The notes beneath the pieces are model-generated. The model did not search any database and was not told the DNA's origin. It saw nothing but the letters and a program-made list of their open reading frames with translations. DNA of 64,000 bases from a virus (Duplodnaviria; Caudoviricetes), in the IMG/VR virus record IMGVR_UViG_3300020577_012633, positions 1 to 64,000 of that record; one strand, given 5' to 3'. Position 1 is the stretch's first letter. The number at the start of each line of letters is the position of its first letter. This document shows positions 1 to 64,000 of this stretch, piece after piece. The position numbers were made by a program, and so were the translations under genes.

Positions 1-113
1 GAATTCCATCAGCAGTATAAAACTTATTCGACTGTGTTGGTTGTCCTTTTGCCTTCTTTGCCATAATCCCAACCTCCTCCGTTCAGGTCTTTCAAAGATA
101 GAAAATAGCTTTT

Positions 114-410
114 TTATTTCTTTTTTGCTACTGACATAAAATCTTCGCACAAGGCAATAGAGATTTCAGTAACTATTTCTGGTACCTGAGAAACTTCATC
201 ATTATCTAAAAAAGAATCAATAATTTTAGAAACTCTCTTCACAGTATTTTCTGCTATATCATGAATATTTTGTTCAGAAACTTTGCCATCAAGGATGCGT
301 ATCGCGTTTAAATTATGCATATGCATAAAAGCATATTGCATAATATTGAGTATGTTTCTTATTTTTTCTGCGTTTTTTAAATATTGTTCATCTCTTACGA
401 CAGTTTGCAT
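114..410 (-). CDS. hypothetical protein
   Basis: 98-aa ORF in the tightly packed minus-strand run; no recognised motif. Confidence 0.6.
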   Translation of the reverse strand: MQTVVRDEQYLKNAEKIRNILNIMQYAFMHMHNLNAIRILDGKVSEQNIHDIAENTVKRVSKIIDSFLDNDEVSQVPEIVTEISIALCEDFMSVAKKK

Positions 411-413
411 AAA

Positions 414-1004
414 TCATTTTCCTTTTTTGACATTCTTCTTAACAGGTTTTGTCTGTTCAGTTAGTCCCATTACAGAATATATGCCTTTTTTGGAATCTTT
501 TGCCTTGAGAGAGGCTGTTTCAAATTCTTGTTTATATTTACAAGGATACTGAGATAGAAACTGTCCATATCCATTACGCAATATTTCAAGATTTATACAC
601 AATCCATCAGGATACCTGTAAAGGTAGCCAAGAGTCCTGCCGTATTTATCTGGCTTATGATTATCAGGCTGCTCTAGCCAAACTTTTTCGCCAGTTAGAA
701 GATTTTTTAAATTTGTTGAAGCTTCAGGTCCATATATCTGAACCTCTTTACGAGGATCAACCGTTTCTGGAGTATCAACTCCGACAAGTCTAACTTTTAC
801 TTTTTCGCCATTAGGTAACTTTAGAGAACAAGTATCGCCGTCAGCAACATGATCAACTTCGCAAAGGTCAAGTTTAGAAAAATCAGGATGCTGTATCGCT
901 ATTTGTTTTGGTTCGTTTGTCTTTGCTACAAAATAACCAAAAACACCACCAGTTGCTAAGCAAAAGGATGCGATAAATGGCAAAAATCTCATTCTATTAT
1001 CCAT
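414..1004 (-). CDS. thermonuclease (SNase) family protein with N-terminal membrane anchor
   Basis: DGDT, VRLVGVDTPET and DKYGRTLGY motifs; hydrophobic N-terminus; start moved to MDNRMRF because the longer ORF overlaps the upstream gene. Confidence 0.9.
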   Translation of the reverse strand: MDNRMRFLPFIASFCLATGGVFGYFVAKTNEPKQIAIQHPDFSKLDLCEVDHVADGDTCSLKLPNGEKVKVRLVGVDTPETVDPRKEVQIYGPEASTNLKNLLTGEKVWLEQPDNHKPDKYGRTLGYLYRYPDGLCINLEILRNGYGQFLSQYPCKYKQEFETASLKAKDSKKGIYSVMGLTEQTKPVKKNVKKGK

Positions 1005-1323
1005 TCTTCTTTGCTGTTCTATCTTGATTCTTCTTTGTAAATACAAAATAGGGTTCGTATGCTTCATCAATGAATGGTTTATGGTATTCGACATCCCAGC
1101 CTTCATTTTTATATGCTTCTTCTACATTTAGCCATTGATTTTCCCATACGTCTTTTTTATTGATACCTAAAGATTCCATTTCTGCTAAAACGTCCTTTTG
1201 GTTTACGAAAGCAGAAAAGCCAGAAAAATTCTTAATAATTAAATTATTGAAAGCAGTAAAAACAGCTTCTGGGAATTGTTTATTTATTTCATGTGGTTTT
1301 ATTGGAGGCATATTCCCTCTCAT
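997..1323 (-). CDS. hypothetical phage protein
   Basis: 108-aa ORF abutting its neighbours. Confidence 0.65.
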   Translation of the reverse strand: MRGNMPPIKPHEINKQFPEAVFTAFNNLIIKNFSGFSAFVNQKDVLAEMESLGINKKDVWENQWLNVEEAYKNEGWDVEYHKPFIDEAYEPYFVFTKKNQDRTAKKNG

Positions 1324-1589
1324 TAATCAATATCTTCTTTTGCTCCAGTTGCATGGACCTGAGGCCCTGCATGTTCACATTTAGCTTCAATATACATTGG
1401 ACAATCTCCATATTTTTCAGAAGAAATCATATAAAGCTTACCGCGATACAGCACAAGTTCTGTTGATTTATCTTTTATCTCAGTAAATATAACAAGATTA
1501 TGTCTAGCCTCTGAAGGCATAGGAGTAAAACCATCTTGTCTTTGTCCTACAGGGAGATCTGTTCTTTTTGTGCAAAGTGCTACTTTCAT
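1323..1589 (-). CDS. hypothetical protein
   Basis: 88-aa ORF with coupled stop/start. Confidence 0.6.
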   Translation of the reverse strand: MKVALCTKRTDLPVGQRQDGFTPMPSEARHNLVIFTEIKDKSTELVLYRGKLYMISSEKYGDCPMYIEAKCEHAGPQVHATGAKEDID

Positions 1590-1590
1590 T

Positions 1591-1917
1591 TTATTCCTTT
1601 GGTATTTTGATGTTTTTATCTTTAGCCCAATCTATCCAAGATTGAGCTAATTCTGAAACTTTAAAAGCTCCGATGGTTCCGATTTTTTCAGGTTCATATT
1701 TTGGACGCTCTTTAGTAATCGAAGCAAGAAGAAAAGAGAATCCGATCCAAATTTCTCCCTTGCTTAACAAATAAAGTATTCTAGAAACAACAGGTTGCCC
1801 TATCTCCATTAGTTTTGTATATTCAGGCATCTTTACCATTTGGTGCCAAAATGAAAAACCCTGACATTGATCATGCCATTCATATAAACACAAATCTATT
1901 TCTTTTGAAGAAGACAT
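1591..1917 (-). CDS. hypothetical protein
   Basis: 108-aa ORF directly downstream of rtcB. Confidence 0.6.
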   Translation of the reverse strand: MSSSKEIDLCLYEWHDQCQGFSFWHQMVKMPEYTKLMEIGQPVVSRILYLLSKGEIWIGFSFLLASITKERPKYEPEKIGTIGAFKVSELAQSWIDWAKDKNIKIPKE

Positions 1918-1928
1918 AGACTTTTCTT

Positions 1929-3203
1929 TTATCCCTTCAGAACTGCAACTGGCTTCAATTCTGTTTGAATGTTTACCAGATCTTTTTGATTTTCCATAAC
2001 AGTATCAATATCTTTGTATGCGCTGCCAAGTTCGTCGTGAGCCTCTCTGACTCCGTATAGTTCCACAGAACCAAGCTGAGAGGCTTGAGAAGGATCAAGA
2101 CCTTCGGCAATACGTTTTTTAGCGGTAGTTCTGCTAAAATTTCGACCTGATCCATGAGAGCATGAGTTGAAGCTATCTGCGTTTTCTTTGCCCTTTACGA
2201 TATAGCTTTTGCTACACATAGAACCAGGAATAATACCAACTGTAGTTCTACGAGCGAGAGTAGCTCCCTTACGGTGAACCCATACATTTTGTCCAAAATG
2301 GTTTTCGATTGTTGCATAGTTGTGGTGAATGTTCACAATGTCTTTTACTGGATTCGCACCTGCCCATTTTTGTTCGCGCAGAGCTTCTTGGCAAACAATC
2401 ATCATTAGATGACGATTCACAAGAGCATACTCTTGAGCAGCTAAAAGACTTGCGATATACCATTGTCCTTCTTCAGAATCAGATGGCATAAAAGCAAGTT
2501 CTTCGTTTTCAAGACGAGTAAAATACTTGCGGCATGTCTTTACTGCAAGATGATGGAATTTCTTTGCGAGTTGCGCGCCAAGTCCACGAGATCCGCTATG
2601 CAGCATAAACCAGGCATTGCCTTCAGAGTCTTGCTGAAGTTCAATGAAATGGTTTCCTCCACCAAGGGTTCCTATTTGAACTTTTGCGCGAGACCACTCA
2701 GGATAATCTAGTGTTTTGCATATCTCTTTGGCTTGTTCAAATTTTTCTTGAACAGATTGTATTTCTCCTTTGATTCGCTCATGACCAAGCCAAATATCAC
2801 TATTTGTTCTGTTTTTTCCTTCGCCAACAGGAATATCATCTTTGATCGAAGTCATTAGCTCTCGAACGTTAAGATCTGAAACTTTAATACCTGAATTCCA
2901 CGCACACATTCCGCACCCGATATCAACGCCAACTGCGTTCGGGGAGATTGCATTAATAAGAGGCAATACTGATCCAACAGGAACTCCAAAACCTGTATGA
3001 GCATCAGGCATAAGAGCTACATGATGGAAGACGCAAGGAAGCCTTGCCGCCTGAGAGACCTGTCTTATTGCGCCTTCTTCCAAATTGAGGATTGGCTTTC
3101 CAGTTTCAGGATCTACATCCTTAGTCCAACACTTCACTGGAACTCCGCCAGTTTCTTCAGGAGGAATTACTACCGGACCAAGTTTTTCTGAAGTTGATTC
3201 CAT
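1929..3203 (-). CDS. rtcB: RtcB 3'-phosphate/2',3'-cyclic phosphate RNA ligase
   Basis: MPDAHxG, GVDIGCGM, GGGNHFIE, HSGSRG, HHNY, HRKGA and SHGSGR motifs; start at MESTSEK after AAGGA. Confidence 0.95.
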   Translation of the reverse strand: MESTSEKLGPVVIPPEETGGVPVKCWTKDVDPETGKPILNLEEGAIRQVSQAARLPCVFHHVALMPDAHTGFGVPVGSVLPLINAISPNAVGVDIGCGMCAWNSGIKVSDLNVRELMTSIKDDIPVGEGKNRTNSDIWLGHERIKGEIQSVQEKFEQAKEICKTLDYPEWSRAKVQIGTLGGGNHFIELQQDSEGNAWFMLHSGSRGLGAQLAKKFHHLAVKTCRKYFTRLENEELAFMPSDSEEGQWYIASLLAAQEYALVNRHLMMIVCQEALREQKWAGANPVKDIVNIHHNYATIENHFGQNVWVHRKGATLARRTTVGIIPGSMCSKSYIVKGKENADSFNSCSHGSGRNFSRTTAKKRIAEGLDPSQASQLGSVELYGVREAHDELGSAYKDIDTVMENQKDLVNIQTELKPVAVLKG

Positions 3204-3323
3204 TTTGTTTTCCTTACCATATTGTATAGGGCCAAATCGCACAAAAACAAGACGAGGCAGTTGTTCTCTTGTAGAATAATCGGCTAAAATAAACACTAGA
3301 CTTTTTGTTCCAAAGTCAATCAA

Positions 3324-4403
3324 ATGACCAATAGAAATTACAATATGGCAGCGTTGGCCGCTGCTGGAAAAAGATGGTTCGCTAAGCCTCCTGAAGGCTT
3401 TGAGAATCCTCCATATGCTGCAATAGAAAGTTTTTCAATATATGCTGCTTTAATGCAAAAATCTGATATGTCTAGAAAGGTTGCTCATGCCATTTCTGCA
3501 CAACCAAAAGATGCTAGATCTGTACAGCTAGGCTATGCTTTCCTGGCTCAAAAATGGATAAGAGAAAATGGTCCAACTCTATTTGTTTCTGAACAGATTT
3601 TGGATGCTTGCGAAAACACCAATGCGTTTAAGGGAGTAGAAGGCTCTGATATAAAAATAACATATCCAACTGGATATATTTCTCTTCCAAAGAAAAGAGG
3701 GTTTATTTCCAAGCAAACTGGAGATAGGCTATCTCATATCTGGTTTACAGTCCTTGAGCCGAATACAGATATGCATATAATCTCTAATGAGGAAAGATTA
3801 CCGCTCAATGTTGATGGTAAAAGCTTGTTTATTCATGGATATTGGGAAAAGAATCCAGAATGTTCCTCATTCTCTCTTCCTCTCAATATAGAAAATAAAA
3901 CATTACTAGAAGTAATAAATGAATCTGTAGATAAAGTGATATTTGATGAAACTGTTAAAAGAGTAAATACCGTAAAAGCTCTAGAGGATGAGGCTCATGA
4001 TCTAGGCTTATGGATGAGTTCTCTGGTTGTGAATCTTTTTCTTATTATGCAGTCTTATCCACAATACATGGATAAGCTGTCGAAAGACAAATCATACCGT
4101 CAAGGATTTAAAGATAGAAGTCCTGCGACAAGCATAATTATACGTCCTTCTAAATCTCAACCAGTAAATCGGGTTGTTGTAAATAGAACTGATGAATCAA
4201 TAATAAATCTAACTGGAAGATCTGTAAGTAACCATTGGCGTAGAGGACACTGGAAAAGACAACCACACGGTGAATATTGGGAACTTAAAAATCCTGAAGT
4301 TTATGTTATCACTTTGCCAGATAACCGTAAAGCGCATATGAAATGGATTATTCCCATATATGTGGGTTTGAAATCTATCGAGAAAACATATGAAGAAGAA
4401 TAA
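3324..4403 (+). CDS. hypothetical phage protein with C-terminal HWRRGHW motif
   Basis: 359-aa ORF; VSNHWRRGHWKRQPHG motif of a recurrent uncharacterised phage family. Confidence 0.7.
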   Translation: MTNRNYNMAALAAAGKRWFAKPPEGFENPPYAAIESFSIYAALMQKSDMSRKVAHAISAQPKDARSVQLGYAFLAQKWIRENGPTLFVSEQILDACENTNAFKGVEGSDIKITYPTGYISLPKKRGFISKQTGDRLSHIWFTVLEPNTDMHIISNEERLPLNVDGKSLFIHGYWEKNPECSSFSLPLNIENKTLLEVINESVDKVIFDETVKRVNTVKALEDEAHDLGLWMSSLVVNLFLIMQSYPQYMDKLSKDKSYRQGFKDRSPATSIIIRPSKSQPVNRVVVNRTDESIINLTGRSVSNHWRRGHWKRQPHGEYWELKNPEVYVITLPDNRKAHMKWIIPIYVGLKSIEKTYEEE

Positions 4404-5181
4404 GGCAGAAGTAGAACTACTTGCAAGTCAGCTTATGTATCCATCTATTCATTATTCTAGAATAGCTGCTTTAGACTCTATACTTACTTCTTCCGGTCAC
4501 TACTGGTTTAAAGGACAGCTAATACCTTTACACTTTAATTCAAATTCCCAAAAAGAATATACCAGTATTGTAAAAAGTATTAGAAATAAAACCGCAATAA
4601 CAGTAGATGAAGCTCTACATAATCATTGCATGAAAAGTGCAATAAAGCATTTGAGTGAAAGCGAGAGTGAAGGGTTTTCTTCTGTCGAAGAACTAGCTCT
4701 CAGGTATAAAAATACTACCTTAGAGCAACATGGTATGCCTTTCAAATTTAGGCTACATGATTATTGCAAAGTTTCAATTAGTCAAATCCCAGATGATGTT
4801 GACAAAGATTTTTTGGCTCTATGCGTAGAATACTTAAATTGTGCTTTGAATTCAAAAACAGATTTTAATGAAAAAACAATACTTACTCCATGTGATCAAA
4901 AATTACACTTTGGCAAATCTGGTAACGGATTAGACGAAAAAGAGCTAGAAACTCGTAAAGCTTTGTCGTTTGAAATAGGCAAAATACTGGCTGAAGTAGA
5001 TGGTAAAAGTTGGCCTCCTAGCGAAGAGGAAGCTAAAAAGCAGTTAAAGGAATGGAATAATTTTCATAGTCCAGCAGCTAGAGCTAAAAGAGCTAACCAG
5101 GATAATGAAAACTCAAAGAAAATCGCAATGGATATTCTTTCTGATCTGAAGAAAAGAAATTTGATTCCTGAAAATAAATAA
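4390..5181 (+). CDS. hypothetical protein
   Basis: 263-aa ORF overlapping the previous stop. Confidence 0.65.
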   Translation: MKKNKAEVELLASQLMYPSIHYSRIAALDSILTSSGHYWFKGQLIPLHFNSNSQKEYTSIVKSIRNKTAITVDEALHNHCMKSAIKHLSESESEGFSSVEELALRYKNTTLEQHGMPFKFRLHDYCKVSISQIPDDVDKDFLALCVEYLNCALNSKTDFNEKTILTPCDQKLHFGKSGNGLDEKELETRKALSFEIGKILAEVDGKSWPPSEEEAKKQLKEWNNFHSPAARAKRANQDNENSKKIAMDILSDLKKRNLIPENK

Positions 5182-5182
5182 T

Positions 5183-5401
5183 TTGGAGACATTTATGAGT
5201 GATGAAGGCTTTAGACACGAATTGGAATGCATGAAAATACTTATTCGTTTAAATGATTCAGACAATCCGGAAATTTCTTCAATTAAAAAAGATATTCGAA
5301 GTATTATTGATAAGGCATTGTCTCATGATTTTTCTTTTGAATGCCAGTGCCATTCTTGCGTTCTTAAAAAGATTAAAAACGTAATCAATAAAGTCAAATG
5401 A
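5183..5401 (+). CDS. hypothetical protein
   Basis: 72-aa ORF within the plus-strand operon. Confidence 0.5.
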   Translation: METFMSDEGFRHELECMKILIRLNDSDNPEISSIKKDIRSIIDKALSHDFSFECQCHSCVLKKIKNVINKVK

Positions 5402-6189
5402 ATTCTAAAAAAAATAAAATCGTCCTAAGTATTGACTTTGATTTCTTTTTCAAAGAAGATATTTCATTCGATTGGGGTCACCGCGAAAATGCGATGTTTA
5501 TAGAAGCAATATGGCCAATACGAGCTATGCATCTTATTGCAAATGGCGTAGACCTGGTAAAAGATGTTGGCATTACTGGAAATCCAGATGAATTTGCCGC
5601 ACAGCTTATTGATCTAAAATGGAAATTCAAAAGAAACTTCAGTCTTTCAATCGCAGAATCTCATGCTTCTGCTTATCATGCATTAAAAGATAATAAAGAT
5701 TTAGAAATAATCAATATTGATGCGCATCATGATATTTCATATGGTCAACTTGATAAGCTCGATTGTGGGAATTGGATCGGTCGTCTTGCTATGGAAGGCA
5801 AGGTAAAAAAAGTTACTTTTGTTTATCCAGAATGGCGTAAGATTGAAGAAAATTACGACTATCCAAGCGAAGAAGCTCTTGCTAAAATGGAAGAGCTTGG
5901 AGTTGAACTGGATATTGTTTACGGTATACATTCAACTCATGCAAGAAAAGTTGATGAAGTTTTCATAGCTAGATCTGGAGCATGGGTTCCTCCGTGGACT
6001 GATGATAATTTTTATAAGTTTATTCATACCTGGCTATTCCGTACTCCTAAATGTACTCTTTGGGGATACAATTGTCTTGAAAAATTCAAAAGAAACTTTA
6101 ACTGGAAAGAAGTAAAAGATGCTGCTATCGTTCAAAAAAATCATGTGGATGAAATAAAGAAACTTCATCCAAATGGAATTTTTCTCTAA
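5398..6189 (+). CDS. arginase/deacetylase-fold (UPF0489-like) metallo-hydrolase
   Basis: LSIDFDFF, INIDAHHD and DCGNW motifs. Confidence 0.65.
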   Translation: MNSKKNKIVLSIDFDFFFKEDISFDWGHRENAMFIEAIWPIRAMHLIANGVDLVKDVGITGNPDEFAAQLIDLKWKFKRNFSLSIAESHASAYHALKDNKDLEIINIDAHHDISYGQLDKLDCGNWIGRLAMEGKVKKVTFVYPEWRKIEENYDYPSEEALAKMEELGVELDIVYGIHSTHARKVDEVFIARSGAWVPPWTDDNFYKFIHTWLFRTPKCTLWGYNCLEKFKRNFNWKEVKDAAIVQKNHVDEIKKLHPNGIFL

Positions 6190-6201
6190 AGGAAAACAAA
6201 A

Positions 6202-6747
6202 ATGGGAGAGTCATTAGGAAAATGCGCTTGTGGACATTTGGCAGGTCAGGAAGAATTTGAACGACATGGGGAGTGCGAGGAATGCGCTCGATTGCGAAAA
6301 ATTGGAAACGGGTCTATTGTTGAAGGTTCCAGAAAAGAGGTAAGAAAAACAAAGATCGAAGAAAATAAGAAAATTTTTGCTAACAGAACTTTTCCTATTA
6401 TAAAACAAAATGCTCTATTCTTGTGTGAAGTTTCAACTATAATGGTTCACATTACTCCTCATCTGGATGGTTGCGTTGCGCTACCTATACCATCTAAAGA
6501 TCAGGAAAAAATGGAAGATGTTCTTGTTGGAGGTTGGAGAGGAGTCGTTGAGCTTGTTGTAAAAGACATGGAAGATGAGCCAGGAGTTACTTGCGAAAAC
6601 GCTATGGAAATGAGCTATTCATGTGCTTTTACTGTTGAATTGCAGGAAAACGAAACTGCTACGAAAGCTAAAGTAAGAGTAAAAAAGGCTTTTATTAGAT
6701 CCTGGAACAAAATCGTTACTAATGTAGAAAAAGGCAAAAAATTGTAA
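6202..6747 (+). CDS. hypothetical protein with N-terminal Cys cluster
   Basis: 181-aa ORF with RBS AAGGA; CACGH...CEEC. Confidence 0.6.
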   Translation: MGESLGKCACGHLAGQEEFERHGECEECARLRKIGNGSIVEGSRKEVRKTKIEENKKIFANRTFPIIKQNALFLCEVSTIMVHITPHLDGCVALPIPSKDQEKMEDVLVGGWRGVVELVVKDMEDEPGVTCENAMEMSYSCAFTVELQENETATKAKVRVKKAFIRSWNKIVTNVEKGKKL

Positions 6748-6782
6748 CGAGTTCGTGAAACGTAGAGCCTTCTCAAGTACCT

Positions 6783-7034
6783 ATGTGTATAGGAGGCTTT
6801 ATGCACAATTTTGACGAAAAAATCAGGATTATCCAAGCGATTCGTGTCAAGATTTCCCAAGAAATAAAAGACCTAAATGACTCAGGAATAAAAAATACTG
6901 AATCAAGGTCTTTTATTTATTCTATGAAGATATTTCTAGAGAAGCTCGATAGTTTTGAACAGGAATTGCTTTACGTTCCTCTTTCTAAGTATGTTGATAT
7001 TAAGAATAGATTTCCTGGATCTCCTAGAAATTAA
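6783..7034 (+). CDS. hypothetical protein
   Basis: 83-aa ORF; AGGAGG precedes an internal ATG. Confidence 0.5.
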   Translation: MCIGGFMHNFDEKIRIIQAIRVKISQEIKDLNDSGIKNTESRSFIYSMKIFLEKLDSFEQELLYVPLSKYVDIKNRFPGSPRN

Positions 7035-7052
7035 CTAATAATATTGATATTT

Positions 7053-8474
7053 TTAATCAATCTTGCAGCTATTCTCAATCATGTATTTTTGTAATATATT
7101 TGTCTGATTTAAAGAAATATCATTCTTGGATTGATTACAATTTTTGCAAACTAATCTAATAGAAGTTTCTGAATTTTTTGAAGATGGATTTACGTGATCG
7201 TATTGCGAATCTTCTTTTAATTCTGCATTACAAATAGGACATAAGCAGTCGTTTTCTATAGCCTTAACATAAGCTTCTGTTTTTGTTGATTGATTTATAA
7301 ACTTTTTTTTACATCCAAGATCTACTTTATAACTAATAGCTATTTCGTTAATAAGTTCCATTTTTTTGGAAAGATTAGTTGAATTGCCTTGATGATTTAC
7401 TAAATCTTCTTGAGATCTTCTTGAAATATATTCCCAAGCTATTTTATGAAATGTTTCAAGATGTTCTTTTATTTGATTTTGTTTTAATGTTTTAGCTTCA
7501 ATATGTTCTGAAAACCAAATTATTAAATCTATAACAGCATTTTTTTCTATACAATTTTTTCCTGGAACTTTTTTGAAATCAATTATTTCAGCCAATATCT
7601 TTGCGGTATTTTCTATAAGATTAACATTTTGTAATAATCCTGTTTTTTCAAGTATATCAATGTTGATTATATTTTCTTCTATATCATCTTTCAAAGAATT
7701 TTCTCCAATAATAGTTATAAAATAGTTTTCAATTCTTTTTGTAGATTTTTCTATATCTGACTTAGTTGCAAATTTTGCAACTCTACTTCCTAAGAATGTA
7801 AGACCAAATCTAGCGTACATTAAATTATGGACCCATCTTATTCCTGCATATCTTTCATTTCCGCTTATTTCAGATCTTAAATGACTATGAATAGGTCTTA
7901 GACAGTCATTGAAAATATACATTAGTAATGATTTTGTAAGAAAATTTGGACAATAAAGTTTTTCATGACAATTTAAACTTGACATAGCGTTTATTCGTTC
8001 AAATAAATCTCTTTGTTCTAGGATTGTCATTGGTTCCCAGGCGCGAATATCCCATGTATAGTTCATAAATTGACGTAAAAGTTCTGGATGCTTTTTTATA
8101 TCATTGAAAAAATATCTATTTCCATTCCATTCAACAAAGAATTTGTTATTTACAAATTCTAATACACATTCCCATCTTTGTTTTCCATCACAAACATTAT
8201 ACCTGTCAGCATCTTCTTTTATTGCTATTAAATGAATATAACCAACAGGTACATTTGCTAAAATTGATTTTATAAGATTTTGTTTCATATATTCAGGCCA
8301 TATATTAGAACCTCTTTGATAAATAGTATCAAAATTATAAACCTTACCGCTACTACCTAGATAATTAAGTAATTCCCTCATTCTAATAGGTTCTGATTTG
8401 GATTTTCCAAGTTTCCCATCAGAAATAGAAACAAGAATTGATTCGGCTTTAGACTCCACATTTTTATCTTTCAT
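7053..8474 (-). CDS. DUF262 (GmrS/ParB-like) domain plus C-terminal HNH nuclease, GmrSD-like
   Basis: YQRGxxxW and DGKQR DUF262 motifs; CPIC...YDHVNP...CKNCNQSK HNH; start at MKDK after GGAG. Confidence 0.8.
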   Translation of the reverse strand: MKDKNVESKAESILVSISDGKLGKSKSEPIRMRELLNYLGSSGKVYNFDTIYQRGSNIWPEYMKQNLIKSILANVPVGYIHLIAIKEDADRYNVCDGKQRWECVLEFVNNKFFVEWNGNRYFFNDIKKHPELLRQFMNYTWDIRAWEPMTILEQRDLFERINAMSSLNCHEKLYCPNFLTKSLLMYIFNDCLRPIHSHLRSEISGNERYAGIRWVHNLMYARFGLTFLGSRVAKFATKSDIEKSTKRIENYFITIIGENSLKDDIEENIINIDILEKTGLLQNVNLIENTAKILAEIIDFKKVPGKNCIEKNAVIDLIIWFSEHIEAKTLKQNQIKEHLETFHKIAWEYISRRSQEDLVNHQGNSTNLSKKMELINEIAISYKVDLGCKKKFINQSTKTEAYVKAIENDCLCPICNAELKEDSQYDHVNPSSKNSETSIRLVCKNCNQSKNDISLNQTNILQKYMIENSCKID

Positions 8475-8641
8475 TTTTTCTCCATATCTGTAAGACTCAA
8501 AAAGGTATCGGATATTTTTCAAAAAAGTTGAATACTTTTTGTAAAAAATCGGAATTTTCTTTTCGGCACAGCAAGGTTTTTATTTCGACCAATTACACGG
8601 AATATCTTCTGTGCTTTTTAGGTCAAACCATTAAAACAAAC

Positions 8642-8667
8642 AAAAAGCCCTTATTTTCAAGGGCTTT
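8642..8667 (-). terminator. intrinsic terminator, possibly bidirectional
   Basis: AAAGCCCTT-N6-AAGGGCTTT inverted repeat followed by a T-tract, downstream of 8685..9302. Confidence 0.7.
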
Positions 8668-8684
8668 CGTATCAGAAATTTATT

Positions 8685-9302
8685 TTAAGCGTATTTCGTC
8701 CATTCCCCAGCGAAGACGGCACGCAGCTTATCAAGGTAATCGTTTGATTTTATTTTTCGCATCCAGAGATCATGACCAGAGCCGCCTTTAGCGACAACTC
8801 CTTCCCAAAACGGAAGGGTTCTATTGCGAACCGCATCTATTAGAGTTTGGTTGAAATTTCCTTCATAGACAACCTGAGCGGATTTTAGATGTCCAAAATG
8901 ATCAACAAATTGTCTTGGACTAATTATGCCTTTCTTATGAAGATTGATATCAAATAAAACAAGCTCCATTGGCTCATTAGGCAATTCTAAATCATGAATA
9001 CCTGCAAAAGATTTAGGTCCAACATATTCGCAATATGCTGTAATTCTTTCGTTGTGGCGAAATTCTTTCGTTTTAGTAATTACTTCTTCTATACCTTCGG
9101 CTTGAGTAGCCATAAACAAATCAATCGCTGGTCCAAAGACCGGATCTGATTTATCAAAAAGTCTTGTCCTTGTTCCGAATTTTAACCAACCCTTCTTTGG
9201 AGTCCATTCGAAGCGTAGGTTACTTCCATCATACTTATAAAAAGCAATACAAGGCTTTCCAAAGTCTCCGGTTGGTCCATCAATAGAAGGGTATTCTTTC
9301 AT
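8685..9302 (-). CDS. small ATP-dependent RNA ligase-like nucleotidyltransferase
   Basis: motif I KYDGSN, YCEY, LFDI, EGVVAK and terminal KIKS. Confidence 0.8.
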   Translation of the reverse strand: MKEYPSIDGPTGDFGKPCIAFYKYDGSNLRFEWTPKKGWLKFGTRTRLFDKSDPVFGPAIDLFMATQAEGIEEVITKTKEFRHNERITAYCEYVGPKSFAGIHDLELPNEPMELVLFDINLHKKGIISPRQFVDHFGHLKSAQVVYEGNFNQTLIDAVRNRTLPFWEGVVAKGGSGHDLWMRKIKSNDYLDKLRAVFAGEWTKYA

Positions 9303-9745
9303 TTATTATCAACAATCAATTCATGAAGTTCGTAACAGCTTTTAGTTCCATCACTGTGCTGTACATCAAAGCATAAGCCATGAGAATCATGGTGTCCAAT
9401 AACGGTTCCGTTTTTTTCGTGTTGTCTTGTTCTTTTTGCTTCATCCGACCAGTCTTCCGATTCCATTCCAGCATCAATAAATGTTATGACTTTTGTTCCT
9501 GGAGCTATAGGCGGATAAACTAAAGTTTGAATATGATATATTTGCATTTTATTTGTTCCGTTTAAAATATCTCTTTGATATTTTTTCATCTTATTTATGT
9601 AAGCTAAAGCATCTCTAAGCAATTCTCCAGTCTTATTGCCTCGCATGTAGCCTTTTTCAGCAATCCATTCAACAAGTCTTTTAATAATATCATCAGGATT
9701 TATATTGACTGATTGTTGCTTTTGAGATTTTTCAAATTTATTCAT
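9299..9745 (-). CDS. hypothetical protein
   Basis: 148-aa ORF coupled to neighbours. Confidence 0.6.
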   Translation of the reverse strand: MNKFEKSQKQQSVNINPDDIIKRLVEWIAEKGYMRGNKTGELLRDALAYINKMKKYQRDILNGTNKMQIYHIQTLVYPPIAPGTKVITFIDAGMESEDWSDEAKRTRQHEKNGTVIGHHDSHGLCFDVQHSDGTKSCYELHELIVDNK

Positions 9746-10938
9746 TATGCTACCAATAGCTTTTTCACAGCTTCCTTATTAGACTTAAGATCAGCAAATA
9801 TTTCTGGCAATGAAAGACGCTGATTGCTGACTTCAACATGAGCCTTTCTGTTTAGACCAGGAGCATATGCTGGGAAAACGTTAGCGAATTTCTTAAATCT
9901 ATCTTCGCTTTCCTGAATGAGCAGCAAACGCATAATAACACTGTCAGTAGGCGGGAAATCTCCAGTAAGGATAACGCACAACTGTTCTATTTGCACGCCT
10001 TTTTGCCAAACTGCAACCTTGCCGTGACCAGGGAATATTTGATAAGTTCTACCGCTTTCCCCCTTAAAGGTTATAAAACCTCTGACTATGTATTTTTCAA
10101 AAGCATTCTCACCAATCAATCTCTTGAGGGTTTGTCTTGCTCTTATTTCTCTGATATCTGTTGTTCTGCGAAGAGAAGAATGACGAACAATAATATTCGG
10201 AGCTTGTCTTTTCTGAATAATTTCTTTAATAAAATCAGAAATAGGACGAACTTCAGGGCGAACTTCGTTTTTACCATACCAGTAATTAAGATGACGGAAA
10301 TATATACGATCTTCTTTTGCTATCCATTTATTATAATATGTAGTTGCTGAAGTTGTATGATTTTTAATAAAATGCGGATAAAGGTATGTGGTGCCTGTTG
10401 TTGATGAAGTTGCCATTTCAGAGTCATCATCGTATATTGCATATCCTGTAGGATTAGAAATAGATGGAGGTTGTTTTATCGTATATCTTAATGAACTTAT
10501 AGGAGACGGGAATGGTCTAGTAGGAGTTCCTTCATAAGTAGTCCCATTATAAGTTGTAGTAATCTTTTCGTATATTTGATTCATATACAAATCTGATCCT
10601 TTGTGATGCTTTAAAGCAGTTATTGTTGCGCTTAAAAAGTCTTTCTTTCTAGGATCAATTTCATTTGGACTTGCAGTAACTGGTTCGACTGCAATAGTCT
10701 CATTTTTAAATATTTTAACATGCAATCTTACTTGCATGAAATCTCTTTCAGGGAATTCCTCTGTAGGAGTGGCTATTTCTACTTTTTCAACAACGGAAAC
10801 AACTGTGTTACCATTATCATCAATGGTTGTATAAGGCAATTCATACCTGTCTTGCATGTCATAAACAGCGTCATCAACTGTTACATCTAAGACTTTTTCT
10901 TCGACACCTTTTTCTAAGATTAATGTATTTTGTTCCAT
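9745..10938 (-). CDS. hypothetical protein; partner of the GG-terminating small protein
   Basis: 397 aa; C-terminal domain with GESGRTYQI...LCV...PPTD...ANV. Confidence 0.7.
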   Translation of the reverse strand: MEQNTLILEKGVEEKVLDVTVDDAVYDMQDRYELPYTTIDDNGNTVVSVVEKVEIATPTEEFPERDFMQVRLHVKIFKNETIAVEPVTASPNEIDPRKKDFLSATITALKHHKGSDLYMNQIYEKITTTYNGTTYEGTPTRPFPSPISSLRYTIKQPPSISNPTGYAIYDDDSEMATSSTTGTTYLYPHFIKNHTTSATTYYNKWIAKEDRIYFRHLNYWYGKNEVRPEVRPISDFIKEIIQKRQAPNIIVRHSSLRRTTDIREIRARQTLKRLIGENAFEKYIVRGFITFKGESGRTYQIFPGHGKVAVWQKGVQIEQLCVILTGDFPPTDSVIMRLLLIQESEDRFKKFANVFPAYAPGLNRKAHVEVSNQRLSLPEIFADLKSNKEAVKKLLVA

Positions 10939-10946
10939 AAAATCTA

Positions 10947-11297
10947 TTAACCTCCAGCAACCATTTTCATAGGAAGAAAAATGACTTCTTCGGCTGTCGG
11001 GTCAAATTTCTCCATTGGTGACCCCTGCTTGCCATCTCCACCTACTCGATAAGCAGTTAGACCCTGACTTATAAACTGATTAAACATCTTATCTGCTTCG
11101 CTAATATCAGAAAGGCTCAGTCGATTCCAGACAAGCCTTTTATCTCCCTCTTTCTGATCTAAAATACGAAAAATACCGAACTGCTTGTTGTGTTCAAAAT
11201 CAGAAATATTTTCATCAGTAGCTATTTGTAAATTAGTATCAATAGAATGACTTATTCTATTATTTCCTGAGATTGGATTAAAAACAACAGCGCTCAT
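10947..11297 (-). CDS. small protein ending in a C-terminal diglycine (ubiquitin/ThiS-like tail)
   Basis: ends FDPTAEEVIFLPMKMVAGG-stop. Confidence 0.7.
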   Translation of the reverse strand: MSAVVFNPISGNNRISHSIDTNLQIATDENISDFEHNKQFGIFRILDQKEGDKRLVWNRLSLSDISEADKMFNQFISQGLTAYRVGGDGKQGSPMEKFDPTAEEVIFLPMKMVAGG

Positions 11298-11653
11298 ATT
11301 TTGTCTCCAAAAACTTCAATCCAATGGCTAATGTCTTTTTTAACCATTTCTCTATCGTTGATTATTACGCAATCTCTTTCTTCCTTAGATCCTACTCTTT
11401 CCTGAGTTTGCAATGTATATGGTTCCATCCTGAAAGATGATTTGGTTGCGTAGATTTCATCAACAGGTTTTCCGTCATATCTCTTATCTTCAACAATATG
11501 TCCGTTATTTATTCTTCTTTGATGTTTATGTGTACAGTTAGGACAAATAATATTGTGAATGCCATTAAGTGCCATATTTAGCTTTGCGAGGAAGTATCCT
11601 CCGCATCCGCCGCCAGACTTTGCGCAGTAGAATTCTTGCGTTACTCTTGCCAT
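11294..11653 (-). CDS. zinc-ribbon protein
   Basis: CAKSGGGC...CPNCTHKH; ATGA overlap with the next gene. Confidence 0.65.
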   Translation of the reverse strand: MARVTQEFYCAKSGGGCGGYFLAKLNMALNGIHNIICPNCTHKHQRRINNGHIVEDKRYDGKPVDEIYATKSSFRMEPYTLQTQERVGSKEERDCVIINDREMVKKDISHWIEVFGDKI

Positions 11654-11666
11654 AAAACCACTAACT

Positions 11667-12164
11667 CTATTGTGTTATTTTTTCAAGGTAAAGAACGACT
11701 TTTTTCAACTCAGAAAGCGAAGCATCGCTTTTTATTGTATTAGCTTTGTGAGAAATAACATGGATGTTTCCTTTTACATAGCCTTTGTTCGGGTTTATCC
11801 TGTCTAATGTTGGAGAATTTGACCAGCAATTTTCTTTTCCAATTTCTAGCTTTATTCCAAGTATGGGGCAATACTCAGGTATCTGAATATCTTCTTTATC
11901 AAGATTGAACTCTATTCCTAGTTTTTTGGATCTTGATTTTACTTGACAAAACATATAGTTGACAGGATTTTTTCTTATTAAGTCTCTTTTGTATGCATTG
12001 GTTTTTTCTCTATCTTTATTTTGACTTCTTGTTGCTCTTTCTATTGAAGCTTTCCTGTTTTTCTTGTAGTAAGAATCACAATACTTTTGACAGTCTTTGC
12101 ATTTCTTGTTTCCTTCAGAAAAATCAGAAACCTGCTTTTCTACCTTACATCTATTACATTTCAT
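11667..12164 (-). CDS. His-Me finger (HNH-type) endonuclease, probable free-standing homing endonuclease
   Basis: N-terminal CxxC/CxxC; CPILG...SPTLDRINPNKGYVKGNIHVIS..AN..K. Confidence 0.8.
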   Translation of the reverse strand: MKCNRCKVEKQVSDFSEGNKKCKDCQKYCDSYYKKNRKASIERATRSQNKDREKTNAYKRDLIRKNPVNYMFCQVKSRSKKLGIEFNLDKEDIQIPEYCPILGIKLEIGKENCWSNSPTLDRINPNKGYVKGNIHVISHKANTIKSDASLSELKKVVLYLEKITQ

Positions 12165-12218
12165 TCGCTTCTCCTGCTAAAAACCTAGTTGTATATAGGT
12201 TTTCGACAGTTAGCGAAA

Positions 12219-13157
12219 TTATCCTTTGAAAAATTCATTTGCATGAACAAATTTCATACCAACTCTTGCAGCACATGTTTTGTCAGTAGTCATATCACCG
12301 ACAAATATGCATTGAGAAGCGTCAAGTTTATACTTTTCGATGAATTGAACCGGAAGTCCTGGCATAGGTTTCCTGCAAAAGCAGCTAATAGGAGGTACTC
12401 GATGCGGGCAGAATGATACGTCAATATCAATACCCAAAAGTTCGATTGTTTTATCGAAGCAAGCTTTTGCCTGCTCCATTGTTAGATCGCCCTTTTCTAC
12501 TCCACTCTGGTTACTAACTCCCAAAAGAATGTATCCTTCCTTTTTCTTAGCAGACAGGATTTCTTTTCTATTTGGAAGAATGAATATATCTTCAGGATCT
12601 GTTGGGAATTTAGAGCCGCTTTTCGTGTCTCTCAAAGTTCCGTCAAAGTCTAGGAACAAAGCTTTTTTATTGTATGCAGGGTCTTTTCTTCTCGCAAAAG
12701 GAATACCTTTTATTGCGTCAAATCCTTCATCATGCGTTGGTTTTTCAAACTGCTTGCGATAATTGAAAAGAACAGCAGCAGGAAATATGTTTGGGCTTTT
12801 TGCCTTTTTAATTTCATCATTACTAAGGAGTTTGCCATATCGCTTGACCATTCTAGAGCAAGCGTTGAATTGAGCGTCTTCGATAGAAGACAAAAGATAT
12901 GAGCAAGTTATTGATGCTCCACAAGCCTTTCCAAGAGCTATAAAAGGATTCCTAGACTCTATGGAAGGGAAAGTGTTATCAAGGACAACGTTATTGCCAG
13001 ATTTCAAGGCAGCTTCAACAACAGGAAGAAGCTCAATAATAGTTCCGCCTTCTTTGTCACGATTGACATGAACGAAACCTCTAGAAATGTAATCCTCCGC
13101 TATGGTTGTTTTACCAGCAGCAGGAAAGCCAACTATCATTACAAGTTCTTGACTCAT
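12219..13157 (-). CDS. polynucleotide 5'-kinase / 3'-phosphatase (PNKP-like)
   Basis: P-loop GFPAAGKT, VNRD, LDNT; HAD DFDGTL, SNQSG, RKPxPG and VGD. Confidence 0.85.
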   Translation of the reverse strand: MSQELVMIVGFPAAGKTTIAEDYISRGFVHVNRDKEGGTIIELLPVVEAALKSGNNVVLDNTFPSIESRNPFIALGKACGASITCSYLLSSIEDAQFNACSRMVKRYGKLLSNDEIKKAKSPNIFPAAVLFNYRKQFEKPTHDEGFDAIKGIPFARRKDPAYNKKALFLDFDGTLRDTKSGSKFPTDPEDIFILPNRKEILSAKKKEGYILLGVSNQSGVEKGDLTMEQAKACFDKTIELLGIDIDVSFCPHRVPPISCFCRKPMPGLPVQFIEKYKLDASQCIFVGDMTTDKTCAARVGMKFVHANEFFKG

Positions 13158-13474
13158 TGCTTTCCCGGTTCAAGAGTTGTTTCAACAAATACTTTCTTTT
13201 CAATTTTTGGTCTATTCGCATGAATAGGCACAAACTTTTCATTATGAATAGTTTTATACTCTATTGCTTCTTGCCATTTTTGTCTATTTTCGTAAACAAG
13301 ATATTCCCAACAATCTTGTGAATTTTCAGGATACCCATGACCAGGATTGGTTCTAGATCTTTCATCTCCAGGTATATAAATTGATCTATATTGAAGTATT
13401 GCAAAATGCTCCCCAAAAGGAACATCATCAGGAACATGGGCAAACTTCTTTGGATAGTTAAAAATGGGAGGCAT
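13154..13474 (-). CDS. hypothetical phage protein
   Basis: 106 aa; IPGDERSRTNPGHGYP motif. Confidence 0.65.
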   Translation of the reverse strand: MPPIFNYPKKFAHVPDDVPFGEHFAILQYRSIYIPGDERSRTNPGHGYPENSQDCWEYLVYENRQKWQEAIEYKTIHNEKFVPIHANRPKIEKKVFVETTLEPGKQ

Positions 13475-13476
13475 AG

Positions 13477-13836
13477 TTATTTTCCAGCTACAAAATCATC
13501 AATTAATTTGACAGAATCCCCAAAGGAAACGGATTCAAAGATAAGGGAAATGTCAATCTTGCCCTTATCAATGACTCTTTCAAATTTTGCATTGATAGGA
13601 TTGCCTTTTTCGTCATTGCCAGTCATCACAAGTGGTGGTGAAAACCCTCTCGCTCTACCTTCCTTCCACCATCCATAAAAATCAGCAACAGGACATGCAA
13701 ATTTGGTATTTTTAGCATCATCGTGAAGATGAACTTCTCCTTTATGTTCATGAATACGAAAGCTGGAAGAAGCTCCAAGATTAATCGTTTTACCTGCCGC
13801 TGGAGGAGTAACTACTTTTTCATTCGTTCCGCCCAT
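13477..13836 (-). CDS. hypothetical protein
   Basis: 119-aa ORF with RBS GGAG. Confidence 0.6.
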   Translation of the reverse strand: MGGTNEKVVTPPAAGKTINLGASSSFRIHEHKGEVHLHDDAKNTKFACPVADFYGWWKEGRARGFSPPLVMTGNDEKGNPINAKFERVIDKGKIDISLIFESVSFGDSVKLIDDFVAGK

Positions 13837-14125
13837 TGCTATCTCCTAAGTCATAAGGAAGTTGTTCTTTTCCCGGCTTCCCGATGTATTCCCAATCATT
13901 ATGAGGCGTTCCATTCCAATAACAACATTGAAACTCGCCTAAATGCGATTGAGTTTCATCATATTGAAGATAATTGCCGTTTTCAAGCCTTTTTGTGATA
14001 GTTCTGTAAAGAAACGTGTCTTTTCTGAAAGCTACATAGATGTTTTTTTGATCTAAAGAAAGGGATAAAGGTATTTTAACCCTAGCTGGTAAACCAAAAG
14101 TGTTTTCTATTTCTTTTACATTCAT
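13820..14125 (-). CDS. hypothetical protein
   Basis: 101-aa ORF coupled to neighbours. Confidence 0.55.
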   Translation of the reverse strand: MNVKEIENTFGLPARVKIPLSLSLDQKNIYVAFRKDTFLYRTITKRLENGNYLQYDETQSHLGEFQCCYWNGTPHNDWEYIGKPGKEQLPYDLGDSNGRNE

Positions 14126-14685
14126 ATTTCAATTGGTATGAGATATTCAGAAGGTATTGTCATATTACCCTTTACGTCTTCAAAAACATTTCTTTTTGCG
14201 TTTTCTTCATCAAGCATTCTAATTCCATCAGTAATATGAAGAATAGGAGCTGAATAAACTTCACAAACTCCTTTTCCTCTTATATTGTATGAAGCCATTA
14301 CATTGAAGCATTCAATACGATCTGGATGATTACTTATTGAACCGTATTTTTCTAGTTCTATATCCATTTCTTCTCTGCTTTTAATATTCGTAAGTGTCCA
14401 GCATTCAGTAACATGAATTACTGCAACTGCGTTATATCTTTTTGCTAATGATCTAGCAAAATCTGCTGCCAGTTCTTTTGGAATATTTGTTATTGCAGGA
14501 GGAAAGATAATGATTTTCATATCAGATGTTATGATCTGAAAAATCATAGAAAATTCTTCTGTTTCATTTTTTAGAAATGCTTTCATAGTCTCGACATGAT
14601 TTTCTATTGAAAATTTGATAAAATCAATAAGATCTTTACCTGTTATAGTAGTTTCGCAGGTATTATCTTTTTCAAGACTTTCCAT
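14122..14685 (-). CDS. hypothetical protein
   Basis: 187 aa; ExW...PDRIE motif. Confidence 0.6.
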   Translation of the reverse strand: MESLEKDNTCETTITGKDLIDFIKFSIENHVETMKAFLKNETEEFSMIFQIITSDMKIIIFPPAITNIPKELAADFARSLAKRYNAVAVIHVTECWTLTNIKSREEMDIELEKYGSISNHPDRIECFNVMASYNIRGKGVCEVYSAPILHITDGIRMLDEENAKRNVFEDVKGNMTIPSEYLIPIEI

Positions 14686-14694
14686 GTGCTATTC

Positions 14695-17259
14695 CTAGTT
14701 AGAGAGGACCGTTTCTTCTACGAGTTCTTCAACTTGTTGAGATACAGATGAAGCTGCAACAACTTCATCACCATCCGACAATTTCAAAAGTCTGCTACCG
14801 TTTGTTCCTCTATTCATGACGCGAACATCATCAGCAGATACTCTTACCATTTGTCCCTGTTTAGTAATTATGACGATATCTTTGCCATTCTTTAGAGGTA
14901 TAACACCAACGCTTTTCCCTGTCTTTCCGTCTAGGTTTATATCCATGCGACCCTTGCCTCCCCGAGATTGTTGGCGAAGTTTAGACCCGTCGCCAGGAGA
15001 CATAAGGTATTCATCAACGTGAGTTCGCTTACCCCAACCCTTATTGGTAAGGGTCATCATACTAAGATCTTTGTCGTCGGTAACTGTATCTCCATCCTTA
15101 TCAAATTTCATAGGAACGGAAACTCCACCAACAACGTAATCTTTATCCTCTAATTTGATTCCAGTAACACCTTGTGATGTTCTGCCAGCTATTCTAACTT
15201 GGAGTTCGCTAAATCGAATGGCGCTACCAAGGTGAGTTACTAGCAGGAGATCATCAACACCTTTAGTAGTAAGAACAGAAACGATACTGTCACCTGGCTT
15301 TACTTTGACCGCGATTATTCCACCCTGATTTATTTTGGCATATTGTCTAATGGCAGCTCTTTTGACAATACCATTCTTGCTCAGGAAGTTAAGGAAAATA
15401 TGCTGCTTTCCAAGACCCTTGATAGGAAGATATGCGCAGACTTTTTCTCCATCTTTTAGATTGACAAAGTTGATAATTGGTCTGCCGCGAGCAGTTCTGC
15501 TTGCTTCAGGAAGCTCAAACACTTTGATAGAGAAGGCTCGTCCTGTATTGGTAAAACAAAGAAGATCATCATGAGTTGATGCAGAGAACATTGCCTGCAT
15601 GAAAAGATCATCTTTCGTGTCGCCTGAAATAACACCGACGCCTCCACGATTTTGCTTCTTGTATTCGCTCAAAGCAACTCGCTTAATGCAATCGTCAGTA
15701 GTAATACAAACGACAACATCTTCAACGTCTATTAGATCTGCTACAGAAATATTTCCAGCAGCAGCATCAATCTGAGTTCTGCGAGCATCTCCAAGTTTTG
15801 CTGCCAATTCTTTTTGTTCCGCAAGAACAATTTGAAGAATTTCAGATTGACTTGCAAGAGTCTTATTAAGCCAAATGACTCTTTCGTCTTTCTTGGCTTT
15901 CTCTTCTATCAAAGACCCTTGTTCAAGCTTTGTGAGTTTTGCCAGTGTAATAGAAAGAACCGCTTTGGCTTGTCTTTCAGTTTTTACGAGACCCTTTTCA
16001 ATTAACAGTTTCATTGCATGGTCAGCATCATCAGCACTTCGCACTATTTTAATAGCTTCGTCAATGCGAGAGGCAACGCTAATGAGACCTTCAAGGACTT
16101 CTATTCTGTCAAGAGTATCAGAAAGCTCAGCCTGGAATTTCTTATTTAGAACTTCCTGTCTGTGGTCAATAAAAGCTTTGATAAGCGTAGTGATTGGAGC
16201 TTTGTCATAAAGCTTTCCTCCAATCATAACAGTAGCATTAACTGAAAATGTTATTCTTAGGCAGGTATGAGAAAGAATCTGATTGAGAATAACCTTTGCA
16301 TTCCCGTTGCGCCCGATTTCGACAACAACTTTAGTGCCAATCTTGTTAGAAGAGTAATTGGGGATATCAGAAATACCGCCAATCTTTCCTTTTTCTATAA
16401 GGTCTTTCAATTGACTACGGAATTTTTCCGGAGATCCTCCCTCAGGGAATTCAGTAATGACAATCTTATCATTACCTTTAGGATCATTTTCAATTGTATA
16501 TACGCCTTCAATCTCAATTGAGCCTTTTCCATTCTGGTAATAGTCAAGCACTCCTTCTTGACCAAGCAGTCTTCCTCCAGTTGGGAAGTCTGGACCAGGC
16601 ATGATCTTTATAATTTCCTTAGCAGTAATGCTAGGATTTTTAATAAACGCTTCAAAAACACTAACAAGTTCTTGTAAATTGTGTGGAGGAATATTTGTTG
16701 CATATCCTACCGCAATACCAGAACCTCCGTTTACAAGAAGATTAGGCAATTTGGCAGGAAGAACTGTGGGTTCTTGTTTAGAATCGTCGTAGTTTTGCTT
16801 ATAGGAAACAACTCTTGGAGAAAGGTCTTCAAGAAGAGCCATACCAAAATGAGATAGTTTGGCTTCAGTATATCGCATTGCGGCTGGAGGATCGCCGTCA
16901 ATAGATCCAAAGTTTCCTTGAGGCTCAACCAACGGAGATCGCATGCCCCATGATTGAGCCATTTTTACAAGGGTAGGATAAACAACTGCTTCGCCGTGAG
17001 GGTGATAATCACCAGAAGTAATGCCGGCGATTTTAGCACACTTCATGTGCTTTTTACCTGGAGACAGTCCAAGTTGATCCATTGCATATAAAATGCGACG
17101 TTGAGACGGCTTGAGTCCATCTCTTGCGTCTGGAATTGCTCTATCTTCAATAACCTTAAAGGCATATCGAGTAAATGATTCATCAAGGATTTGGCTAAAT
17201 TCTTGATGTTCAATTTGATCAGGAATAATAACTTCTTCAACTATTTTTTTCTTTGACAT
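14695..17259 (-). CDS. gyrA: DNA gyrase subunit A
   Basis: DGLKP, YHPHGE, AAMRYTE (catalytic Tyr), GPDFPTG; GyrA-box QNRGGVG; beta-pinwheel repeats. Confidence 0.95.
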   Translation of the reverse strand: MSKKKIVEEVIIPDQIEHQEFSQILDESFTRYAFKVIEDRAIPDARDGLKPSQRRILYAMDQLGLSPGKKHMKCAKIAGITSGDYHPHGEAVVYPTLVKMAQSWGMRSPLVEPQGNFGSIDGDPPAAMRYTEAKLSHFGMALLEDLSPRVVSYKQNYDDSKQEPTVLPAKLPNLLVNGGSGIAVGYATNIPPHNLQELVSVFEAFIKNPSITAKEIIKIMPGPDFPTGGRLLGQEGVLDYYQNGKGSIEIEGVYTIENDPKGNDKIVITEFPEGGSPEKFRSQLKDLIEKGKIGGISDIPNYSSNKIGTKVVVEIGRNGNAKVILNQILSHTCLRITFSVNATVMIGGKLYDKAPITTLIKAFIDHRQEVLNKKFQAELSDTLDRIEVLEGLISVASRIDEAIKIVRSADDADHAMKLLIEKGLVKTERQAKAVLSITLAKLTKLEQGSLIEEKAKKDERVIWLNKTLASQSEILQIVLAEQKELAAKLGDARRTQIDAAAGNISVADLIDVEDVVVCITTDDCIKRVALSEYKKQNRGGVGVISGDTKDDLFMQAMFSASTHDDLLCFTNTGRAFSIKVFELPEASRTARGRPIINFVNLKDGEKVCAYLPIKGLGKQHIFLNFLSKNGIVKRAAIRQYAKINQGGIIAVKVKPGDSIVSVLTTKGVDDLLLVTHLGSAIRFSELQVRIAGRTSQGVTGIKLEDKDYVVGGVSVPMKFDKDGDTVTDDKDLSMMTLTNKGWGKRTHVDEYLMSPGDGSKLRQQSRGGKGRMDINLDGKTGKSVGVIPLKNGKDIVIITKQGQMVRVSADDVRVMNRGTNGSRLLKLSDGDEVVAASSVSQQVEELVEETVLSN

Positions 17260-17262
17260 ATT

Positions 17263-19197
17263 TTACTCAACAACAGATATAACAGAGTTGTTCACGTTGT
17301 TTGTTATGTGTTCTCTTCTGAGAGGAACGTTTTTTCCCATCAGTACAGTAAGCATTCTCTCTGCTTCCGCTGCATCTTCCATAGTTACTTGCAAAAGGTG
17401 TCTTTTTCCCCTGCGCATTGTTGTTTCAGCTAGCTGCTCGGCGTCCATTTCTCCCAGTCCCTTGAATCTTTTTACATCAGGCTTTGTAGCAAATTTTGAA
17501 AGATTTTCTTGAAGTTCTTTATCCGACCAGCAATATATTGGTTCGCCCTTCTTTTCGATCATATAAAGAGGAGCTTGAGCAATATATATATGACCATGCT
17601 CAACGAGAGGTCTCATAAAACGATAGAAGAATGTCATCAAAAGAGTACGAATGTGATATCCATCATCATCAGCGTCAGACATGATAATGATTTTACCATA
17701 TTTGAGCTTAGTAATATCAAAGTTATCTTTTACTCCTGTGCCAATGCAAATCATAAGATTTATGACTTCATCATTTTTCATCAAGTCAGAAAGATCGTTT
17801 TTTTCTGCATTGATAATCTTACCCTTATTGGACAAGATTGCCTGAACTTCGCTATCTCTGCCACCGGAAGCAGAACCGGCAGCAGAATCACCTTCGACAA
17901 TGAATAGTTCTGTTACAGTATTATCAGAGCTACGACAATCGCGAAGTTTTCCAGGGATTCGACCACTACTGCCAAGAAAACTTTTCTTCTTCAAAGCAGA
18001 TGCAGCATCCTTAGCAGCTTTTCTAGCGCGTTGGGCAAGCAATGCTCTATCTACTACCTTGCTCAGGATTTTTGGATTGCGCTCAAAGTAATCAGTAAGC
18101 AACTCAGAAGTAACTACACTAACAACTGATTCGGCTTCAACTGTACCGAGTTTGGCTTTAGTTTGTCCTACAAATTGAGGTTGGGGGAGACGAATGCTAA
18201 TAATAGCAGTCAAGCCTTCCTGAATGTCTCTGCCTTCAAGACCTTCATCTTTTTCCTTGAAGGTTCCATTAGCAAAAGCAAGTTTGTTTACTGTTCTTGT
18301 GATAGATGTTTTGAAGCCAGAGAGATGGGTTCCTCCATCAATCGTATTGATATTGTTTGCATAAGAAAATATCAAACTATCATCTTCGTCGGTCCAGGAT
18401 AAAGCTACTTCAACCTGCATTCCATCAAGATTCTTTTGCCCATATATAGGGTTATCAGGATAGATGCCATTTTTGTTTTGCACAAGATAAAGGACGTAAT
18501 CTCCAATACCTCCATCAAATTTATATTCTTCTTTTGTTCCTGTTGCTTCATTGGCGAAGACAAGGCGAAGGCCTTTATTGAGAAAAGCTGTTTCTCTCAA
18601 CCTGCGAATGATATCTTTTTCATCAAGCTTAACTCCATGCTTGAAGATTTGAATATCGGCGTGCCAAGTTGATTTCGTGCCTGTTTGTTTTTCGCTTTTT
18701 TCAAGCTTGCGAACCTTTTTCACATCGTCAATAGGTTTGCCGCGAATATATTCTTGTTTCCACAGGTACCCTTCTCTGCGTACTTCAACTGACATGGAAT
18801 CAGATAGAGCATTAACGCAAGAAGCTCCAACACCATGAAGACCGCCAGATGCAACATATCCGTTGGAATCGGAAGTCATTTTTCCGCCAGCATGAAGAAC
18901 TGTCATTGCAACTTCCAGAGCTGACTTATTCTCTGTAGGATGCATATCAACAGGAATTCCTCGACCGTTATCTTCTATAGATATTGTTTCTTCATCTTTA
19001 GCAATTGTGATGAAAATAGAATCTGCATGACCAGCCATTGCTTCGTCTACAGAGTTATCAAGAATTTCCCATATTAGATGGTGAAGGCCTTTTTTATCAG
19101 TATCTCCAATGTACATTGCAGGGCGGTGCCTTACGGCTTCCAGACCCTTTAGTACCTGAATCTTTGCTCCGCTGTATCCACTATTGTCGTTTGACAT
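17263..19197 (-). CDS. gyrB: DNA gyrase subunit B
   Basis: EILDNSVDE, DNGRGIP, GGLHGVG, VEGDSA, DADDDG and RFKGLGEM. Confidence 0.95.
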   Translation of the reverse strand: MSNDNSGYSGAKIQVLKGLEAVRHRPAMYIGDTDKKGLHHLIWEILDNSVDEAMAGHADSIFITIAKDEETISIEDNGRGIPVDMHPTENKSALEVAMTVLHAGGKMTSDSNGYVASGGLHGVGASCVNALSDSMSVEVRREGYLWKQEYIRGKPIDDVKKVRKLEKSEKQTGTKSTWHADIQIFKHGVKLDEKDIIRRLRETAFLNKGLRLVFANEATGTKEEYKFDGGIGDYVLYLVQNKNGIYPDNPIYGQKNLDGMQVEVALSWTDEDDSLIFSYANNINTIDGGTHLSGFKTSITRTVNKLAFANGTFKEKDEGLEGRDIQEGLTAIISIRLPQPQFVGQTKAKLGTVEAESVVSVVTSELLTDYFERNPKILSKVVDRALLAQRARKAAKDAASALKKKSFLGSSGRIPGKLRDCRSSDNTVTELFIVEGDSAAGSASGGRDSEVQAILSNKGKIINAEKNDLSDLMKNDEVINLMICIGTGVKDNFDITKLKYGKIIIMSDADDDGYHIRTLLMTFFYRFMRPLVEHGHIYIAQAPLYMIEKKGEPIYCWSDKELQENLSKFATKPDVKRFKGLGEMDAEQLAETTMRRGKRHLLQVTMEDAAEAERMLTVLMGKNVPLRREHITNNVNNSVISVVE

Positions 19198-19241
19198 TAC
19201 GAATTCCGTCCTTTGCTTGTGCTTATAGATAATTGTACTGA

Positions 19242-19258
19242 AAGTCTAGGGCAGATTT
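19242..19258 (-). promoter_or_regulatory. AAATC-N4-CTAGACTT motif upstream of gyrB
   Basis: one of six orientation-consistent upstream copies (see findings). Confidence 0.6.
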
Positions 19259-19289
19259 ACCCTTATCATAGCCTTACTCTAAAGATTTT

Positions 19290-20144
19290 TTAGCCATTTT
19301 GTGGCAATGGAGGATCTGTTGGAGGAGGAGAAACCTCAATGTATTCCTGCAATGGATACATACTTTTCATTGCTTCTTTTCTGGTTTTATGATAAGTTCG
19401 AGTATCTTTTTCGCCCATAGCTTTCCATTTTCGATAGTTATACTCTTGCCAAAAATCCCATATATCTTTATGTTCTGGTTTAGAAGAATCAATTATCTCA
19501 TCAGTTTTTTCCCATTTGACTTGATAAGATTCTCTGCGAACTGGTACAATCTGAGCAAGTGGAGGCCACATGTTTCTTCTAAGCTTAACGACCTCTCCAG
19601 ATCTAATGAACTCAAGGTTCATCCAAATATCATAAGCCATCCAGTCAGTTTCTAGAATACCTTCTTGAATCCAAAATGGTCTTTTATGAACTTCAGTAAA
19701 GTTTATTGGAGATCGAACATGAAGACCCCAACCAGGAGGAGTTCGGAAAATACAGCCAGTCCATATTTGGTATACATCAGGAGCTGCAACGCCTTTTCCT
19801 AGTAGTGTTCTTTTTGAGTCTCTAAATTTGTCTTCTTCTCTCAAATTTGAACGAATAACATAATCTTCAAGATTTTCGAAATCTTCTAAAATATTTTCAG
19901 TATAAGTTCCATCTCCATTGTATGAAATATCCATATCAAATGGAGGGTTTACCCACCAACCTGCTTGATTTGCGTGAATGTACGGACCACAGTATTTTAC
20001 AGCGCCTTCATTTGCATCTCCATTGAGCTTATTATTGCTTTTTTCAAAGCTTGCTCCAGATGGATGCAGTCTGTAAATACGAAGAGTATGATCGCCTTCA
20101 ATAGGCTCAAGTTTTTTTGCAGGGAACTTGAATGGACAGTTCAT
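19290..20144 (-). CDS. DUF6065-like protein
   Basis: CGPYxxANQxGW, IFRTPPGW, SPIN and EGILETDW motifs. Confidence 0.6.
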   Translation of the reverse strand: MNCPFKFPAKKLEPIEGDHTLRIYRLHPSGASFEKSNNKLNGDANEGAVKYCGPYIHANQAGWWVNPPFDMDISYNGDGTYTENILEDFENLEDYVIRSNLREEDKFRDSKRTLLGKGVAAPDVYQIWTGCIFRTPPGWGLHVRSPINFTEVHKRPFWIQEGILETDWMAYDIWMNLEFIRSGEVVKLRRNMWPPLAQIVPVRRESYQVKWEKTDEIIDSSKPEHKDIWDFWQEYNYRKWKAMGEKDTRTYHKTRKEAMKSMYPLQEYIEVSPPPTDPPLPQNG

Positions 20145-21091
20145 CTAAACAACCTTGCTGTATTTTTCTTTCGTTTTCTTTCGAAAAAAGCCCACTCTGT
20201 ATTATCGAACAAAAATGATACGCCAGAAGCAAAATCACTTCTTAGTTGTAAGTGCAAGTTTTCTTCTTTTGGAATACTTTTCTTTGGTGAAGCATACGCA
20301 TCAGCGACTACGCTAGAAATCCAGTCTTTTGCAAGAGACAAATCTGTTATTACTCCAATAAAAGGAAACTTAATAGTCATAGAAGTTATTACTCCAAAAA
20401 GATGAAGTTCATTATCCTCAATAATAAAAGCTCCTCCTCCTGAATCTCCTAATCCATGAATACCTTCTCCAGATATAGCTCCACCAATTTTACCTAAAGT
20501 ACACGGATCTTTAAGCATAAAAAATAAACTTTTTTCTACTTTAACAGAAGATCCTATTATATAAATATCAATTGATTTTGTTGATATTGTATTTTTATAT
20601 ATTCTTTTTGTTCCATAAGGAATATTCCATTCTATTTTATTGATATTTGGTTTATCTGAGCTTTGACCAAAACCAACTCCATAAAATTCACTTCCTATAA
20701 AGTCTGTAGAAAAAGACAATTTTGCAGAATGATCAGCTTTTCCTTTTAATTTTATTATAGCCAAATCTGCAACTTCATGCGCATAGATTTTTTCTACTTC
20801 AAAAATCTTATCATCAATTTCAAATATAAAATTAGAAATATCTGATATAGTTCCTTTTTGAGAGCAATTATTAGTTAGTACATGACGTGCAGTTAATACA
20901 AAAGAACCGTCTCCAATAACGGTTCCAGATCCTGAGATATAGAATTTTTTGTTTTCTATTTTTCCCACAAAAGGAAAATCATTAATATTTTTATCAGATT
21001 TACCAAGAGGTATTATAGTTACACTTGATTTAGCTATATTGCTAAAATTCAAAAGAGAAGTCAATAATAGCAAAAGGGCCATCAACTTCAT
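20141..21091 (-). CDS. secreted trypsin-like serine protease
   Basis: signal peptide MKLMALLLLL after GGAGG; LTARH, DLAII and GDSGG triad motifs. Confidence 0.85.
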   Translation of the reverse strand: MKLMALLLLLTSLLNFSNIAKSSVTIIPLGKSDKNINDFPFVGKIENKKFYISGSGTVIGDGSFVLTARHVLTNNCSQKGTISDISNFIFEIDDKIFEVEKIYAHEVADLAIIKLKGKADHSAKLSFSTDFIGSEFYGVGFGQSSDKPNINKIEWNIPYGTKRIYKNTISTKSIDIYIIGSSVKVEKSLFFMLKDPCTLGKIGGAISGEGIHGLGDSGGGAFIIEDNELHLFGVITSMTIKFPFIGVITDLSLAKDWISSVVADAYASPKKSIPKEENLHLQLRSDFASGVSFLFDNTEWAFFERKRKKNTARLFR

Positions 21092-21137
21092 AAGGCCTCC
21101 CAAAAAGGAGTTCCTTACAAAGGAATTATTTTCCTCC

Positions 21138-22136
21138 CTAAATGTTATTGATTTCTTGCCATTCTTCAATTGCCAATCTAGCGGCCTCTGCAACTATAGG
21201 GCCTGGAGGGGCTTTATACCAACCAGAACAACTAAAGCTGTTTATCTCTAAAAGATAAGGATGTCCTAATGCATCTATCGCAATATCCATGCAAAATATA
21301 TTATCTGGTTTCCACTTTACTTCTTTGAGTATATTTTCAGTATAAGAAATGGCATTAATAGCATGATGATCGTCATTACCAAATTTGCCATCAACAAGAT
21401 TTTGAATAGTTGTTTTTAAGGCTTCAGTATGATATTGGCCTTGGTCATTATAATACATTGATCCAGCAATAAACTTATTTCCTGAGCAAAACATTCTATA
21501 TTCTTGTCTTATTTCTTTAGCGGAAGAAATAATAACAGGCAATTCTGGCTTACCATATTGGTCTTCGTATCTACATACAGAATCAGGAATTAATATTTGC
21601 CCGGTAAAGTTTTTTGTCCCTGAGCAAGGTCTAATAAACATTCTTCCATATTTTTCATATAAATCTTCATACCTTCTAGAAACCTCTCTCAAAGGCATAA
21701 TATGATAATCATGATTTAATAAATATGGACCAAAATGTGCATAATATGTCAAACAATCGAAATTTGGAAAATTAGCGAAGCTACCAGGAACCCAAGGTTT
21801 TTCTTTTTGAATTTGTTTAACTAAATTTATAGATCCAAGAACTATAACACAGTCATTGTTATCAAATTGATCGTAATTACCGCTTCCAAATGGCTTATAT
21901 CGAACTTTTTCAGCAATCATGCCTTGAGAGCGTACTTCTTTTACAATTGAATCTATATCTTCGGAAAACGTACCTTCTTCTATTAGCCATTTTACTACTG
22001 GTTTTTTCTCATTAATGCGATATTTTCTTAAAGCAGATAATCCTCCATGAATATAAATCTCTGTTTCTTCTTCATCCAAAGAAGTGCAAAAATTGCAAGG
22101 AGCATTAACATTACAGGTACATCCATCAAGCGTCAT
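21138..22136 (-). CDS. ATP-grasp protein (DUF4343/R2K-like)
   Basis: FIRPxxxxKxFTG, EYRMF, MDIA and LLEINSFSCSGWY. Confidence 0.75.
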   Translation of the reverse strand: MTLDGCTCNVNAPCNFCTSLDEEETEIYIHGGLSALRKYRINEKKPVVKWLIEEGTFSEDIDSIVKEVRSQGMIAEKVRYKPFGSGNYDQFDNNDCVIVLGSINLVKQIQKEKPWVPGSFANFPNFDCLTYYAHFGPYLLNHDYHIMPLREVSRRYEDLYEKYGRMFIRPCSGTKNFTGQILIPDSVCRYEDQYGKPELPVIISSAKEIRQEYRMFCSGNKFIAGSMYYNDQGQYHTEALKTTIQNLVDGKFGNDDHHAINAISYTENILKEVKWKPDNIFCMDIAIDALGHPYLLEINSFSCSGWYKAPPGPIVAEAARLAIEEWQEINNI

Positions 22137-22145
22137 AATTATCCC

Positions 22146-23183
22146 TTATTTTAATCTAGAAAATATTACTTCTAATTTATTTACTACAATATTAACTTCT
22201 GATGACCAGCGGAATTTTTTATTACCGCCAGAAATATTTACTTTTCTAATACCTTTGATAACTGAATCTATCATTTCTTTACTTAAAGAATCATATGAAA
22301 CATCTGCTGGTTCGTCAGATACTGTTGCAAATGCTCTTCTCAGCCATTCATAAATAGTAATATCATTTGCTGTAACGAGAGCGGCGGTAGGGATTTTCAA
22401 AGCTCTCCCATGCTTTTTAGGAGCGGTATTTGTATACGCAAGAAAAAAAGTCTCATGCTTTGTCAAATCATGTAGAACTGATTCTGACAATTTTTGAGCA
22501 TTAGTTACAATCTTTGCAACTTCATTAGATTTTTGGGAACATTGAGGAAAAAGTCTTTTTAGTTCAGGAATTACTTTATGTCTAATTGCATTACGAGTAT
22601 ATTTTGTATCCTGGTTTGTTTCATCTTCATTGAATGGGATATTATTAGATTTGCAAATGTCGTATAATTCTTCTTTAGAGATCTCAAGCAATGGACGTAC
22701 AGTCGTCCAGTCATTATGAATATGACTCTCTGCGATACCAGAAAGGCCTCTTAGTCCTGATCCCCTGCACAGTTTCATTAGAATAGTTTCAAGCTGGTCA
22801 TCTGCATGATGACCAGTTGCAATAAATCTTGCTTTATGAGTTTGTGCTACACCAATAATTTTACTTTCTCTTTGGTAACGATATGTTTCTTCTGTGGGAG
22901 AAAACCCCCAGTCTCTGACATTTACGTCAACTTGCACAAAAGCAAGATTATTCGTTTCGCAATATTTCTTAACAACGTCTCTATCTTTGGATGCGTCTTT
23001 ATAGTCTCTCATATCATGCAATGCATGAACAACAACCAGATCATGTCCGGTTTTTTGCGCGCAAAAAAGTAAAGCCATTGAATCAACGCCACCTGAGCAA
23101 GCAATAATTAACTTTTCCTTTTCAGGAACAAGTCTACGCAATGCCGCTAAAATCGTATTGATCGGACCTACTGGATTGTTCAT
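22146..23183 (-). CDS. tilS: tRNA(Ile)-lysidine synthase
   Basis: PP-loop SGGVDSM, GHHADDQLET, RPLL, DETN and RNAIR. Confidence 0.9.
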   Translation of the reverse strand: MNNPVGPINTILAALRRLVPEKEKLIIACSGGVDSMALLFCAQKTGHDLVVVHALHDMRDYKDASKDRDVVKKYCETNNLAFVQVDVNVRDWGFSPTEETYRYQRESKIIGVAQTHKARFIATGHHADDQLETILMKLCRGSGLRGLSGIAESHIHNDWTTVRPLLEISKEELYDICKSNNIPFNEDETNQDTKYTRNAIRHKVIPELKRLFPQCSQKSNEVAKIVTNAQKLSESVLHDLTKHETFFLAYTNTAPKKHGRALKIPTAALVTANDITIYEWLRRAFATVSDEPADVSYDSLSKEMIDSVIKGIRKVNISGGNKKFRWSSEVNIVVNKLEVIFSRLK

Positions 23184-23754
23184 CTTTTTCTGCTTTCAAT
23201 ACTAAACAGGCTCTTGCAATTGCCTCAGCCGCTGTATAACCCATAGATACTGGATTATATTTTTGATTCTTTGAATCCAATTTCCTGAAGGTAAACCACG
23301 TATTCTCGCCTTTTGTCTTGTCGAGTATTATAGTGTCAAAAAGTTCCATTTTCTCGGCAACGGCCATTGCAAGTGAAATATCTGAAGAATATTTAGGAAC
23401 TGGTCTTTTCCATTTCCTTACATGTTCCTCGATATCATGCTGATAAGGCTGGTTGAATCTATTATGCCAAAACCATAAACCATACCCATTATTTCCAGTA
23501 TTGCCGCCATAATTATATTTAGTACCCGTATATTCAACCGTATAAGAATTACAATTCCATATATAAAGCTGTTTGGATAGAACGTTTTCTTTGAAAGAAG
23601 GATTAGAATCTCTCAAACCATTAAAAACAGCAATTGCGATATCTTCATCAGAAGTAGCACAAATTGGTTTTAGATAAATACGTTCATGTATATAAGCATT
23701 TATTTCTTCAAGGTTATTCTTATTATAATCATTTTTTCTCATTGGTTTTTCCAA
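23134..23754 (-). CDS. hypothetical protein with C-terminal phage ABA-sandwich-like domain
   Basis: PKYSSDISLAMAVAEKM...AIARACL. Confidence 0.55.
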   Translation of the reverse strand: MEKPMRKNDYNKNNLEEINAYIHERIYLKPICATSDEDIAIAVFNGLRDSNPSFKENVLSKQLYIWNCNSYTVEYTGTKYNYGGNTGNNGYGLWFWHNRFNQPYQHDIEEHVRKWKRPVPKYSSDISLAMAVAEKMELFDTIILDKTKGENTWFTFRKLDSKNQKYNPVSMGYTAAEAIARACLVLKAEKDEQSSRSDQYDFSGIA

Positions 23755-24421
23755 TTTTTCTACCGTCTAAGGATGCTATTTTGCCAGAAAAATTTTGAAT
23801 GCTTATCCCATGATTTGCGCAGATAAAAGATTGCAATTCCAAATATCCATCAGAAAATACATGAAGCCTATCTCCAACAATTACCGTTTTTATATTAGAC
23901 TTCGCAATAAATTTAAGACATTCATTACAAGGCAACCCTGTAATGTACATTTTACATCCATTCAGATCTTGTTTAGCTGAAAGGATTGCATTAACTTCTG
24001 CATGAATAATGTGTAAATATTTCTTAGGCCTAAGATTAGGCATTTGATCATCTATTGCATCTGGTAAAAAACCATTACAGCCAGTAGATACAATTTTATT
24101 ACCTCTATCTACAATAACACAACCATGTTGAGTTTGAGCGTCTGGAGATCTCATAGAAACTAAGAAAGCAAGAGATATAAAATATTCATCCCAAGTAAGG
24201 CGACAATATTTTTCATCTTTATCTGCCTCTGAAGCCGGGAATCCAGTATATTTCTTTATACGATTTTCAGCTTCTTCTAGACTGATAGAAGAATCAACTG
24301 ATATCATTAAAAGAGCTGCTTCTCGAATTAGATCCATTGATTTTTTTCTTCTATGAAATAAAACACTCGCCAATGGCTCTATACCATTTGAAATATTTTC
24401 AAAAGTTTTAAAATGCATCAA
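23729..24421 (-). CDS. dCMP deaminase family protein
   Basis: WDEYF, RSPD, HAEVNA and PCNEC zinc motifs. Confidence 0.9.
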   Translation of the reverse strand: MMHFKTFENISNGIEPLASVLFHRRKKSMDLIREAALLMISVDSSISLEEAENRIKKYTGFPASEADKDEKYCRLTWDEYFISLAFLVSMRSPDAQTQHGCVIVDRGNKIVSTGCNGFLPDAIDDQMPNLRPKKYLHIIHAEVNAILSAKQDLNGCKMYITGLPCNECLKFIAKSNIKTVIVGDRLHVFSDGYLELQSFICANHGISIQNFSGKIASLDGRKIGKTNEKK

Positions 24422-24930
24422 ACGATCCTTGCGCTCTGAAACTTTCCTTGAATATTTTGATGGAAATATTTACCTTTGGATGGAGCTGAAACCATTCCAA
24501 GATAAATAGTTCCAGGAACATTACTAAAAGAATAAACATGACCATCATTAAATTTGATTTCAAGAACTTGAGAAGAAATTTCGTATTTTATCGCATTTAT
24601 ATTACTAGAAGCTACTTTAATCCATTTTCCTACTACAGCTTGAGTGTTTTTTGGAGTAAAAGAACGACGTTTAGCTCCATTGACTTCCATACATGAAACA
24701 CAAATAGCAGCGATCTTTCGTACTTCTTCCAAAGCTCCATTATCGCCTGTATTCCCTGTCCAAGCTGCATCAGCCTTATTAGAATAAGTTCTTATTAATG
24801 TTAGAAATTCTCCAACAGTTTTGTTTGGATTATAGTTTTTGTCTTGAATAAGTTGGTCTTGAAAATCTCTTTCACTATCTATAATACTATATACTTCTGA
24901 TCTATTCAATGGTATTTCCTTTATATTCAA
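24418..24930 (-). CDS. helical (MazG-like?) domain fused to a KTSC domain
   Basis: C-terminal VASSNI..IKY...LEIKF...SKGKYFHQNI is KTSC; N-terminal ALEEVRKIAAICVSCME helix. Confidence 0.65.
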   Translation of the reverse strand: MNIKEIPLNRSEVYSIIDSERDFQDQLIQDKNYNPNKTVGEFLTLIRTYSNKADAAWTGNTGDNGALEEVRKIAAICVSCMEVNGAKRRSFTPKNTQAVVGKWIKVASSNINAIKYEISSQVLEIKFNDGHVYSFSNVPGTIYLGMVSAPSKGKYFHQNIQGKFQSARIV

Positions 24931-25159
24931 ACGGGACGCCTAGCGATGCGGCTATGTCCATAACTATTTCTTGTCGGCTTTTTATATTAGTTTTTAAATC
25001 GTCTTCTTCGTCTTTATTTGGATTCCACTGAGACAAGTGACCTGAATCTCCAAAGTCATATTCAAAAAGAAGACTAAGGCCCTCTTCAAGACGAGTTTTT
25101 ATTTTAGAAATTTCATCTTCATTATAAATCTCAATTTTGGTATATTTTTTTCTACTCAT
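24902..25159 (-). CDS. hypothetical protein
   Basis: 85-aa ORF. Confidence 0.5.
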   Translation of the reverse strand: MSRKKYTKIEIYNEDEISKIKTRLEEGLSLLFEYDFGDSGHLSQWNPNKDEEDDLKTNIKSRQEIVMDIAASLGVPFEYKGNTIE

Positions 25160-25173
25160 GGATAATTATTCGG

Positions 25174-25761
25174 TTACTTTTGCTCAAGAATTTTAGACAT
25201 CACGAATTCCTCTATATTATCAAGATTGTCGTAAGGAAAAACAGTATAGTTTGCATATAGATTCAAAACACCCAAAATATAGTTGTCCATTTCTTTAGCT
25301 TGTTCATGAGATTCATAGCGACCTTTGGCTACATAAGGTCTATCTCCCCTATCTAGGAAAATATTCAGAGATGGGTACTCTTTCTCAAAGTGTTCAGTTA
25401 TGCCAACTAGATTCTGCCAATAAGGGCAGTTATACTTCCTTGCATAAGCGCATTGAAGGAGCAAGGGAGAATCAGTTATTACAAGATCAACTCCATTCCT
25501 GAGAGGAATTTCTTCCCTTCTTAATTGTTTAGCGCAAACATAAAATTGATCATAGCCTTTTGGTTTGCGACCTTCCCAAGCCCATGATTTAATGTATTCT
25601 TGAACAAGTTCAACCTGAATATCTAGATTATTATGAATAATTCTATTCTTAAGCCTTGCAAATATATCAGAAGAGGTTGTAGTTTTACCTGTTCCAGGTC
25701 CACTAAAGAAAGATACACGACGAATTTTGGTATTTTTTATTTCATTTTTTGGTGAGGACAT
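25174..25761 (-). CDS. P-loop kinase (AAA_28/NadR-kinase-like)
   Basis: GPGTGKTT, EYIKxWAW and ITDSPLL. Confidence 0.75.
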   Translation of the reverse strand: MSSPKNEIKNTKIRRVSFFSGPGTGKTTTSSDIFARLKNRIIHNNLDIQVELVQEYIKSWAWEGRKPKGYDQFYVCAKQLRREEIPLRNGVDLVITDSPLLLQCAYARKYNCPYWQNLVGITEHFEKEYPSLNIFLDRGDRPYVAKGRYESHEQAKEMDNYILGVLNLYANYTVFPYDNLDNIEEFVMSKILEQK

Positions 25762-26330
25762 TTACCATAAGCTCCTTTTGCGCAATTACAATTAAAACAT
25801 AGCAAAGTATACTCATCCTTAGGCCATCCTAATATTTGTAATTTTCGCCACATTTTAATTCCTGTTAATCTTTTTTCTTTTTTATTTCGACCATTAATGT
25901 GTTCAATGGTTAAAAATTCTGGAATAGACTCGCCACAACAAGTACATTTGCCACCATATGCAGAAATACCATCGGCTCTAACCTGTTCTTTAAACTTTAC
26001 TTGATATTCTTTTTTGTAAGAGAGTAACTTTTTTTTATTCTCTTCTCTGTATTTTTTTTGATAATCTATTAATTCTTGCTTATGTTTTTCATAATATTCT
26101 TTTCTATATTGTTTAGAATTATTATTTTGTTTGTTTTTTCGTTCTTTATCTCTTTCTTCTATTTCTTCTGTTGTAAGAATCCAATAAGGTCTATGCTTTA
26201 TAAGCGATTCTCCTGATTGGATTCTTCTTTCTTGTTCTTTTTTTCTTTCTCTTTCTTTACGACATTCAACACAATAAGATTGAGTTTTTCCAGCTCTATC
26301 ATTTATTTTACAAATAGAACATTTTTTCAT
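25737..26330 (-). CDS. HNH endonuclease, probable free-standing homing endonuclease
   Basis: YGGKCTCCGE...LTIEHING...LLCFNCNCAK. Confidence 0.85.
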   Translation of the reverse strand: MKKCSICKINDRAGKTQSYCVECRKERERKKEQERRIQSGESLIKHRPYWILTTEEIEERDKERKNKQNNNSKQYRKEYYEKHKQELIDYQKKYREENKKKLLSYKKEYQVKFKEQVRADGISAYGGKCTCCGESIPEFLTIEHINGRNKKEKRLTGIKMWRKLQILGWPKDEYTLLCFNCNCAKGAYGKCPHQKMK

Positions 26331-26445
26331 ATTTGAATCTCCTTATCAGTATTATTCAAATATCAGAAGAAAAATCCTTCTAATCCGACGAAAATCTTCG
26401 TATTATATCACAGCAAAAAAGTTTATTCTTCTTGTTTTAGACATT

Positions 26446-26652
26446 TTATTCTGCCTCTTCAATATTAAAGTGTTCCAAAAAACGATCCTTACCAATAGCT
26501 TCGATTATGAGATCTTTTCCAATAAATTCAATCAATTCTGATATGTTGTATCTTTCTATCTCAATATTATTGATTTTATCTAAACATATTAGACCTTCAT
26601 AATTTTGAAATTCTAAAGATTCAAGTTTTTCAAACTGTATAGTAATTTTCAT
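26446..26652 (-). CDS. hypothetical protein
   Basis: 68-aa ORF with RBS AAGGA. Confidence 0.5.
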   Translation of the reverse strand: MKITIQFEKLESLEFQNYEGLICLDKINNIEIERYNISELIEFIGKDLIIEAIGKDRFLEHFNIEEAE

Positions 26653-26661
26653 TTTATGTCC

Positions 26662-26940
26662 TTAAGTTTGATCATTCTCTGTTATCACAATAGAACCGCA
26701 ATTGTGATTTTTTGTATATTCAATAAGTTCTTCATACAATAAAACACAATCATTTTTTACTTTATCAATATCGCAATCTAAATATTTTGATATACATATT
26801 AAAGATTCTAATAAAGAATTATAGTCATTATCGCTATCGAAGAAGGAAGCGTGAAGAAGACCTGATTTTGACAAAAACACAACAATACCAGTTTTTAGAG
26901 ATAAAAAAGGATATTTATTAGATGTTTTTATTTTCTTCAT
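26662..26940 (-). CDS. hypothetical protein
   Basis: 92-aa ORF. Confidence 0.5.
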   Translation of the reverse strand: MKKIKTSNKYPFLSLKTGIVVFLSKSGLLHASFFDSDNDYNSLLESLICISKYLDCDIDKVKNDCVLLYEELIEYTKNHNCGSIVITENDQT

Positions 26941-26941
26941 A

Positions 26942-27322
26942 TTAAATTTGTTGCTGTCCTAACTTGCCTTGAGACTCTCTATTCTTTGCTCTAGAATTTA
27001 ATGATTCCAATGCTTTTTCAATATAAGTGATAGCTTCATCATTAGCCGGATGATTAAATTTAGTTGATTGAAAAAAGGCCAATCTTTCTTTTGCTGCTAG
27101 TAAAACATCTTCTACAAAAGCTCCATTAGCAGTAGCAAGAGAACCATCTGTTTGTTTTGCTCTAGGTCCGTCTTGCCAAACAACAGTAAGTCCTGGTCCT
27201 GTAACGTAGCCAGATTGAGGAAGATCCCCTGCCATATAGTGTCGAACTTTCAATACATTCGATTGGTGGGACTGAATAAAACGTGATAAAATTGGTTCTT
27301 GTTTGTTTTCCATTATTTCCAT
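26942..27322 (-). CDS. Tad1-like anti-defence sponge protein
   Basis: WQDGPR...NGAFVEDVLLAAKERLAFFQSTKF..ANDEAITYIEKALESLNSRAKNRESQGKLG matches the remembered Tad1 pattern FQxGxR...GVxxxDLLxIVxDRLxxFQxGxF..EN..A.TxxEEALxWxxxRxxDR..RxVLG. Confidence 0.75.
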   Translation of the reverse strand: MEIMENKQEPILSRFIQSHQSNVLKVRHYMAGDLPQSGYVTGPGLTVVWQDGPRAKQTDGSLATANGAFVEDVLLAAKERLAFFQSTKFNHPANDEAITYIEKALESLNSRAKNRESQGKLGQQQI

Positions 27323-27567
27323 CCTATATTACATACTTTGAATTTAGAATTAATTACGATTGTTATTGTTTTAGAGATTGGATATATTTGATATTTTACA
27401 AAATGACAATTTATTAAATCTTTAATAGCGTTTATTGGATCTTTATTATTCCATGAAATCCCAGTAGCTAAATTGATTTCATTACTTTCCTTCATTTCAA
27501 CAGTTACGCCTAACACTTTTACAGAAAGTATTTTTTGATCAAAAACATCACTAATTCCCCAGTCCAT
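27313..27567 (-). CDS. hypothetical protein
   Basis: 84-aa ORF. Confidence 0.5.
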   Translation of the reverse strand: MDWGISDVFDQKILSVKVLGVTVEMKESNEINLATGISWNNKDPINAIKDLINCHFVKYQIYPISKTITIVINSKFKVCNIGWK

Positions 27568-27604
27568 TACTTTATTCCCTTATATGTTTTTCATAAATAC
27601 TGTT

Positions 27605-27922
27605 TTATAAATCATACTGTCGAAGAGATTCTTTTACCTCATGTTCTAATTCTTTTTCGGTAATTGTTGTTTCTTCTCCAGTACGATAATGTTCACTATA
27701 TTCTAGATCAACTTTTTTCTTTAGGGAATTCATAATCTTCTTTAAAGAAGGACGACGACCTGCATAGAATAAACCAAAATATCTATTATATCCATATTCG
27801 GGATGAGGAAAACATCCTAATTCTATTGCATGACCAGGTTTGTCATTTCCATTTTTATCCGTTCTTCTATCAAGAATGGAATGATAATCATCAAAATCTT
27901 GAATTTTCCATTTAGCTTTCAT
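27605..27922 (-). CDS. hypothetical protein
   Basis: 105-aa ORF. Confidence 0.55.
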   Translation of the reverse strand: MKAKWKIQDFDDYHSILDRRTDKNGNDKPGHAIELGCFPHPEYGYNRYFGLFYAGRRPSLKKIMNSLKKKVDLEYSEHYRTGEETTITEKELEHEVKESLRQYDL

Positions 27923-28317
27923 TTTTGTTTCTTTTCTTTACATGAAAAGTAAGTTTGCCCATCTACTTCTGTTTTAGTCAAAAAATCTTTTTCTGTCATT
28001 TTTTCTAATGTAAAAAATAGATCCAATTTTGCGGCTATTTTACATATAAGATCATCATCGCCTTCTTCGAAAGACAATGGAAATTTTATTTCATCAATAT
28101 CATACAATAAACATATAGAAAGAATTGTGCATATACTTGCATGACTATCTTCTCCGGTTTCTTTATCATTAAAAGTTGCAGCTAAAACTTCTTGATACAT
28201 TTCATGAATTTGAGCAGAATTCTGATCAAAGATTTCAAACTCATCACAAAGACCATTTCTTAATTTTTCGCCTATAAACATAGTTTTTCCAATAAAGATT
28301 TTGATGGTTCTATTCAA
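27919..28317 (-). CDS. hypothetical protein
   Basis: 132-aa ORF. Confidence 0.55.
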   Translation of the reverse strand: MNRTIKIFIGKTMFIGEKLRNGLCDEFEIFDQNSAQIHEMYQEVLAATFNDKETGEDSHASICTILSICLLYDIDEIKFPLSFEEGDDDLICKIAAKLDLFFTLEKMTEKDFLTKTEVDGQTYFSCKEKKQK

Positions 28318-28388
28318 CTAGAGATCGACAAATTTATATGATTTTTTCTTTGAATCACAGAACAATTCATGCACTTGTAATAAGGATT

Positions 28389-28802
28389 TTAATAGTCACT
28401 TCCACCGAATTCATCTACTCCATAGCCGGGAATTGCAGGTTCTTTATATCCAAAAGGATGTTCTGACCAAGAGACATCACTACTTTCTCCTACTTTAATA
28501 ACTAAAAAAGGACAATTTCTTCTTTCAGTATGAAATAAATACCCTTCAGAAGTTTTGCAACATAATTCAGATAAATCTCTCCAATCTTTATCACTGAAAT
28601 TATTCGAAGAATAAGCAGCTATAAGAAAGGAGTTATCAATTCCTAATATTCTAGCAAACTGTTTTTCTTTTGCATAAACTTTAGCTATACCTTTACGAGA
28701 ATCAGTCCACCATCCTTGAACATTGCCGCAAGAACAAGATATTGCTCCGGTCGGAGGTATAGCTTTGAAGTCGTTACAACAACCGCATAGTATTGCTTTC
28801 AT
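28389..28802 (-). CDS. hypothetical protein with N-terminal Zn-ribbon
   Basis: CGCC...CSCG. Confidence 0.6.
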   Translation of the reverse strand: MKAILCGCCNDFKAIPPTGAISCSCGNVQGWWTDSRKGIAKVYAKEKQFARILGIDNSFLIAAYSSNNFSDKDWRDLSELCCKTSEGYLFHTERRNCPFLVIKVGESSDVSWSEHPFGYKEPAIPGYGVDEFGGSDY

Positions 28803-28807
28803 ATGAA

Positions 28808-29170
28808 TTAATCTCTTTTCTTTTCAAAAGGCATAGTTAAAGTTACATATTCTGAAATAAAATTATCTATTACTGAATACGACTTTTGATTTAGCTCTAA
28901 AGCTAAAATATTTGCCAGTTCATGAAGTCTTGTAAGAGTTTCTTGTTCTCTTAATGATTCAAATCTTGCATAAGCAATAGCTTCAACAATAAAGCCAGAT
29001 TCTTGTCCTCCACTGTAAATATAATCAGTTGGAGTTACAGTTACGCACCAGCCTTTTTCTCTACAATATTTTCCTATTACTTTCTTGGCATCATTTATAT
29101 CTCCAGCCATATAAAGACGACAAAAGTAAGAATTACATGTTTTGATTTCACTTTTATTTTCCATATTCAA
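28808..29170 (-). CDS. hypothetical phage protein
   Basis: CVTVTPTDYIYSGGQESG motif. Confidence 0.6.
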   Translation of the reverse strand: MNMENKSEIKTCNSYFCRLYMAGDINDAKKVIGKYCREKGWCVTVTPTDYIYSGGQESGFIVEAIAYARFESLREQETLTRLHELANILALELNQKSYSVIDNFISEYVTLTMPFEKKRD

Positions 29171-29422
29171 TTATCCTTTAATAGATTCCATTTCTTTGAT
29201 AGTTGTTTTCAACTCATCAATAGCTTTTTTCCAAGCTTCTTCTATTGTTTTTCCTGTGGCTTTAGAACCCAAATATCCATCAGAATGAATATTGATTTTA
29301 TACCCTTTTAAAGAATGAGTTATTTGAGTACGAAAATATTGGTATGGCTTATTATTCCATTTTCGATAGCCAAAATCAGATTTCTGCAAGTCACTCAAAG
29401 CTTTATCAAGATCAAATGCCAT
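29171..29422 (-). CDS. hypothetical protein
   Basis: 83-aa ORF. Confidence 0.5.
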   Translation of the reverse strand: MAFDLDKALSDLQKSDFGYRKWNNKPYQYFRTQITHSLKGYKINIHSDGYLGSKATGKTIEEAWKKAIDELKTTIKEMESIKG

Positions 29423-29457
29423 AATTTGCCTTTTTTGGATATGGAGTAGACATGTTT

Positions 29458-29811
29458 TTATATACTTGACATTACTTGATCTAATTTTTCAATATTAGAT
29501 TCAATTTTAGTTCGGGTTTCATGATTTTCAAAATAGTTCCTGCAAATACATAAACATTCATAAACAACAGCTTTTATATCGCTATGTTTTTGATTTCTTT
29601 TCAGGGCTAAAGTATTATCAGATCCAGTTTCAGTATTAGTCCAGTAAACCTGATAGTTCCAGTTTTTGTTTTTTCTTCGTTGAGCATAAACGTGGACATA
29701 TCCCCATTTTAGATTTACCTTTGTATAAAATGATTGTGATCCGTCACTGGCTGAATGCCCATAATCCATTATGGATAAACCAGGTGCTACATCTATTTTA
29801 TTAGTTTTCAT
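29458..29811 (-). CDS. hypothetical protein
   Basis: 117-aa ORF. Confidence 0.55.
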   Translation of the reverse strand: MKTNKIDVAPGLSIMDYGHSASDGSQSFYTKVNLKWGYVHVYAQRRKNKNWNYQVYWTNTETGSDNTLALKRNQKHSDIKAVVYECLCICRNYFENHETRTKIESNIEKLDQVMSSI

Positions 29812-29829
29812 CTACATTTTTCGGCTTAA

Positions 29830-29862
29830 ATAAAAAACCCCCTTAGCATAACACTAAGGGGG
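29830..29862 (-). terminator. intrinsic terminator of the Ro60 operon
   Basis: CCCCCTTAG-TGTTATG-CTAAGGGGG-TTTTTT on the minus strand. Confidence 0.85.
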
Positions 29863-29891
29863 AAAATGCACTTTATTTGGTTATTGGTTCT

Positions 29892-29966
29892 TTACTTTGA
29901 GCGAAGAGGCTTCTTGAGGAAGTCGCTCATAACAGCAGGAGCCGAAGTATCGAAACCAACAACATC
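29892..29966 (-). pseudogene. displaced duplicate of the Ro60 3' end (24 codons plus stop)
   Basis: translates as DVVGFDTSAPAVMSDFLKKPLRSK* versus the Ro60 C-terminus DCVGFDTSAPAVMSDFIKRPLRTK*. Confidence 0.9.
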
Positions 29967-30342
29967 AACCTTGCAGGTTGCGAACAGAATCTGCCTTTTT
30001 AGCGGCAATTTGTTTTGCTACTATCCTAGAATTCAATTCAGCGTTAGCATCTCTGGTTAGATCATTGAGTAATTCTTTTTGTTTGTTCAAGAAACTCTGA
30101 TTTACCTCAACATCCTTCGGAATAAATAAACGACCTGCTAAATTTTCACCAAAGCCTTTGGTGTCAAAGAAGCATTGAGGCTCGATATTTTTGCTTCTAT
30201 GATTATTGTAGGAAACTATTCTTACTGTTACATCTTGAATCCATTTTCCATCAACATTTACACTAGACTTAACTGGTATAACAATTTCAGATTTATAGCA
30301 ATCAGCAGCGTTTGTGTTTTTTGTATCAAAAGTAAAATCCAT
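29965..30342 (-). CDS. hypothetical protein (passenger of the homing cassette)
   Basis: 125 aa; its stop codon overlaps the junction with the displaced Ro60 fragment. Confidence 0.6.
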   Translation of the reverse strand: MDFTFDTKNTNAADCYKSEIVIPVKSSVNVDGKWIQDVTVRIVSYNNHRSKNIEPQCFFDTKGFGENLAGRLFIPKDVEVNQSFLNKQKELLNDLTRDANAELNSRIVAKQIAAKKADSVRNLQG

Positions 30343-30352
30343 TCGTATACCT

Positions 30353-31144
30353 TTATATTTGAGCAGATTTATTAATCGCTTGCTTTTCTGTATCGTAAGC
30401 TCCGCCCCAAATCAACCGACCTTTCACCATCTTTTTAACAATCCATTTCTGTCGAGCATTGCACCAGCTTACGTTCTTATGCTTGGAGGTCTTATTTTGA
30501 TGCCCAGACTGGATTGAATCAAAGAGTTGCTTCTTTCTATCCAGGTATATATTAGCATCATTATACAGCCAACCTTTGAACTCTTGTAGCTGCTCATTAC
30601 CACCCCAAGCAAGACTCCATATAGATTTCTTAGGTAGTATTGAAACCTGATTGAGTCCAGCTTTTTCTATTAACAAATCTCGAACAGCTTCAAGAAAGGC
30701 TTTTGTTCCAACAAGGGTTAGAGAGTGTTCGCCTAAATGATTCCTGCAAATACACCCGTCTCCATCAAAGAAGCCTCTAATGAAGTGATGAACTAGATTG
30801 TCAGGCACCAATGAAATGACAAAAGCAGTTCCGTTTTTAGTTTTACCATTACGAATGTCTTTTTCGGCCAAATCACGGCATATCTCAACGCTACTAACAA
30901 CACAGCGTACTGTCAAGTATCGCTTGTTGGTTCGCTTGTCAATATAAGAATATGGAGAAAGCGTTGTGTCAAAGATCCTGGCAAACTTTTCAAGATGGTT
31001 GGCGTCTGTCTCCTGTAGTGTTATGCTAATTTGTTTGTTGTTTTTGTATACATACCCATCCGCGTAGAAAAAACCTAACCAGTAGGCTTTCTCTTCTGAG
31101 TCGATTGTTTGAAAGAATCTACGGTCAAATTTATGAGTGTTCAT
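30353..31144 (-). mobile_element. LAGLIDADG homing endonuclease with C-terminal AP2-like tail
   Basis: YWLGFFYADG and HFIRGFFDGDG double motifs; C-terminal SKHKNVSW...KW...GAYDTEKQA. Confidence 0.9.
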
Positions 31145-31148
31145 ATAA

Positions 31149-31195
31149 ACAAATACAGGGTATGAAGGAAATCTCCTCCATACCCTGTATTGTTT
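31149..31195 (-). promoter_or_regulatory. long hairpin immediately upstream of the LAGLIDADG start codon
   Basis: AATACAGGGTATG...CATACCCTGTATT perfect 13-bp inverted repeat. Confidence 0.6.
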
Positions 31196-31218
31196 TTCAG
31201 GTTTTTCTAGAACAACCC

Positions 31219-32859
31219 TTACTTAGTACGCAAGGGACGCTTAATGAAATCAGACATGACGGCAGGTGCGGAGGTGTCGAAGCCCACGCAATCCATCATT
31301 CCAGGATCATTAGGATCGGCAATGCTGAACGGAGTACCAGTCATGCCGCAAACAACCAACTTGGCCTCAGGCTTACGCTGGTTACGATACTGGCGAAGAG
31401 CCTCAGCAGGCTTAATGTCACCTGCCCAGGTCTCGTTGTCGGTGTAGACAAAGAAACCATCAACATCAAGCTTGTGCTTAGATGCATGAACCATAGGCAG
31501 AGAACAATCCGTTCCGCTGAATGGCAATCCTGAGATTACCTTAAGCACTCCATCAAGACGCATACGAGGACTGATCTTCAGCTCAATCAGGTCTGTTGAG
31601 AATCCTACAATATGATAGTTCTTTTCAGAACGAGCAGTTGCAAGAGCCATAACAGCCGTACCTTCGCGAGGAGTTACGAATTCCAAGCCTCCAATGCTTC
31701 CCATGCTCATTGAACCTGAAACATCCAAAGCAAGCATGATGTTCTTACCTGAAGGTTCAATAGCGTCAAATGCCATGTAAAGCATTTCATCAAGAGCATC
31801 GTTGATTTGCTGAATAGGAGTCCAGGTCAAAGAACCCTTAATGCCGCGACCTTGAGCATAAGTCTTGAGAGCAGCAAGGACTGCAATCGGGTGAATGCGA
31901 GCCTTCTTGATTGCTTCAGGATTCGTAAGACGAGCAATAACAGTCTTCAATTCGCTCGAAAGCGGCTTGAGAACGCCATATGAAGTCATACGGTTCAAGG
32001 TACGCAAGGTTGCGCCAAGAGGCATGTTAGGAAGAAGCGCAGCCCAAACCTTCGGGTCGTTGGCGACTTCCTTTGGAACCAACTCGTGAGGAAGCTGATA
32101 TTCCTCAACAATCTTAGCAACAATATTCGCGTTCGTCTGGCCCTTGATCTTGTTTGCTCCTTCGAGGATAGACAAACTCTCAGGAACCTTCTTAGGAAGT
32201 TCACCGTCCTTGGTTACATAGTTATAGATCATATTGTGAAGTTCATCACCATGAGCGTGACACTTACGCAAGAGATCTGAGTGAGACCAGGCTGACTTTG
32301 CGTTACCTTCCTCGGCTGTACGCTGAGGATACTTGACAACCTGAAGCGCAAGGCGATCAGGAGTCATACCGTTGTACCAGTTAGAGAATGCGTTACGAAG
32401 TCCTGAACCCCAGCCACGAAGACCGTCAACATAGTGAGCGAATTGGAAAAGATGAGTACCAATACGCGCAACCTTTGGAAGAGAATCAAGAGCAAGGCGG
32501 CGAGTAGGAAGATCTCCCTGAGAAGCACAGATTGCAAGCGCAAAGAGAGCAGGATCGTTCTTTGGAGCGCGACCTGAATCGCTAATCTCAACGATCTTCT
32601 GAACGGTACGAGTACCGTTTTCTGCAACGCAATCAACGACATTCTTAGCGTTGTCAAGAGCCATCTTGTGCTGAGTGCAATACATAGTTGCACCATCAGT
32701 ACCTAGGATGAGGAAGCGATCTAGGCGATCCCACTTGTCAATTTCATAAACATAACCACCTGCGTTATTCTTCACAGTGCCAGGAGTAGGGGTGGTTTGA
32801 GAAGTGACCTTTGGGGTCTTGGTAGTAATCGCTGCTGACGCCTTGCTGAACTTTGCCAT
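31219..32859 (-). CDS. rsr: Ro60/Rsr TROVE-domain RNA-binding protein with vWA domain
   Basis: NNAGG, RFLILG, RGWG, WSHxDLLR, LDVSGSM (MIDAS), GTDCSLP, YTDNETW and VGFD; start MAKF after AGGAG. Confidence 0.95.
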   Translation of the reverse strand: MAKFSKASAAITTKTPKVTSQTTPTPGTVKNNAGGYVYEIDKWDRLDRFLILGTDGATMYCTQHKMALDNAKNVVDCVAENGTRTVQKIVEISDSGRAPKNDPALFALAICASQGDLPTRRLALDSLPKVARIGTHLFQFAHYVDGLRGWGSGLRNAFSNWYNGMTPDRLALQVVKYPQRTAEEGNAKSAWSHSDLLRKCHAHGDELHNMIYNYVTKDGELPKKVPESLSILEGANKIKGQTNANIVAKIVEEYQLPHELVPKEVANDPKVWAALLPNMPLGATLRTLNRMTSYGVLKPLSSELKTVIARLTNPEAIKKARIHPIAVLAALKTYAQGRGIKGSLTWTPIQQINDALDEMLYMAFDAIEPSGKNIMLALDVSGSMSMGSIGGLEFVTPREGTAVMALATARSEKNYHIVGFSTDLIELKISPRMRLDGVLKVISGLPFSGTDCSLPMVHASKHKLDVDGFFVYTDNETWAGDIKPAEALRQYRNQRKPEAKLVVCGMTGTPFSIADPNDPGMMDCVGFDTSAPAVMSDFIKRPLRTK

Positions 32860-32872
32860 ATCAAAACTCCTT

Positions 32873-33436
32873 CTAATCGACTTCAACAGGTGTTGTTGAA
32901 GTATTCAAAACTGCCACCTCTGCTATTGAATTTGCAGATCGAGGTTCAGTATACGACTGAGCCTCATAGTGGTCAAGTATAAAATGATTGATTTCTTCTT
33001 TTGTCGGCCTCGGTGGTCTATTTATGAAATCTTCCACCGTATCCTTGAAAACAAAAATATCTTTTACTCTTACTTCTTTTCTCGGGTCAAATGGAGTAAA
33101 CCATTTTTCCTCAACATTTATTTCCATGTACCAGCTATATTGCCAATTTTCTATCGTAAATTCTCTAGGGTCTAAGAACTTTCTACCAGCTATATGAATA
33201 GCTGTAGCTCTATGAAGACCATCATGAACAAACAAAGCTCCATCTTCAAACCTGACAATCTTGATGAGATCGTCAATCTTGAGCAGTTTTGAAGTCTTTT
33301 CAATTTTCTTTTTAGGGAATATTGAAAGATTATCTTTTGTAAAGATTCCACCACTTTTAACAAAATTAACCATTTCTGGTATTTGTTCTGCGTTGCGCAG
33401 ATAATTTTGCATCGGAATGAGAGAATCTACTAGCAT
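32873..33436 (-). CDS. ParB/Srx-like fold protein
   Basis: PMQ...VHDGLHRATA resembles the ParB-N DGxHR motif; lies between the ncRNA array and rsr. Confidence 0.5.
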   Translation of the reverse strand: MLVDSLIPMQNYLRNAEQIPEMVNFVKSGGIFTKDNLSIFPKKKIEKTSKLLKIDDLIKIVRFEDGALFVHDGLHRATAIHIAGRKFLDPREFTIENWQYSWYMEINVEEKWFTPFDPRKEVRVKDIFVFKDTVEDFINRPPRPTKEEINHFILDHYEAQSYTEPRSANSIAEVAVLNTSTTPVEVD

Positions 33437-33440
33437 TTAA

Positions 33441-33564
33441 TGCGTCCGCCGGGATTCGAACCCGGACTATATCTTGGATAGAGATAACCTTTTCCTATCG
33501 ACCTGTTTTACCAGATGTGTTGTTGGTCAAGGGTTTTATGTGCTAGCCATTACACTACAGACGC
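33441..33564 (-). ncRNA. tRNA-shaped RNA with a 52-nt Y-RNA-like stem inserted between the D and anticodon arms
   Basis: acceptor GCGUCUG/CGGACGC-A; D arm GUGU-AAUGGCUA-GCAC; AC-like arm UAUCU-CUAUCCA-AGAUA; T arm CCGGG-UUCGAAU-CCCGG; insert has AACAACAC / GGUCGAUA...GGUUAUC. Confidence 0.85.
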
Positions 33565-33578
33565 CTTATTCAATTGTC

Positions 33579-33660
33579 AAAAAGAAAACTCAGGTATGGT
33601 AATAGAAGACGGTTTAACTATGATCAGATAACCGTCTTCAATCGACTGGAATCTTCTTCT
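33579..33660 (-). ncRNA. Y-RNA-like hairpin without tRNA domain
   Basis: CAGUCGAUU-GAAGACGGUU...AACCGUCUUC-UAUUACCAU-ACCUG; 10-bp perfect upper stem. Confidence 0.7.
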
Positions 33661-33661
33661 A

Positions 33662-33695
33662 AAACGGTTCTTGAAGTTGCCTTCAAAAACCGCTT
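33662..33695 (-). other. 15-bp hairpin with GCAA tetraloop between ncRNA units
   Basis: AAGCGGUUUUUGAAG-GCAA-CUUCAAGAACCGUUU. Confidence 0.7.
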
Positions 33696-33955
33696 GAATA
33701 TTTGGTTTACTGCTGTGCTTACTTAGGCCACCAAACAGTACGATGTAAGGGGTTCTCACCCTTTTTTGTCAAATCCTAAGACCTGACTTTGATCGTAAAC
33801 CGCCAAAATGCCACTTTTGACAATACCGTTCAAACCCTGGCTAGAGTCACCCTAGTCACCCGTCTACGACCTGTATAGGTTCAACACTATGCGTGTTTAC
33901 CATCGTTGCCCACTGTCCTTGAGCAATCAAGGACTTTCGAAAACCATCTATTCAA
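33694..33955 (-). ncRNA. unidentified ~262-nt multi-branched structured RNA
   Basis: closing stem UUGAAUA..UGGUUU/AAACCA..UAUUCAA plus at least five internal helices and a T-loop-like hairpin. Confidence 0.6.
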
Positions 33956-33963
33956 ATGTCAAA

Positions 33964-34026
33964 GTACCGAATATGTTGTTGAAAAAAGACGTTTTTCAGG
34001 TTAATCTTTTCTCTTCGACTCGATAC
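33964..34026 (-). ncRNA. minimal Y-RNA-like hairpin
   Basis: GUAUCGAGU-CGAA-GAGAAAAGAU...GUCUUUUUUC-AACAACAU-AUUCGGUAC. Confidence 0.7.
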
Positions 34027-34071
34027 AAATGCCTGCAAAGGCCGTCTAAGCCTAGGTCAGGAAAAAAGAAT

Positions 34072-34155
34072 CGGAAAAGGTATTAATTGGCGAACGGGTG
34101 CCTTTCGGCGTACTTGCAAATTGTAAGTTAACCGTCCATCCTTCGACCAGTTCCG
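34072..34155 (-). ncRNA. Y-RNA-like RNA with branched apex
   Basis: CGGAA..GGU-CGAA-GG.UGGACGG-UUAAC...GCC-GAAA-GGC...CCGUUCG-CC-AAUUAAU-ACC..UUCCG. Confidence 0.7.
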
Positions 34156-34205
34156 TCTTATTCTATTTTACTGAAAGTTCTTTGGTAGGCGTTTCAGTAT
34201 TTCTT

Positions 34206-34233
34206 CTATCGGCAAGAATCAAAAAGAACTTGA
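34206..34233 (-). promoter_or_regulatory. putative promoter of the ncRNA array/rsr operon (sigma28-like)
   Basis: TCAAG-N15-GCCGATAG on the minus strand, ~50 nt before the first RNA unit. Confidence 0.55.
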
Positions 34234-34250
34234 ATTCTTCCACGAATTTA

Positions 34251-35183
34251 TTATACGGCAGACAAAGAAGGGGAGTCAACAGTCCTCTCTATTTCTTGTG
34301 CTTTTTTGAGCGCAAAATCCTTGGCCTTAAACTCATAATCCAGATCTACATTATAGCCGTAAGTATTTGGAGTATATGTAGGATATTCTGCATGTTTTCT
34401 TGGATTATTTTGACCAGGAAGAGATTCGCAAAAATGAAACAAAGGTTTATAAGAACCCCAAGTCTGAGCGCAAAGCTCAAAAGCTTCTTTTTCTGTGAGT
34501 CCTCCACTATTGCAACGATGGTGCAAATAATCGAATGTTATTGGAATACCAGTAAGACTATGGATATATTCAACTAGATTGCGAGCGTTCCATATTCCTT
34601 TGTCCTCAGTCTCTACCACAAGACGGCTTTTAGCAGCCTCGTCAAGCCTCTCTAAACCATCTTTGAAGCGTTTGGCGATGTCTTTGGGGTCTCCGTTAGA
34701 ACCATTGATATGGATGTTTACAGGCGATTCTGGCGACAATGGAGAGCCAAGCTTAGACATGAACCAGCCATGATGATTCAATTCACGTATCGTGCTATCA
34801 ACTGATTTTTCATTTTTACTCGCAAGAACATTGAATTGGTCTGGATGACAAGAAAGTCTAACATGATTCAGTAAAGCTGCTTCTGCGCAACTAAGAAAAA
34901 GATTATCCAGTTCTTTTACGTTTGGAAGATTTTCCCATTTGATATTTGACTCAGGATGAGTCATAAGCGGGAAGATATCACTACTAACCCGATAGCACCA
35001 TCCATTTGCGATGCAATGAGTTAAAATTTTTCGTATAACTTTCAGATTGTTTTCGTATTTTTCTGAAAGAATAGAAAGAGCTTTATCTTCTAATTGAACG
35101 AATCGAGTCCATGTCATAGTTTGAAAACTATAACCAGACTCTTTTAGACCATTGTGAATGCAACAAAGACCTTTATTACCCAT
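34251..35183 (-). CDS. uvsE: UV damage endonuclease
   Basis: GLCC, YRVSSDIFP, RLSCHPDQF, ETED, FDYLHH and H-x-E motifs; start moved to MGNKGLCC. Confidence 0.9.
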   Translation of the reverse strand: MGNKGLCCIHNGLKESGYSFQTMTWTRFVQLEDKALSILSEKYENNLKVIRKILTHCIANGWCYRVSSDIFPLMTHPESNIKWENLPNVKELDNLFLSCAEAALLNHVRLSCHPDQFNVLASKNEKSVDSTIRELNHHGWFMSKLGSPLSPESPVNIHINGSNGDPKDIAKRFKDGLERLDEAAKSRLVVETEDKGIWNARNLVEYIHSLTGIPITFDYLHHRCNSGGLTEKEAFELCAQTWGSYKPLFHFCESLPGQNNPRKHAEYPTYTPNTYGYNVDLDYEFKAKDFALKKAQEIERTVDSPSLSAV

Positions 35184-35643
35184 TAGGTTCTTTCTTCTTT
35201 TTAATGCTTTCCATAAGAGAATCATAGGCTTGCAAATCGCTTGCAACCATAGATACAAGTGAATTATACTGTTCTGGAGCCAAATGTTCGAACAGCATTC
35301 GCCAATCTTCACAGGCTCTACTTGTGCCTTCGTATGAAGTTCCACAAGCCCAAACCGCTGTAGAAGCTTGACATGATTTATCAGGTTTTTCAGGCCAAGG
35401 ATAATCAGGGACATGTTTTTTAGCACAAAGATATGCGTTAGCAACATCGTTTTCAAGCGTTGCAAGTCTTGCCTGATCTACGTTAGCGAAATATCCACTA
35501 TTATAAACTGAATTCAAAAGAGAACATTCTTCTAGAGCTTCTCTTTCTGTATCCCATTTATTATCGCTTTGATATGGCCCTTCGCAAAACCATTTATGCC
35601 AAGAAGTTTTAACAACTTTAAATGGACTTGGACCAATAATCAT
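35176..35643 (-). CDS. hypothetical protein
   Basis: 155-aa ORF coupled to neighbours. Confidence 0.55.
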   Translation of the reverse strand: MIIGPSPFKVVKTSWHKWFCEGPYQSDNKWDTEREALEECSLLNSVYNSGYFANVDQARLATLENDVANAYLCAKKHVPDYPWPEKPDKSCQASTAVWACGTSYEGTSRACEDWRMLFEHLAPEQYNSLVSMVASDLQAYDSLMESIKKKKEPNG

Positions 35644-36347
35644 TTCGTGCCATTCCTTATTGCTGTTGAACTAAGCCTCAAAAGAGAATCATCAATTGGA
35701 AGACTAGAATCAAACATATTTTTTGGAGTTGCATAATACATATTTTGAATAGTTTCCAAAGAACAGACCTGACCACCAGTGTATCTTTTAGAAACAATGA
35801 AGTCAGCTTGAATACCTTGAACCCCAGCAATGCCGTGATGGTCCACAAGTCGTTGTGCTGTATCAAAACCGATGAAAAATGTAGGACGAATCCAATATGA
35901 AACTAGTCCTGCCTTTTCAAAGAAAAAAGATGCATTAGTAACCCAAACAGGAGCATAAGACTTAAATTGTTCAAGTCTTGCCCTAAGTTCTTCCAGCGAT
36001 AAATATGGCTTTTCTAATCTGTTTATAGATATTTCAAAAACCTTAGTTATTGGTTTTACCAAATGGCTAATACCTTTTAATGAAGTATTAGGATGAATGG
36101 TATCATAAATTTTGTCATAAATAAATTTATGAGCATCATGTAGAGGATTAAAACTTCCAGGAACAACAGCAAAGATTCCATTGTTCATTCCTCTATGACC
36201 CATATTAGGCAAGTCAAAATAAGAAAGAGGATTCTTGACAGAACCATCAGGAAGAACAACAAACGAATCGAGGCGACTGCGACTGCTCGCAATCACCTCA
36301 TAAAAAGATTCTAGCGTATCGTATGACATGGTTTTAGCAGGATGCAA
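35640..36347 (-). CDS. HxGH-like nucleotidyltransferase (NMNAT/cytidylyltransferase-like)
   Basis: PGSFNPLHDAH, FEIS, FFEKA, GFDTAQRL and terminal SSTAIR. Confidence 0.75.
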   Translation of the reverse strand: MHPAKTMSYDTLESFYEVIASSRSRLDSFVVLPDGSVKNPLSYFDLPNMGHRGMNNGIFAVVPGSFNPLHDAHKFIYDKIYDTIHPNTSLKGISHLVKPITKVFEISINRLEKPYLSLEELRARLEQFKSYAPVWVTNASFFFEKAGLVSYWIRPTFFIGFDTAQRLVDHHGIAGVQGIQADFIVSKRYTGGQVCSLETIQNMYYATPKNMFDSSLPIDDSLLRLSSTAIRNGTK

Positions 36348-36963
36348 GAATATCGTTATTGTTTACAACATATCCTGAACCTGAATTGTGCATACGCTGC
36401 ACAAACTCTCCATGTTCAAGTTTAGGGAAAAGAGAAACATCATTCATGATAATCGCAAGAGCAACTTGAGCAATACGACGATCTTCCTGAAAGCGAATAT
36501 CATCAATGTATCGCTGACCCTTAGCGGAAAGAATGTCGTATTCTTGCTGTTCTAGCTTGTTCATTTGGAAGATAAACATATCTCCCCTGCTTGTGGTAAT
36601 ATAAGCTCGATTATCTCCACGACGCCAGCGATCAGTAGTACAAGCACTGTTGATTACAACGTAAAGAAGATCCGGCTCACCACAGTAATTTGAAAGAGCG
36701 CGAAGAGCATCGTGCGTTCCTTCAGGATTTACAAAAGAGAATTTTTCAGGATCAGGGATATCCGATCCAGCATACTTGGTAAGGAAATTGGCTGTATCTC
36801 GGTTATACGGCTCAATAGCTGTATGATAAAGTCTGTTAGTGCCGGGGAAACGGCGGAAATCCAAGGCAGAGAAACCTCCGCCTGCGATGAAGAACGCAAT
36901 TTTTGGTCCCTGGTATTCAGTACGGAAAGTCGAAATTACTTGTTCAAGACTCGGCGAAATCAT
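36334..36963 (-). CDS. CinA-like (NMN deamidase-fold) protein
   Basis: IAGGG...PG...EPY and RRGDNRAYI; adjacent to the NTase, resembling the two halves of CinA-like/NTase fusion proteins. Confidence 0.5.
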   Translation of the reverse strand: MISPSLEQVISTFRTEYQGPKIAFFIAGGGFSALDFRRFPGTNRLYHTAIEPYNRDTANFLTKYAGSDIPDPEKFSFVNPEGTHDALRALSNYCGEPDLLYVVINSACTTDRWRRGDNRAYITTSRGDMFIFQMNKLEQQEYDILSAKGQRYIDDIRFQEDRRIAQVALAIIMNDVSLFPKLEHGEFVQRMHNSGSGYVVNNNDILASC

Positions 36964-37033
36964 AAATGTTTCCTTTGTTTTGGGGGTTCAACGTCTTATT
37001 TTTTGCGAAGAAGTCTAGAGCCGTTTCCTAGAT

Positions 37034-38095
37034 TTACTCTACTCCAAAGTATCTCTGGTACAAAGCATCATAGACTCCATTCTCTTTCATCTTCAAAATG
37101 GAGTTGTCAATATCTCTGCGCAAATCACTTCCTTGAGGAAGCGCAATGCCATAAGGCTGTTGGGCGAAAACAGAACCAACAGCAGCAACTTTTCCAGCAC
37201 CAGCATTCTTTGCATAATACTGTAAAGTGGGAGCATCATAAACAATAGCGTCAACTTGACCAGCCATCAACATTTCATAAGCATCATTGATATCAGTAAC
37301 AGCTTTGATATTTGCGCCATATGAATTCAGAACAGGAACACTTGTTGTTCCAGAAACGGTAGCAACATTTTTACCGCGAAGATCCTTCGGTACAGAAAGC
37401 TGATATGTAAAATGGTCAGCAGTCATAGAGGAAGTCATAGACGCTATTGATAGAATGAGTATGAACGTAGTAGAAACAAATCCCACAAGCGTTAATAGTA
37501 TTTGTATAAAACGCATTGCTTTGGATTTTCTTTCTGCAACATCTTTTCCTTTGTAAAAAGCGCATTCTTTTTTAGAAAAAAATTGCTTATGCATCATACT
37601 GTCAATAAATAGCCAAATGAAAATAATAAATGCCAAAGAAAACAAATGAATCCAGGAATTTTCGATGCCTTTTGGAATGTCATTAGTAAAGAATGACTTT
37701 ACAGAATTAAGAACTGTATTAGAATCATTTTCTCGAACCATAATCATTAGACCGGAATTGAAGTATGGAGTCGAAAAATCCATAACTTTATGACGATCGC
37801 TGTTTATGGTAATACTGGACAAAGCAGCATCAGCTTTTTTATCCTTGATTCTATCGAGAAGATCAGGAAAGCTGTCAGTAGAAACAAAATTTGTTTGAAC
37901 TTTGAGATCTTGGGCAATTAGTCTCCAAAGCTCAATATCAAAACCAGAGTATTCTCCATTTGAGTTTTTCACTACAAAAGGATCTGTTTCGTATACTCCA
38001 ACATTTACTGTTCTTACAGGAACCTCTTGAGCTTTTACATTCTCAATAGAAAAAAGCGAAGAGATTGCTAGAACCGCAATACCGAAAATCTTCAT
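37034..38095 (-). CDS. GluR0-like membrane protein: amino-acid-binding SBP domain split by two TM helices
   Basis: signal peptide; PF...GFDIELW, SITINSDR, DFSTPYF; two TM segments; GTTS, DAPTLQY and YGIALP. Confidence 0.8.
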   Translation of the reverse strand: MKIFGIAVLAISSLFSIENVKAQEVPVRTVNVGVYETDPFVVKNSNGEYSGFDIELWRLIAQDLKVQTNFVSTDSFPDLLDRIKDKKADAALSSITINSDRHKVMDFSTPYFNSGLMIMVRENDSNTVLNSVKSFFTNDIPKGIENSWIHLFSLAFIIFIWLFIDSMMHKQFFSKKECAFYKGKDVAERKSKAMRFIQILLTLVGFVSTTFILILSIASMTSSMTADHFTYQLSVPKDLRGKNVATVSGTTSVPVLNSYGANIKAVTDINDAYEMLMAGQVDAIVYDAPTLQYYAKNAGAGKVAAVGSVFAQQPYGIALPQGSDLRRDIDNSILKMKENGVYDALYQRYFGVE

Positions 38096-38170
38096 TGTTA
38101 CTTCCTTTTTGGTTTACTAACTATAGAGAAGACCCATCTCCAGTTTTACCCAGAGGTGGGCGTGGTGTTT

Positions 38171-38842
38171 TTAGTTACCAGTCGTTGATGGCTTCAGGTA
38201 CTTAGCCATTTCAGCATCAACATCTGCTGTGTCCTGGTATTTTTCAGTTAGGACCGCAGTTGAGTTTCCAGCACCTGCGAGTTCTTCCTTAGCCTCTGCA
38301 AGAGCCTCGTCCTTGTTGACTTTCTGCTCCCATTCATTGAGTTGAGCAAGAGCGCCGCCGGAAGCGTCGAGAGTGTTGCTTGCCATCGACTGACGAATCT
38401 TGGCGCTTTCCTGACGAACCTTGAGAGAATCGGCCTTAGCAGCGGAACGCGCGATAGAATCGCGAGTATCGCTCAACTGTTTACGCAGACGAGCCTCCAG
38501 CTCTCTGTCCTTCTCGATTTCTGCTTTAAGAGCAGTAACCTGAGTCTGGAAATTCAGCTTCTGTTTGACAGCCTCTCGAACATCATCAGCGTTACCAGCA
38601 GCGCCAGCCTTCTGAGCGATGTTATCGAACTTTTTGACGTTTGCTTCGAGAGCAGGAATCTGAGCTTCCTTCTGCTTCTTGCTAGCCATCAGACCAGCGA
38701 CGTTTCGCTCAAACTCATTGATCTGTTTGGTCGCATCTTCGATGACCTGACGACCTTTTTCAGGATCTGAAACATCTACAGACTTAGCTGCTTCGTTGTC
38801 AGCTTGGCGAAAACGACGAGCAATTGATTCCCAAAATTTCAT
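38171..38842 (-). CDS. PspA/IM30 (ESCRT-III-like) family protein
   Basis: amphipathic N-terminus, DPE motif, long coiled coil; AGNADDVREA; 223 aa. Confidence 0.8.
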   Translation of the reverse strand: MKFWESIARRFRQADNEAAKSVDVSDPEKGRQVIEDATKQINEFERNVAGLMASKKQKEAQIPALEANVKKFDNIAQKAGAAGNADDVREAVKQKLNFQTQVTALKAEIEKDRELEARLRKQLSDTRDSIARSAAKADSLKVRQESAKIRQSMASNTLDASGGALAQLNEWEQKVNKDEALAEAKEELAGAGNSTAVLTEKYQDTADVDAEMAKYLKPSTTGN

Positions 38843-38893
38843 GTCTTTTCCCTTTTGTTTAGTTCAAACTGTTATTGCGATTATTCTTGCACT

Positions 38894-39406
38894 TTAGGCG
38901 TTTGGCAGAATGATTGCAACTTGCTGGTTGTATGTCATGATCGCTTTACGAAGCGAGTTCATTTGATATGCAAGGTCATCCTGAACATGGCTGTGAATGC
39001 CAATATTGAATCGGTTTACCAAAACGATATTGACGTTATCTCCGACAGTCTTATCATCCTGAGGAGTGATAAGAGATGTAGCAAAGGGAGAAATAACGTC
39101 ATTCATGTTCACAAGAGTGAACAAAAAATCTCTTTGAACAAGAACCTGGTCATCAGGAATGTCGTTCAAGTTTCCAACATGGCAGCTAATGAAAACGTCT
39201 GTTCCATCTTCTGAAACCAAAAGGACTGTGTTCACCACCTTGTTGTCAACCTTATCCGCAACATTGATTGTATTGCGACCAGTTGAGGATACAGCATATC
39301 CAAGAGTGCTGAGCATCTGCGCAATAGCCTCTGCTTGCGGAGAAGGCTTAACTGGCTCTTTTGCTGTAACGATAACTTCATCAGATCCTGCACCGCCCAT
39401 TTTCAT
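38894..39406 (-). CDS. YjfI/DUF2170-like (CesT/YbjN-fold) protein
   Basis: LVNMNDVISPFATSL resembles the family core; adjacent to the PspA-family gene; start MKMGG after AGGAG. Confidence 0.45.
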   Translation of the reverse strand: MKMGGAGSDEVIVTAKEPVKPSPQAEAIAQMLSTLGYAVSSTGRNTINVADKVDNKVVNTVLLVSEDGTDVFISCHVGNLNDIPDDQVLVQRDFLFTLVNMNDVISPFATSLITPQDDKTVGDNVNIVLVNRFNIGIHSHVQDDLAYQMNSLRKAIMTYNQQVAIILPNA

Positions 39407-39425
39407 TCTCCTAAAAAGGACTCTC

Positions 39426-40094
39426 TCACTTCCGAACAATCGAAATCTCAAACTGGTTTACTTGATTTCCTACCAGGAAGAGAATTGAACCGCCATTTTT
39501 GTTCTTTACATTACCAACTTCAATGATCATCATTTCTGGTTCTGTTGCTTCAAGATCAGCAAGATATTCTGATACAGTTGCAATTAGCTTTTCATTTGCG
39601 AAATAATTTGGAGTATAAACAGCTTCTCCAGAAAATTCCATATTTCCCTTTTGGGTAAAAGGAATTTCTACTGGTCCTTTACCAAAATCAAAAGTCCAAT
39701 CAATCTTTTTAGCGTATTTTAGGCTAAGTAAATTGTTATGAGAATGCGGCTTGAAATTTTCAAACATGAATACATTTTGCGCATTTATCTGGTCTTTCCT
39801 GTCTCCAATAACAATGGATTCAGGATTGTAATACATTCGAAGATCTACGGCTTCTCCTACGATCTTTACAACCAGAAAAAGAACTTGTTTAGGATTTACA
39901 ATCTTGAAAACAAGCCATTCGCAAAGCTTGTTGCTTTCTTTGATAGAGAGTATTTCTTCGACAACAAAATCCATCCCTTGCATTCCTCTACCTTCTGCTT
40001 GCGAAGCTTCAAGCGCAGCAGTATCGGTAAGGTTTACCATGCTTTTTACAGTTACGGATTTCCAGAATTCTTTAGTTAGCTCAACCTTGTTCAC
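39426..40094 (-). CDS. hypothetical protein (DUF4178/DUF2491-like PspA-operon partner)
   Basis: 222 aa; ends IEVG...GGSILFLVGNQVNQFEI; operon context. Confidence 0.45.
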   Translation of the reverse strand: MNKVELTKEFWKSVTVKSMVNLTDTAALEASQAEGRGMQGMDFVVEEILSIKESNKLCEWLVFKIVNPKQVLFLVVKIVGEAVDLRMYYNPESIVIGDRKDQINAQNVFMFENFKPHSHNNLLSLKYAKKIDWTFDFGKGPVEIPFTQKGNMEFSGEAVYTPNYFANEKLIATVSEYLADLEATEPEMMIIEVGNVKNKNGGSILFLVGNQVNQFEISIVRK

Positions 40095-40096
40095 TT

Positions 40097-41041
40097 TTAG
40101 CTCCTAGAAGCTTTTACTACAGAAGCCATGCCGACAGCAACAAAAACAAGAACCGCAATAACCACAACAATCACTACGATTACGCCAAACGGAGTTTCAG
40201 AATATGGAGAAGGTCCGTAGTAGTATCCTTTTTGACTCATAAGTCGATCTCTTACAACCGCATCAGCCAAAGCATTATATAGTATGAATGAAGAACCATC
40301 CCAATATCCATATCCTCCATACTTCTGATTGTAAACAACGTTATAGCTGGTAGGTGAAGAACCTGTACTAGTTGACGGAGTGTATGTATTGGGTATATAG
40401 TTTGGTCTAGCTTTAGGCTCTTCCTTGAACGAAGTTTTGAATTCTTGAGCATATTTTGAAGAGAAAGATGCAACTGCTTTTTCTCTATCAGGGAAGGTAT
40501 TACCGCTTTTCTTTGCTCTATCATAAAGAGCTTTGTCAGCATCGCTCATTTTCGGAGCAGATGAAGATTTAGTTGAAGAATTCCTGCCACTACTATAGGC
40601 GTTACTTGGGGGAGGTCTTGGTCTTGTTTCGCCAGATAGTGCTGTTGCAGTTGGCTTTGGCGTACTCTTAGGAATAGATACATTTGAATTGCGACCGCTA
40701 CTGGTTGCATTATTCTTTGGAGCAGAAGGCAATGAAATCTCTGAAGGCTTACTTGGTTTGTTTGCAGGTTTAGTTACATTTGCACTAGAAGGTTTTGAAG
40801 CAGAAGAATTTCTACCAGAAGAAATAGCTGGACTATAAGGCTTAGATGACGGCTTGCTTACAGTCCTGGCTGGGCTTTTTGACGGAGTTGAAGGTTTAGA
40901 AGAAGGTCTAGATACAGATCTAGAAGGGCTTCCGCCTCTACTTCCTCTCTGCGCAAAAGCAGAATCAGTTAAAGAAAGAACAAAAACAATAGAGAAAAGT
41001 ATTGTGATCCATCTTTGGAAATTTCTTTTTCTATTAAACAC
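40097..41041 (-). CDS. exported Ser/Pro-rich membrane-anchored protein
   Basis: signal peptide, RGSRGG, repeated SSGRNS, C-terminal TM helix. Confidence 0.75.
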   Translation of the reverse strand: MFNRKRNFQRWITILFSIVFVLSLTDSAFAQRGSRGGSPSRSVSRPSSKPSTPSKSPARTVSKPSSKPYSPAISSGRNSSASKPSSANVTKPANKPSKPSEISLPSAPKNNATSSGRNSNVSIPKSTPKPTATALSGETRPRPPPSNAYSSGRNSSTKSSSAPKMSDADKALYDRAKKSGNTFPDREKAVASFSSKYAQEFKTSFKEEPKARPNYIPNTYTPSTSTGSSPTSYNVVYNQKYGGYGYWDGSSFILYNALADAVVRDRLMSQKGYYYGPSPYSETPFGVIVVIVVVIAVLVFVAVGMASVVKASRS

Positions 41042-41282
41042 TTTTTGCCTTTCTTGACCCGATCATTGCAGCAAGATCGAGACTTTGTGCTAACAATCGA
41101 GCGCATTCTTTCTTTGACGCTTTATTTTCTTTGCTATCGAATACGTCAAAGTAAGCACGAATAGCATCACGAATAGTTTTTGCTTTCTTGCGCTTTGATA
41201 GACCAGAAACGATAGCTTTGAAGTCTTGTTTTTTTGAATCTAAATTATTTTTTGGCATAAGCCCTCTTTTCGGTAAGCACAA
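41034..41282 (-). CDS. hypothetical protein
   Basis: 82-aa basic ORF. Confidence 0.45.
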   Translation of the reverse strand: MCLPKRGLMPKNNLDSKKQDFKAIVSGLSKRKKAKTIRDAIRAYFDVFDSKENKASKKECARLLAQSLDLAAMIGSRKAKSV

Positions 41283-41292
41283 GTATACTCAA

Positions 41293-42843
41293 TCAAGTAG
41301 CACTTGTAAGCTCTTTTAGTTCGGCATTCTTTCGTACTGCATCGAACATCCAATCGACAAGAATATCACCATCACGGAAGACCTCAGACAATAGGTCTCC
41401 AGATTCGTATTTTGAAGCATCTGCAAGTGGAACAGTTTTATGTTCTCCGTTTTCCAGAACAAGAGCCAATTGGCCTCTCTTGCTATTTTTCTTCGGGTCT
41501 GTCTTAGGCCTCTTGAATACTTCACGACCTTGGCCATCAAGGACAGCCCAGCAAGCTTTGAATGCAAAAGAAAACGTGTCTCTATTTACTTTTTGCAACA
41601 AGCCGCCGCCAGATCCAAAAGCGATATTCTCTACAGACCATCCAGCCTTGATAATAGCATCAAGGATATCTTTATGAGAAAAAACATTTACACCATCACC
41701 CTGGATAACTCTAACTTTATCATTCAGGATCTTGTATCCTTTATTGTTTGTTCGATATCCGAATTTGGAACCAATAGCTTCAAGAACCATAGGAACAATA
41801 ACAACCGGATCTCCAGAGTCCGGTCTAACGACCAGAACTCCGTTTCTATTAAGAACTTGATCCTTTAGTTTATTGCCCCAGATTTCTGTGATGCAATTGA
41901 AAAGATCAAATGAATCGCTGACGCAAGCAACAAATCCATCAGGGAATTCCTTAAGCAAGCTTTCACAAACTTGAGCTTCTCCCTCAGGACCGCGAATTGT
42001 CATTTGAGAATGTTCGGTTGCTGGAATGCTAAAACCAGGCATATGCTTGGCGTAGAAAGCATCCCACAATTCATAAGAACGATCATAATTCCACTCTTCA
42101 TCAGTCGAAGATGAATCATAATGGAAAATTTCTCTAAACTCATTTCCAGCATAGAATTGAGTAATCAATTCTACACCAACCGTAGTATCTGTTCCTGCAA
42201 AGTTCACCAAGTGAGCAGCACCGGATAGAGCAGCAGTCTCAGGAGAAGATACCCCTCGGAAACCAAAATCATGAACTCTTGAAGGCATAATCGCCTTAAT
42301 AAGAGCATCATCATCCATCGTTTCCTTCATTGCGACATACTGGTTTTTCTTCATTGCGCGAGACAAAGAAGCAACAGTAATCGTATTCCAAACTTCAACA
42401 AGAATAGTTTCCAAGAAATTAGTTAGCCAAGCGCATTCTTTATCAGTATTTTCAATAGTCATCATTACATGGCCAGTTTTCATAACTGTGCCTTCAGCAA
42501 CGGCCTTAATAGAAGCAGGAAGACGGCCTCCATGTTTCTCAATAATGTATTTCCATCCGTTTTCGTTAAAGAGACCATCAACTCCGTAGAAATGATGCTT
42601 GCAGAAAGCTCGAATTCTGGGAAGATCTCTATAAGTAACTACCTGACCAACAAGATATCGTTTGATAAAATACTGCAAACCAAAGAAGCAGGTTTCGTCG
42701 GAAAAATCAGAATCAGAACGCGCTTCCAAATAAGAATAAACCTTCGTCAAGCCTTTCGGCTTAAATCTCCAGTGAGTCAGCTTATAGCTGTCAGTCATAT
42801 TAGCTGCACAGATTTCGAGAAGTTGCGCCATCTTGTTGAACAT
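41293..42843 (-). CDS. nadV: nicotinamide phosphoribosyltransferase (NAMPT/NadV family)
   Basis: TDSYKLTH, HDFGFRG, GTDT, PATEHS, VSDS, RPDSGDP, IQGDG and FGSGGGLLQ. Confidence 0.9.
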   Translation of the reverse strand: MFNKMAQLLEICAANMTDSYKLTHWRFKPKGLTKVYSYLEARSDSDFSDETCFFGLQYFIKRYLVGQVVTYRDLPRIRAFCKHHFYGVDGLFNENGWKYIIEKHGGRLPASIKAVAEGTVMKTGHVMMTIENTDKECAWLTNFLETILVEVWNTITVASLSRAMKKNQYVAMKETMDDDALIKAIMPSRVHDFGFRGVSSPETAALSGAAHLVNFAGTDTTVGVELITQFYAGNEFREIFHYDSSSTDEEWNYDRSYELWDAFYAKHMPGFSIPATEHSQMTIRGPEGEAQVCESLLKEFPDGFVACVSDSFDLFNCITEIWGNKLKDQVLNRNGVLVVRPDSGDPVVIVPMVLEAIGSKFGYRTNNKGYKILNDKVRVIQGDGVNVFSHKDILDAIIKAGWSVENIAFGSGGGLLQKVNRDTFSFAFKACWAVLDGQGREVFKRPKTDPKKNSKRGQLALVLENGEHKTVPLADASKYESGDLLSEVFRDGDILVDWMFDAVRKNAELKELTSAT

Positions 42844-42868
42844 TTTTCTTTATCCCTTATCGAAAGCC

Positions 42869-43876
42869 TTATTCGCCGGTTGCGTCATAGTCGCCGCACA
42901 TAAAGTCATCTGAAATGCACTTCAGTATAACTCTACCAATTTTCTCATCCAGTCTTTCTTTTACTGGACGAGTTACATTACCTTCTCTGATATGGTTTGC
43001 CCCATTAATCAAAGAATTTCCCTTGCTTAGTTCAATAATTTTTGCAAGACTGAACGGTCCTCTATACAATACTGGTACTATTTCTACTCCGCATGAAAAA
43101 GCCAATTGGCAAGTAGTATCCCAATCAAGATAAGAACCATCAATCATTATATCAAAAAGTCTAAAGCCTTTCGTTTCGGAAAGACCATAACGCATTTTCT
43201 TTTGAGTACCGTAAAGTTCTCCAAAAATAACAATTTGGCTTCTCGGGTCTCTTGCAAGCAAGCTACCAGCAAGAAGATTTATTTCAGGAGTTGACCAAGG
43301 AAGCCAGTGTGTAGATCCATCAATATTTTTACGCTGAACAGTCCTTCCACCAGCTACTTTTTCCCAATTTCCTTCTTCATTTAGAATAAGCCCAAGCCGG
43401 CAATTTTTGCCATGTATTTTTTCAGTAACAATAACTTCTTCATCATCTTTGAAGACTGCTGGGAAATTGCGAATATTTTCAATATCAGTATAAGTAGAAA
43501 AGAAAGGATTGCTAGGCATAGCATCCTTATCTCTAGAATCAAATGGAGGCTGATATCTGGTAATTCCAAGTTGATCTGCTACGTTGTCTCCTTCAGAGCC
43601 AACAGGATCAATAATAAGTCCAAAAGAAGGCTCATTACGGAGTCTCTTTGGGATTACTCTTCCGTTACTTAGCAATTTAGAAACACCAAGTTTTTCTGCT
43701 AGTTCAATCGGGATTATGGAATCTGGAGGAATGTATGTAACCAAATCTCCAGATTTATAGTTCCCTTTTTGTACGCAGCATTGCCAACCACCAACAACTG
43801 CCAGATCCAAACGATCTGCATTCGGGTGTGGAGAGACTTTTGTTATTTTGCAAGTCTTTACAATCGTGCTGCTCAT
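42869..43876 (-). CDS. RNA ligase, DRB0094/Rnl5-like with N-terminal tRNA-binding OB-like domain
   Basis: HPNADRL N-domain; TEKIHG, FGELYG, FDI, REG and LKCIS. Confidence 0.9.
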   Translation of the reverse strand: MSSTIVKTCKITKVSPHPNADRLDLAVVGGWQCCVQKGNYKSGDLVTYIPPDSIIPIELAEKLGVSKLLSNGRVIPKRLRNEPSFGLIIDPVGSEGDNVADQLGITRYQPPFDSRDKDAMPSNPFFSTYTDIENIRNFPAVFKDDEEVIVTEKIHGKNCRLGLILNEEGNWEKVAGGRTVQRKNIDGSTHWLPWSTPEINLLAGSLLARDPRSQIVIFGELYGTQKKMRYGLSETKGFRLFDIMIDGSYLDWDTTCQLAFSCGVEIVPVLYRGPFSLAKIIELSKGNSLINGANHIREGNVTRPVKERLDEKIGRVILKCISDDFMCGDYDATGE

Positions 43877-43912
43877 GTTTTATATGTCCCTTCAAGAAGT
43901 CTAGAGTAGATT

Positions 43913-45382
43913 TCAGACAGACGAGTTTTTTGGCCTCATAAACGGGAAAGCAATTACATCTCTTACACTGGTCTGCCCAGTGAATATCATGACCAATCTA
44001 TCAATTCCAATTCCAAGACCTCCAGTTGGAGGCATACCAACCTTCAATGCTTCGATAAAATCATCATCCATAGTTCGATGAGTTGATTCTTCGTCATCAT
44101 TCGATACCTGGTTTGAAAAGACTTCGTGTTGTATTTTTGGATCATTTTGTTCTGTATAGATAGTGCCTATTTCCATTCCTCCAATGAAAAGATCAGCACG
44201 TTGAGCAAATAGCGGCTGCTCAATAATAGCTTTTGTAAGAGGAGAAATAGCGCATGGATAACCATAAACAAATGTCGGAATTGTTGGATCAATCAAAGGT
44301 TCCGCCAATTGTTCAAATCTTTTATTTGCAGAAATCAAATCATCTGCATCTTCTTGAATATTTCTTCCTGTTGCTTTCTTATATAGATGAGAATATGCAA
44401 CAACTTGGAATTTTTCATGCAAATTGATTTTATGACCATTATATTCAAAAATAAGATCATTTACTGGATCTTCAGATCTAATAATAGAAGCAACTGACCT
44501 TATTATTGTTTCTACCATAACCATTAAAGTAGAAGCATTATGGGAAGTAGAATAAGCTTCAAGTGCTGTGAACTCAGGATTGTGAGTTGCATCAATCCCC
44601 TCATTTCTGAAATTTCGATTAATCTCAAAAACATTATTCATTCCGCCAACAATCAATTTCTTCAAGTAAAGTTCGGGAGCGACTCTAAGAAAAAGAGGAA
44701 TACCAAGGGCATTCAAATGAGTTTGGAAAGGACGAGCAGCAGCTCCTCCTGCTATAGAATGCAGCATTGGAGTTTCAACTTCAGTGAAGTTTATTTCCTC
44801 AAATTCTTTGCGAAAAAGATTTATGATTTTGGAACGGGTCTTTAAAACGTTGATAAATTCGCTATTAAAAGCCATATCAAGGTAACGCTGGCGATACCTT
44901 GTTTCTACATCTTGAATTCCTGCATGCTTATCTGGAGGGTGCGACAAGCTCTTGCATGCAATAGTTACGCCATGCGCCCAAATAGTTATTTCTTGGGTTT
45001 TTGTTCTACGGATATTTCCCTGAACAGTTATAATATCTCCAAGATCAAGAAGCTTTGCAAGCTGAAATGTTTTTTCGTTAATTACATCTTTCTTACTAAT
45101 AGCAACCTGTATCTCTCCGCTTTCGTCTCTAATTTTAAGCCATATAAGACCGCCATTATCCCTTAAAAGAACAATGCGACCTTGAGCAATAGGCTTTCTA
45201 TCCTGTATATTATTAGATGATATCTGATCAGGTGTTAAAGAAGATTCAATTGAAGTAAATTGAGCAATAATTGACTTTATTGAATCAATTCCTTGAATGA
45301 CCCTGCCATAAGGATCAAAGCCAAGATCAACGATTTTAGATAGCCGATCTTGCCTTACTTTTTCCAGATCAGTGAGATTCAT
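43913..45382 (-). CDS. lysS: lysyl-tRNA synthetase, class II
   Basis: RYRQRYLD, GGAAARPF, FRNEG, HNPEF and GMPPTGGLGIGIDRL. Confidence 0.95.
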   Translation of the reverse strand: MNLTDLEKVRQDRLSKIVDLGFDPYGRVIQGIDSIKSIIAQFTSIESSLTPDQISSNNIQDRKPIAQGRIVLLRDNGGLIWLKIRDESGEIQVAISKKDVINEKTFQLAKLLDLGDIITVQGNIRRTKTQEITIWAHGVTIACKSLSHPPDKHAGIQDVETRYRQRYLDMAFNSEFINVLKTRSKIINLFRKEFEEINFTEVETPMLHSIAGGAAARPFQTHLNALGIPLFLRVAPELYLKKLIVGGMNNVFEINRNFRNEGIDATHNPEFTALEAYSTSHNASTLMVMVETIIRSVASIIRSEDPVNDLIFEYNGHKINLHEKFQVVAYSHLYKKATGRNIQEDADDLISANKRFEQLAEPLIDPTIPTFVYGYPCAISPLTKAIIEQPLFAQRADLFIGGMEIGTIYTEQNDPKIQHEVFSNQVSNDDEESTHRTMDDDFIEALKVGMPPTGGLGIGIDRLVMIFTGQTSVRDVIAFPFMRPKNSSV

Positions 45383-45611
45383 GATTTTCCTTAGCCCTTC
45401 TCTTTTCTAGTCTTTCTGCTTCTTTTTTATGATATTCAATAATGTATACAGAAAGAGTTATGATAAATAAAATGATACCAGCAAGACCAATCAATCCAAA
45501 TATGCATAGCAAAATGAAAGAATCAAATTCTATTGAGAATCCGTTTGGACAGATCATCTGAAATATATGTTCTTTTTCCATAAAAATCCAGGCAAGTTTA
45601 AACGTGTTCAC
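45369..45611 (-). CDS. small membrane protein
   Basis: one TM helix followed by a basic tail. Confidence 0.5.
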   Translation of the reverse strand: MNTFKLAWIFMEKEHIFQMICPNGFSIEFDSFILLCIFGLIGLAGIILFIITLSVYIIEYHKKEAERLEKRRAKENHESH

Positions 45612-45951
45612 AAAGAATTAATTCATTCATTGTTTTTTCAAATTCTTTATCTGTTTCGGAAATCAAATCATTACAATGAATTTGCATAAAAGATCGACCA
45701 TTTTCAATAATTTTAAGTATATCCTGATTTTTGCCAAATAAGGCTTTCAAAAATCTTTCATGGTTGCCTTTGCTGACTTTCTTTATTTCTTTTCCATTAC
45801 TGTCAAAGCCTTGGAATTTATAACCAGAATTAAGCATTGCTTTAATGGTAATTCGAATTGAATCGCCAAACCTTTTAGCAGGACTTTTGCCAAAAGAAGC
45901 GTAAACGCAAGCATCGAATTCATTATTATTGAGGTAATCGCTTAGTGGCAT
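45598..45951 (-). CDS. hypothetical protein
   Basis: 117-aa ORF. Confidence 0.55.
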   Translation of the reverse strand: MPLSDYLNNNEFDACVYASFGKSPAKRFGDSIRITIKAMLNSGYKFQGFDSNGKEIKKVSKGNHERFLKALFGKNQDILKIIENGRSFMQIHCNDLISETDKEFEKTMNELILCEHV

Positions 45952-45953
45952 AT

Positions 45954-46301
45954 TTATCCTTCAACGAATTGCTTTTTGATCTTGTCGTATTGCTCTATCA
46001 TTGGAACAATAGTTTTCCACTCTGTATCAGTAAGAGTTTGACAAGAAAAGAAACATGGATATCCGTTGATTGACATTGGACCAGCTTTGTTTATGTCTTC
46101 AAACAAGACTGTTACTTTTTCAGAGACCAGTTTGTCGAGATCTTTTTTCTCCATAAAAGTCAACACCATAAACACACTGTTAAGCATGCTTTTTTGCTCT
46201 GATGGACGAATTTGCATAGAACAAAAAATATTGCCGTCAGCAATGCCAACAGCAATCTTTTTTAATTCTTCAACTGGTCTATCTTTTCTTTCATCAGACA
46301 T
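45954..46301 (-). CDS. hypothetical phage protein
   Basis: KAGPMSINGYPCFFS motif. Confidence 0.6.
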   Translation of the reverse strand: MSDERKDRPVEELKKIAVGIADGNIFCSMQIRPSEQKSMLNSVFMVLTFMEKKDLDKLVSEKVTVLFEDINKAGPMSINGYPCFFSCQTLTDTEWKTIVPMIEQYDKIKKQFVEG

Positions 46302-46314
46302 AAACTCTTCCGAG

Positions 46315-46668
46315 TTACAGATCTAGTTCAGGATTATGTTTTTCACCATGACAATTACTGCATAGCAAATCGCATTTATCCAATTCTTCTATTATTCTTT
46401 TCCAGCTTCTCAACCTCATCTTTGTCCAATCAAAGTCCTTAGTTTTAGGATCTCTGTGATGAAATTCTAAGGTTCCGTAATTTTTACAGTATCCGCAAAT
46501 CTGGCACTTGCCGCCTTTATAATTTACTGCATCTTTTTTCCTTTGAATCCATCTTTGGACGCAGTATTCATTAAAGCAGTTCTTACAAAGACTATTCTTT
46601 CTATCAGCTCTTTTTTCGTAAAAATATGAATCTTCTTTTTCTACCAAACATTTGGAACAGTTTTTCAT
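46315..46668 (-). CDS. HNH endonuclease adjacent to tRNA
   Basis: GGKCQICGY...LEFHHRDP...CDLLCSNCH. Confidence 0.85.
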   Translation of the reverse strand: MKNCSKCLVEKEDSYFYEKRADRKNSLCKNCFNEYCVQRWIQRKKDAVNYKGGKCQICGYCKNYGTLEFHHRDPKTKDFDWTKMRLRSWKRIIEELDKCDLLCSNCHGEKHNPELDL

Positions 46669-46730
46669 AAATCACCTCATAGAAGTGATTACGAACAAAC
46701 TGCTTAGAAATCCTCTTTCTATTCCAAAAA

Positions 46731-46804
46731 TATCCCCGACAGGACTCGAACCTGTGACTTTCGGTTTAGAAAACCGATGCTCTATCCAACTGAGCTACGG
46801 GGAC
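46731..46804 (-). tRNA. tRNA-Arg(TCT), CCA not encoded
   Basis: GTCCCCG acceptor; D arm; TCGGT-TTTCTAA-ACCGA; ACAGG-TTCGAGT-CCTGT. Confidence 0.93.
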
Positions 46805-46812
46805 AAATTATA

Positions 46813-46840
46813 CTGCTCTATCCAACTGAGCTACCGGGAC
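46813..46840 (-). repeat. tRNA-Arg 5' fragment, direct repeat copy 1
   Basis: GTCCCGGTAGCTCAGTTGGATAGAGCAG, identical to 47060..47087. Confidence 0.9.
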
Positions 46841-46845
46841 TCTTT

Positions 46846-47058
46846 TTACTTTTTGCTTTGTTCATACAGCCGTCTAATTACGGCTGCGTTAAGACTTTGA
46901 GAACAATATCCTCCCGTTAAATCCCGAATGGTTGGATGTTCTATCGTTATACCTTCCTGATGAATTTTATCCAAATTCTTTTTAGCTTCTACTGGTGTCA
47001 TTTTTGCGATTTTAGCAGCATAACGCCTTCGCACCGTTGTTAGTTCTGATTCTTTCAT
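46846..47058 (-). CDS. small protein flanked by tRNA-derived direct repeats
   Basis: 70 aa; ATG lies 1 nt after the upstream repeat. Confidence 0.55.
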   Translation of the reverse strand: MKESELTTVRRRYAAKIAKMTPVEAKKNLDKIHQEGITIEHPTIRDLTGGYCSQSLNAAVIRRLYEQSKK

Positions 47059-47059
47059 G

Positions 47060-47087
47060 CTGCTCTATCCAACTGAGCTACCGGGAC
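47060..47087 (-). repeat. tRNA-Arg 5' fragment, direct repeat copy 2
   Basis: 28-nt exact copy of 46813..46840. Confidence 0.9.
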
Positions 47088-47318
47088 AAATGTTATTGAT
47101 TATTTTTTCTTTTCAAGGCTTTTTTCAAGGATCTTTATCATTTCTTTTTTGACTTTAATCCTTTTTTCCATATTACGGACTTCATCCTTGAACATTTTTA
47201 GCCAAAATTTTCTTTGCGGCTTACTGGCTCTTTTTATCAGCTTTTCCATATATTATTACGGTCGCAAAAGTCTAGAGTCGATTTCATGACACTCTCAACC
47301 ACAAAACATGAATACATT

Positions 47319-47906
47319 CTAGCATGCATTTCGATTTTGACTAGAGAAAATGTGCTTTTTACGAAACTCCTGTTTCTTCAAAACAAATTGATCAGGTTTC
47401 CATCTTTTAGACCATTTCTGATAGTCTTGCTCAGAATTAAGCCATGTAATTCCTAATTGTTTTCTCAATGATGCTAAAGTCATATTTTGATAATTTTCAA
47501 AAGCAAAAGAAGAAAGATCTCTAACTCTTGATTTATGTGAAAGAATAAAGCCTCTTGCAAATTGCAGTAAATGGCGACTATCTAATCTGTAATTTTTAGG
47601 ATAGAACCAGGTTGTTAACCACATAAAGAATAGAGCTGATTTTCTGGTTAGTCTAGTATCGCTACCCATAGTAAAACCAATAACAAAAGCTTCATCCAGA
47701 GGATGAAATGAAGAGCAAGTTATAGCATGAATACAATCGTGTCTAAAAAGAGAAATTGCACCTGGAAATGCTATGGGGCTTTTTGGATTTTCAAGAAGCC
47801 ATATTTGCCAAGGAATTTTATCAGGAGTTACTCTTGGCATCTTAGCCAGAATATTCCCTAAAGTTTCCTGAGGATCGAGTTTAGGTTTCCATTCTTTCCA
47901 GTGCAT
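47319..47906 (-). CDS. Coq4-like HDxxH metal-binding protein
   Basis: HDCIH...DEAFVIGFTMG. Confidence 0.5.
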   Translation of the reverse strand: MHWKEWKPKLDPQETLGNILAKMPRVTPDKIPWQIWLLENPKSPIAFPGAISLFRHDCIHAITCSSFHPLDEAFVIGFTMGSDTRLTRKSALFFMWLTTWFYPKNYRLDSRHLLQFARGFILSHKSRVRDLSSFAFENYQNMTLASLRKQLGITWLNSEQDYQKWSKRWKPDQFVLKKQEFRKKHIFSSQNRNAC

Positions 47907-47917
47907 TGTTTGAAACC

Positions 47918-48331
47918 TTAAACAGAACTTGGCCCAATTATCTTGATTATTTCTAATCTGTTTTCTTCAACTTTTATTTCTACTTCTATTCCTTGTTCGC
48001 CATTATCTACAGCATTCTCAAGCAATTCTTTAAGATTATTAACAATATTGTGATCTCCCTGGCCTCGCATAGAAATACAAATGTATCCACATTCATTACT
48101 TATTAGTGCTTTCATTTTGACAGTTGACGTATTGACCAGCTTTTTCCCGCACCAAGGACAAAAACTAATCCCAATAGAGCTATCTCCTCCATCCCTAACA
48201 GGAAGGCCAAAACCACTACTATTTTGAACAACAACAAAATCAGGACAATTTATTTTATTAAGATGCTTTTCGCATTTTCCGCTAAGTTGTTCATTCATCA
48301 TTTCACAACAAGCGGTTATTTGAACTGTCAT
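47918..48331 (-). CDS. Cys-rich hypothetical protein
   Basis: CCEMM...ISFCPWCG. Confidence 0.55.
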   Translation of the reverse strand: MTVQITACCEMMNEQLSGKCEKHLNKINCPDFVVVQNSSGFGLPVRDGGDSSIGISFCPWCGKKLVNTSTVKMKALISNECGYICISMRGQGDHNIVNNLKELLENAVDNGEQGIEVEIKVEENRLEIIKIIGPSSV

Positions 48332-48385
48332 TGTAATCTTACTCCGTTATTCTAATGAAATAGAAATGACGTACAATTATGGGTT

Positions 48386-48844
48386 TTATTTGTTTATAAT
48401 TTTAAAAGTAAATTTTTCAACTAGTGTTTCAACATCTTCTCTTATATGATTTTTACGAATATCATGTTTTTCTCTTTTAAATAACTCTATAGGACATATT
48501 GTTTCTTTAGGATTTTCATCAAACCATTTAATGCAATGAAAAATACTCTTTTCTGCAACTTCTCTAAGCATTTTTTCTGGAATATTTTTACTAAAAGGTT
48601 GGTCCTCTCCTGTAATCCATATATTAGTTATTTTATTACTATCTACGCTGTACCGTATATCAATGTCTCTTGCTATTTCAATAGCAGCTTGCTGAGAATC
48701 TGGAACAGATAAACTGGTTAATCCATACTTTTCAAAAAGTTCATTTGTTGCTATTGTGTAATCTAGTCCAATATATTTTTCTAAAAATTGATTATTTATT
48801 TCTGGATTTTTCATTTCATAATTCCTCAATAAAAATGATGCCAA
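48386..48844 (-). CDS. hypothetical protein
   Basis: 152-aa ORF. Confidence 0.5.
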   Translation of the reverse strand: MASFLLRNYEMKNPEINNQFLEKYIGLDYTIATNELFEKYGLTSLSVPDSQQAAIEIARDIDIRYSVDSNKITNIWITGEDQPFSKNIPEKMLREVAEKSIFHCIKWFDENPKETICPIELFKREKHDIRKNHIREDVETLVEKFTFKIINK

Positions 48845-49058
48845 TAATAGGCATCATTTATTTATGGTTTTTCACATTTTGGGCAATACCAGTATCCGCA
48901 TTCTGGTCCAGCTTCAAGTATCAAATCCAAATTGTGTCTTTTGCATTTTCCTGCATATCTATCTCTTCTAAAAGCGATAAGTATCACAGCAAAAATCAAT
49001 AAACAAGTATATATGTCCATAAAATTTCCTAATATAAGTATTATTTTATCGACAGTAT

Positions 49059-49826
49059 TTAGATACTCCAATGAACAAAATGGACAATTGATACTCCATC
49101 AGGGAGAATGTCTTTTACCTTTTTAGAAGAATCCATCACAAGAGGTTGCTCATTTAAAGCAAGTGTTGATTTGAACTTATTCAGTCCGCCTTCAACAATT
49201 TTGTCTTGGATATTCTGAGGCTTTCCTTGCGCCTTTTTAATAAAGAATTCGCGCTCATTTTGAATAAGACTATCAGGAACTTCCTCAGGCGTAATACAAA
49301 TAGGAGAAGGAGTAGTTGCAACGATATGCATAGCAATGGACTTTTTTACATCATCGCTAACTTTTCCTGAAAACAAAACAATCGAAGCTGTCTTTCGATT
49401 GTGATGAATGTAAAAAGATCCATCAGAAGCTTGAATAGTTTTATTTTCAAATTCTCTGACTACTATATTTTCTCCTGTAGAAGATCGAAGATCCTTTATA
49501 ATTGAATCATCAATTTCAGGACATTCTACAAGCTGTTGACAACCAGATATAACAGTTTGATTATTTGCAGAAAAATCTGTTTCCGTACCAATCTTGACTA
49601 TACAATATCTTATGTTACCAATTCCATATTCCAGATTAACAGCAATAAGTCCCTCTGAGCCATTATCTGGTTTTGTGGTATCAAGACTACCAAGTCTTTC
49701 ACGAAGAAGCTTTTTAGCTATATCAAAGTCGCCATTAGCGTCAATTAAAGCCTGTTTGCAATCAAGCATTGGACAATTGGTTTGAGAACGTAAATCTTTA
49801 ACGGAAAGTGCTGTGATGGTTGACAT
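49059..49826 (-). CDS. tsf: translation elongation factor Ts
   Basis: VKDLRSQT..MLDCKQAL, EGLI, ETDFSA, AMHIVA and KIVEG. Confidence 0.9.
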   Translation of the reverse strand: MSTITALSVKDLRSQTNCPMLDCKQALIDANGDFDIAKKLLRERLGSLDTTKPDNGSEGLIAVNLEYGIGNIRYCIVKIGTETDFSANNQTVISGCQQLVECPEIDDSIIKDLRSSTGENIVVREFENKTIQASDGSFYIHHNRKTASIVLFSGKVSDDVKKSIAMHIVATTPSPICITPEEVPDSLIQNEREFFIKKAQGKPQNIQDKIVEGGLNKFKSTLALNEQPLVMDSSKKVKDILPDGVSIVHFVHWSI

Positions 49827-49828
49827 TT

Positions 49829-50050
49829 TTACTTCTTTCTTTTTATGTGTTCTCTTTTTAAGAGAATATTCTTAACTTCTTGAATGTTTTTTGCTCGTTT
49901 ATCGTTTTCGTTATTGAACCTATCCAGTTCGTATTTATCTAAACTATCTGTATTATAATTTTTGCGCGGATAAGGAAGGCTTTTTTTGTACGCTATCAAT
50001 CGAGAAGTAGATAACTTTTCTAATTCTTCTCTTGAAAGGATCTTCTTCAT
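49829..50050 (-). CDS. hypothetical protein
   Basis: 73 aa, starts directly after the tRNA. Confidence 0.55.
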   Translation of the reverse strand: MKKILSREELEKLSTSRLIAYKKSLPYPRKNYNTDSLDKYELDRFNNENDKRAKNIQEVKNILLKREHIKRKK

Positions 50051-50053
50051 AAG

Positions 50054-50127
50054 TGAGGCAGGCGGGACTTGAACCCGCTAGGACATGATTGAAAGTCATG
50101 GCACTCGACCACTTTGTATTCTGCCCC
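50054..50127 (-). tRNA. tRNA-Glu(TTC), atypical (A8, 3-bp D stem)
   Basis: GGGGCAG/CTGCCTC; CATGA-CTTTCAA-TCATG; GCGGG-TTCAAGT-CCCGC. Confidence 0.75.
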
Positions 50128-50131
50128 GAAA

Positions 50132-50206
50132 TGACCCTGGAGGAATTTGAATCCTCGTTACCGCCGTGAAAGGGCGATGTCCTAAACCAGTCTAGACGAC
50201 AGGGCC
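50132..50206 (-). tRNA. tRNA-Glu(TTC)
   Basis: GGCCCTG/CAGGGTC; TCGCC-CTTTCAC-GGCGG; GAGGA-TTCAAAT-TCCTC. Confidence 0.9.
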
Positions 50207-50223
50207 AAATATATTCAATTGAA

Positions 50224-50295
50224 TGACCCTGACGGGATTCGAACCCGTACTTTCTGACTGAGAATCAGAAATCCTAGCCGTTAGACGACAGGGCC
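50224..50295 (-). tRNA. tRNA-Glu(CTC)
   Basis: GGCCCTG/CAGGGTC; TCTGA-TTCTCAG-TCAGA; ACGGG-TTCGAAT-CCCGT. Confidence 0.9.
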
Positions 50296-50470
50296 AAAAT
50301 AAATCAGTTTTAGGTCTGTTGCTCAAGCCTTTAGGCGAGCCGAACCGCTTCCTTGCGCCTTTTACTGGCGTTCTAGGAAGTTCCTCTGTTCAGATTCTTT
50401 GAGGTTGCGGTTCATGGTAATATCCTTATACAAAGGATATCGGCTGAATTCCTCTGTGTCAAGTCAAAAA

Positions 50471-50857
50471 TCACCAAACGTCAGCAATTTTTATAGTTGG
50501 ATTTTTCTCCACATCAACAGATTCGCCAATCTTCAGCTCTCCAAAAGTGGAAGCATTTACTTCATAATAAGATCTATAATGAATTTTGCTATTATTCGGT
50601 AAAACTTCAATATTTTCAAGTGTTATGATAAACATTTCCGGAGTTTTTGCATAAACGCCGAAATCATAAAGCTGACCATTAACCAACCTGTTTTGTAATA
50701 CATTTAAAACTTTATGATTTGTAGGAGAAACAAAATTCTTTTCAATCAATGTTCCTTTTGTAATAGCAGGACTGGCTACTTTATATTGCTCAGTAGGCAT
50801 GTCGCAACCATTTATTATGGTTATAGCCAAAAGAGCAAAAGGAGCTAACTTTTTCAT
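50471..50857 (-). CDS. putative lipoprotein
   Basis: MKK-hydrophobic-INGC lipobox-like signal. Confidence 0.6.
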   Translation of the reverse strand: MKKLAPFALLAITIINGCDMPTEQYKVASPAITKGTLIEKNFVSPTNHKVLNVLQNRLVNGQLYDFGVYAKTPEMFIITLENIEVLPNNSKIHYRSYYEVNASTFGELKIGESVDVEKNPTIKIADVW

Positions 50858-51135
50858 TGCAGGTATTCCTTGAAGTCTAAATCTGATTTACGCTGTTGAA
50901 TTGTGGGAACGTTGTATATTTTATCAAAATGACAAAAATAACAGTTTGCATGTCCACAATCTAATGGGTGACGATTTCTACACTGTCCTATTCTTTTTTC
51001 AGGTATTTCGTATAATAAGCCTTTTATCTTACGAGAACTATACATTCTTTTAAGAAAAGCGATTCTTTTACGAACGATCTTGCTGGTACGATACAGTCTT
51101 TCTGCTTTTTTCATTACGGTTCTCCATGCGCCCAT
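50854..51135 (-). CDS. basic Cys/His-rich hypothetical protein
   Basis: HPLDCGHANCYFCH. Confidence 0.55.
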   Translation of the reverse strand: MGAWRTVMKKAERLYRTSKIVRKRIAFLKRMYSSRKIKGLLYEIPEKRIGQCRNRHPLDCGHANCYFCHFDKIYNVPTIQQRKSDLDFKEYLQ

Positions 51136-51189
51136 GCGAATTATTTCGCATGGGCATTGTCATGAAGAACTGGTTTTCAATTAAGTGTT

Positions 51190-52164
51190 TCATTGTAAAA
51201 AATAAACTCCGCCATTTTCGGCCCTGAAAACTAAACCTTTTTGCTTTATATATTTTGCAATAGCAGGAGGAACAAACTTTTCCCAAGAATAATCTCTATT
51301 TTGTACCTTTTCCCTAATGTCTGTTGCAGAAATACCTGCAATGTTTTCTGGAACTTTGTATTCATTTACTGCATAGCCTACATTCCTTCCTATGTTGACA
51401 CTTTCAATATCAGGTATTGGTATAACCTGAACATCTTCGCCTACATAGGTTGCTCGTATCATATCCACTCTTTCTTTCACAGTAAATGGGTTTTTTTCAT
51501 CAATCGGAGTATCCCTTACTGCAATAAGAACTGGAATACCTTCGTCCAATTTTTGACGAATAATGAAATCGTGTCCATTATGAAATGGTTGCCAACGTCC
51601 AATAAACAATGCTCTAGGAGAAGAAAATAATGGAAAAATATTTAAGCTTGTAATATGTAAAATTATTTCATTTACGCATTGATCTAACGTCAAAGAGTCA
51701 GTTTTAAGATGAATATCAGGATTTGTAGGAGGTTCATACGGGTCATTTATTCCAGTGAAATTTGATATTTCACCTGCCAAAGCTTTCTTATAAAGACCCT
51801 TTACATCTCTTTTGATACATTCTTCAACCGGGGCATCAACAAACACTTCAACGAAAGTGCAACCTTCAGCTTCTACGGCTTTGCGGGCATGTTCTCTCAT
51901 TACAGCGTATGGAGATATAAGACTGACAACGGCAATACCGCCATGCTTAACAATCTTAGATGCCAGGAAAGAAACAGTTTTACCGTTTTCTATCCTATCT
52001 TCCTTAGAGAAGCCTAGCGATTTTGTATACATCGCTCTAAGCAGGTCTCCATCAAGAAGGTCATGTTTAATACCTTCATCCTCAAGATATTGGCATATTT
52101 CTTGAGCTATTGTCGTTTTACCAGAAGAGGGAAGTCCAGTTAACCATATGCAGCATCCTGACAT
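51190..52164 (-). CDS. cysC: adenylyl-sulfate kinase fused to a cytidylyltransferase-like domain
   Basis: WLTGLPSSGKTT, LDGD, RDVKGLY, FTGINDPYE; C-domain GRWQPFHNGH and ISATDIR. Confidence 0.85.
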   Translation of the reverse strand: MSGCCIWLTGLPSSGKTTIAQEICQYLEDEGIKHDLLDGDLLRAMYTKSLGFSKEDRIENGKTVSFLASKIVKHGGIAVVSLISPYAVMREHARKAVEAEGCTFVEVFVDAPVEECIKRDVKGLYKKALAGEISNFTGINDPYEPPTNPDIHLKTDSLTLDQCVNEIILHITSLNIFPLFSSPRALFIGRWQPFHNGHDFIIRQKLDEGIPVLIAVRDTPIDEKNPFTVKERVDMIRATYVGEDVQVIPIPDIESVNIGRNVGYAVNEYKVPENIAGISATDIREKVQNRDYSWEKFVPPAIAKYIKQKGLVFRAENGGVYFLQ

Positions 52165-52216
52165 GTTTTGTTCCTTTTCCTTTTTATCGGCAAAGAAACA
52201 AAACTGATTTTTAGTA

Positions 52217-52738
52217 TCACTTACTTTTAAGTATTTCTTGACGCATTTTCACCCATTCTCTCATTTCGTCTTTCGCCACTTGAATATCAAAGAAATATCG
52301 AGAGAAGCCTTCTTGTTCGTCAGGAGACTCACAGCAAAGTCCATCAACCCCGACAATCCATCTTCCTCGATCGCAATAAGAAGGTCTCTGAGTAATCCAA
52401 ATTAACCATTCACCTTTTACCCCGTTTACCATAACAGGAAATTTAGCATACCAGGTTAAATCTCTTGAAACCCATTCCCAACTTATTCCAAGTTCTTTAT
52501 CAGGTTCATCTGTAGCATGATGAATATTGTGCAATGAATAATCAAGAATAGTCCATCCAAACAATTCAAATTTCAATTTGAATTGCGGAGTATGATCTAT
52601 CTCTTTATTAATTTCAATCCAGGTTGAAAAATTGAAAAAAGACCCTAGTTTTTGAAACAGGGTCAATTCAGTTGAGTAGTTCTTTCCAAGCATTGTTGAA
52701 AAGAACAATAGTTTTCCATCAAGAAAAGAAAATTTCAT
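52217..52738 (-). CDS. hypothetical protein
   Basis: 173 aa; RPSYCDRGRW motif. Confidence 0.6.
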   Translation of the reverse strand: MKFSFLDGKLLFFSTMLGKNYSTELTLFQKLGSFFNFSTWIEINKEIDHTPQFKLKFELFGWTILDYSLHNIHHATDEPDKELGISWEWVSRDLTWYAKFPVMVNGVKGEWLIWITQRPSYCDRGRWIVGVDGLCCESPDEQEGFSRYFFDIQVAKDEMREWVKMRQEILKSK

Positions 52739-53013
52739 GGTTCATCCATTAGACATTCGGAAAGAGAACTTGCAACTCCCCATATAGCAGCAACCGCTAT
52801 ATCAACAAGTTCATCTCTTCTTTCGGGAGTTTCTTTTTGAACTTCAACCAGAAGTTCATGATGTTCTTCGTTGATCTTTCCAAGGATTTCGTGCCATGAA
52901 ACAAATCCGCCATTCCCATGCTTGTCTATGGCTTTTTTCAGCCTTGCTCTAGCGAGTTTGAATGCTGCTTCAAACGAGGCTTTATTGATTGGAGGGCGAA
53001 TAGGCTTCGGCAT
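52735..53013 (-). CDS. MazG-like all-alpha NTP pyrophosphatase
   Basis: EILGKINEEHHEL...DELVDIA (EExxE/ExxD). Confidence 0.6.
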   Translation of the reverse strand: MPKPIRPPINKASFEAAFKLARARLKKAIDKHGNGGFVSWHEILGKINEEHHELLVEVQKETPERRDELVDIAVAAIWGVASSLSECLMDEP

Positions 53014-53392
53014 TAGAGAAATCCTTGAATAAGCATTGAGGCAATCCTTCTACCTCATTGTAGCCCAAGCCTTTTAGTTTGTCCATAATGATTGGGTTCA
53101 AAATTGATTCAACGTATACACAACAATTTCTTCTCGTTGCATCAACTTCACACGCTTTCAGTATTGAAGAAAAAACTCCTTTTCTTTGTTTGTCAGGAGA
53201 GACATCTATAGATGCTATGTCGATAGACGTTCTTTTTTTGCCATTTATATACCTTAGAGTAATCCTCAGGTACAATTTATACCCAAGAGATTCATTCTCA
53301 AACCATCCTCGTAATATAGGACCAAATTTGGGAGTTTTTATAGGTACAGATTCTAAAATGTTTTTAATACCAGAAAATACTTGATTATTCAT
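52982..53392 (-). CDS. GNAT-like acetyltransferase
   Basis: IASIDVSPDKQRKGVF acetyl-CoA motif A. Confidence 0.6.
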   Translation of the reverse strand: MNNQVFSGIKNILESVPIKTPKFGPILRGWFENESLGYKLYLRITLRYINGKKRTSIDIASIDVSPDKQRKGVFSSILKACEVDATRRNCCVYVESILNPIIMDKLKGLGYNEVEGLPQCLFKDFSNAEAYSPSNQ

Positions 53393-53705
53393 TTACAAGA
53401 TCCTCTGGTGGGTCAAAATGATTACGAGGAACTGACAAAGCTATTGATATTTTCACTAGAGCAATATTGGATGGGCTTATTTCTGCGTTTGTTATTTTTA
53501 CTATATATTCTTCTGGTAAACCTGAAAGTAAGGATAGCATTCCGGTGCTAAACTTATTTTCATCCATGATAGTTGTGATTTTTCTGGAAATCCACATCTT
53601 CCATGCCAAGAATTTTTCACTTGGAGGATTACTTCCAAAATTGTCAAACGAATTAATTTGATCGTCCATAAGAATCCAATCTAGCCGCATCTTGGGAAAT
53701 TGCAA
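53385..53705 (-). CDS. XRE-type HTH protein
   Basis: LSLLSGLPEEYIVKI...PS...LVKISIALSV. Confidence 0.55.
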   Translation of the reverse strand: MQFPKMRLDWILMDDQINSFDNFGSNPPSEKFLAWKMWISRKITTIMDENKFSTGMLSLLSGLPEEYIVKITNAEISPSNIALVKISIALSVPRNHFDPPEDLVNE

Positions 53706-53708
53706 GCT

Positions 53709-54380
53709 TTATTTTTTAGAATTACTGTCAGTCGAATCAAAAGACAGGTCTTCAGCGACTCCTCTAAAGACAAAGTTGGATACATATTGATAGGAACTAG
53801 AAACAAGGCGGTACATGGTTTCCCAGATACGACGGAAAACATCATCCATCAAAGACCAAAATGCGACAAAAGGCCAGTATCCCATCCAACCTATAATGCG
53901 GGCCTTATTATCCTTAGCACTGGGAATGATTTCTGCAATTCTAACTGGAGTTGGCTTAAAATCATCTTGTTCAAAATGATTCTTATGGGGATACTTTGAA
54001 CGAAGATGACGAATCCATTCATTCTTCAAATTATCTGGAATTGATTTTTCGCCTTTTTGTCCATTACGTTCAAGAAAATTTTCTTTTATTTCATCAAATG
54101 AATCTCTGGCGTCTCGAACATAGAAGTACCATTTTAGAAAAGAAGTAATCAATGCTCCAAGCAGGTAGGCGATTCCTCCGTAAATCAAAACTTGTTTATT
54201 TTCAGTGAAGAATGACCATTTTACTCCGCTAAACGCGAACAGAATGGCAAAGAATCCAAGTACGGTAAAGAAAGCAATACTGAATTTTTCATATACAACC
54301 TGAGAAAGCACTGCAATAAAAAATACAGCGACCAAAACCCAGAAGAATACTCCACCAAAAGTGAAAAGTTCATAGATCAT
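53709..54380 (-). CDS. multi-pass membrane protein
   Basis: three N-terminal TM helices plus WMGYWP. Confidence 0.7.
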   Translation of the reverse strand: MIYELFTFGGVFFWVLVAVFFIAVLSQVVYEKFSIAFFTVLGFFAILFAFSGVKWSFFTENKQVLIYGGIAYLLGALITSFLKWYFYVRDARDSFDEIKENFLERNGQKGEKSIPDNLKNEWIRHLRSKYPHKNHFEQDDFKPTPVRIAEIIPSAKDNKARIIGWMGYWPFVAFWSLMDDVFRRIWETMYRLVSSSYQYVSNFVFRGVAEDLSFDSTDSNSKK

Positions 54381-54383
54381 GTT

Positions 54384-55370
54384 TTATCTCTTAACCCCTG
54401 CCGTTCTTACGAAGAGTTCACTAACAGACAGGTTGTTATGAACTCTATAAATGGCTTCTGCAAGAAGTTGACTTACGCACAAGTCAATAAACTTCTCACA
54501 GACACGAGATGCATTTGATGCGGTCGGTATAGTGTTTGTTGTTACTATCTGGTTGATGGGACTTGCTACAAGCCTTTCAATTGCAGGACCAGAAAACAAG
54601 CCATGAGTTGCGCCTGCAATTATCTTTACCGCCCCTTCATTCATGACAAGATTAGCAGCTTCACAAACTGTTCCTGCTGTTGAAATCATGTCATCAAACA
54701 TTAGGACAGTTTTGCCTTTTACATCACCAATAATACGACGATCAATAGACACTTTAGATCCACTAACTCTCTTTTTATTGATAATCGCAAGATCACCATC
54801 AAGCATATTAGCCATAGCTTCTGCGACCTTGACATTTCCAACATCAGGAGAAACTAGGCAAAGATCTCCAAGTTCTTCTCTATTCTTAGTAAAATACTCA
54901 AGAAATACTGGAGTTGCGCTCAAGTGATCAACTGGGATATCAAAGAAACCTTGAATCTGCGCCGCATGCAAATCAATAGCAATGATTCTATCTGCGCCTG
55001 CTTCTGTTAATAGGTTCGCAACCATTTTAGCAGTAATTGGCACTCGTCCTTTATCTTTACGATCTTGACGACCATATCCAAAATAAGGTATAACAGGAAT
55101 AATCTGCTTCGCAGACGATCTGCGAAGGCAATCAATAAATATCATCAATTCCATCAAATTGTCATTTGTTGGATTTGAAGTTGAAAGTATGACGAAGCAA
55201 TCTCTTCCTCTTACATCTTCATCAATACTTACTATTATTTCGCTGTCAGGGAATATTTCTGTTCTGGACTTACCAACATCTATCATCAAGTGGTCACAAG
55301 TCTTAGTAGCAAGATTGGACGAATGTAGACCAGAAAATACTTTAACTTTATTTTGGCTAAGATTCTTCAT
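54384..55370 (-). CDS. prs: ribose-phosphate pyrophosphokinase
   Basis: FPDSE, PYFGYGRQDRK, DLHAAQIQGFFD, SPDVG and DDMISTAGT. Confidence 0.95.
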   Translation of the reverse strand: MKNLSQNKVKVFSGLHSSNLATKTCDHLMIDVGKSRTEIFPDSEIIVSIDEDVRGRDCFVILSTSNPTNDNLMELMIFIDCLRRSSAKQIIPVIPYFGYGRQDRKDKGRVPITAKMVANLLTEAGADRIIAIDLHAAQIQGFFDIPVDHLSATPVFLEYFTKNREELGDLCLVSPDVGNVKVAEAMANMLDGDLAIINKKRVSGSKVSIDRRIIGDVKGKTVLMFDDMISTAGTVCEAANLVMNEGAVKIIAGATHGLFSGPAIERLVASPINQIVTTNTIPTASNASRVCEKFIDLCVSQLLAEAIYRVHNNLSVSELFVRTAGVKR

Positions 55371-55438
55371 ATGCCTTCTTTCTTTTTTGATGATCTCTCA
55401 AAGGCGTATCGCCTATAAGCGAAAAGAAAGCATTCCTT

Positions 55439-56419
55439 TTACACAAGACAATTAAAGAATCTACGAGCCTCAGATGCAAAGGGTTTTACATCATCAGGGA
55501 AGGGATTCATTACGTTAAGAAGTTCAATGCCAGCTTGAGCGTATCTTTTTACTCTTTCAGGCTTCCAGTCCCATATTGCATCAGCAAGATTGTCATATCT
55601 ATCAGCAAGTTTAACTCGCTTAGCAATGTCATTGTAGTGTTTCGCATGCTCAAGCATGGAAGCTGTTTTTACCTGAAAACTTGTTCCGTCAGGAACAATA
55701 TTTGTGAGCTGCATAACAGCTTCTAAAACATTTTTACCAGCAACTTTTTCTATTTCTTCAGGAGTGATTTTAGTATCTTCAATAAGGTCATGGCAATAAG
55801 CAGTAGCCAATACTTCCTCATCTTGTATGCCGCAATTTTTGAGACGATTAACGACAGAAATAGGATGGGTTATATAAGGCTTTCCATTACTACGAGATTG
55901 GCCTTCATGTCCTCTTGTAGCAAGAGCCTGAACTTTTTCCAGGTATGTCTGTGGAGCAATAACTACTGATTTATTTTCATCAACACTAAGAAGATTCATA
56001 ATATGATTTTTGATTTGCTCTGGTGTTATTCCAATATCTTTAAAAAGAATTGAAGTAAGACCGTATTCAATTCTTGCCATTCCGAGCAGGATATGCTCAG
56101 TACCAATGTAATTATGATTCAATTCTTTAGCTGATTCTAGAGCTTCTAGAATAACTTTTTTCGCATGAGGAGTTTGAGGCAGATTCCTACTAAATACCGT
56201 AGGCTCTCCTGCTGGAACTACAAGTTTTGCGATTCTTGATCGCAAATCTTCCAACTGTATTCCCATGTTCTTTAGAACGTGAGCGGCGACTCCTGAACCC
56301 TCCTTGAGAAGTCCAATCAATATATGTTCAGGAGCTAGATACTCAAATCCAAGATTTGAAGCTTCAGATTGTGAAAACGCCATGACTTTTCTTGCGCGAT
56401 CAGTAAATCTCTCGTACAT
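55439..56419 (-). CDS. Clp N-terminal repeat domain fused to a RelA/SpoT-type (Mesh1-like) HD hydrolase
   Basis: MYERFTDRARKVM, EHILIGL and YIGTEHILLG; then HEGQSR..GKPYITHP, HDLIEDT and VKLADRYDN. Confidence 0.85.
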   Translation of the reverse strand: MYERFTDRARKVMAFSQSEASNLGFEYLAPEHILIGLLKEGSGVAAHVLKNMGIQLEDLRSRIAKLVVPAGEPTVFSRNLPQTPHAKKVILEALESAKELNHNYIGTEHILLGMARIEYGLTSILFKDIGITPEQIKNHIMNLLSVDENKSVVIAPQTYLEKVQALATRGHEGQSRSNGKPYITHPISVVNRLKNCGIQDEEVLATAYCHDLIEDTKITPEEIEKVAGKNVLEAVMQLTNIVPDGTSFQVKTASMLEHAKHYNDIAKRVKLADRYDNLADAIWDWKPERVKRYAQAGIELLNVMNPFPDDVKPFASEARRFFNCLV

Positions 56420-56460
56420 GATTCACTATTCCTTTATACAGATAAAATCTTGCAAAAAGT

Positions 56461-56925
56461 CTAGAGGCGAGTTTTGAGCCAATCTTTTATTTGGATATTT
56501 AAAGATTCCAGACTTTCAACAACCTGTATCTCAGGATTTCTCAATCTCAATTGTATGCGAACATCTCTTATTCTTGCATAAGCAGGATCACAACCAACAA
56601 AGATTTTTTGGTTAGGGTTTTTATGACAAACAGTACCTAACTCAAATAGAGTAATAGGGCAAAAAGTTTGCGGGGTAAACCAAAAAGAAATAGCATCTGC
56701 CTTTATCAGATGAAAATGTTCCCAGGTTATCTGTTCTTCTTCCATTTCTTTATTGGAAGAATCAAAGTCATTTCTTCTTGGATTAAAAATGACAAGATCT
56801 TCTCCAGAAAGCATTTTCACAAGATTTTCTTGCCAATCTGGAGTGGAAGATATGCCTCCCGCCATAAAAAGGGTTGGAAGTTTGTTGTAATTGTAATATC
56901 TTGCTGGAGCTTTTATTTGAAACAT
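56461..56925 (-). CDS. nucleoside 2-deoxyribosyltransferase-like protein
   Basis: FMAGGI...WQ, FNPRR, QITWE and PITLFELG. Confidence 0.8.
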   Translation of the reverse strand: MFQIKAPARYYNYNKLPTLFMAGGISSTPDWQENLVKMLSGEDLVIFNPRRNDFDSSNKEMEEEQITWEHFHLIKADAISFWFTPQTFCPITLFELGTVCHKNPNQKIFVGCDPAYARIRDVRIQLRLRNPEIQVVESLESLNIQIKDWLKTRL

Positions 56926-56929
56926 TTGA

Positions 56930-57841
56930 TTATGCTTTTAGCAAAGACTGTACGATATCGCTGATTGTTTCCTGTCTTATCTGGTTGATAAAAGTTTTAT
57001 TGCTACGATTCTTTTTGGAAGCAGCTACTTCAACAAATGCCGAAGGTACAGAAATTGTTTTCTGCTTAGACAAAACTATGGCTTCATCAAGAATGCCTGC
57101 CCATTCCAATCTTTCTTGGGCTTCTTGACTAATGTTTTTAGCAGTATCTGCAACTACAGCAACACTATCTGTAACATTAGTTGTTATTGAATTGATTCTG
57201 TCTTTTACAGAAGAAGGCAAAGAATCAACAGCATCTTTAATGGAGACTGGAATAGCTTGAGCAACTTGATTTACAGTATCAACAGCTATGTCTTTGAGAG
57301 ACTTTTTTGTTCTGCTTGTGTTTTTGCAACCGCAATTAGTTGGACCGCAAGCAGTATTAGTCTTTGCTGTATCAGTTTTGGCAAACTCATCAAGTGAAGC
57401 TTTGACTCTGCTGTAATTTATGCCAAAATATGAGAGGTACATTCCTGCACCAGTATGGGGAGATCTCAGCATTGCCAAAACAATATGATCAACATCAATT
57501 ACTGTCTTATTGGAATGCTTTCTTTCAATCTCTGCATCTTCAATAAGCTTATTCAGTTCTTGTGAAAATTGTACAATCCCAGTGAATGCACTTGTTGAAG
57601 GAAGAGAGGTTACAGACCTGCTCAATGCGTTCTGTAGATCGGCCAAGTTAGTATGTTTTGAACACGCAGAATGTATTGCCTGAATTAGAGGATTAGAACC
57701 GGCTACACAAAAAATGACATAAAGCAAGTGCTGAGGATATACATTTGGAGACGAATCATGTTGAGCCTTTGTATTTGCTATGTCAATAATAGTCTTGAGA
57801 AGAGGGGAAAATTGAGTTGTTTTATCAGTTTTGACAGACAT
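56930..57841 (-). CDS. second, divergent Clp N-domain protein without ATPase
   Basis: two repeats (VYPQHLL; IDVDHIVLAML). Confidence 0.7.
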   Translation of the reverse strand: MSVKTDKTTQFSPLLKTIIDIANTKAQHDSSPNVYPQHLLYVIFCVAGSNPLIQAIHSACSKHTNLADLQNALSRSVTSLPSTSAFTGIVQFSQELNKLIEDAEIERKHSNKTVIDVDHIVLAMLRSPHTGAGMYLSYFGINYSRVKASLDEFAKTDTAKTNTACGPTNCGCKNTSRTKKSLKDIAVDTVNQVAQAIPVSIKDAVDSLPSSVKDRINSITTNVTDSVAVVADTAKNISQEAQERLEWAGILDEAIVLSKQKTISVPSAFVEVAASKKNRSNKTFINQIRQETISDIVQSLLKA

Positions 57842-57854
57842 TTTTTACCTTTCT

Positions 57855-58304
57855 TTACCAGTCAGCTTGGCTGTGAGTTCCGAAATCTATGGCAACAAGT
57901 TTATTCTTCAAAATACCACAATTTGGAGCGGCGAAATCTCCGCCAAGCCCTATTTTACGAAGTTTTTTCTGAAGACCTGATTGTTGTCTTTTGAATATTA
58001 GGTCGTTATCTTTTACGCTAATTGCCTTTTCTGTTTCATATCCATAGCAAGGCTGATTATTATTAGTCGGTTCTTTTACGCAAACAAATTTACCTACTTG
58101 AGGTCCAAGCCCATGCTGAGCAGCCAATCTTTGTCTTTCATAGCTTTTATAAGCGATTGAGAAAGATTTATATAGTTTGAGGCCATATTTCCTGTTACCT
58201 AGTTTATAGAAATAAGCTTCTGCTCCGCTATCAGAATGAATACCAGAAATTTCTATAAGAGATATTTCTAAATCAGATAGTTTTTTGATCTTTTGAAGTG
58301 GCAT
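57855..58304 (-). CDS. minimal protein-kinase-like protein
   Basis: GAEA, GLKLY, GLGP, DFAAPNCG and VAIDFG. Confidence 0.65.
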   Translation of the reverse strand: MPLQKIKKLSDLEISLIEISGIHSDSGAEAYFYKLGNRKYGLKLYKSFSIAYKSYERQRLAAQHGLGPQVGKFVCVKEPTNNNQPCYGYETEKAISVKDNDLIFKRQQSGLQKKLRKIGLGGDFAAPNCGILKNKLVAIDFGTHSQADW

Positions 58305-58359
58305 ATTTTCCTCGTTTATTTTTGGATCACGAGGAAATCGGAAAAGTTCAAACCACTTT

Positions 58360-58857
58360 TTATTCTATCACGCTATTTTGGTTTTCCGATCTAATCTCTT
58401 CTCTGATATCCATCCACGCTTTTCCTAACAGATTTTTACCACTTCCATCAGCGCCAATACCCCATATATAATCATACGGAGTGTCTTCTGCTATTATCTC
58501 ATCACCTGTAGAAAGCAATTCAAATTTTATATCATTATGCTGGTCAACTTTGTATCTAAGCGCATCTTTCATTATTTCATATTTTACGCTTTCCCAATCA
58601 GCTCTTATGGTAGGCATTTTAATTTCTGTGCCATTTTCTATGTAGGGCTTGTCATTAGATGCTATGTCTTTAGCTTCTCTGGGAGTTTTAAGCAAACGAA
58701 TTATTTCCTGAAATTTTGGGTCTTCAAATTTCTTTGATTGATAGTAATGCTCAGTAGTTGAATACATTTTACCATCAACAAGAATTGAATGTTTTGAGAA
58801 ATTGCTAAAACAACCGTATTTTTCTCTTGTTTTCCAGAATTTTATCATGTTAATCAA
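58360..58857 (-). CDS. NADAR (YbiA-like) ADP-ribose/N-glycosidase family protein
   Basis: FSNF, EHYYQSKKF, DWE, WG.G..G.GKNLLG. Confidence 0.9.
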   Translation of the reverse strand: MINMIKFWKTREKYGCFSNFSKHSILVDGKMYSTTEHYYQSKKFEDPKFQEIIRLLKTPREAKDIASNDKPYIENGTEIKMPTIRADWESVKYEIMKDALRYKVDQHNDIKFELLSTGDEIIAEDTPYDYIWGIGADGSGKNLLGKAWMDIREEIRSENQNSVIE

Positions 58858-59045
58858 TCGTCTTTATTTGAACTGTTTTTTATATTTTCACGAAGAATCA
58901 TTTGAGATTCTCCATAGTTTAGAATTTGGAGTTCTCCCAATTCATCCTCTACAACAGCATTGCAATTAGAAAGATCAGTCCAGCATCCGCAATTTACATA
59001 GTGCTTATTGTGAAGCATTTTCATTAGCAATTAATATTTTTCATT

Positions 59046-59432
59046 TTATCGTCTACGCATAAAAAATACTGAAATCCATAATAATAAAATTATTCCTGGA
59101 CATGGTATAAATATTGGTGGAGGATTCAAAACAATGCTACTTGGAGTTAAAATAAAAGCATTATCATGTATTACAGGAATAAAGCCTTGAAAATGGATAT
59201 TATCAAAATCCGAAGGATTCATGGCTTCATAAACTCTAATCGTGCCTTTCGAAGAATGTATGAACCAATCTTGATTGAAAACCTGCAAAACGATACAATT
59301 ATAATTAGGCGTTGATAAAAGATCATTACCAGAAAGCTGAGTAATCTGAGAAATCGGAATTTTCGTCAAATTTGTCTGCCAGTTCTGCAAGAACAACGGC
59401 GTGACATCCTTTGGGTAAGCAAAAACAACCAA
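59046..59432 (-). CDS. protein with PEP-CTERM-like C-terminal sorting signal
   Basis: ends IPCPG-IILLLWISVFF-MRRR; true start uncertain. Confidence 0.5.
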   Translation of the reverse strand: MVVFAYPKDVTPLFLQNWQTNLTKIPISQITQLSGNDLLSTPNYNCIVLQVFNQDWFIHSSKGTIRVYEAMNPSDFDNIHFQGFIPVIHDNAFILTPSSIVLNPPPIFIPCPGIILLLWISVFFMRRR

Positions 59433-59643
59433 GTCTTTTTCCTTTTATTTCATGAAGATCTGCTATTAAATTTGGCTGGGCTAATATCCAAAAAGAATAT
59501 AGTCTAATCGCTTCGTCTCTTGACTCAACTATAAACTTAGCTTTGCTTTTAGGATCATGACTGTATGGATTTCCCCACTTCGATCCTCTGCCAACATCAA
59601 TATCAAAAGGTTCTTTATACCGATTTACAGCTATTGTTAGCAT
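59326..59643 (-). CDS. DUF4326 family protein
   Basis: VGRGSKWGNPY...LGCFCLPKGCHA. Confidence 0.85.
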   Translation of the reverse strand: MLTIAVNRYKEPFDIDVGRGSKWGNPYSHDPKSKAKFIVESRDEAIRLYSFWILAQPNLIADLHEIKGKRLGCFCLPKGCHAVVLAELADKFDENSDFSDYSAFW

Positions 59644-60256
59644 TTTCGTCAGCCCATTCAGATTCTTCTGTCTTATGTTCTGGTCTATGATGATCAAAAG
59701 GTTTCCATAAAGAACCTTCTTTGGCCCATTTAATTCTTGGATCTTCCCATTTCTTTTTAGACATGATATTTTTAACTTCATCAATATTTATTGGAGAATA
59801 ATTATGGCAATCAACTCCTACATCAAATGCTTGAGCAGATTCATCATCAGGTAATCCTCCGTGACTATGACCATAAAGATGCCAAGATCCATAATGGGAT
59901 TTATTCCAAACTTTCAAAGCATAATGACAAAGAACAATATCTTTGTGTTGACCATCAATTTCTGTCTTCAATGTCAACATATCATAAACACCAGAGAACA
60001 AGGGGCTATTGTATCTTATTCTGTCATGATTTCCTAAAATGAGTACAATAGTTTTACAATTGATAGCATTTCTAAAATACTCTACTCTATTTTTAGCAAA
60101 ATCTCCCAAATGAAATAATCTATCATTGGGGTTGACTTTTGAATTAATATTTTCTATAAGCTTTTCATTCATTTCATCTACAGAGACAAATGGTCTCTTT
60201 GAATATTTAATAATATTTGCGTGATCAAAATGAGTGTCTGAAATAAACCAGTCCAT
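59615..60256 (-). CDS. calcineurin-like metallophosphoesterase
   Basis: SDTHF, LGDF, GNHD, LCHY, GHSH and DVGVD. Confidence 0.9.
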   Translation of the reverse strand: MDWFISDTHFDHANIIKYSKRPFVSVDEMNEKLIENINSKVNPNDRLFHLGDFAKNRVEYFRNAINCKTIVLILGNHDRIRYNSPLFSGVYDMLTLKTEIDGQHKDIVLCHYALKVWNKSHYGSWHLYGHSHGGLPDDESAQAFDVGVDCHNYSPINIDEVKNIMSKKKWEDPRIKWAKEGSLWKPFDHHRPEHKTEESEWADENANNSCKSV

Positions 60257-60375
60257 AAACAAAATCCTTTCATTGGCGAGTTTCATCTTCTGCCTCGCCT
60301 TTTTACATTGTTATTGAGTTATTATCGGCAACGTGGTTGCAAAAGAACAAATAAACACAAGCCGATATTTGTGTC

Positions 60376-61092
60376 ATGGAAACAATTATACCAAAAATAT
60401 TTCACCAAATATGGCTCAATGGGAAACTTCCTGAAGAACATTGTTGTTTTAGAGATCATATGTTAGAACTGCATCCTGGATGGGAATATAAACTTTGGAC
60501 AAAAAGAAATATGCCCAAACTCATAAATCAAGATATTTTTGACAAATGGCCTGAAATGTGTTTCAAAGCTGATGTACTTAGATATGAAATATTGTACAAA
60601 TTTGGAGGGATTTACATAGATACTGATTTTTTGTTCTACAAAAATATAGAAGAATGTATGCAAAAGGAATATCTTATAGTCAATGAATTTGATGAACCGT
60701 ATTTTCATGCGGGTTGTTATCATATGACGAATAATTGTCTTATAGGAGCTGTTCCAAAAAGCGCATTAATGCAATATGTTGTATACAAACTAAGAGAAAG
60801 TATGCAAAGATATGAGGAATTAAAGAACAAATATAATCATTTTGATGCAGGTCTTTCAACTGTTGGTCCATATTTTTTTGACAAATGCGTAGAAGAGATT
60901 ATTGGAAGAAGTTTCTCTTACGATACAAAATATTTCTGTCCATTTAGACCTCATGATTTGCCTCATAAACAATATGAAAATTTTCCTGATGCATACGCAA
61001 TTCATTTATGGAATAATAACTGGAGAACCTATGGTGGAGCTGAAGTTTATAAAACTCTTCCATGTTACAAAAGAAAACATGGAATAAAATGA
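60376..61092 (+). CDS. glycosyltransferase family 32 (DXD)
   Basis: IPKIFHQIW, ADVLRYEIL, GGIYIDTD and GP. Confidence 0.9.
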   Translation: METIIPKIFHQIWLNGKLPEEHCCFRDHMLELHPGWEYKLWTKRNMPKLINQDIFDKWPEMCFKADVLRYEILYKFGGIYIDTDFLFYKNIEECMQKEYLIVNEFDEPYFHAGCYHMTNNCLIGAVPKSALMQYVVYKLRESMQRYEELKNKYNHFDAGLSTVGPYFFDKCVEEIIGRSFSYDTKYFCPFRPHDLPHKQYENFPDAYAIHLWNNNWRTYGGAEVYKTLPCYKRKHGIK

Positions 61093-61766
61093 TACCAAAA
61101 ATATTCCATCAGATATGGTTTGAAGGTAAAATTCCAGAACCGTTTTTTTACTTTTCTGAACATTTAAAACAACTTCATCCTGGATGGGAATATAAGTTTT
61201 GGAATATAAATAATATGCCAGAACTTATTAATCAAGAAGCATTTGAATTTTACAACAATGTAATATTCAAATCTGATATTCTTAGATATGAAATGCTTCA
61301 TAAATTTGGAGGAATATATGTCGATTTTGATTTCCTGTTTTATAAAAATATAGAACCGTTAATAACAGATGATTATTTTTTAGTTTTTGATGTTGACAAC
61401 TTGCATATAAATAACTGCATTATGGGATTCTCAAAAGAAAATGAAATAATAAAATCAGTAATTGATGAAATACCAAAATCACTCGCAATTGCTAAACAAA
61501 TAAAAAACGGAAGAGACAATTTACAAGTTGGATTAAATGCAGTTGGTCCAAGATTCTTACAAAGAACTATTTCAAAGTTTGATAAAATCAAATTTATTGA
61601 CAGAAAATTCACTCATCCATTCGGAACAGAAGAGGTAATAGAAAAACAATTAAATGAGTTTCCAGACTCTTACGGAGCGCATTTTTGGAGTTCTCATAAT
61701 GGAACATATTTTATAGAAGCTCATAAAAAGCTTCCATGCTACATCATGCGTGAGAATGTTCACTAA
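61089..61766 (+). CDS. glycosyltransferase family 32 (DXD), tandem paralogue
   Basis: IPKIFHQIW, SDILRYE and GGIYVDFD; ATGA overlap with the first copy. Confidence 0.9.
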   Translation: MIPKIFHQIWFEGKIPEPFFYFSEHLKQLHPGWEYKFWNINNMPELINQEAFEFYNNVIFKSDILRYEMLHKFGGIYVDFDFLFYKNIEPLITDDYFLVFDVDNLHINNCIMGFSKENEIIKSVIDEIPKSLAIAKQIKNGRDNLQVGLNAVGPRFLQRTISKFDKIKFIDRKFTHPFGTEEVIEKQLNEFPDSYGAHFWSSHNGTYFIEAHKKLPCYIMRENVH

Positions 61767-63012
61767 GAGATACAGGTCCACCAGTTTTATCATCGAGATC
61801 AAAATTGGCGTCTATGAAATTTATTACCTCTTGAGGATCAATGCCTTTGTTAAAGACAATATTTGGTCCATGATTGTCAAGATATACTGCATATAGATTG
61901 CCAAACTTAGCAAGCCCATTTGAAGTATTTTGACCGCACTGGTGAGAGCCACATTCGTATTCTCTTTGAGAAACAGTAGGAACAAGATCTCTTGGGTTTT
62001 GTTTCAACGGACAATGAAAATGTACAATACAATCGCAATCTGGATGTTCTGCAAAAACAATACGTTGAGATTGTCCGCCTACGGAAGGTTTAGCGCCATA
62101 AGCAATAACTCTATCCGGCCCATCAGTCTCAATCTTTACAAGACCATTCTTTTCAATATCATTGAAGTTTGTTTTGCGAATAGAAGTCAAGAAAGTTGTT
62201 GGACCAATTTTTGCAGCAAAATGGCCGACAGTCGCCCCACTAGGACCAACCTTATATGCTCCATTTGCAACACAATAGTCTACAACCGTTCTAAGAACCT
62301 CAGGAACAAGATCTGACTTCCAAGGAATAGGATCGCCAGCTATGACAGTAGAACGAGTAAAAGTAAGATGAGAACGAAGTTTAGTCATTTCAACAAGACC
62401 GCGAAGAGCTGCATCTCTGTCAAAGGTAACGTGATATCTTGCTTCTTCTGGCGTGATGACCATATTCAATCGCGTCTTTACGTCATTTGCAAGGACAAGG
62501 TTACAAGAAGCTTTCTTGCAAAGATCAAGACCTGCAATATATTGTTCATCTTCTGTTGCGTTACAGGTAGTCTTAAATCCAACAAGGAAAATATCCTTGC
62601 GACTATATTTTTCTGCGCGGAAAAATTTAATCACTTTCTTTTTCATGGATAGATCAATTTTATAACCATTCAAATTCCTTGAATTTAATCTGGTTTCATA
62701 TTTACCAGGAGAATTTTCTCCAACCTTTCCTTCATAATCACACATAGCGCAAGAAAAGAAAACAATCTTGACGTTCAAATCAGAGACTATATCCTTTACC
62801 CATGCTTCAACATCTTCATTTGTTTCCATAGCAGAGCCAGGATCTGCCATTTTAGTTAGGCACATTGAGGTAGTCATGCTAGGAATCAATTCTTCGCAAA
62901 GAGATTGAAGCTTTCGTGCTGTTTTACCATAAGCAGGAGCGCACAAAGCTAAATGAGCAGTGACATGAGAAACAGTTCCGCCGCCAAAGATAGCGATTTT
63001 CTTGGGGTTCAT
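61744..63012 (-). CDS. CoaB/DFP-like domain fused to a class II aldolase-like domain
   Basis: GGGT, AMCDY, LVGFK and LVLAND; then GHFA, PS, HFHC and HG. Confidence 0.65.
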   Translation of the reverse strand: MNPKKIAIFGGGTVSHVTAHLALCAPAYGKTARKLQSLCEELIPSMTTSMCLTKMADPGSAMETNEDVEAWVKDIVSDLNVKIVFFSCAMCDYEGKVGENSPGKYETRLNSRNLNGYKIDLSMKKKVIKFFRAEKYSRKDIFLVGFKTTCNATEDEQYIAGLDLCKKASCNLVLANDVKTRLNMVITPEEARYHVTFDRDAALRGLVEMTKLRSHLTFTRSTVIAGDPIPWKSDLVPEVLRTVVDYCVANGAYKVGPSGATVGHFAAKIGPTTFLTSIRKTNFNDIEKNGLVKIETDGPDRVIAYGAKPSVGGQSQRIVFAEHPDCDCIVHFHCPLKQNPRDLVPTVSQREYECGSHQCGQNTSNGLAKFGNLYAVYLDNHGPNIVFNKGIDPQEVINFIDANFDLDDKTGGPVSLSEHSHA

Positions 63013-63016
63013 TATT

Positions 63017-63862
63017 TTAACTCCAATAAGTGTAAATGCAGGGACGCAATTCGTTTACGGTTTTTGCCCAATCTTTGAATAATCCAACGTAATAAGTCCA
63101 CAGAATGACAGATGCATGAATTTCAGGTCGATATGTTTCATTCATTTTAATAATATCAGCATTAGAAAGAGATGGTCTTATTTTTTCGCTGAAACGTCCT
63201 GTAAGAATATTATATGTTCCGCCATTTATTCGATCAGGAAAAAATTCAAGATTATTTTCCATTAAAAAAGGAAGATCATGTACTAGATTTTCTTTAACAA
63301 TTCTGATTTTATCTTTGTACGGAATTCTTATCATCATTCCATAAGGGTATATACCACAGAGACCAGTCCTTTGATCAAGCCATTGAATCTTTACATCTAC
63401 TGAACCACCAGCTTCATAGTAATCAATCATATCATCGCTGCGATAAAATGATTTTTGTTCTGGAGGTATAATACCAAAAACGTTTGGAAATCCGAACTCT
63501 CCGCAGTAAGCAAATCCTAGATGGAAAATGCTTTCTATTTTAGACTTCTTTTCATTTTCAGGTAAAGCCATGAAATCTTTGGCATATTGATAAATACCCC
63601 AATTTATGCCAGAAATATCTCCTTCCGAAGGACCATTTGCTTGCGCAAGTATTTCTTTGTGTTCTGAAAGCTTAGACTCGTCTAATATCCATTGAAGAAA
63701 TGGAATAAACATCCTACGAGGACGCTCATAATCTTCATCATCATATTCCTCTTTTATTCCAAGCATCCATTCCTGGAATCTTGAATCTGCTAGTCTTGTT
63801 TTTTTGTTTGTTACAACGTTATCAAGAGCATAGCAAAGGTGTTTTTTAATCCTCATTCCCAT
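63017..63862 (-). CDS. hypothetical protein
   Basis: 281 aa; RSDDMIDYY and RPCIYTYWS. Confidence 0.6.
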   Translation of the reverse strand: MGMRIKKHLCYALDNVVTNKKTRLADSRFQEWMLGIKEEYDDEDYERPRRMFIPFLQWILDESKLSEHKEILAQANGPSEGDISGINWGIYQYAKDFMALPENEKKSKIESIFHLGFAYCGEFGFPNVFGIIPPEQKSFYRSDDMIDYYEAGGSVDVKIQWLDQRTGLCGIYPYGMMIRIPYKDKIRIVKENLVHDLPFLMENNLEFFPDRINGGTYNILTGRFSEKIRPSLSNADIIKMNETYRPEIHASVILWTYYVGLFKDWAKTVNELRPCIYTYWS

Positions 63863-64000
63863 TAGGATCTCATCCTTAGTCCTTCAACAGCCCATTTTCC
63901 ACTAACAAACTGTGGATTTAATATTTCATGTTTCAAACCAATCGTAACGATACTACAATTCCCAGGAGTATCAATTGAGTCAAATTGCTCAACTGACAAA

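What the first reader, a model, noticed from the sequence alone, without database searches (positions are those of the whole stretch)
31219..34233. Phage Ro60 operon led by a tandem array of architecturally different Y-RNA-like RNAs
Seen: the ~750-nt ORF-free block upstream of rsr holds four units (34072-34155, 33964-34026, 33579-33660, 33441-33564) that fold by eye into the same module. The module is a lower stem ending G-U, an internal loop CGA(A/U) opposite an A/C/U-rich strand (AAUUAAU, AACAACAU, UAUUACCAU, AACAACAC), and an upper stem ending (G/A)UUA. Stem sequences differ between units while pairing is kept. The apical parts differ completely: two simple loops, a branched GAAA-tetraloop domain and a whole tRNA. 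A fifth, 262-nt RNA is interleaved, and one candidate promoter precedes all of them. Established: bacterial Rsr binds Y RNAs carrying a GNCGAAN(0-1)G-type motif, and the second module of the RNA recruits effectors. Inference: one phage Ro60 is loaded with a set of interchangeable RNA adaptors or decoys, plausibly linked to the RNA-repair enzymes in this window.
Basis: partly seen in the sequence, partly recalled or inferred. Interest (0 to 1): 0.92.

Follow-up and report, generated by a model that had tools for sequence, protein, structure and literature searches.

The report
Phage Ro60 operon with Y-RNA array
A giant phage carries the gene for the ring-shaped RNA-binding protein Ro60. In front of it lies a row of small partner RNAs ("Y RNAs") that share one protein-binding handle but have different heads, and one of them is an ordinary-looking tRNA whose anticodon arm has been replaced by the handle, a layout I did not find described.

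Summary
All four units carry the same handle, GUCGA(A/U)-N8-10-(G/A)UUA(A/U)C. The window holds 4 such hits against 0.16 expected by chance, and all four lie in the array.

A covariance model of the handle finds 50 copies in 27 sources (the window and 26 related phage loci). Every copy is on the rsr strand, and 15 of 16 base pairs show compensatory changes. These are therefore very probably Ro60-binding Y RNAs, upstream of a bona fide rsr gene (TROVE + vWA). Binding itself is untested.

Y-RNA rows next to rsr are already known from D. radiodurans, Salmonella, M. smegmatis and Thermus phage phiLo. I also find three unannotated units in mycobacteriophage Catera.

Three things look new:
- **Unit 4 is a homolog of YrlA in normal tRNA gene order.** The acceptor stem is open, the Ro60 handle is closed by a loop, and the 15:48 Levitt pair covaries in 13 of 13 sequences. 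The class recurs beside rsr in many phages and bacteria.
- **The rsr leader holds a half-handle next to the ribosome-binding site.** It is a hairpin followed by GUCGA(A/U), 2-8 nt before the Shine-Dalgarno sequence, in at least 13 loci. This suggests that Ro60 represses its own translation.
- **A structured RNA of about 290 nt sits inside the array.** It is conserved in only one other locus.

The adaptor-set function is inferred, not shown. The scan has noted similar phage Ro60-like/Y-like RNA arrays before on other DNA.

The parts
34250..34279 (-). Sigma-70-like promoter of the RNA array (TTGACT-18 nt-TATAAT)
   Evidence: 11 of 12 matches to consensus. A comparable -35/-10 pair sits at the same relative place in L002, L003, L006, L007 and L011.
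34160..34243 (-). Conserved 5' leader of the primary transcript. It holds ATTCAAGTT, then GCCGAUAGA (34205-34213), then a hairpin whose loop is CGCCUACCAA.
   Evidence: The sequence blocks are conserved in six loci while the hairpin stem varies. RNAalifold gave no consensus fold on the MAFFT alignment. Function unknown.
34072..34155 (-). Y RNA unit 1. The handle is GGUCGAAGG...GGUUAAC, and the distal part is a three-way junction with a GAAA-tetraloop hairpin.
   Evidence: Fold. R1 scores it 13.3 bits over its full length. Orthologs in five loci keep the handle and a GNRA hairpin with compensated stems.
33965..34025 (-). Y RNA unit 2, a simple stem-loop Y RNA of the YrlB/Yrn2 type
   Evidence: R1 61.3 bits, but it was a seed of that model. 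Covariation.
33661..33950 (-). Unidentified structured RNA of about 290 nt. It has a closing helix UGGUUU/AAACCA followed by UCGAAAG, a long-range helix GGUCGUAGAC/GUUUACGAUC, and a terminator-like hairpin at 33661-33693.
   Evidence: Folding z-score -5.5. Homolog only in L007 3146-3432, with 18 of 70 pairs compensated. No Rfam match at E<=10. No further homologs in the other loci fetched.
33588..33652 (-). Y RNA unit 3, a simple stem-loop Y RNA (handle GUCGAUUG...GGUUAUC). An extended lower stem may reach 33579-33660.
   Evidence: R1 55.4 bits, but it was a seed of that model. Folding z-score -4.2.
33441..33564 (-). Y RNA unit 4, a tRNA-topology (non-permuted) YrlA homolog. The order is acceptor 5' strand, D arm, handle 3' strand, loop GUAAAA, handle 5' strand (GGUCGAUAG), GGUUAUC, V arm, T arm, acceptor 3' strand, then discriminator A. 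No CCA is encoded.
   Evidence: Rfam tRNA 43 bits with a 65-nt insert. R2 102.9 bits (it was a seed). Acceptor, D and T helices are 100% paired with compensatory changes. Levitt pair covaries 13 of 13. No RF02553 match.
32873..33412 (-). Conserved 179-aa ORF between the array and rsr, with a ParB/sulfiredoxin-like fold (motif DGLHR). The ORF call reaches 33436, but homologs start at the second ATG.
   Evidence: No Pfam or PHROG hit. It has 15 homologs, found in phage-like contigs. It occupies the same position in at least 13 rsr loci. AF2 pLDDT 87; the weak Foldseek hits are ParB/Srx-fold proteins.
32867..32908 (-). rsr leader element. AAUA precedes a 9-bp hairpin (ACUUCAACA/UGUUGAAGU), then CGAU, then the Shine-Dalgarno AAGGAG (32867-32872). 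It is a loop-closed half of the Y-RNA handle.
   Evidence: The same hairpin plus G(U/C)CGA(A/U/C) lies just before the rsr SD in L002, 3, 6, 7, 8, 9, 11, 12, 14, 20, 21, 22 and 23. The stem is 94% paired, with 5 of 8 pairs compensated.
31219..32859 (-). rsr, the Ro60 ortholog (546 aa)
   Evidence: Pfam TROVE and vWA_Ro60. A graded series of homologs from 86% down to 40% identity, many on 100-500 kb contigs.

Best explanation
This is the Ro60 ribonucleoprotein operon of a very large uncultured phage.

**Transcription and processing.**
- One sigma-70-type promoter, lying in the end of the upstream uvdE gene, drives a polycistronic non-coding transcript.
- That transcript is cut into four Y RNAs plus one larger structured RNA. 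Cutting is presumably done by host tRNA-processing enzymes, RNase P at unit 4 and RNase E-type cuts in the U/A-rich spacers.
- Transcription reads on into a ParB/Srx-like gene and rsr.

**Binding (inferred).**
- Each Y RNA would bind Ro60 through the same handle: a lower stem ending G-U/C, a CGA(A/U) loop opposite an A/C-rich 7-9-nt strand ending ACAU, and a 9-10-bp upper stem ending GGUUA(A/U)C.
- The distal parts differ: two small loops, a three-way junction with a GNRA loop, and a full tRNA body.
- One Ro60 ring could therefore be assembled into several particles with different partners or gating properties, as the published tether-and-gate model proposes.

**Unit 4.**
- It is a YrlA homolog whose gene is in ordinary tRNA order.
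- After end-processing it should be a one-piece L-shaped RNA with a free, CCA-extendable acceptor end and a loop-closed Ro60 arm where the anticodon arm would be.

**Feedback (inferred).** A loop-closed half-handle abuts the rsr Shine-Dalgarno sequence. It most likely lets Ro60 that is not occupied by Y RNA repress its own translation.

**Shown:** sequence, folds, covariation, synteny and homology. **Inferred:** transcription unit, processing, Ro60 binding, partner diversity and autoregulation.
For: **Protein.** Real Ro60 gene.

**Handle.**
- Motif enrichment of 4 hits against 0.16 expected.
- Covariation in 13 of 16 pairs and 15 of 16 pairs.
- All 50 model hits lie on the rsr strand, nearly all within 2.5 kb upstream of rsr.
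- The motif matches the published GNCGAAN0-1G and the 'YUAY begins the V loop' feature (PMC4201824).
- The Rfam nematode stem-bulge RNA model (RF01656; from my own knowledge these RNAs are Y-RNA homologs, not checked here) hits related units at its gathering score.

**Unit 4 and YrlA.**
- Catera's canonical YrlA carries the same handle, V arm and linker, but in permuted order.
- Unit 4's tRNA frame is 100% paired with compensation, and the 15:48 pair covaries 13 of 13.
- The class recurs beside rsr in phages, in bacteria and in about 27 of 80 metagenome loci.

**Operon.**
- The promoter is positionally conserved.
- A further Y unit in the same genome sits directly 5' of a tRNA-Ala gene, which suggests co-processing with tRNAs.

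**Leader.** The half-handle is conserved, with compensated stems, next to the SD in at least 13 loci, whether or not that stretch is coding.

**Precedents.**
- Polycistronic Yrn2-tRNA-Yrn1, and RNase P/CCA processing of M. smegmatis YrlA.
- Phage phiLo Ro60 binds two upstream Yrl RNAs and host PNPase.
Against: - There are no expression, processing or binding data. The phage is uncultured and only about 24% of its genome is in the record.
- Units 3 and 4 have CGAU, not the published CGAA.
- The Rfam YrlA and Y_RNA models do not hit any unit at E<=10.
- In unit 4 and its closest relatives the lower stem is only 3-5 bp, and an alternative pairing (GGUCGA with UUGACC) is possible.
- The upper stem of the unit-4 class is only 61% paired on my alignment.
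- No partner for any distal module is known. No PNPase, RNase PH or CCA-adding enzyme is encoded in the 123-kb record.
- The leader hairpin could instead be a processing or stability element. It overlaps the 3' end of the upstream ORF in several loci.
Confidence: 0.75

Rival explanations
1. The RNAs are mainly sponges or decoys, not adaptors. They would keep Ro60's cavity gated shut. Alternatively the anticodon-less tRNA body would soak up host tRNA-targeting defence nucleases or tRNA-binding enzymes, and the different heads would reflect drift rather than different partners.
For: - Y RNA is known to block substrate access to Ro60.
- Unit 4 keeps every tRNA elbow feature but has no anticodon loop to cut.
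- The phage invests heavily in tRNA and translation genes: tRNAs, an aaRS, EF-Ts, a TilS-like gene, RtcB and an Rnl ligase.
- Apical parts are poorly conserved between loci.
Against: - Orthologous units keep their own head type across loci that share only 62-78% Ro60 identity. Examples are the GNRA hairpin of unit 1 and the tRNA body of unit 4. This argues for selection on the heads.
- Published cases show tethering to PNPase.
Confidence: 0.17
2. Unit 4 is a working tRNA gene interrupted by a 52-nt insert between the D arm and the anticodon arm. Once the insert is removed, the stem-loop UAUCU-CUAUCCA-AGAUA acts as an anticodon arm (anticodon AUC).
For: - The Rfam tRNA model scores 43 bits.
- A 5-bp stem with a 7-nt loop, followed by a 4-nt variable region, lies exactly where an anticodon arm would be.
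Against: - Position 37 would be C rather than a purine.
- The loop varies in length and sequence among orthologs, and it aligns with the V arm of canonical YrlA.
- I know of no bacterial mechanism that excises an insert at position 26/27 (from my own knowledge).
- The insert carries the conserved, covarying Ro60 handle.
- ARAGORN does not call it a tRNA.
Confidence: 0.03
3. The units are cis-acting structures of a long mRNA leader (attenuators, RNase sites or stabilisers) and do not bind Ro60.
For: - They lie between a promoter and two protein genes.
- A terminator-like hairpin sits in the middle of the array.
Against: - The handle is shared with experimentally bound Y RNAs.
- It occurs downstream of rsr in some loci (L012, L171) and 80 kb away from rsr in this same genome.
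- The same units are interleaved with genuine tRNA genes in L008.
Confidence: 0.03

Closest known systems
YrlA (bacterial and mycobacteriophage Y RNA-like A; Rfam RF02553; Chen et al. 2014 PMC4201824; Wang et al. 2018, bioRxiv 10.1101/312249)
   Same: - It has the same parts as unit 4: a GNCGA-type Ro60 handle, YUAY leading into a V arm, T arm, acceptor stem, D arm, and a linker of the GCUAAAAC type.
- The tRNA tertiary signature is the same (U8, A14, the covarying 15:48 pair, a UUCGAAU T loop).
- It is likewise encoded next to rsr on the same strand.
   Different: - Published YrlA is a circularly permuted tRNA. Its RNA ends lie in the Ro60 stem, its acceptor stem is closed by a loop, and it has no free CCA end.
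- Unit 4 has the opposite connectivity.
- RF02553 matches the Catera RNA but not unit 4, and the tRNA model does the reverse.
[quoted passage not shown] 2014)
   Same: The mature particle would have the same shape: a 7-bp acceptor stem with a free 3' end and a Ro60-binding arm in the anticodon position.
   Different: There the shape arises by cutting a permuted precursor into two base-paired halves. Here the gene order would give it as one continuous chain with a loop-closed Ro60 arm.
D. radiodurans Yrn2-tRNA(Asp)-Yrn1 cluster; Salmonella and M. smegmatis YrlA/YrlB; Thermus phage phiLo Yrl1/Yrl2 (PMC12135203)
   Same: - Several different Y RNAs are encoded in a row upstream of rsr and made from one precursor.
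- One is tRNA-like and the others are simple hairpins with small loops.
   Different: - Those cases have two Y RNAs bound by Ro60, and up to five small RNAs upstream of rsr in Deinococcus.
- Here there are four units, a 290-nt RNA and a further unit elsewhere in the genome. Relatives reach seven or eight units, and in L008 they are interleaved with tRNA genes.
- The ParB/Srx-like gene and the leader half-handle have no counterpart in those reports.
Metazoan Y RNAs and nematode stem-bulge RNAs (Rfam RF00019, RF01656)
   Same: - The handle resembles human Y4 RNA as I recall it (GGUCCGAUGGUAGUGGGUUAUC), with the same 8-nt spacing. This is from memory and was not tested here.
- RF01656 hits related units at its gathering score.
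   Different: There is no bulged C. RF00019 does not match. The units are transcribed as an operon rather than as single Pol III genes.
Autogenous translational control by RNA mimicry (E. coli thrS operator; ribosomal-protein operons). Cited from my own knowledge.
   Same: A copy of the protein's natural RNA ligand placed at the ribosome-binding site of its own mRNA.
   Different: It is purely inferred here, and I found no report of it for any Ro60.

Membership tests
Bacterial Y RNA (Ro60/Rsr ligand) | Encoded within a few kb of rsr on the same strand | tested here: met
   The units lie 0.6-1.3 kb upstream of rsr on the minus strand. All 50 R1 hits in 27 sources are on the rsr strand.
Bacterial Y RNA (Ro60/Rsr ligand) | GNCGAAN0-1G motif in the 5' strand of the Ro60-binding stem | tested here: inconclusive
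   Units 1 and 2 have GUCGAAG, an exact match. Units 3 and 4 have GUCGAUUG and GUCGAUAG, with U at the sixth position. Across relatives that position varies among A, U and C.
Bacterial Y RNA (Ro60/Rsr ligand) | Long stem formed by the 5' and 3' ends that contains the binding site, plus a distal module | tested here: met
   Met for units 1-3. Not met for unit 4, whose ends form the acceptor stem.
Bacterial Y RNA (Ro60/Rsr ligand) | Physical binding to Ro60, and stability that depends on Ro60 | not testable with these tools
   Needs RIP or EMSA.
YrlA (RF02553) | tRNA-like module with D, T, V and acceptor elements and tRNA tertiary pairs | tested here: met
   Helices are 100% paired with compensatory changes. 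U8 and A14 are invariant, and 15:48 is A:U in 6 and G:C in 7 sequences.
YrlA (RF02553) | Circularly permuted order (Ro60 strand, V, T, loop-closed acceptor, D, Ro60 strand) with no free acceptor end | tested here: not met
   Unit 4 runs acceptor, D, handle, V, T, acceptor. RF02553 gives no hit at E<=10 in 33300-34400 but hits the Catera control.
tRNA | Anticodon arm with a 7-nt loop, U33 and purine 37; called by tRNA finders | tested here: not met
   ARAGORN makes no call. The Rfam tRNA hit needs a 65-nt insert. The only candidate loop has C at position 37 and is not conserved.
Ro60/Rsr protein | TROVE HEAT-repeat ring plus a C-terminal vWA domain | tested here: met
   PF05731 at 6e-33 and PF25045 at 1e-60.

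The most novel reading that the evidence does not exclude
**Origin of YrlA.**
- The tRNA-order YrlA would be the ancestral form: a tRNA whose anticodon arm became a Ro60 handle.
- Tandem duplication in arrays like this one would then have produced the published permuted form.

**Function of unit 4.**
- With its free acceptor end, the mature RNA would receive CCA and engage tRNA-handling machinery such as CCA-adding enzyme, a synthetase, EF-Tu or RtcB.
- This would physically couple Ro60 to tRNA surveillance or repair during infection.

**Dosing.** Ro60 levels would be set by a Y-RNA-mimic operator at its own ribosome-binding site.
Probability: 0.2. Interest if true: 0.8.

Novelty: new variant of a known kind. 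Interest (0 to 1): 0.57.

Why it matters
- **An open question becomes testable.** The partner and purpose of the tRNA-like domain of bacterial Y RNAs have been unknown since 2014. A natural version with an open, tRNA-type acceptor end, widespread beside rsr in phages and bacteria, gives a direct test. One can ask whether the domain is handled like a tRNA: RNase P cleavage, CCA addition, charging, EF-Tu binding.
- **A concrete evolutionary route.** It fits the 'dimeric tRNA' origin proposed by Wang et al. 2018.
- **Possible Ro60 dosage control.** If it works as proposed, the leader half-handle would be, as far as I found, the first sign that Ro60 controls its own synthesis by RNA mimicry.
- **Comparative material.** The phage arrays, with up to eight units sharing one handle under different heads, help define what Ro60 recognises and which heads recruit which partners.
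- **Annotation.** These RNAs are unannotated even in cultured phages (Catera, Cashline).

Tried and rejected
**Tools and papers not available**
- The 2018 and 2020 Wolin-lab reviews and the supplements of Chen 2014 are not held. I therefore cannot exclude that tRNA-order YrlA variants are listed there.

**Searches that found nothing useful**
- A single-protein peptide scan of viral contigs found nothing. The profile scan worked.
- DNA similarity to cultured phages gave only short rsr matches.
- For the 290-nt RNA, the strict pattern found only the L007 contig. A looser 14-base pattern returned about 120 stretches, and nhmmer confirmed none beyond the known L007 contig.
- The other rsr loci fetched also hold no homolog of the 290-nt RNA. 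Rfam at E<=10 gives nothing.
- A regex scan for a hairpin followed by GNCGA across all loci was too permissive in GC-rich DNA. I used it only for the positions just before rsr.

**Analyses that gave no clear result**
- RNAalifold on the conserved 5' leader gave no structure.
- RNAalifold paired UGACC with GGUCG in unit 4. I kept this only as an alternative, because L008 and all the simple units support the stem-loop-stem handle.
- The ParB/Srx-like ORF has no Pfam or PHROG hit, and its Foldseek hits are weak (best E about 0.01).

**Readings rejected**
- Unit 4 as an intron-containing tRNA.
- The units as terminators or REP-like repeats.

Full report
**What the window is.** It is the first 64 kb of a 123-kb IMG/VR virus record that CheckV estimates to be 24% complete, so the full phage would be several hundred kb.
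- It carries DNA gyrase, a class II aminoacyl-tRNA synthetase, EF-Ts, a TilS-like PP-loop enzyme, NAMPT, an Rnl-type RNA ligase, RtcB and several tRNAs.
- The gene at 31219-32859 (minus strand) is a bona fide Ro60/Rsr with TROVE and Ro60-vWA domains.
- Its relatives form a graded series from 86% down to about 40% identity, many of them on contigs of 100-500 kb.

- The pattern GTCGAW-N8-10-RTTAWC occurs four times in the window, all on the minus strand between 33483 and 34147. Shuffles give 0.16.
- Upstream of rsr in related phage loci the same motif recurs 2-7 times per locus on the rsr strand. A simple pairing search already showed fully compensated stems around a constant CGA(A/U) loop and a 3' strand ending ACAU or ACUU.
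- On 13 simple units, 91.6% of cells are paired against about 42% when partners are slid, and 13 of 16 pairs have compensatory changes.
- A covariance model built from them (R1) finds 50 matches in 27 sources (the window and 26 phage loci). All are on the rsr strand, and nearly all lie within 2.5 kb upstream. In the resulting alignment 15 of 16 pairs covary.
- Window units 2 and 3 score 61 and 55 bits, but both were seeds of the model. Unit 1 was not a seed and scores 13 bits over its full length.
- Unit 1 has orthologs in five loci that keep the handle and a GNRA-capped hairpin.

**What it is.**
- The handle matches published bacterial Y RNAs. It has the GNCGAAN0-1G motif, thought to be read by Ro60, and a YUAY at the top of the stem (Chen et al. 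2014).
- Rfam's nematode stem-bulge RNA model hits related units at its gathering score. From my own knowledge these RNAs are Y-RNA homologs.
- Rows of different Y RNAs next to rsr are known: Yrn2-tRNA-Yrn1 in Deinococcus, YrlA/YrlB in Salmonella and M. smegmatis, and Yrl1/Yrl2 of Thermus phage phiLo.
- R1 also finds three units upstream of the Ro gene of mycobacteriophage Catera: a simple one, a canonical YrlA and another simple one. None is annotated.
- The array as such is therefore a new member of a known kind.

**Unit 4 is the unusual one.**
- Rfam calls it a tRNA with a 65-nt insert. ARAGORN does not call it.
- Aligned with relatives, the acceptor, D and T helices are 100% paired with many compensatory changes. 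U8 and A14 are invariant. The tertiary 15:48 pair is A:U in six sequences and G:C in seven, with no exception.
- Its elements run in this order: acceptor 5' strand, D arm, handle 3' strand, closing loop, handle 5' strand, GGUUAUC, V arm, T arm, acceptor 3' strand.
- Catera's YrlA has the same elements, even a similar D-arm linker. Its order is handle 5' strand, V, T, loop-closed acceptor, D, handle 3' strand. That is the published 'circularly permuted tRNA without a free CCA end'.
- RF02553 hits the Catera RNA but nothing in the window array.
- Unit 4 is thus a YrlA homolog in un-permuted tRNA order.
- A model of this class (R2) finds high-scoring 115-145-nt matches on the rsr strand in several settings:
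  - other phage loci, up to four per locus;
  - the cultured Gordonia phage Cashline;
  - bacteria, including five in a row in the Desulfonema magnum chromosome;
  - about 27 of 80 metagenomic rsr loci.
- I found no description of this form in the papers I could search, but the key reviews and supplements are not held.
[quoted passage not shown] Here the gene order would deliver it as one chain.

**The rsr leader.**
- In the window, the sequence just before the Shine-Dalgarno reads AAUA, a 9-bp hairpin, GU (the last two stem bases), CGAU, then AAGGAG.
- This is the loop-closed lower half of the handle as it appears in unit 4 (AACAACAC-AUCUG-loop-CAGGU-CGAU).
- The same arrangement, with different and compensated stems, precedes rsr in at least 13 phage loci. 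It is there whether that stretch is non-coding or overlaps the end of the upstream ORF.
- In four of five genomes that have both, the leader and the unit-4-type RNA share the same fourth loop base (read).
- I read this as a candidate operator for autogenous translational repression by Y-RNA-free Ro60. This is inference only.

**Other parts.**
- **The 290-nt RNA.**
  - It is strongly structured and conserved with compensated helices only in L007, where it replaces units 3 and 4.
  - Its closing helix is followed by (U/A)CGAAA, a weak echo of the handle. Its identity is unknown.
- **Promoters.** A sigma-70-like promoter is found at the same place in six loci. It is followed by a conserved leader holding GCCGAUAGA and a hairpin with loop CGCCUACCAA.
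- **The conserved ORF.** A ParB/Srx-fold ORF lies between the array and rsr in at least 13 loci. uvdE lies upstream in several.
- **An extra Y unit.** One more sits 80 kb away, directly 5' of a tRNA-Ala gene. This fits processing together with tRNAs.

**Verdict.**
- The 'set of adaptors' reading is reasonable and in line with the literature, but untested.
- The RNA-repair link is only co-occurrence in the same genome.
- Novelty lies in the un-permuted YrlA class, the leader half-handle and the unknown 290-nt RNA.
- Earlier reports of this scan described comparable arrays beside divergent Ro60-like genes in other phages.
- First-reader notes on this same window had already flagged unit 4, the 262-nt RNA, the ParB/Srx ORF and the homing-endonuclease cassette.

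Noticed in passing
window 29889-31296 (minus strand): The last 24 codons of rsr are duplicated at 29892-29966 (DVVGFDTSAPAVMSDFLKKPLRSK* against MDCVGFDTSAPAVMSDFIKRPLRTK*). A LAGLIDADG/HNH endonuclease gene (30353-31144) lies between the copies. This looks like a homing-endonuclease insertion that brought its own replacement 3' end. L002 has a 76%-identical endonuclease downstream of rsr.
   Followed up: partly
window 32873-33412 (minus strand): A 179-aa ORF between the array and rsr carries a DGLHR motif, has no SD and has no Pfam or PHROG hit. AF2 pLDDT is 87, and its weak structural matches are all ParB/sulfiredoxin-fold proteins (2hwj, KorB, Srx, Noc, serine kinase). It holds the same position in at least 13 rsr loci, so it may be a component of the Ro60 system.
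   Followed up: partly
own genome G000:C1:114025-114089 (minus strand; outside the window), locus L177: A fifth handle-bearing Y RNA unit (R1 59 bits) lies 80 kb from rsr inside a tRNA cluster. It ends a few bases before tRNA-Ala(CGC).
   Followed up: partly
window 34251-35465 (minus strand): A UV-damage endonuclease gene (UvdE) lies directly upstream of the array, and the array promoter sits in its last codons. The uvdE-array-rsr order is conserved in L002, L003, L006, L179 and L181. It recalls the UV induction of Rsr and Y RNAs in Deinococcus.
   Followed up: partly
window 34160-34243 (minus strand): The conserved transcript leader holds GCCGAUAGA (a handle-like motif after a GG...CC hairpin) and a hairpin with the invariant loop CGCCUACCAA. 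CUACCAA is complementary to the common tRNA D-loop sequence UUGGUAG (from my own knowledge of tRNA sequences; not tested here). Function unknown.
   Followed up: partly
window 33565-33580 and 33951-33966 (minus strand); also L002, L003, L006, L007: The motif UUGACA(A/U)UUGAAUA(A/G) immediately precedes both unit 4 and the 290-nt RNA, in the window and in its relatives. It may be a processing signal or a shared 5' leader.
   Followed up: no
L153 (Mycobacterium phage Catera) 2530-2875; L154 (Gordonia phage Cashline) 2704-2841: Cultured phages carry unannotated Y RNAs upstream of Ro. Catera has three in a row, with a canonical YrlA in the middle. Cashline has a tRNA-order YrlA.
   Followed up: partly
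L155 (Desulfonema magnum chromosome) 1403-2268; L029 1342-1757; L008 1396-3323: - Desulfonema has five tandem tRNA-order YrlA-like RNAs upstream of rsr.
- L029 has three.
- L008 interleaves at least seven handle-bearing units with six ordinary tRNA genes.
   Followed up: partly
window 1929-3323, 42869-43876, 43913-45382, 49059-49826, 22146-23183: RNA-repair and translation genes lie elsewhere in the window: RtcB, an Rnl-type RNA ligase, a class II (Asp/Lys/Asn-type) tRNA synthetase, EF-Ts and a TilS-like PP-loop enzyme. No CCA-adding enzyme or RNase PH/PNPase domain was found in the 123-kb record.
   Followed up: partly

What the first reader, a model, noticed from the sequence alone, without database searches (positions are those of the whole stretch)
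33441..33564. tRNA/Y-RNA chimera in the un-permuted orientation
Seen: a 124-nt element made of a 72-nt cloverleaf plus a 52-nt insert (33487-33538) between the D arm and an anticodon-like arm (loop CUAUCCA, non-canonical C37). The insert carries the same internal-loop module as the neighbouring units but with strand order reversed: CCUUGACC-AACAACAC-AUCUG-[GUAAAA]-CAGGU-CGAUA-GGAAAAGG. The putative Ro-binding stem is therefore capped by a loop and the free ends lie in a true acceptor stem. Established: canonical YrlA has its ends in the Ro stem and a loop-closed acceptor stem. Inference: this circular permutant could be matured by RNase P and CCA addition, and even aminoacylated, or could act as bait for anticodon nucleases while tethered to Ro60. 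It may be an evolutionary intermediate between tRNA and YrlA.
Basis: partly seen in the sequence, partly recalled or inferred. Interest (0 to 1): 0.88.

Follow-up and report, generated by a model that had tools for sequence, protein, structure and literature searches.

The report
tRNA-shaped Y RNA beside phage Ro60
This 124-base gene of a large uncultured phage encodes a small RNA wired like an ordinary tRNA with open ends, carrying as an extra arm the docking module of the Y RNAs that partner the Ro60 protein; the same design sits beside Ro60 genes of many phages and bacteria, and I found no description of it in print.

Summary
Window 33564-33441 (minus strand) matches Rfam's tRNA model at 43 bits. 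It has a 7-bp acceptor stem, D and T arms, an A15:U48 pair, and a 52-nt arm between position 26 and an anticodon-like hairpin.

That arm is the same module as the neighbouring Y-like hairpins (AACAACAY opposite GUCGAW), with the strand order reversed and the distal stem capped by a loop. The element lies 581 nt upstream of a phage Ro60 gene, in one promoter-led RNA array.

It is not a one-off:
- I found 46 distinct elements of this design beside Ro60 genes. They include Desulfonema magnum and Planctomycetota chromosomes, where the long forms occur only at the Ro60 locus.
- Both stems of the arm covary.
- CCA is encoded after the discriminator in 9 of 52 relatives.

The best reading is a YrlA-type Y RNA in native tRNA order, a circular permutation of published YrlA, matured like a tRNA and bound by Ro60. 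Binding, expression, charging and any decoy role are untested.

This scan has already noted the same design in several other genomes. I found no paper describing it, but the two main Y RNA reviews could not be read.

The parts
33441..33564 (-). Whole tRNA-order Y RNA gene (124 nt, including discriminator A at 33441)
   Evidence: Rfam tRNA 43 bits. Family model R1 91.9 bits.
33558..33564 (-). Acceptor stem 5' strand, GCGUCUG
   Evidence: 7/7 pairs with 33442-33448. In signature-only candidates, 7/7 pairing occurs only in this register: 29 of 85 against 0 of 85 in six shifted registers.
33540..33555 (-). D arm, GUGU-AAUGGCUA-GCAC
   Evidence: U8, A14, GG and A21 are conserved in the family.
33487..33538 (-). 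52-nt extra arm, the putative Ro60-binding module, closed by a loop
   Evidence: Sequence. Family alignment A2 and pair counts.
33529..33532 (-). Lower stem 5' strand, CCUU (pairs with 33488-33491, AAGG)
   Evidence: Helix 3: 76% of cells paired, and all 5 pairs show changes on both sides.
33517..33524 (-). A/C-rich internal-loop strand, AACAACAC
   Evidence: Matches AACAACAU of neighbour unit 33964-34026 and the family consensus around CAACUU.
33501..33516 (-). Upper hairpin AUCUG-GUAAAA-CAGGU, which caps the module
   Evidence: Helix 4: 84% paired with compensatory changes. RNAalifold finds it unaided.
33495..33502 (-). GUCGAUAG, the variant of the YrlA motif GNCGAAN0-1G
   Evidence: The G of CGA is invariant and the preceding C is present in 28 of 34. 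The motif is defined in PMC4201824.
33470..33487 (-). UUAUC junction motif and anticodon-like hairpin UAUCU-CUAUCCA-AGAUA
   Evidence: UUA.C is invariant in 34 of 34. In 20 of 51 relatives the 7-nt loop has U at position 2 and a purine at position 6, against 3.6 in shuffles. Here position 6 is C.
33449..33465 (-). T arm, CCGGG-UUCGAAU-CCCGG
33442..33448 (-). Acceptor stem 3' strand, CGGACGC. No CCA is encoded.
   Evidence: The phage's own tRNA genes also lack an encoded CCA.
33579..33660 (-). Neighbouring Y-like hairpin in canonical strand order (GUCGAUUG ... GGUUAUC)
   Evidence: Fold z = -4.2.
33964..34026 (-). Neighbouring Y-like hairpin: outer stem, CGAA opposite AACAACAU, inner stem
34072..34155 (-). 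Neighbouring Y-like unit (GGUCGAAGG ... GGUUAAC)
   Evidence: The fold is weaker (z = -1.6).
34250..34279 (-). Near-consensus sigma-70-type promoter at the head of the RNA array
   Evidence: TTGACT-18-TATAAT, 11 of 12 matches.
32873..33436 (-). ORF187 (DGLHR motif). Its ATG lies 4 nt after the element.
   Evidence: (no Pfam hit). A syntenic copy is present in L002.
31219..32859 (-). Ro60 / TROVE + vWA gene (546 aa)
   Evidence: Pfam PF05731 6e-33 and PF25045 1e-60. Homologues.

Best explanation
The element is a gene for a Y RNA of the YrlA kind, laid out in native tRNA order.

**Structure.** Its two ends pair into a true 7-bp acceptor stem. D and T arms build a tRNA elbow. Between the D arm and an anticodon-like hairpin it carries an extra arm: lower stem, internal loop AACAACAC opposite GUCGAU, and a loop-capped upper stem. 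This arm is the module thought to dock Ro60.

**Proposed mechanism (inferred, not shown).**
- It is transcribed from the promoter at 34279-34250 together with three hairpin-type Y-like RNAs, ORF187 and Ro60.
- Its ends are cut as tRNA ends: RNase P at the 5' side, a tRNA 3' processing enzyme plus the CCA-adding enzyme at the 3' side.
- The 3' cut also frees the ORF187-Ro60 message with almost no leader.
- The mature RNA binds the phage Ro60 through the extra arm and presents a tRNA-like body with a free CCA end to a tRNA-recognising partner.
For: **tRNA body.**
- Rfam tRNA 43 bits.
- The Levitt 15:48 pair is A:U here. Across the family it switches between A:U (18) and G:C (13) of 34.

**YrlA motifs.** GNCGAW, UUAUC, and D and T arms occur in the order expected for a rotated YrlA.

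**Family.**
- 46 distinct elements lie beside Ro60 genes on the same strand.
- On a MAFFT alignment not fitted to the structure, 86.9% of cells pair, against 62% in shuffles and 38-47% in slid registers. Both stems of the extra arm show compensatory changes.
- The window scores 91.9 bits on model R1.

**Link to Ro60.**
- In the complete Desulfonema magnum chromosome and one Planctomycetota chromosome, every long hit lies in the Ro60 locus. All other hits are plain 70-75-nt tRNAs.
- The window's Ro60 sits in a clade (local support 99) of 18 loci. Ten of these carry this form and none carries the permuted one.

**tRNA-like ends.**
- CCA follows the discriminator in 9 of 52 relatives.
- The phage's own tRNAs also lack an encoded CCA.
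- 9 of its 24 tRNAs are followed by an ORF start within 2-5 nt, as this element is.
- Precedent: M. smegmatis YrlA is cut by RNase P and receives CCA in vivo.

**Transcription.** A promoter-like site heads the array.
Against: - There are no transcript, end-mapping or binding data for this or any related element.
- That GNCGAA contacts Ro60 is itself an inference in the literature for YrlA.
- The motif here is CGAU, not CGAA.
- The fold energy of the insert is no better than that of shuffles.
- Four close Ro60 relatives with full flanks (L007, L011, L033, L034) have no such element within 3-4 kb.
- The same phage has a second copy 75 kb from Ro60, so adjacency is not obligatory.
- The acceptor and T stems were selection criteria in my scan, so their 100% pairing is partly circular. 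The register control addresses this only in part.
Confidence: 0.72

Rival explanations
1. It is an interrupted tRNA gene. The 52 nt are an intervening sequence that is cut out and the halves are religated (the phage encodes RtcB), giving a decoding tRNA with anticodon AUC.
For: - Removing 33487-33538 leaves a perfect 72-nt cloverleaf.
- 20 of 51 relatives have an anticodon-like 7-nt loop in that hairpin.
- An RtcB gene lies at 1932-3062.
Against: - The loop has C at position 37 and would read A34-U35-C36, which is not a normal tRNA.
- The insert lies at 26/27, not at a known intron site, and no bulge-helix-bulge is evident.
- The insert is conserved, covaries and carries the Y RNA motifs.
- Several relatives lack the hairpin altogether, for example L041:1064-1177, L069 and L108, so no tRNA could result in them.
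- Canonical YrlAs carry the same hairpin without being tRNA precursors.
Confidence: 0.06
2. It is mainly a processing signal: a tRNA-like punctuation element whose job is to be cut so that the ORF187-Ro60 message is released. The extra arm would bind ORF187 or another factor, not Ro60.
For: - ORF187's ATG lies 4 nt after the element with no room for a ribosome-binding site.
- 9 of 24 tRNAs in this genome are followed by ORFs in the same way.
- A second copy sits in the tRNA cluster far from Ro60.
Against: - Punctuation needs only a tRNA shape. It does not explain a conserved, covarying arm with the YrlA motifs.
- It does not explain restriction to Ro60 loci in two whole bacterial genomes.
- In L003 the element is followed directly by Ro60 without ORF187.
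- The two roles are not exclusive.
Confidence: 0.12
3. It is a mis-parsed piece of a canonical, permuted YrlA or of a tandem YrlA array: the D arm of one unit and the T arm of the next.
For: - In tandem arrays with identical acceptor sequences (L041, L044) both readings are possible.
- Model R1 also scores across junctions of tandem canonical units, for example Cashline at 60 bits and A3Wally at 54 bits.
Against: - In the window there is only one T arm and one D arm, in the order D then T. No T arm lies upstream of the element and an ORF starts 4 nt downstream.
- Arrays whose units have different acceptor sequences pair within units, not between them. L008, L025, L029, L035, L036, L038, L061 and L107 show this.
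Confidence: 0.03
4. It is a decayed tRNA pseudogene with a chance insertion and has no function.
For: - ARAGORN does not call it.
- The anticodon loop is non-canonical.
- The fold energy is not exceptional.
Against: - The design is conserved in 46 distinct elements across phages and several bacterial phyla, with compensatory changes.
- A syntenic copy is present in L002, whose Ro60 is 78-80% identical, and it carries substitutions that keep the pairs.
Confidence: 0.02

Closest known systems
YrlA (Y RNA-like A; Rfam RF02553; Chen et al. 2014, PMC4201824; structure in Wang et al. 2018, bioRxiv 10.1101/312249)
   Same: - Encoded within 4 kb of Ro60 on the same strand.
- A GNCGAA-type motif, then YUAY/UUAUC, a hairpin, and a T arm.
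- A D arm with U8, A14 and GG, and covarying 15:48.
- An arm towards the Ro60 module that leaves the tRNA body at the anticodon side.
   Different: - Published YrlA has T before D, a loop-closed acceptor stem, and its 5'/3' ends in the Ro60-module stem ('circularly permuted tRNA').
- Here D precedes T, the acceptor stem is open, and the module stem is loop-closed.
- RF02553 gives no hit in the region at E <= 10.
RNase P-cleaved, CCA-tailed YrlA of Mycobacterium smegmatis (Chen et al. 2014)
   Same: The end product has an open 7-bp acceptor stem with a CCA end, attached to a Ro60-binding module.
   Different: - There the RNA is made permuted and becomes two base-paired pieces after cleavage.
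- Here a single chain would have those ends by gene layout, with no nick in the module.
Deinococcus radiodurans Yrn1
   Same: The D-like and T arms are in tRNA order, and an 'anticodon-like' arm lies between them.
   Different: In Yrn1 the Ro60-binding stem formed by the ends takes the place of the acceptor stem. Here the acceptor stem is a plain tRNA acceptor and the Ro60 module is a separate internal arm.
Hairpin-type bacterial and phage Y RNAs (YrlB; Thermus phage phiLo Yrl1/Yrl2, PMC12135203)
   Same: A stem, an internal loop with CGAA, then a stem. The three neighbouring units in the window are of this kind.
   Different: They have no tRNA body.
Circularly permuted tRNA genes of red algae and one archaeon; class II tRNAs with a long extra arm
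   Same: Permutation of tRNA gene order exists in nature. A five-arm tRNA junction exists in class II tRNAs.
   Different: - Those mature into decoding tRNAs.
- The extra arm of class II tRNAs lies between the anticodon stem and the T arm, not between the D arm and the anticodon-like hairpin.

Membership tests
YrlA-type Y RNA | Encoded near (<= 4 kb) and on the same strand as a Ro60/TROVE gene | tested here: met
   The 3' end lies 581 nt upstream of the Ro60 ATG, on the same strand.
YrlA-type Y RNA | GNCGAAN0-1G motif in the Ro60-module strand | tested here: met
   GUCGAUAG has one departure (U for the second A). CGAU is frequent in the family: 13 of 34 have U at that column.
YrlA-type Y RNA | tRNA-like D and T arms with tertiary-contact nucleotides, YUAY before the V hairpin, covarying 15:48 | tested here: met
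   A15:U48 here. UUAUC is present.
YrlA-type Y RNA | Permuted order: T arm 5' of D arm, acceptor stem closed by a loop, RNA ends in the Ro60-module stem | tested here: not met
   The order is D then T, the acceptor stem is open and the module stem is capped by GUAAAA. Control phages Alice and Cashline do show the permuted order.
YrlA-type Y RNA | Match to Rfam RF02553 at its gathering score (69 bits) | tested here: not met
   No RF02553 hit at E <= 10 in 32800-34400. The model is narrow: canonical phage YrlAs reach only 37-42 bits.
YrlA-type Y RNA | Bound by Ro60/Rsr | not testable with these tools
   Inferred from the motif and from gene linkage only.
tRNA | Cloverleaf matching RF00005 above gathering score, 7-bp acceptor stem, discriminator | tested here: met
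   43 bits against a gathering score of 29.
tRNA | Anticodon arm directly after position 26, with a 7-nt loop, U33 and purine 37, and a sensible anticodon | tested here: not met
   52 nt intervene. The loop CUAUCCA has C37. ARAGORN makes no call.
tRNA | Aminoacylation and decoding | not testable with these tools

The most novel reading that the evidence does not exclude
The tRNA-order Y RNAs carry a functional CCA end that is used. Either they are aminoacylated or bound by EF-Tu, a synthetase or another tRNA-end reader, so that Ro60 is tethered to the translation or tRNA-repair machinery. Or they serve the phage as decoys against host defences that cut or sense tRNAs.
Probability: 0.12. Interest if true: 0.85.

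Novelty: new variant of a known kind. Interest (0 to 1): 0.6.

Why it matters
- **Ends and partners.** Y RNAs of bacteria are described as circularly permuted tRNA mimics that cannot have a CCA end unless cleaved. A widespread sister form with native tRNA wiring, in some lineages with CCA written in the gene, means part of the Ro60 RNA repertoire has true tRNA ends. This changes which enzymes and partners should be considered: RNase P, the CCA-adding enzyme, synthetases, EF-Tu and tRNA-targeting defence nucleases.
- **Origin of YrlA.** One tandem duplication turns either form into the other. The proposal that YrlA arose from dimeric tRNA transcripts therefore becomes testable by comparing the two forms.
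- **Annotation.** These genes are invisible to ARAGORN and look like intron-bearing or pseudo tRNAs to covariance models, so they are likely missed or mislabelled.
- **Experimental system.** A cultured carrier exists (Desulfonema magnum), and possibly a cultured phage (Streptomyces phage Limpid).

Tried and rejected
- I used pattern-based locus searches instead.
- **Searches that found nothing.** blastn of the 1.5-kb region against phage records found nothing. A single-protein pattern scan of viral contigs found nothing.
- **Thermodynamics.** As evidence for the insert it was rejected (z = -0.57).
- **GACC/GGUC pairing.** I considered a vertebrate-like GACC/GGUC helix with a 21-nt loop for the window clade. 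It was rejected because the wider family supports a short capped stem plus an internal loop in those columns.
- **Upstream motif.** The conserved TTGACAWTTGAATA looked like a shared pre-tRNA leader. It was rejected because only 2 of 24 tRNAs have anything like it. Its meaning is open.
- **Signature-only search.** Searching without an acceptor requirement was noisy, because loose D-arm matches and tandem permuted arrays intrude. I used it only as a register control.
- **Hairpin folding.** MFE folding of the anticodon-like segment was unreliable and was replaced by an explicit 7-nt-loop test with shuffles.
- **CCA-adding enzyme.** PF01743 gave no hit in this 24%-complete record, which is uninformative.
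- **Papers not held.** The reviews by Sim & Wolin 2018 and Sim et al. 2020, and my guessed PMC id for Burroughs & Aravind 2016, were not held. The supplements of Chen 2014 are not held. 'Not described' therefore rests on an incomplete reading.

Full report
**What is there.** On the minus strand, 33564-33441 matches Rfam's tRNA model from end to end at 43.0 bits (gathering score 29). 65 nt stand where 13 positions of the anticodon arm are expected. ARAGORN does not call it.

Read directly, the RNA is:
- GCGUCUG (acceptor 5'), UA
- GUGU-AAUGGCUA-GCAC (D arm), A26
- a 52-nt stretch (33538-33487)
- UAUCU-CUAUCCA-AGAUA (a 5-bp stem with a 7-nt loop), UAGU
- CCGGG-UUCGAAU-CCCGG (T arm)
- CGGACGC (acceptor 3'), discriminator A

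A15 and the U before the T stem can form the Levitt pair. The minimum-energy fold gives exactly this five-arm shape, but the energy is only modestly better than that of shuffles (z = -1.94). The 52-nt arm alone is no better than shuffles (z = -0.57). The case therefore rests on comparison, not on energy.

**Context.** The window is part of a 123-kb IMG/VR virus record that CheckV rates as 24% complete.
- It has phage-like gene packing and 24 tRNA genes.
- A TROVE + vWA Ro60 gene lies at 31219-32859, 581 nt downstream of the element on the same strand. A 187-codon ORF lies between them; its ATG is 4 nt after the discriminator.
- Upstream, an ORF-poor block runs to a near-consensus promoter-like site, TTGACT-18-TATAAT, at 34279-34250.
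- That block holds three hairpin units. Unit 33964-34026 folds as outer stem / CGAA / inner stem / AACAACAU / outer stem. Unit 33579-33660 is similar, with GUCGAUUG and a strong fold (z = -4.2).
- The 52-nt arm of the tRNA-like element reads CCUU..AACAACAC-AUCUG[GUAAAA]CAGGU-CGAUA..AAGG. This is the same internal loop with the two strands in the opposite order and the distal stem closed by a loop.

**What the literature says.** Chen et al. 2014 (PMC4201824) define YrlA RNAs by four features:
- a GNCGAAN0-1G motif near the 5' end, thought to contact Ro60;
- a conserved YUAY that begins a V hairpin;
- then a T arm, a loop-closed acceptor-like stem and a D arm;
- a location within 4 kb of Ro60 on the same strand.

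Wang et al. [quoted passage not shown] The exception is M. smegmatis YrlA, which RNase P opens in vivo and which then receives CCA.

If a YrlA is opened at the acceptor loop and closed at the terminal stem, the order becomes: acceptor 5', D arm, 3' strand of the module, cap, GNCGAA strand, YUAY, hairpin, T arm, acceptor 3'. That is the order seen here (GUCGAUAG, then UUAUC).

**It is a family.**
- Alignment-based scans with the Ro60 clade gave 29 viral, 80 metagenomic and 20 genomic Ro60 loci.
- Rfam found further long tRNA hits (120-145 nt) next to Ro60 in several of them.
- My script required a T arm, a perfectly complementary 7-nt acceptor, a D arm and the two motifs. It found 46 distinct elements of 98-145 nt.
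- A MAFFT alignment of 34 of them (A2) shows one architecture: acceptor, D arm, (C)UAAAAC, lower stem, an A/C-rich strand around CAACUU, a short capped stem, CCGAWG, the return strand of the lower stem, an invariant UUA.C, a hairpin, (A)GGUC or UAGU, T arm, acceptor.
- RNAalifold recovers the capped stem unaided.
- Counting pairs for the full model on this unfitted alignment gives 86.9% paired cells, against 62.0% in column shuffles (0 of 500 as high) and 38-47% in slid registers. The lower stem is 76% paired and the capped stem 84%, and every pair of both shows changes on both sides.
- The 15:48 pair switches between A:U (18) and G:C (13) in 34 sequences. This is the same tertiary covariation that Chen et al. 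used for YrlA.

Because acceptor pairing was a selection criterion, I ran a register control on candidates chosen by internal signature only. 29 of 85 have 7/7 pairs in the correct register, and none do in six shifted registers.

**Specificity for Ro60.** A covariance model built from A2 (R1) scores the window element at 91.9 bits.
- It finds the form in bacterial chromosomes too: Desulfonema magnum 4be13 (an array upstream of Ro60, best 112 bits) and MAGs of Thiotrichaceae, Planctomycetota, Myxococcales and Actinomycetota.
- Across the whole D. magnum chromosome and one complete Planctomycetota chromosome, every long hit lies in the Ro60 locus. Everything else is an ordinary 70-75-nt tRNA.
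- With strict criteria, 37 of 133 Ro60 loci have only the tRNA-order form, 25 only the canonical permuted form and 4 both. The permuted-only group includes the positive controls, Mycobacterium phage Alice and Gordonia phage Cashline. In 67 loci neither form was detected, and many of these loci are truncated.
- On a FastTree of Ro60 proteins, the window falls in a clade of 18 (local support 99) with ten tRNA-order loci and no permuted one. Over the tree at least nine switches between the forms are needed. This is a quick tree with strict detection, so the numbers are rough.

**Ends.**
- Discriminator + CCA is written in the gene in 9 of 52 elements, where about 0.8 would be expected by chance. 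These include both top D. magnum copies.
- The window copy has no CCA, but neither do the phage's own tRNA genes.
- In this phage, 9 of 24 tRNAs are followed 2-5 nt after their 3' end by an ATG that opens an ORF of 53-215 codons. The element is followed by ORF187 in the same way.

Together with the M. smegmatis precedent, this makes tRNA-type end maturation the most likely fate. That step is inferred, not shown.

**The small hairpin.**
- In 37 of 51 elements the segment between UUAUC and the T arm can form a stem of at least 3 bp with a 7-nt loop (shuffles: mean 26.5).
- In 20 of 51 that loop has U at position 2 and a purine at position 6 (shuffles: mean 3.6, maximum 13 in 500).
- It is usually followed by (A)GGUC, the common class I variable loop.

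In tRNA terms the hairpin therefore looks like the anticodon arm, and the Ro60 module like an extra arm inserted at 26/27. Chen et al. call the same hairpin 'V'. The window's loop, CUAUCCA, has U33 but C37, and some relatives lack the hairpin entirely. A decoding role after removal of the arm is therefore unlikely.

**How the two forms relate.** In a tandem duplication of either form, the other form is the central piece. Arrays whose units share acceptor sequences (L041, L044) can be read both ways. Model R1, built only from tRNA-order elements, scores 54-60 bits across the junctions of tandem canonical units in the cultured phages Cashline and A3Wally. This fits the dimeric-tRNA origin model quoted by Wang et al., but I cannot give a direction.

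**Function.** Nothing here tests function. Known leads are these:
- Ro60-Y RNA complexes tether PNPase.
- The Ro60 of a Thermus phage binds two phage Y-like RNAs and host PNPase in vitro (PMC12135203).
- A preprint reports that a Ro60-like protein of phage Bas63 counters the Ppl defence system (10.1101/2024.10.10.617714).
- The window also encodes RtcB, which recalls the Salmonella rsr-yrlBA-rtcBA operon.

**Novelty.** I found no paper that describes a tRNA-order YrlA.
- Rfam 15 has RF02553 (YrlA), but it does not hit the region at E <= 10 and barely recognises canonical phage YrlAs.
- The two main reviews and the Chen 2014 supplements could not be read. Chen et al. mention delta-proteobacterial and cyanobacterial YrlAs with 'longer acceptor stems'. 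Some of these might be tandem tRNA-order units read as permuted.
- This scan has noted the same design in several other genomes in recent days. Those are unchecked AI notes and I did not use them as evidence.

**Verdict.** The 'un-permuted YrlA' reading is supported by comparison. Processing at tRNA ends is likely. Charging, a bait role and the 'intermediate' status remain open.

Noticed in passing
G000:C1:108508-108626 (-), outside the window; L135:1501-1619: A second tRNA-order YrlA-like element in the same virus record (78.6 bits with R1). It sits next to tRNA-Lys in the tRNA cluster, 75 kb from Ro60, and has the same ACC-GAAUA-GGU capped stem as relative L002.
   Followed up: partly
Whole record G000; in the window, 33437-33441: 9 of 24 tRNA genes are followed 2-5 nt after their 3' end by an ATG (mostly TTATG) that opens an ORF of 53-215 codons, with no room for a ribosome-binding site. 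This looks like tRNA-punctuated, nearly leaderless messages. ORF187 follows the Y RNA in the same way.
   Followed up: partly
window 1932-3062 (-): An RtcB RNA ligase gene (PF01139, 355 bits) lies in the same phage as Ro60 and the Y-like RNAs. This recalls the Salmonella rsr-yrlBA-rtcBA operon.
   Followed up: no
window 33567-33580 and 33949-33962 (-): Exact TTGACAWTTGAATA lies just upstream of two RNA units. Variants of the TGAATA part precede the tRNA-order elements of L002, L003, L006, L035, L037, L038 and L008. It is not a general tRNA leader in this phage (2 of 24). Whether it is a promoter or a processing signal is unknown.
   Followed up: partly
G000:C1:74373-74449 (-), outside the window: ARAGORN calls a tRNA with anticodon CUA (labelled tRNA-Pyl), that is, an amber-suppressor-type tRNA in the phage.
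   Followed up: no
L144:868-1020 (Streptomyces phage Limpid, MN369754.1, about 66029-66181): An unannotated candidate tRNA-order element (47 bits, 6/7 acceptor pairs) lies between annotated tRNA-Ile and tRNA-Ser, 2.4 kb upstream of the phage's Ro60 gene. It could serve as a cultured test system.
   Followed up: partly
L041:914-1177, L044:1411-1989, L114:1403-2267: These are tandem arrays of tRNA-order units. Where neighbouring units share acceptor sequences, the same DNA can also be read as canonical permuted YrlA with a long acceptor loop.
   Followed up: partly
L007, L011, L033, L034: These close Ro60 relatives (61-67% identity) have full flanks but show no tRNA-like RNA within 3-4 kb by R1 or Rfam. 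Their partner RNAs, if any, are elsewhere or of another kind.
   Followed up: no
window 33694-33955 (-): About 260 nt between the Y-like units are not explained by the Y-module pattern and have no clear counterpart in the syntenic array of L002.
   Followed up: no
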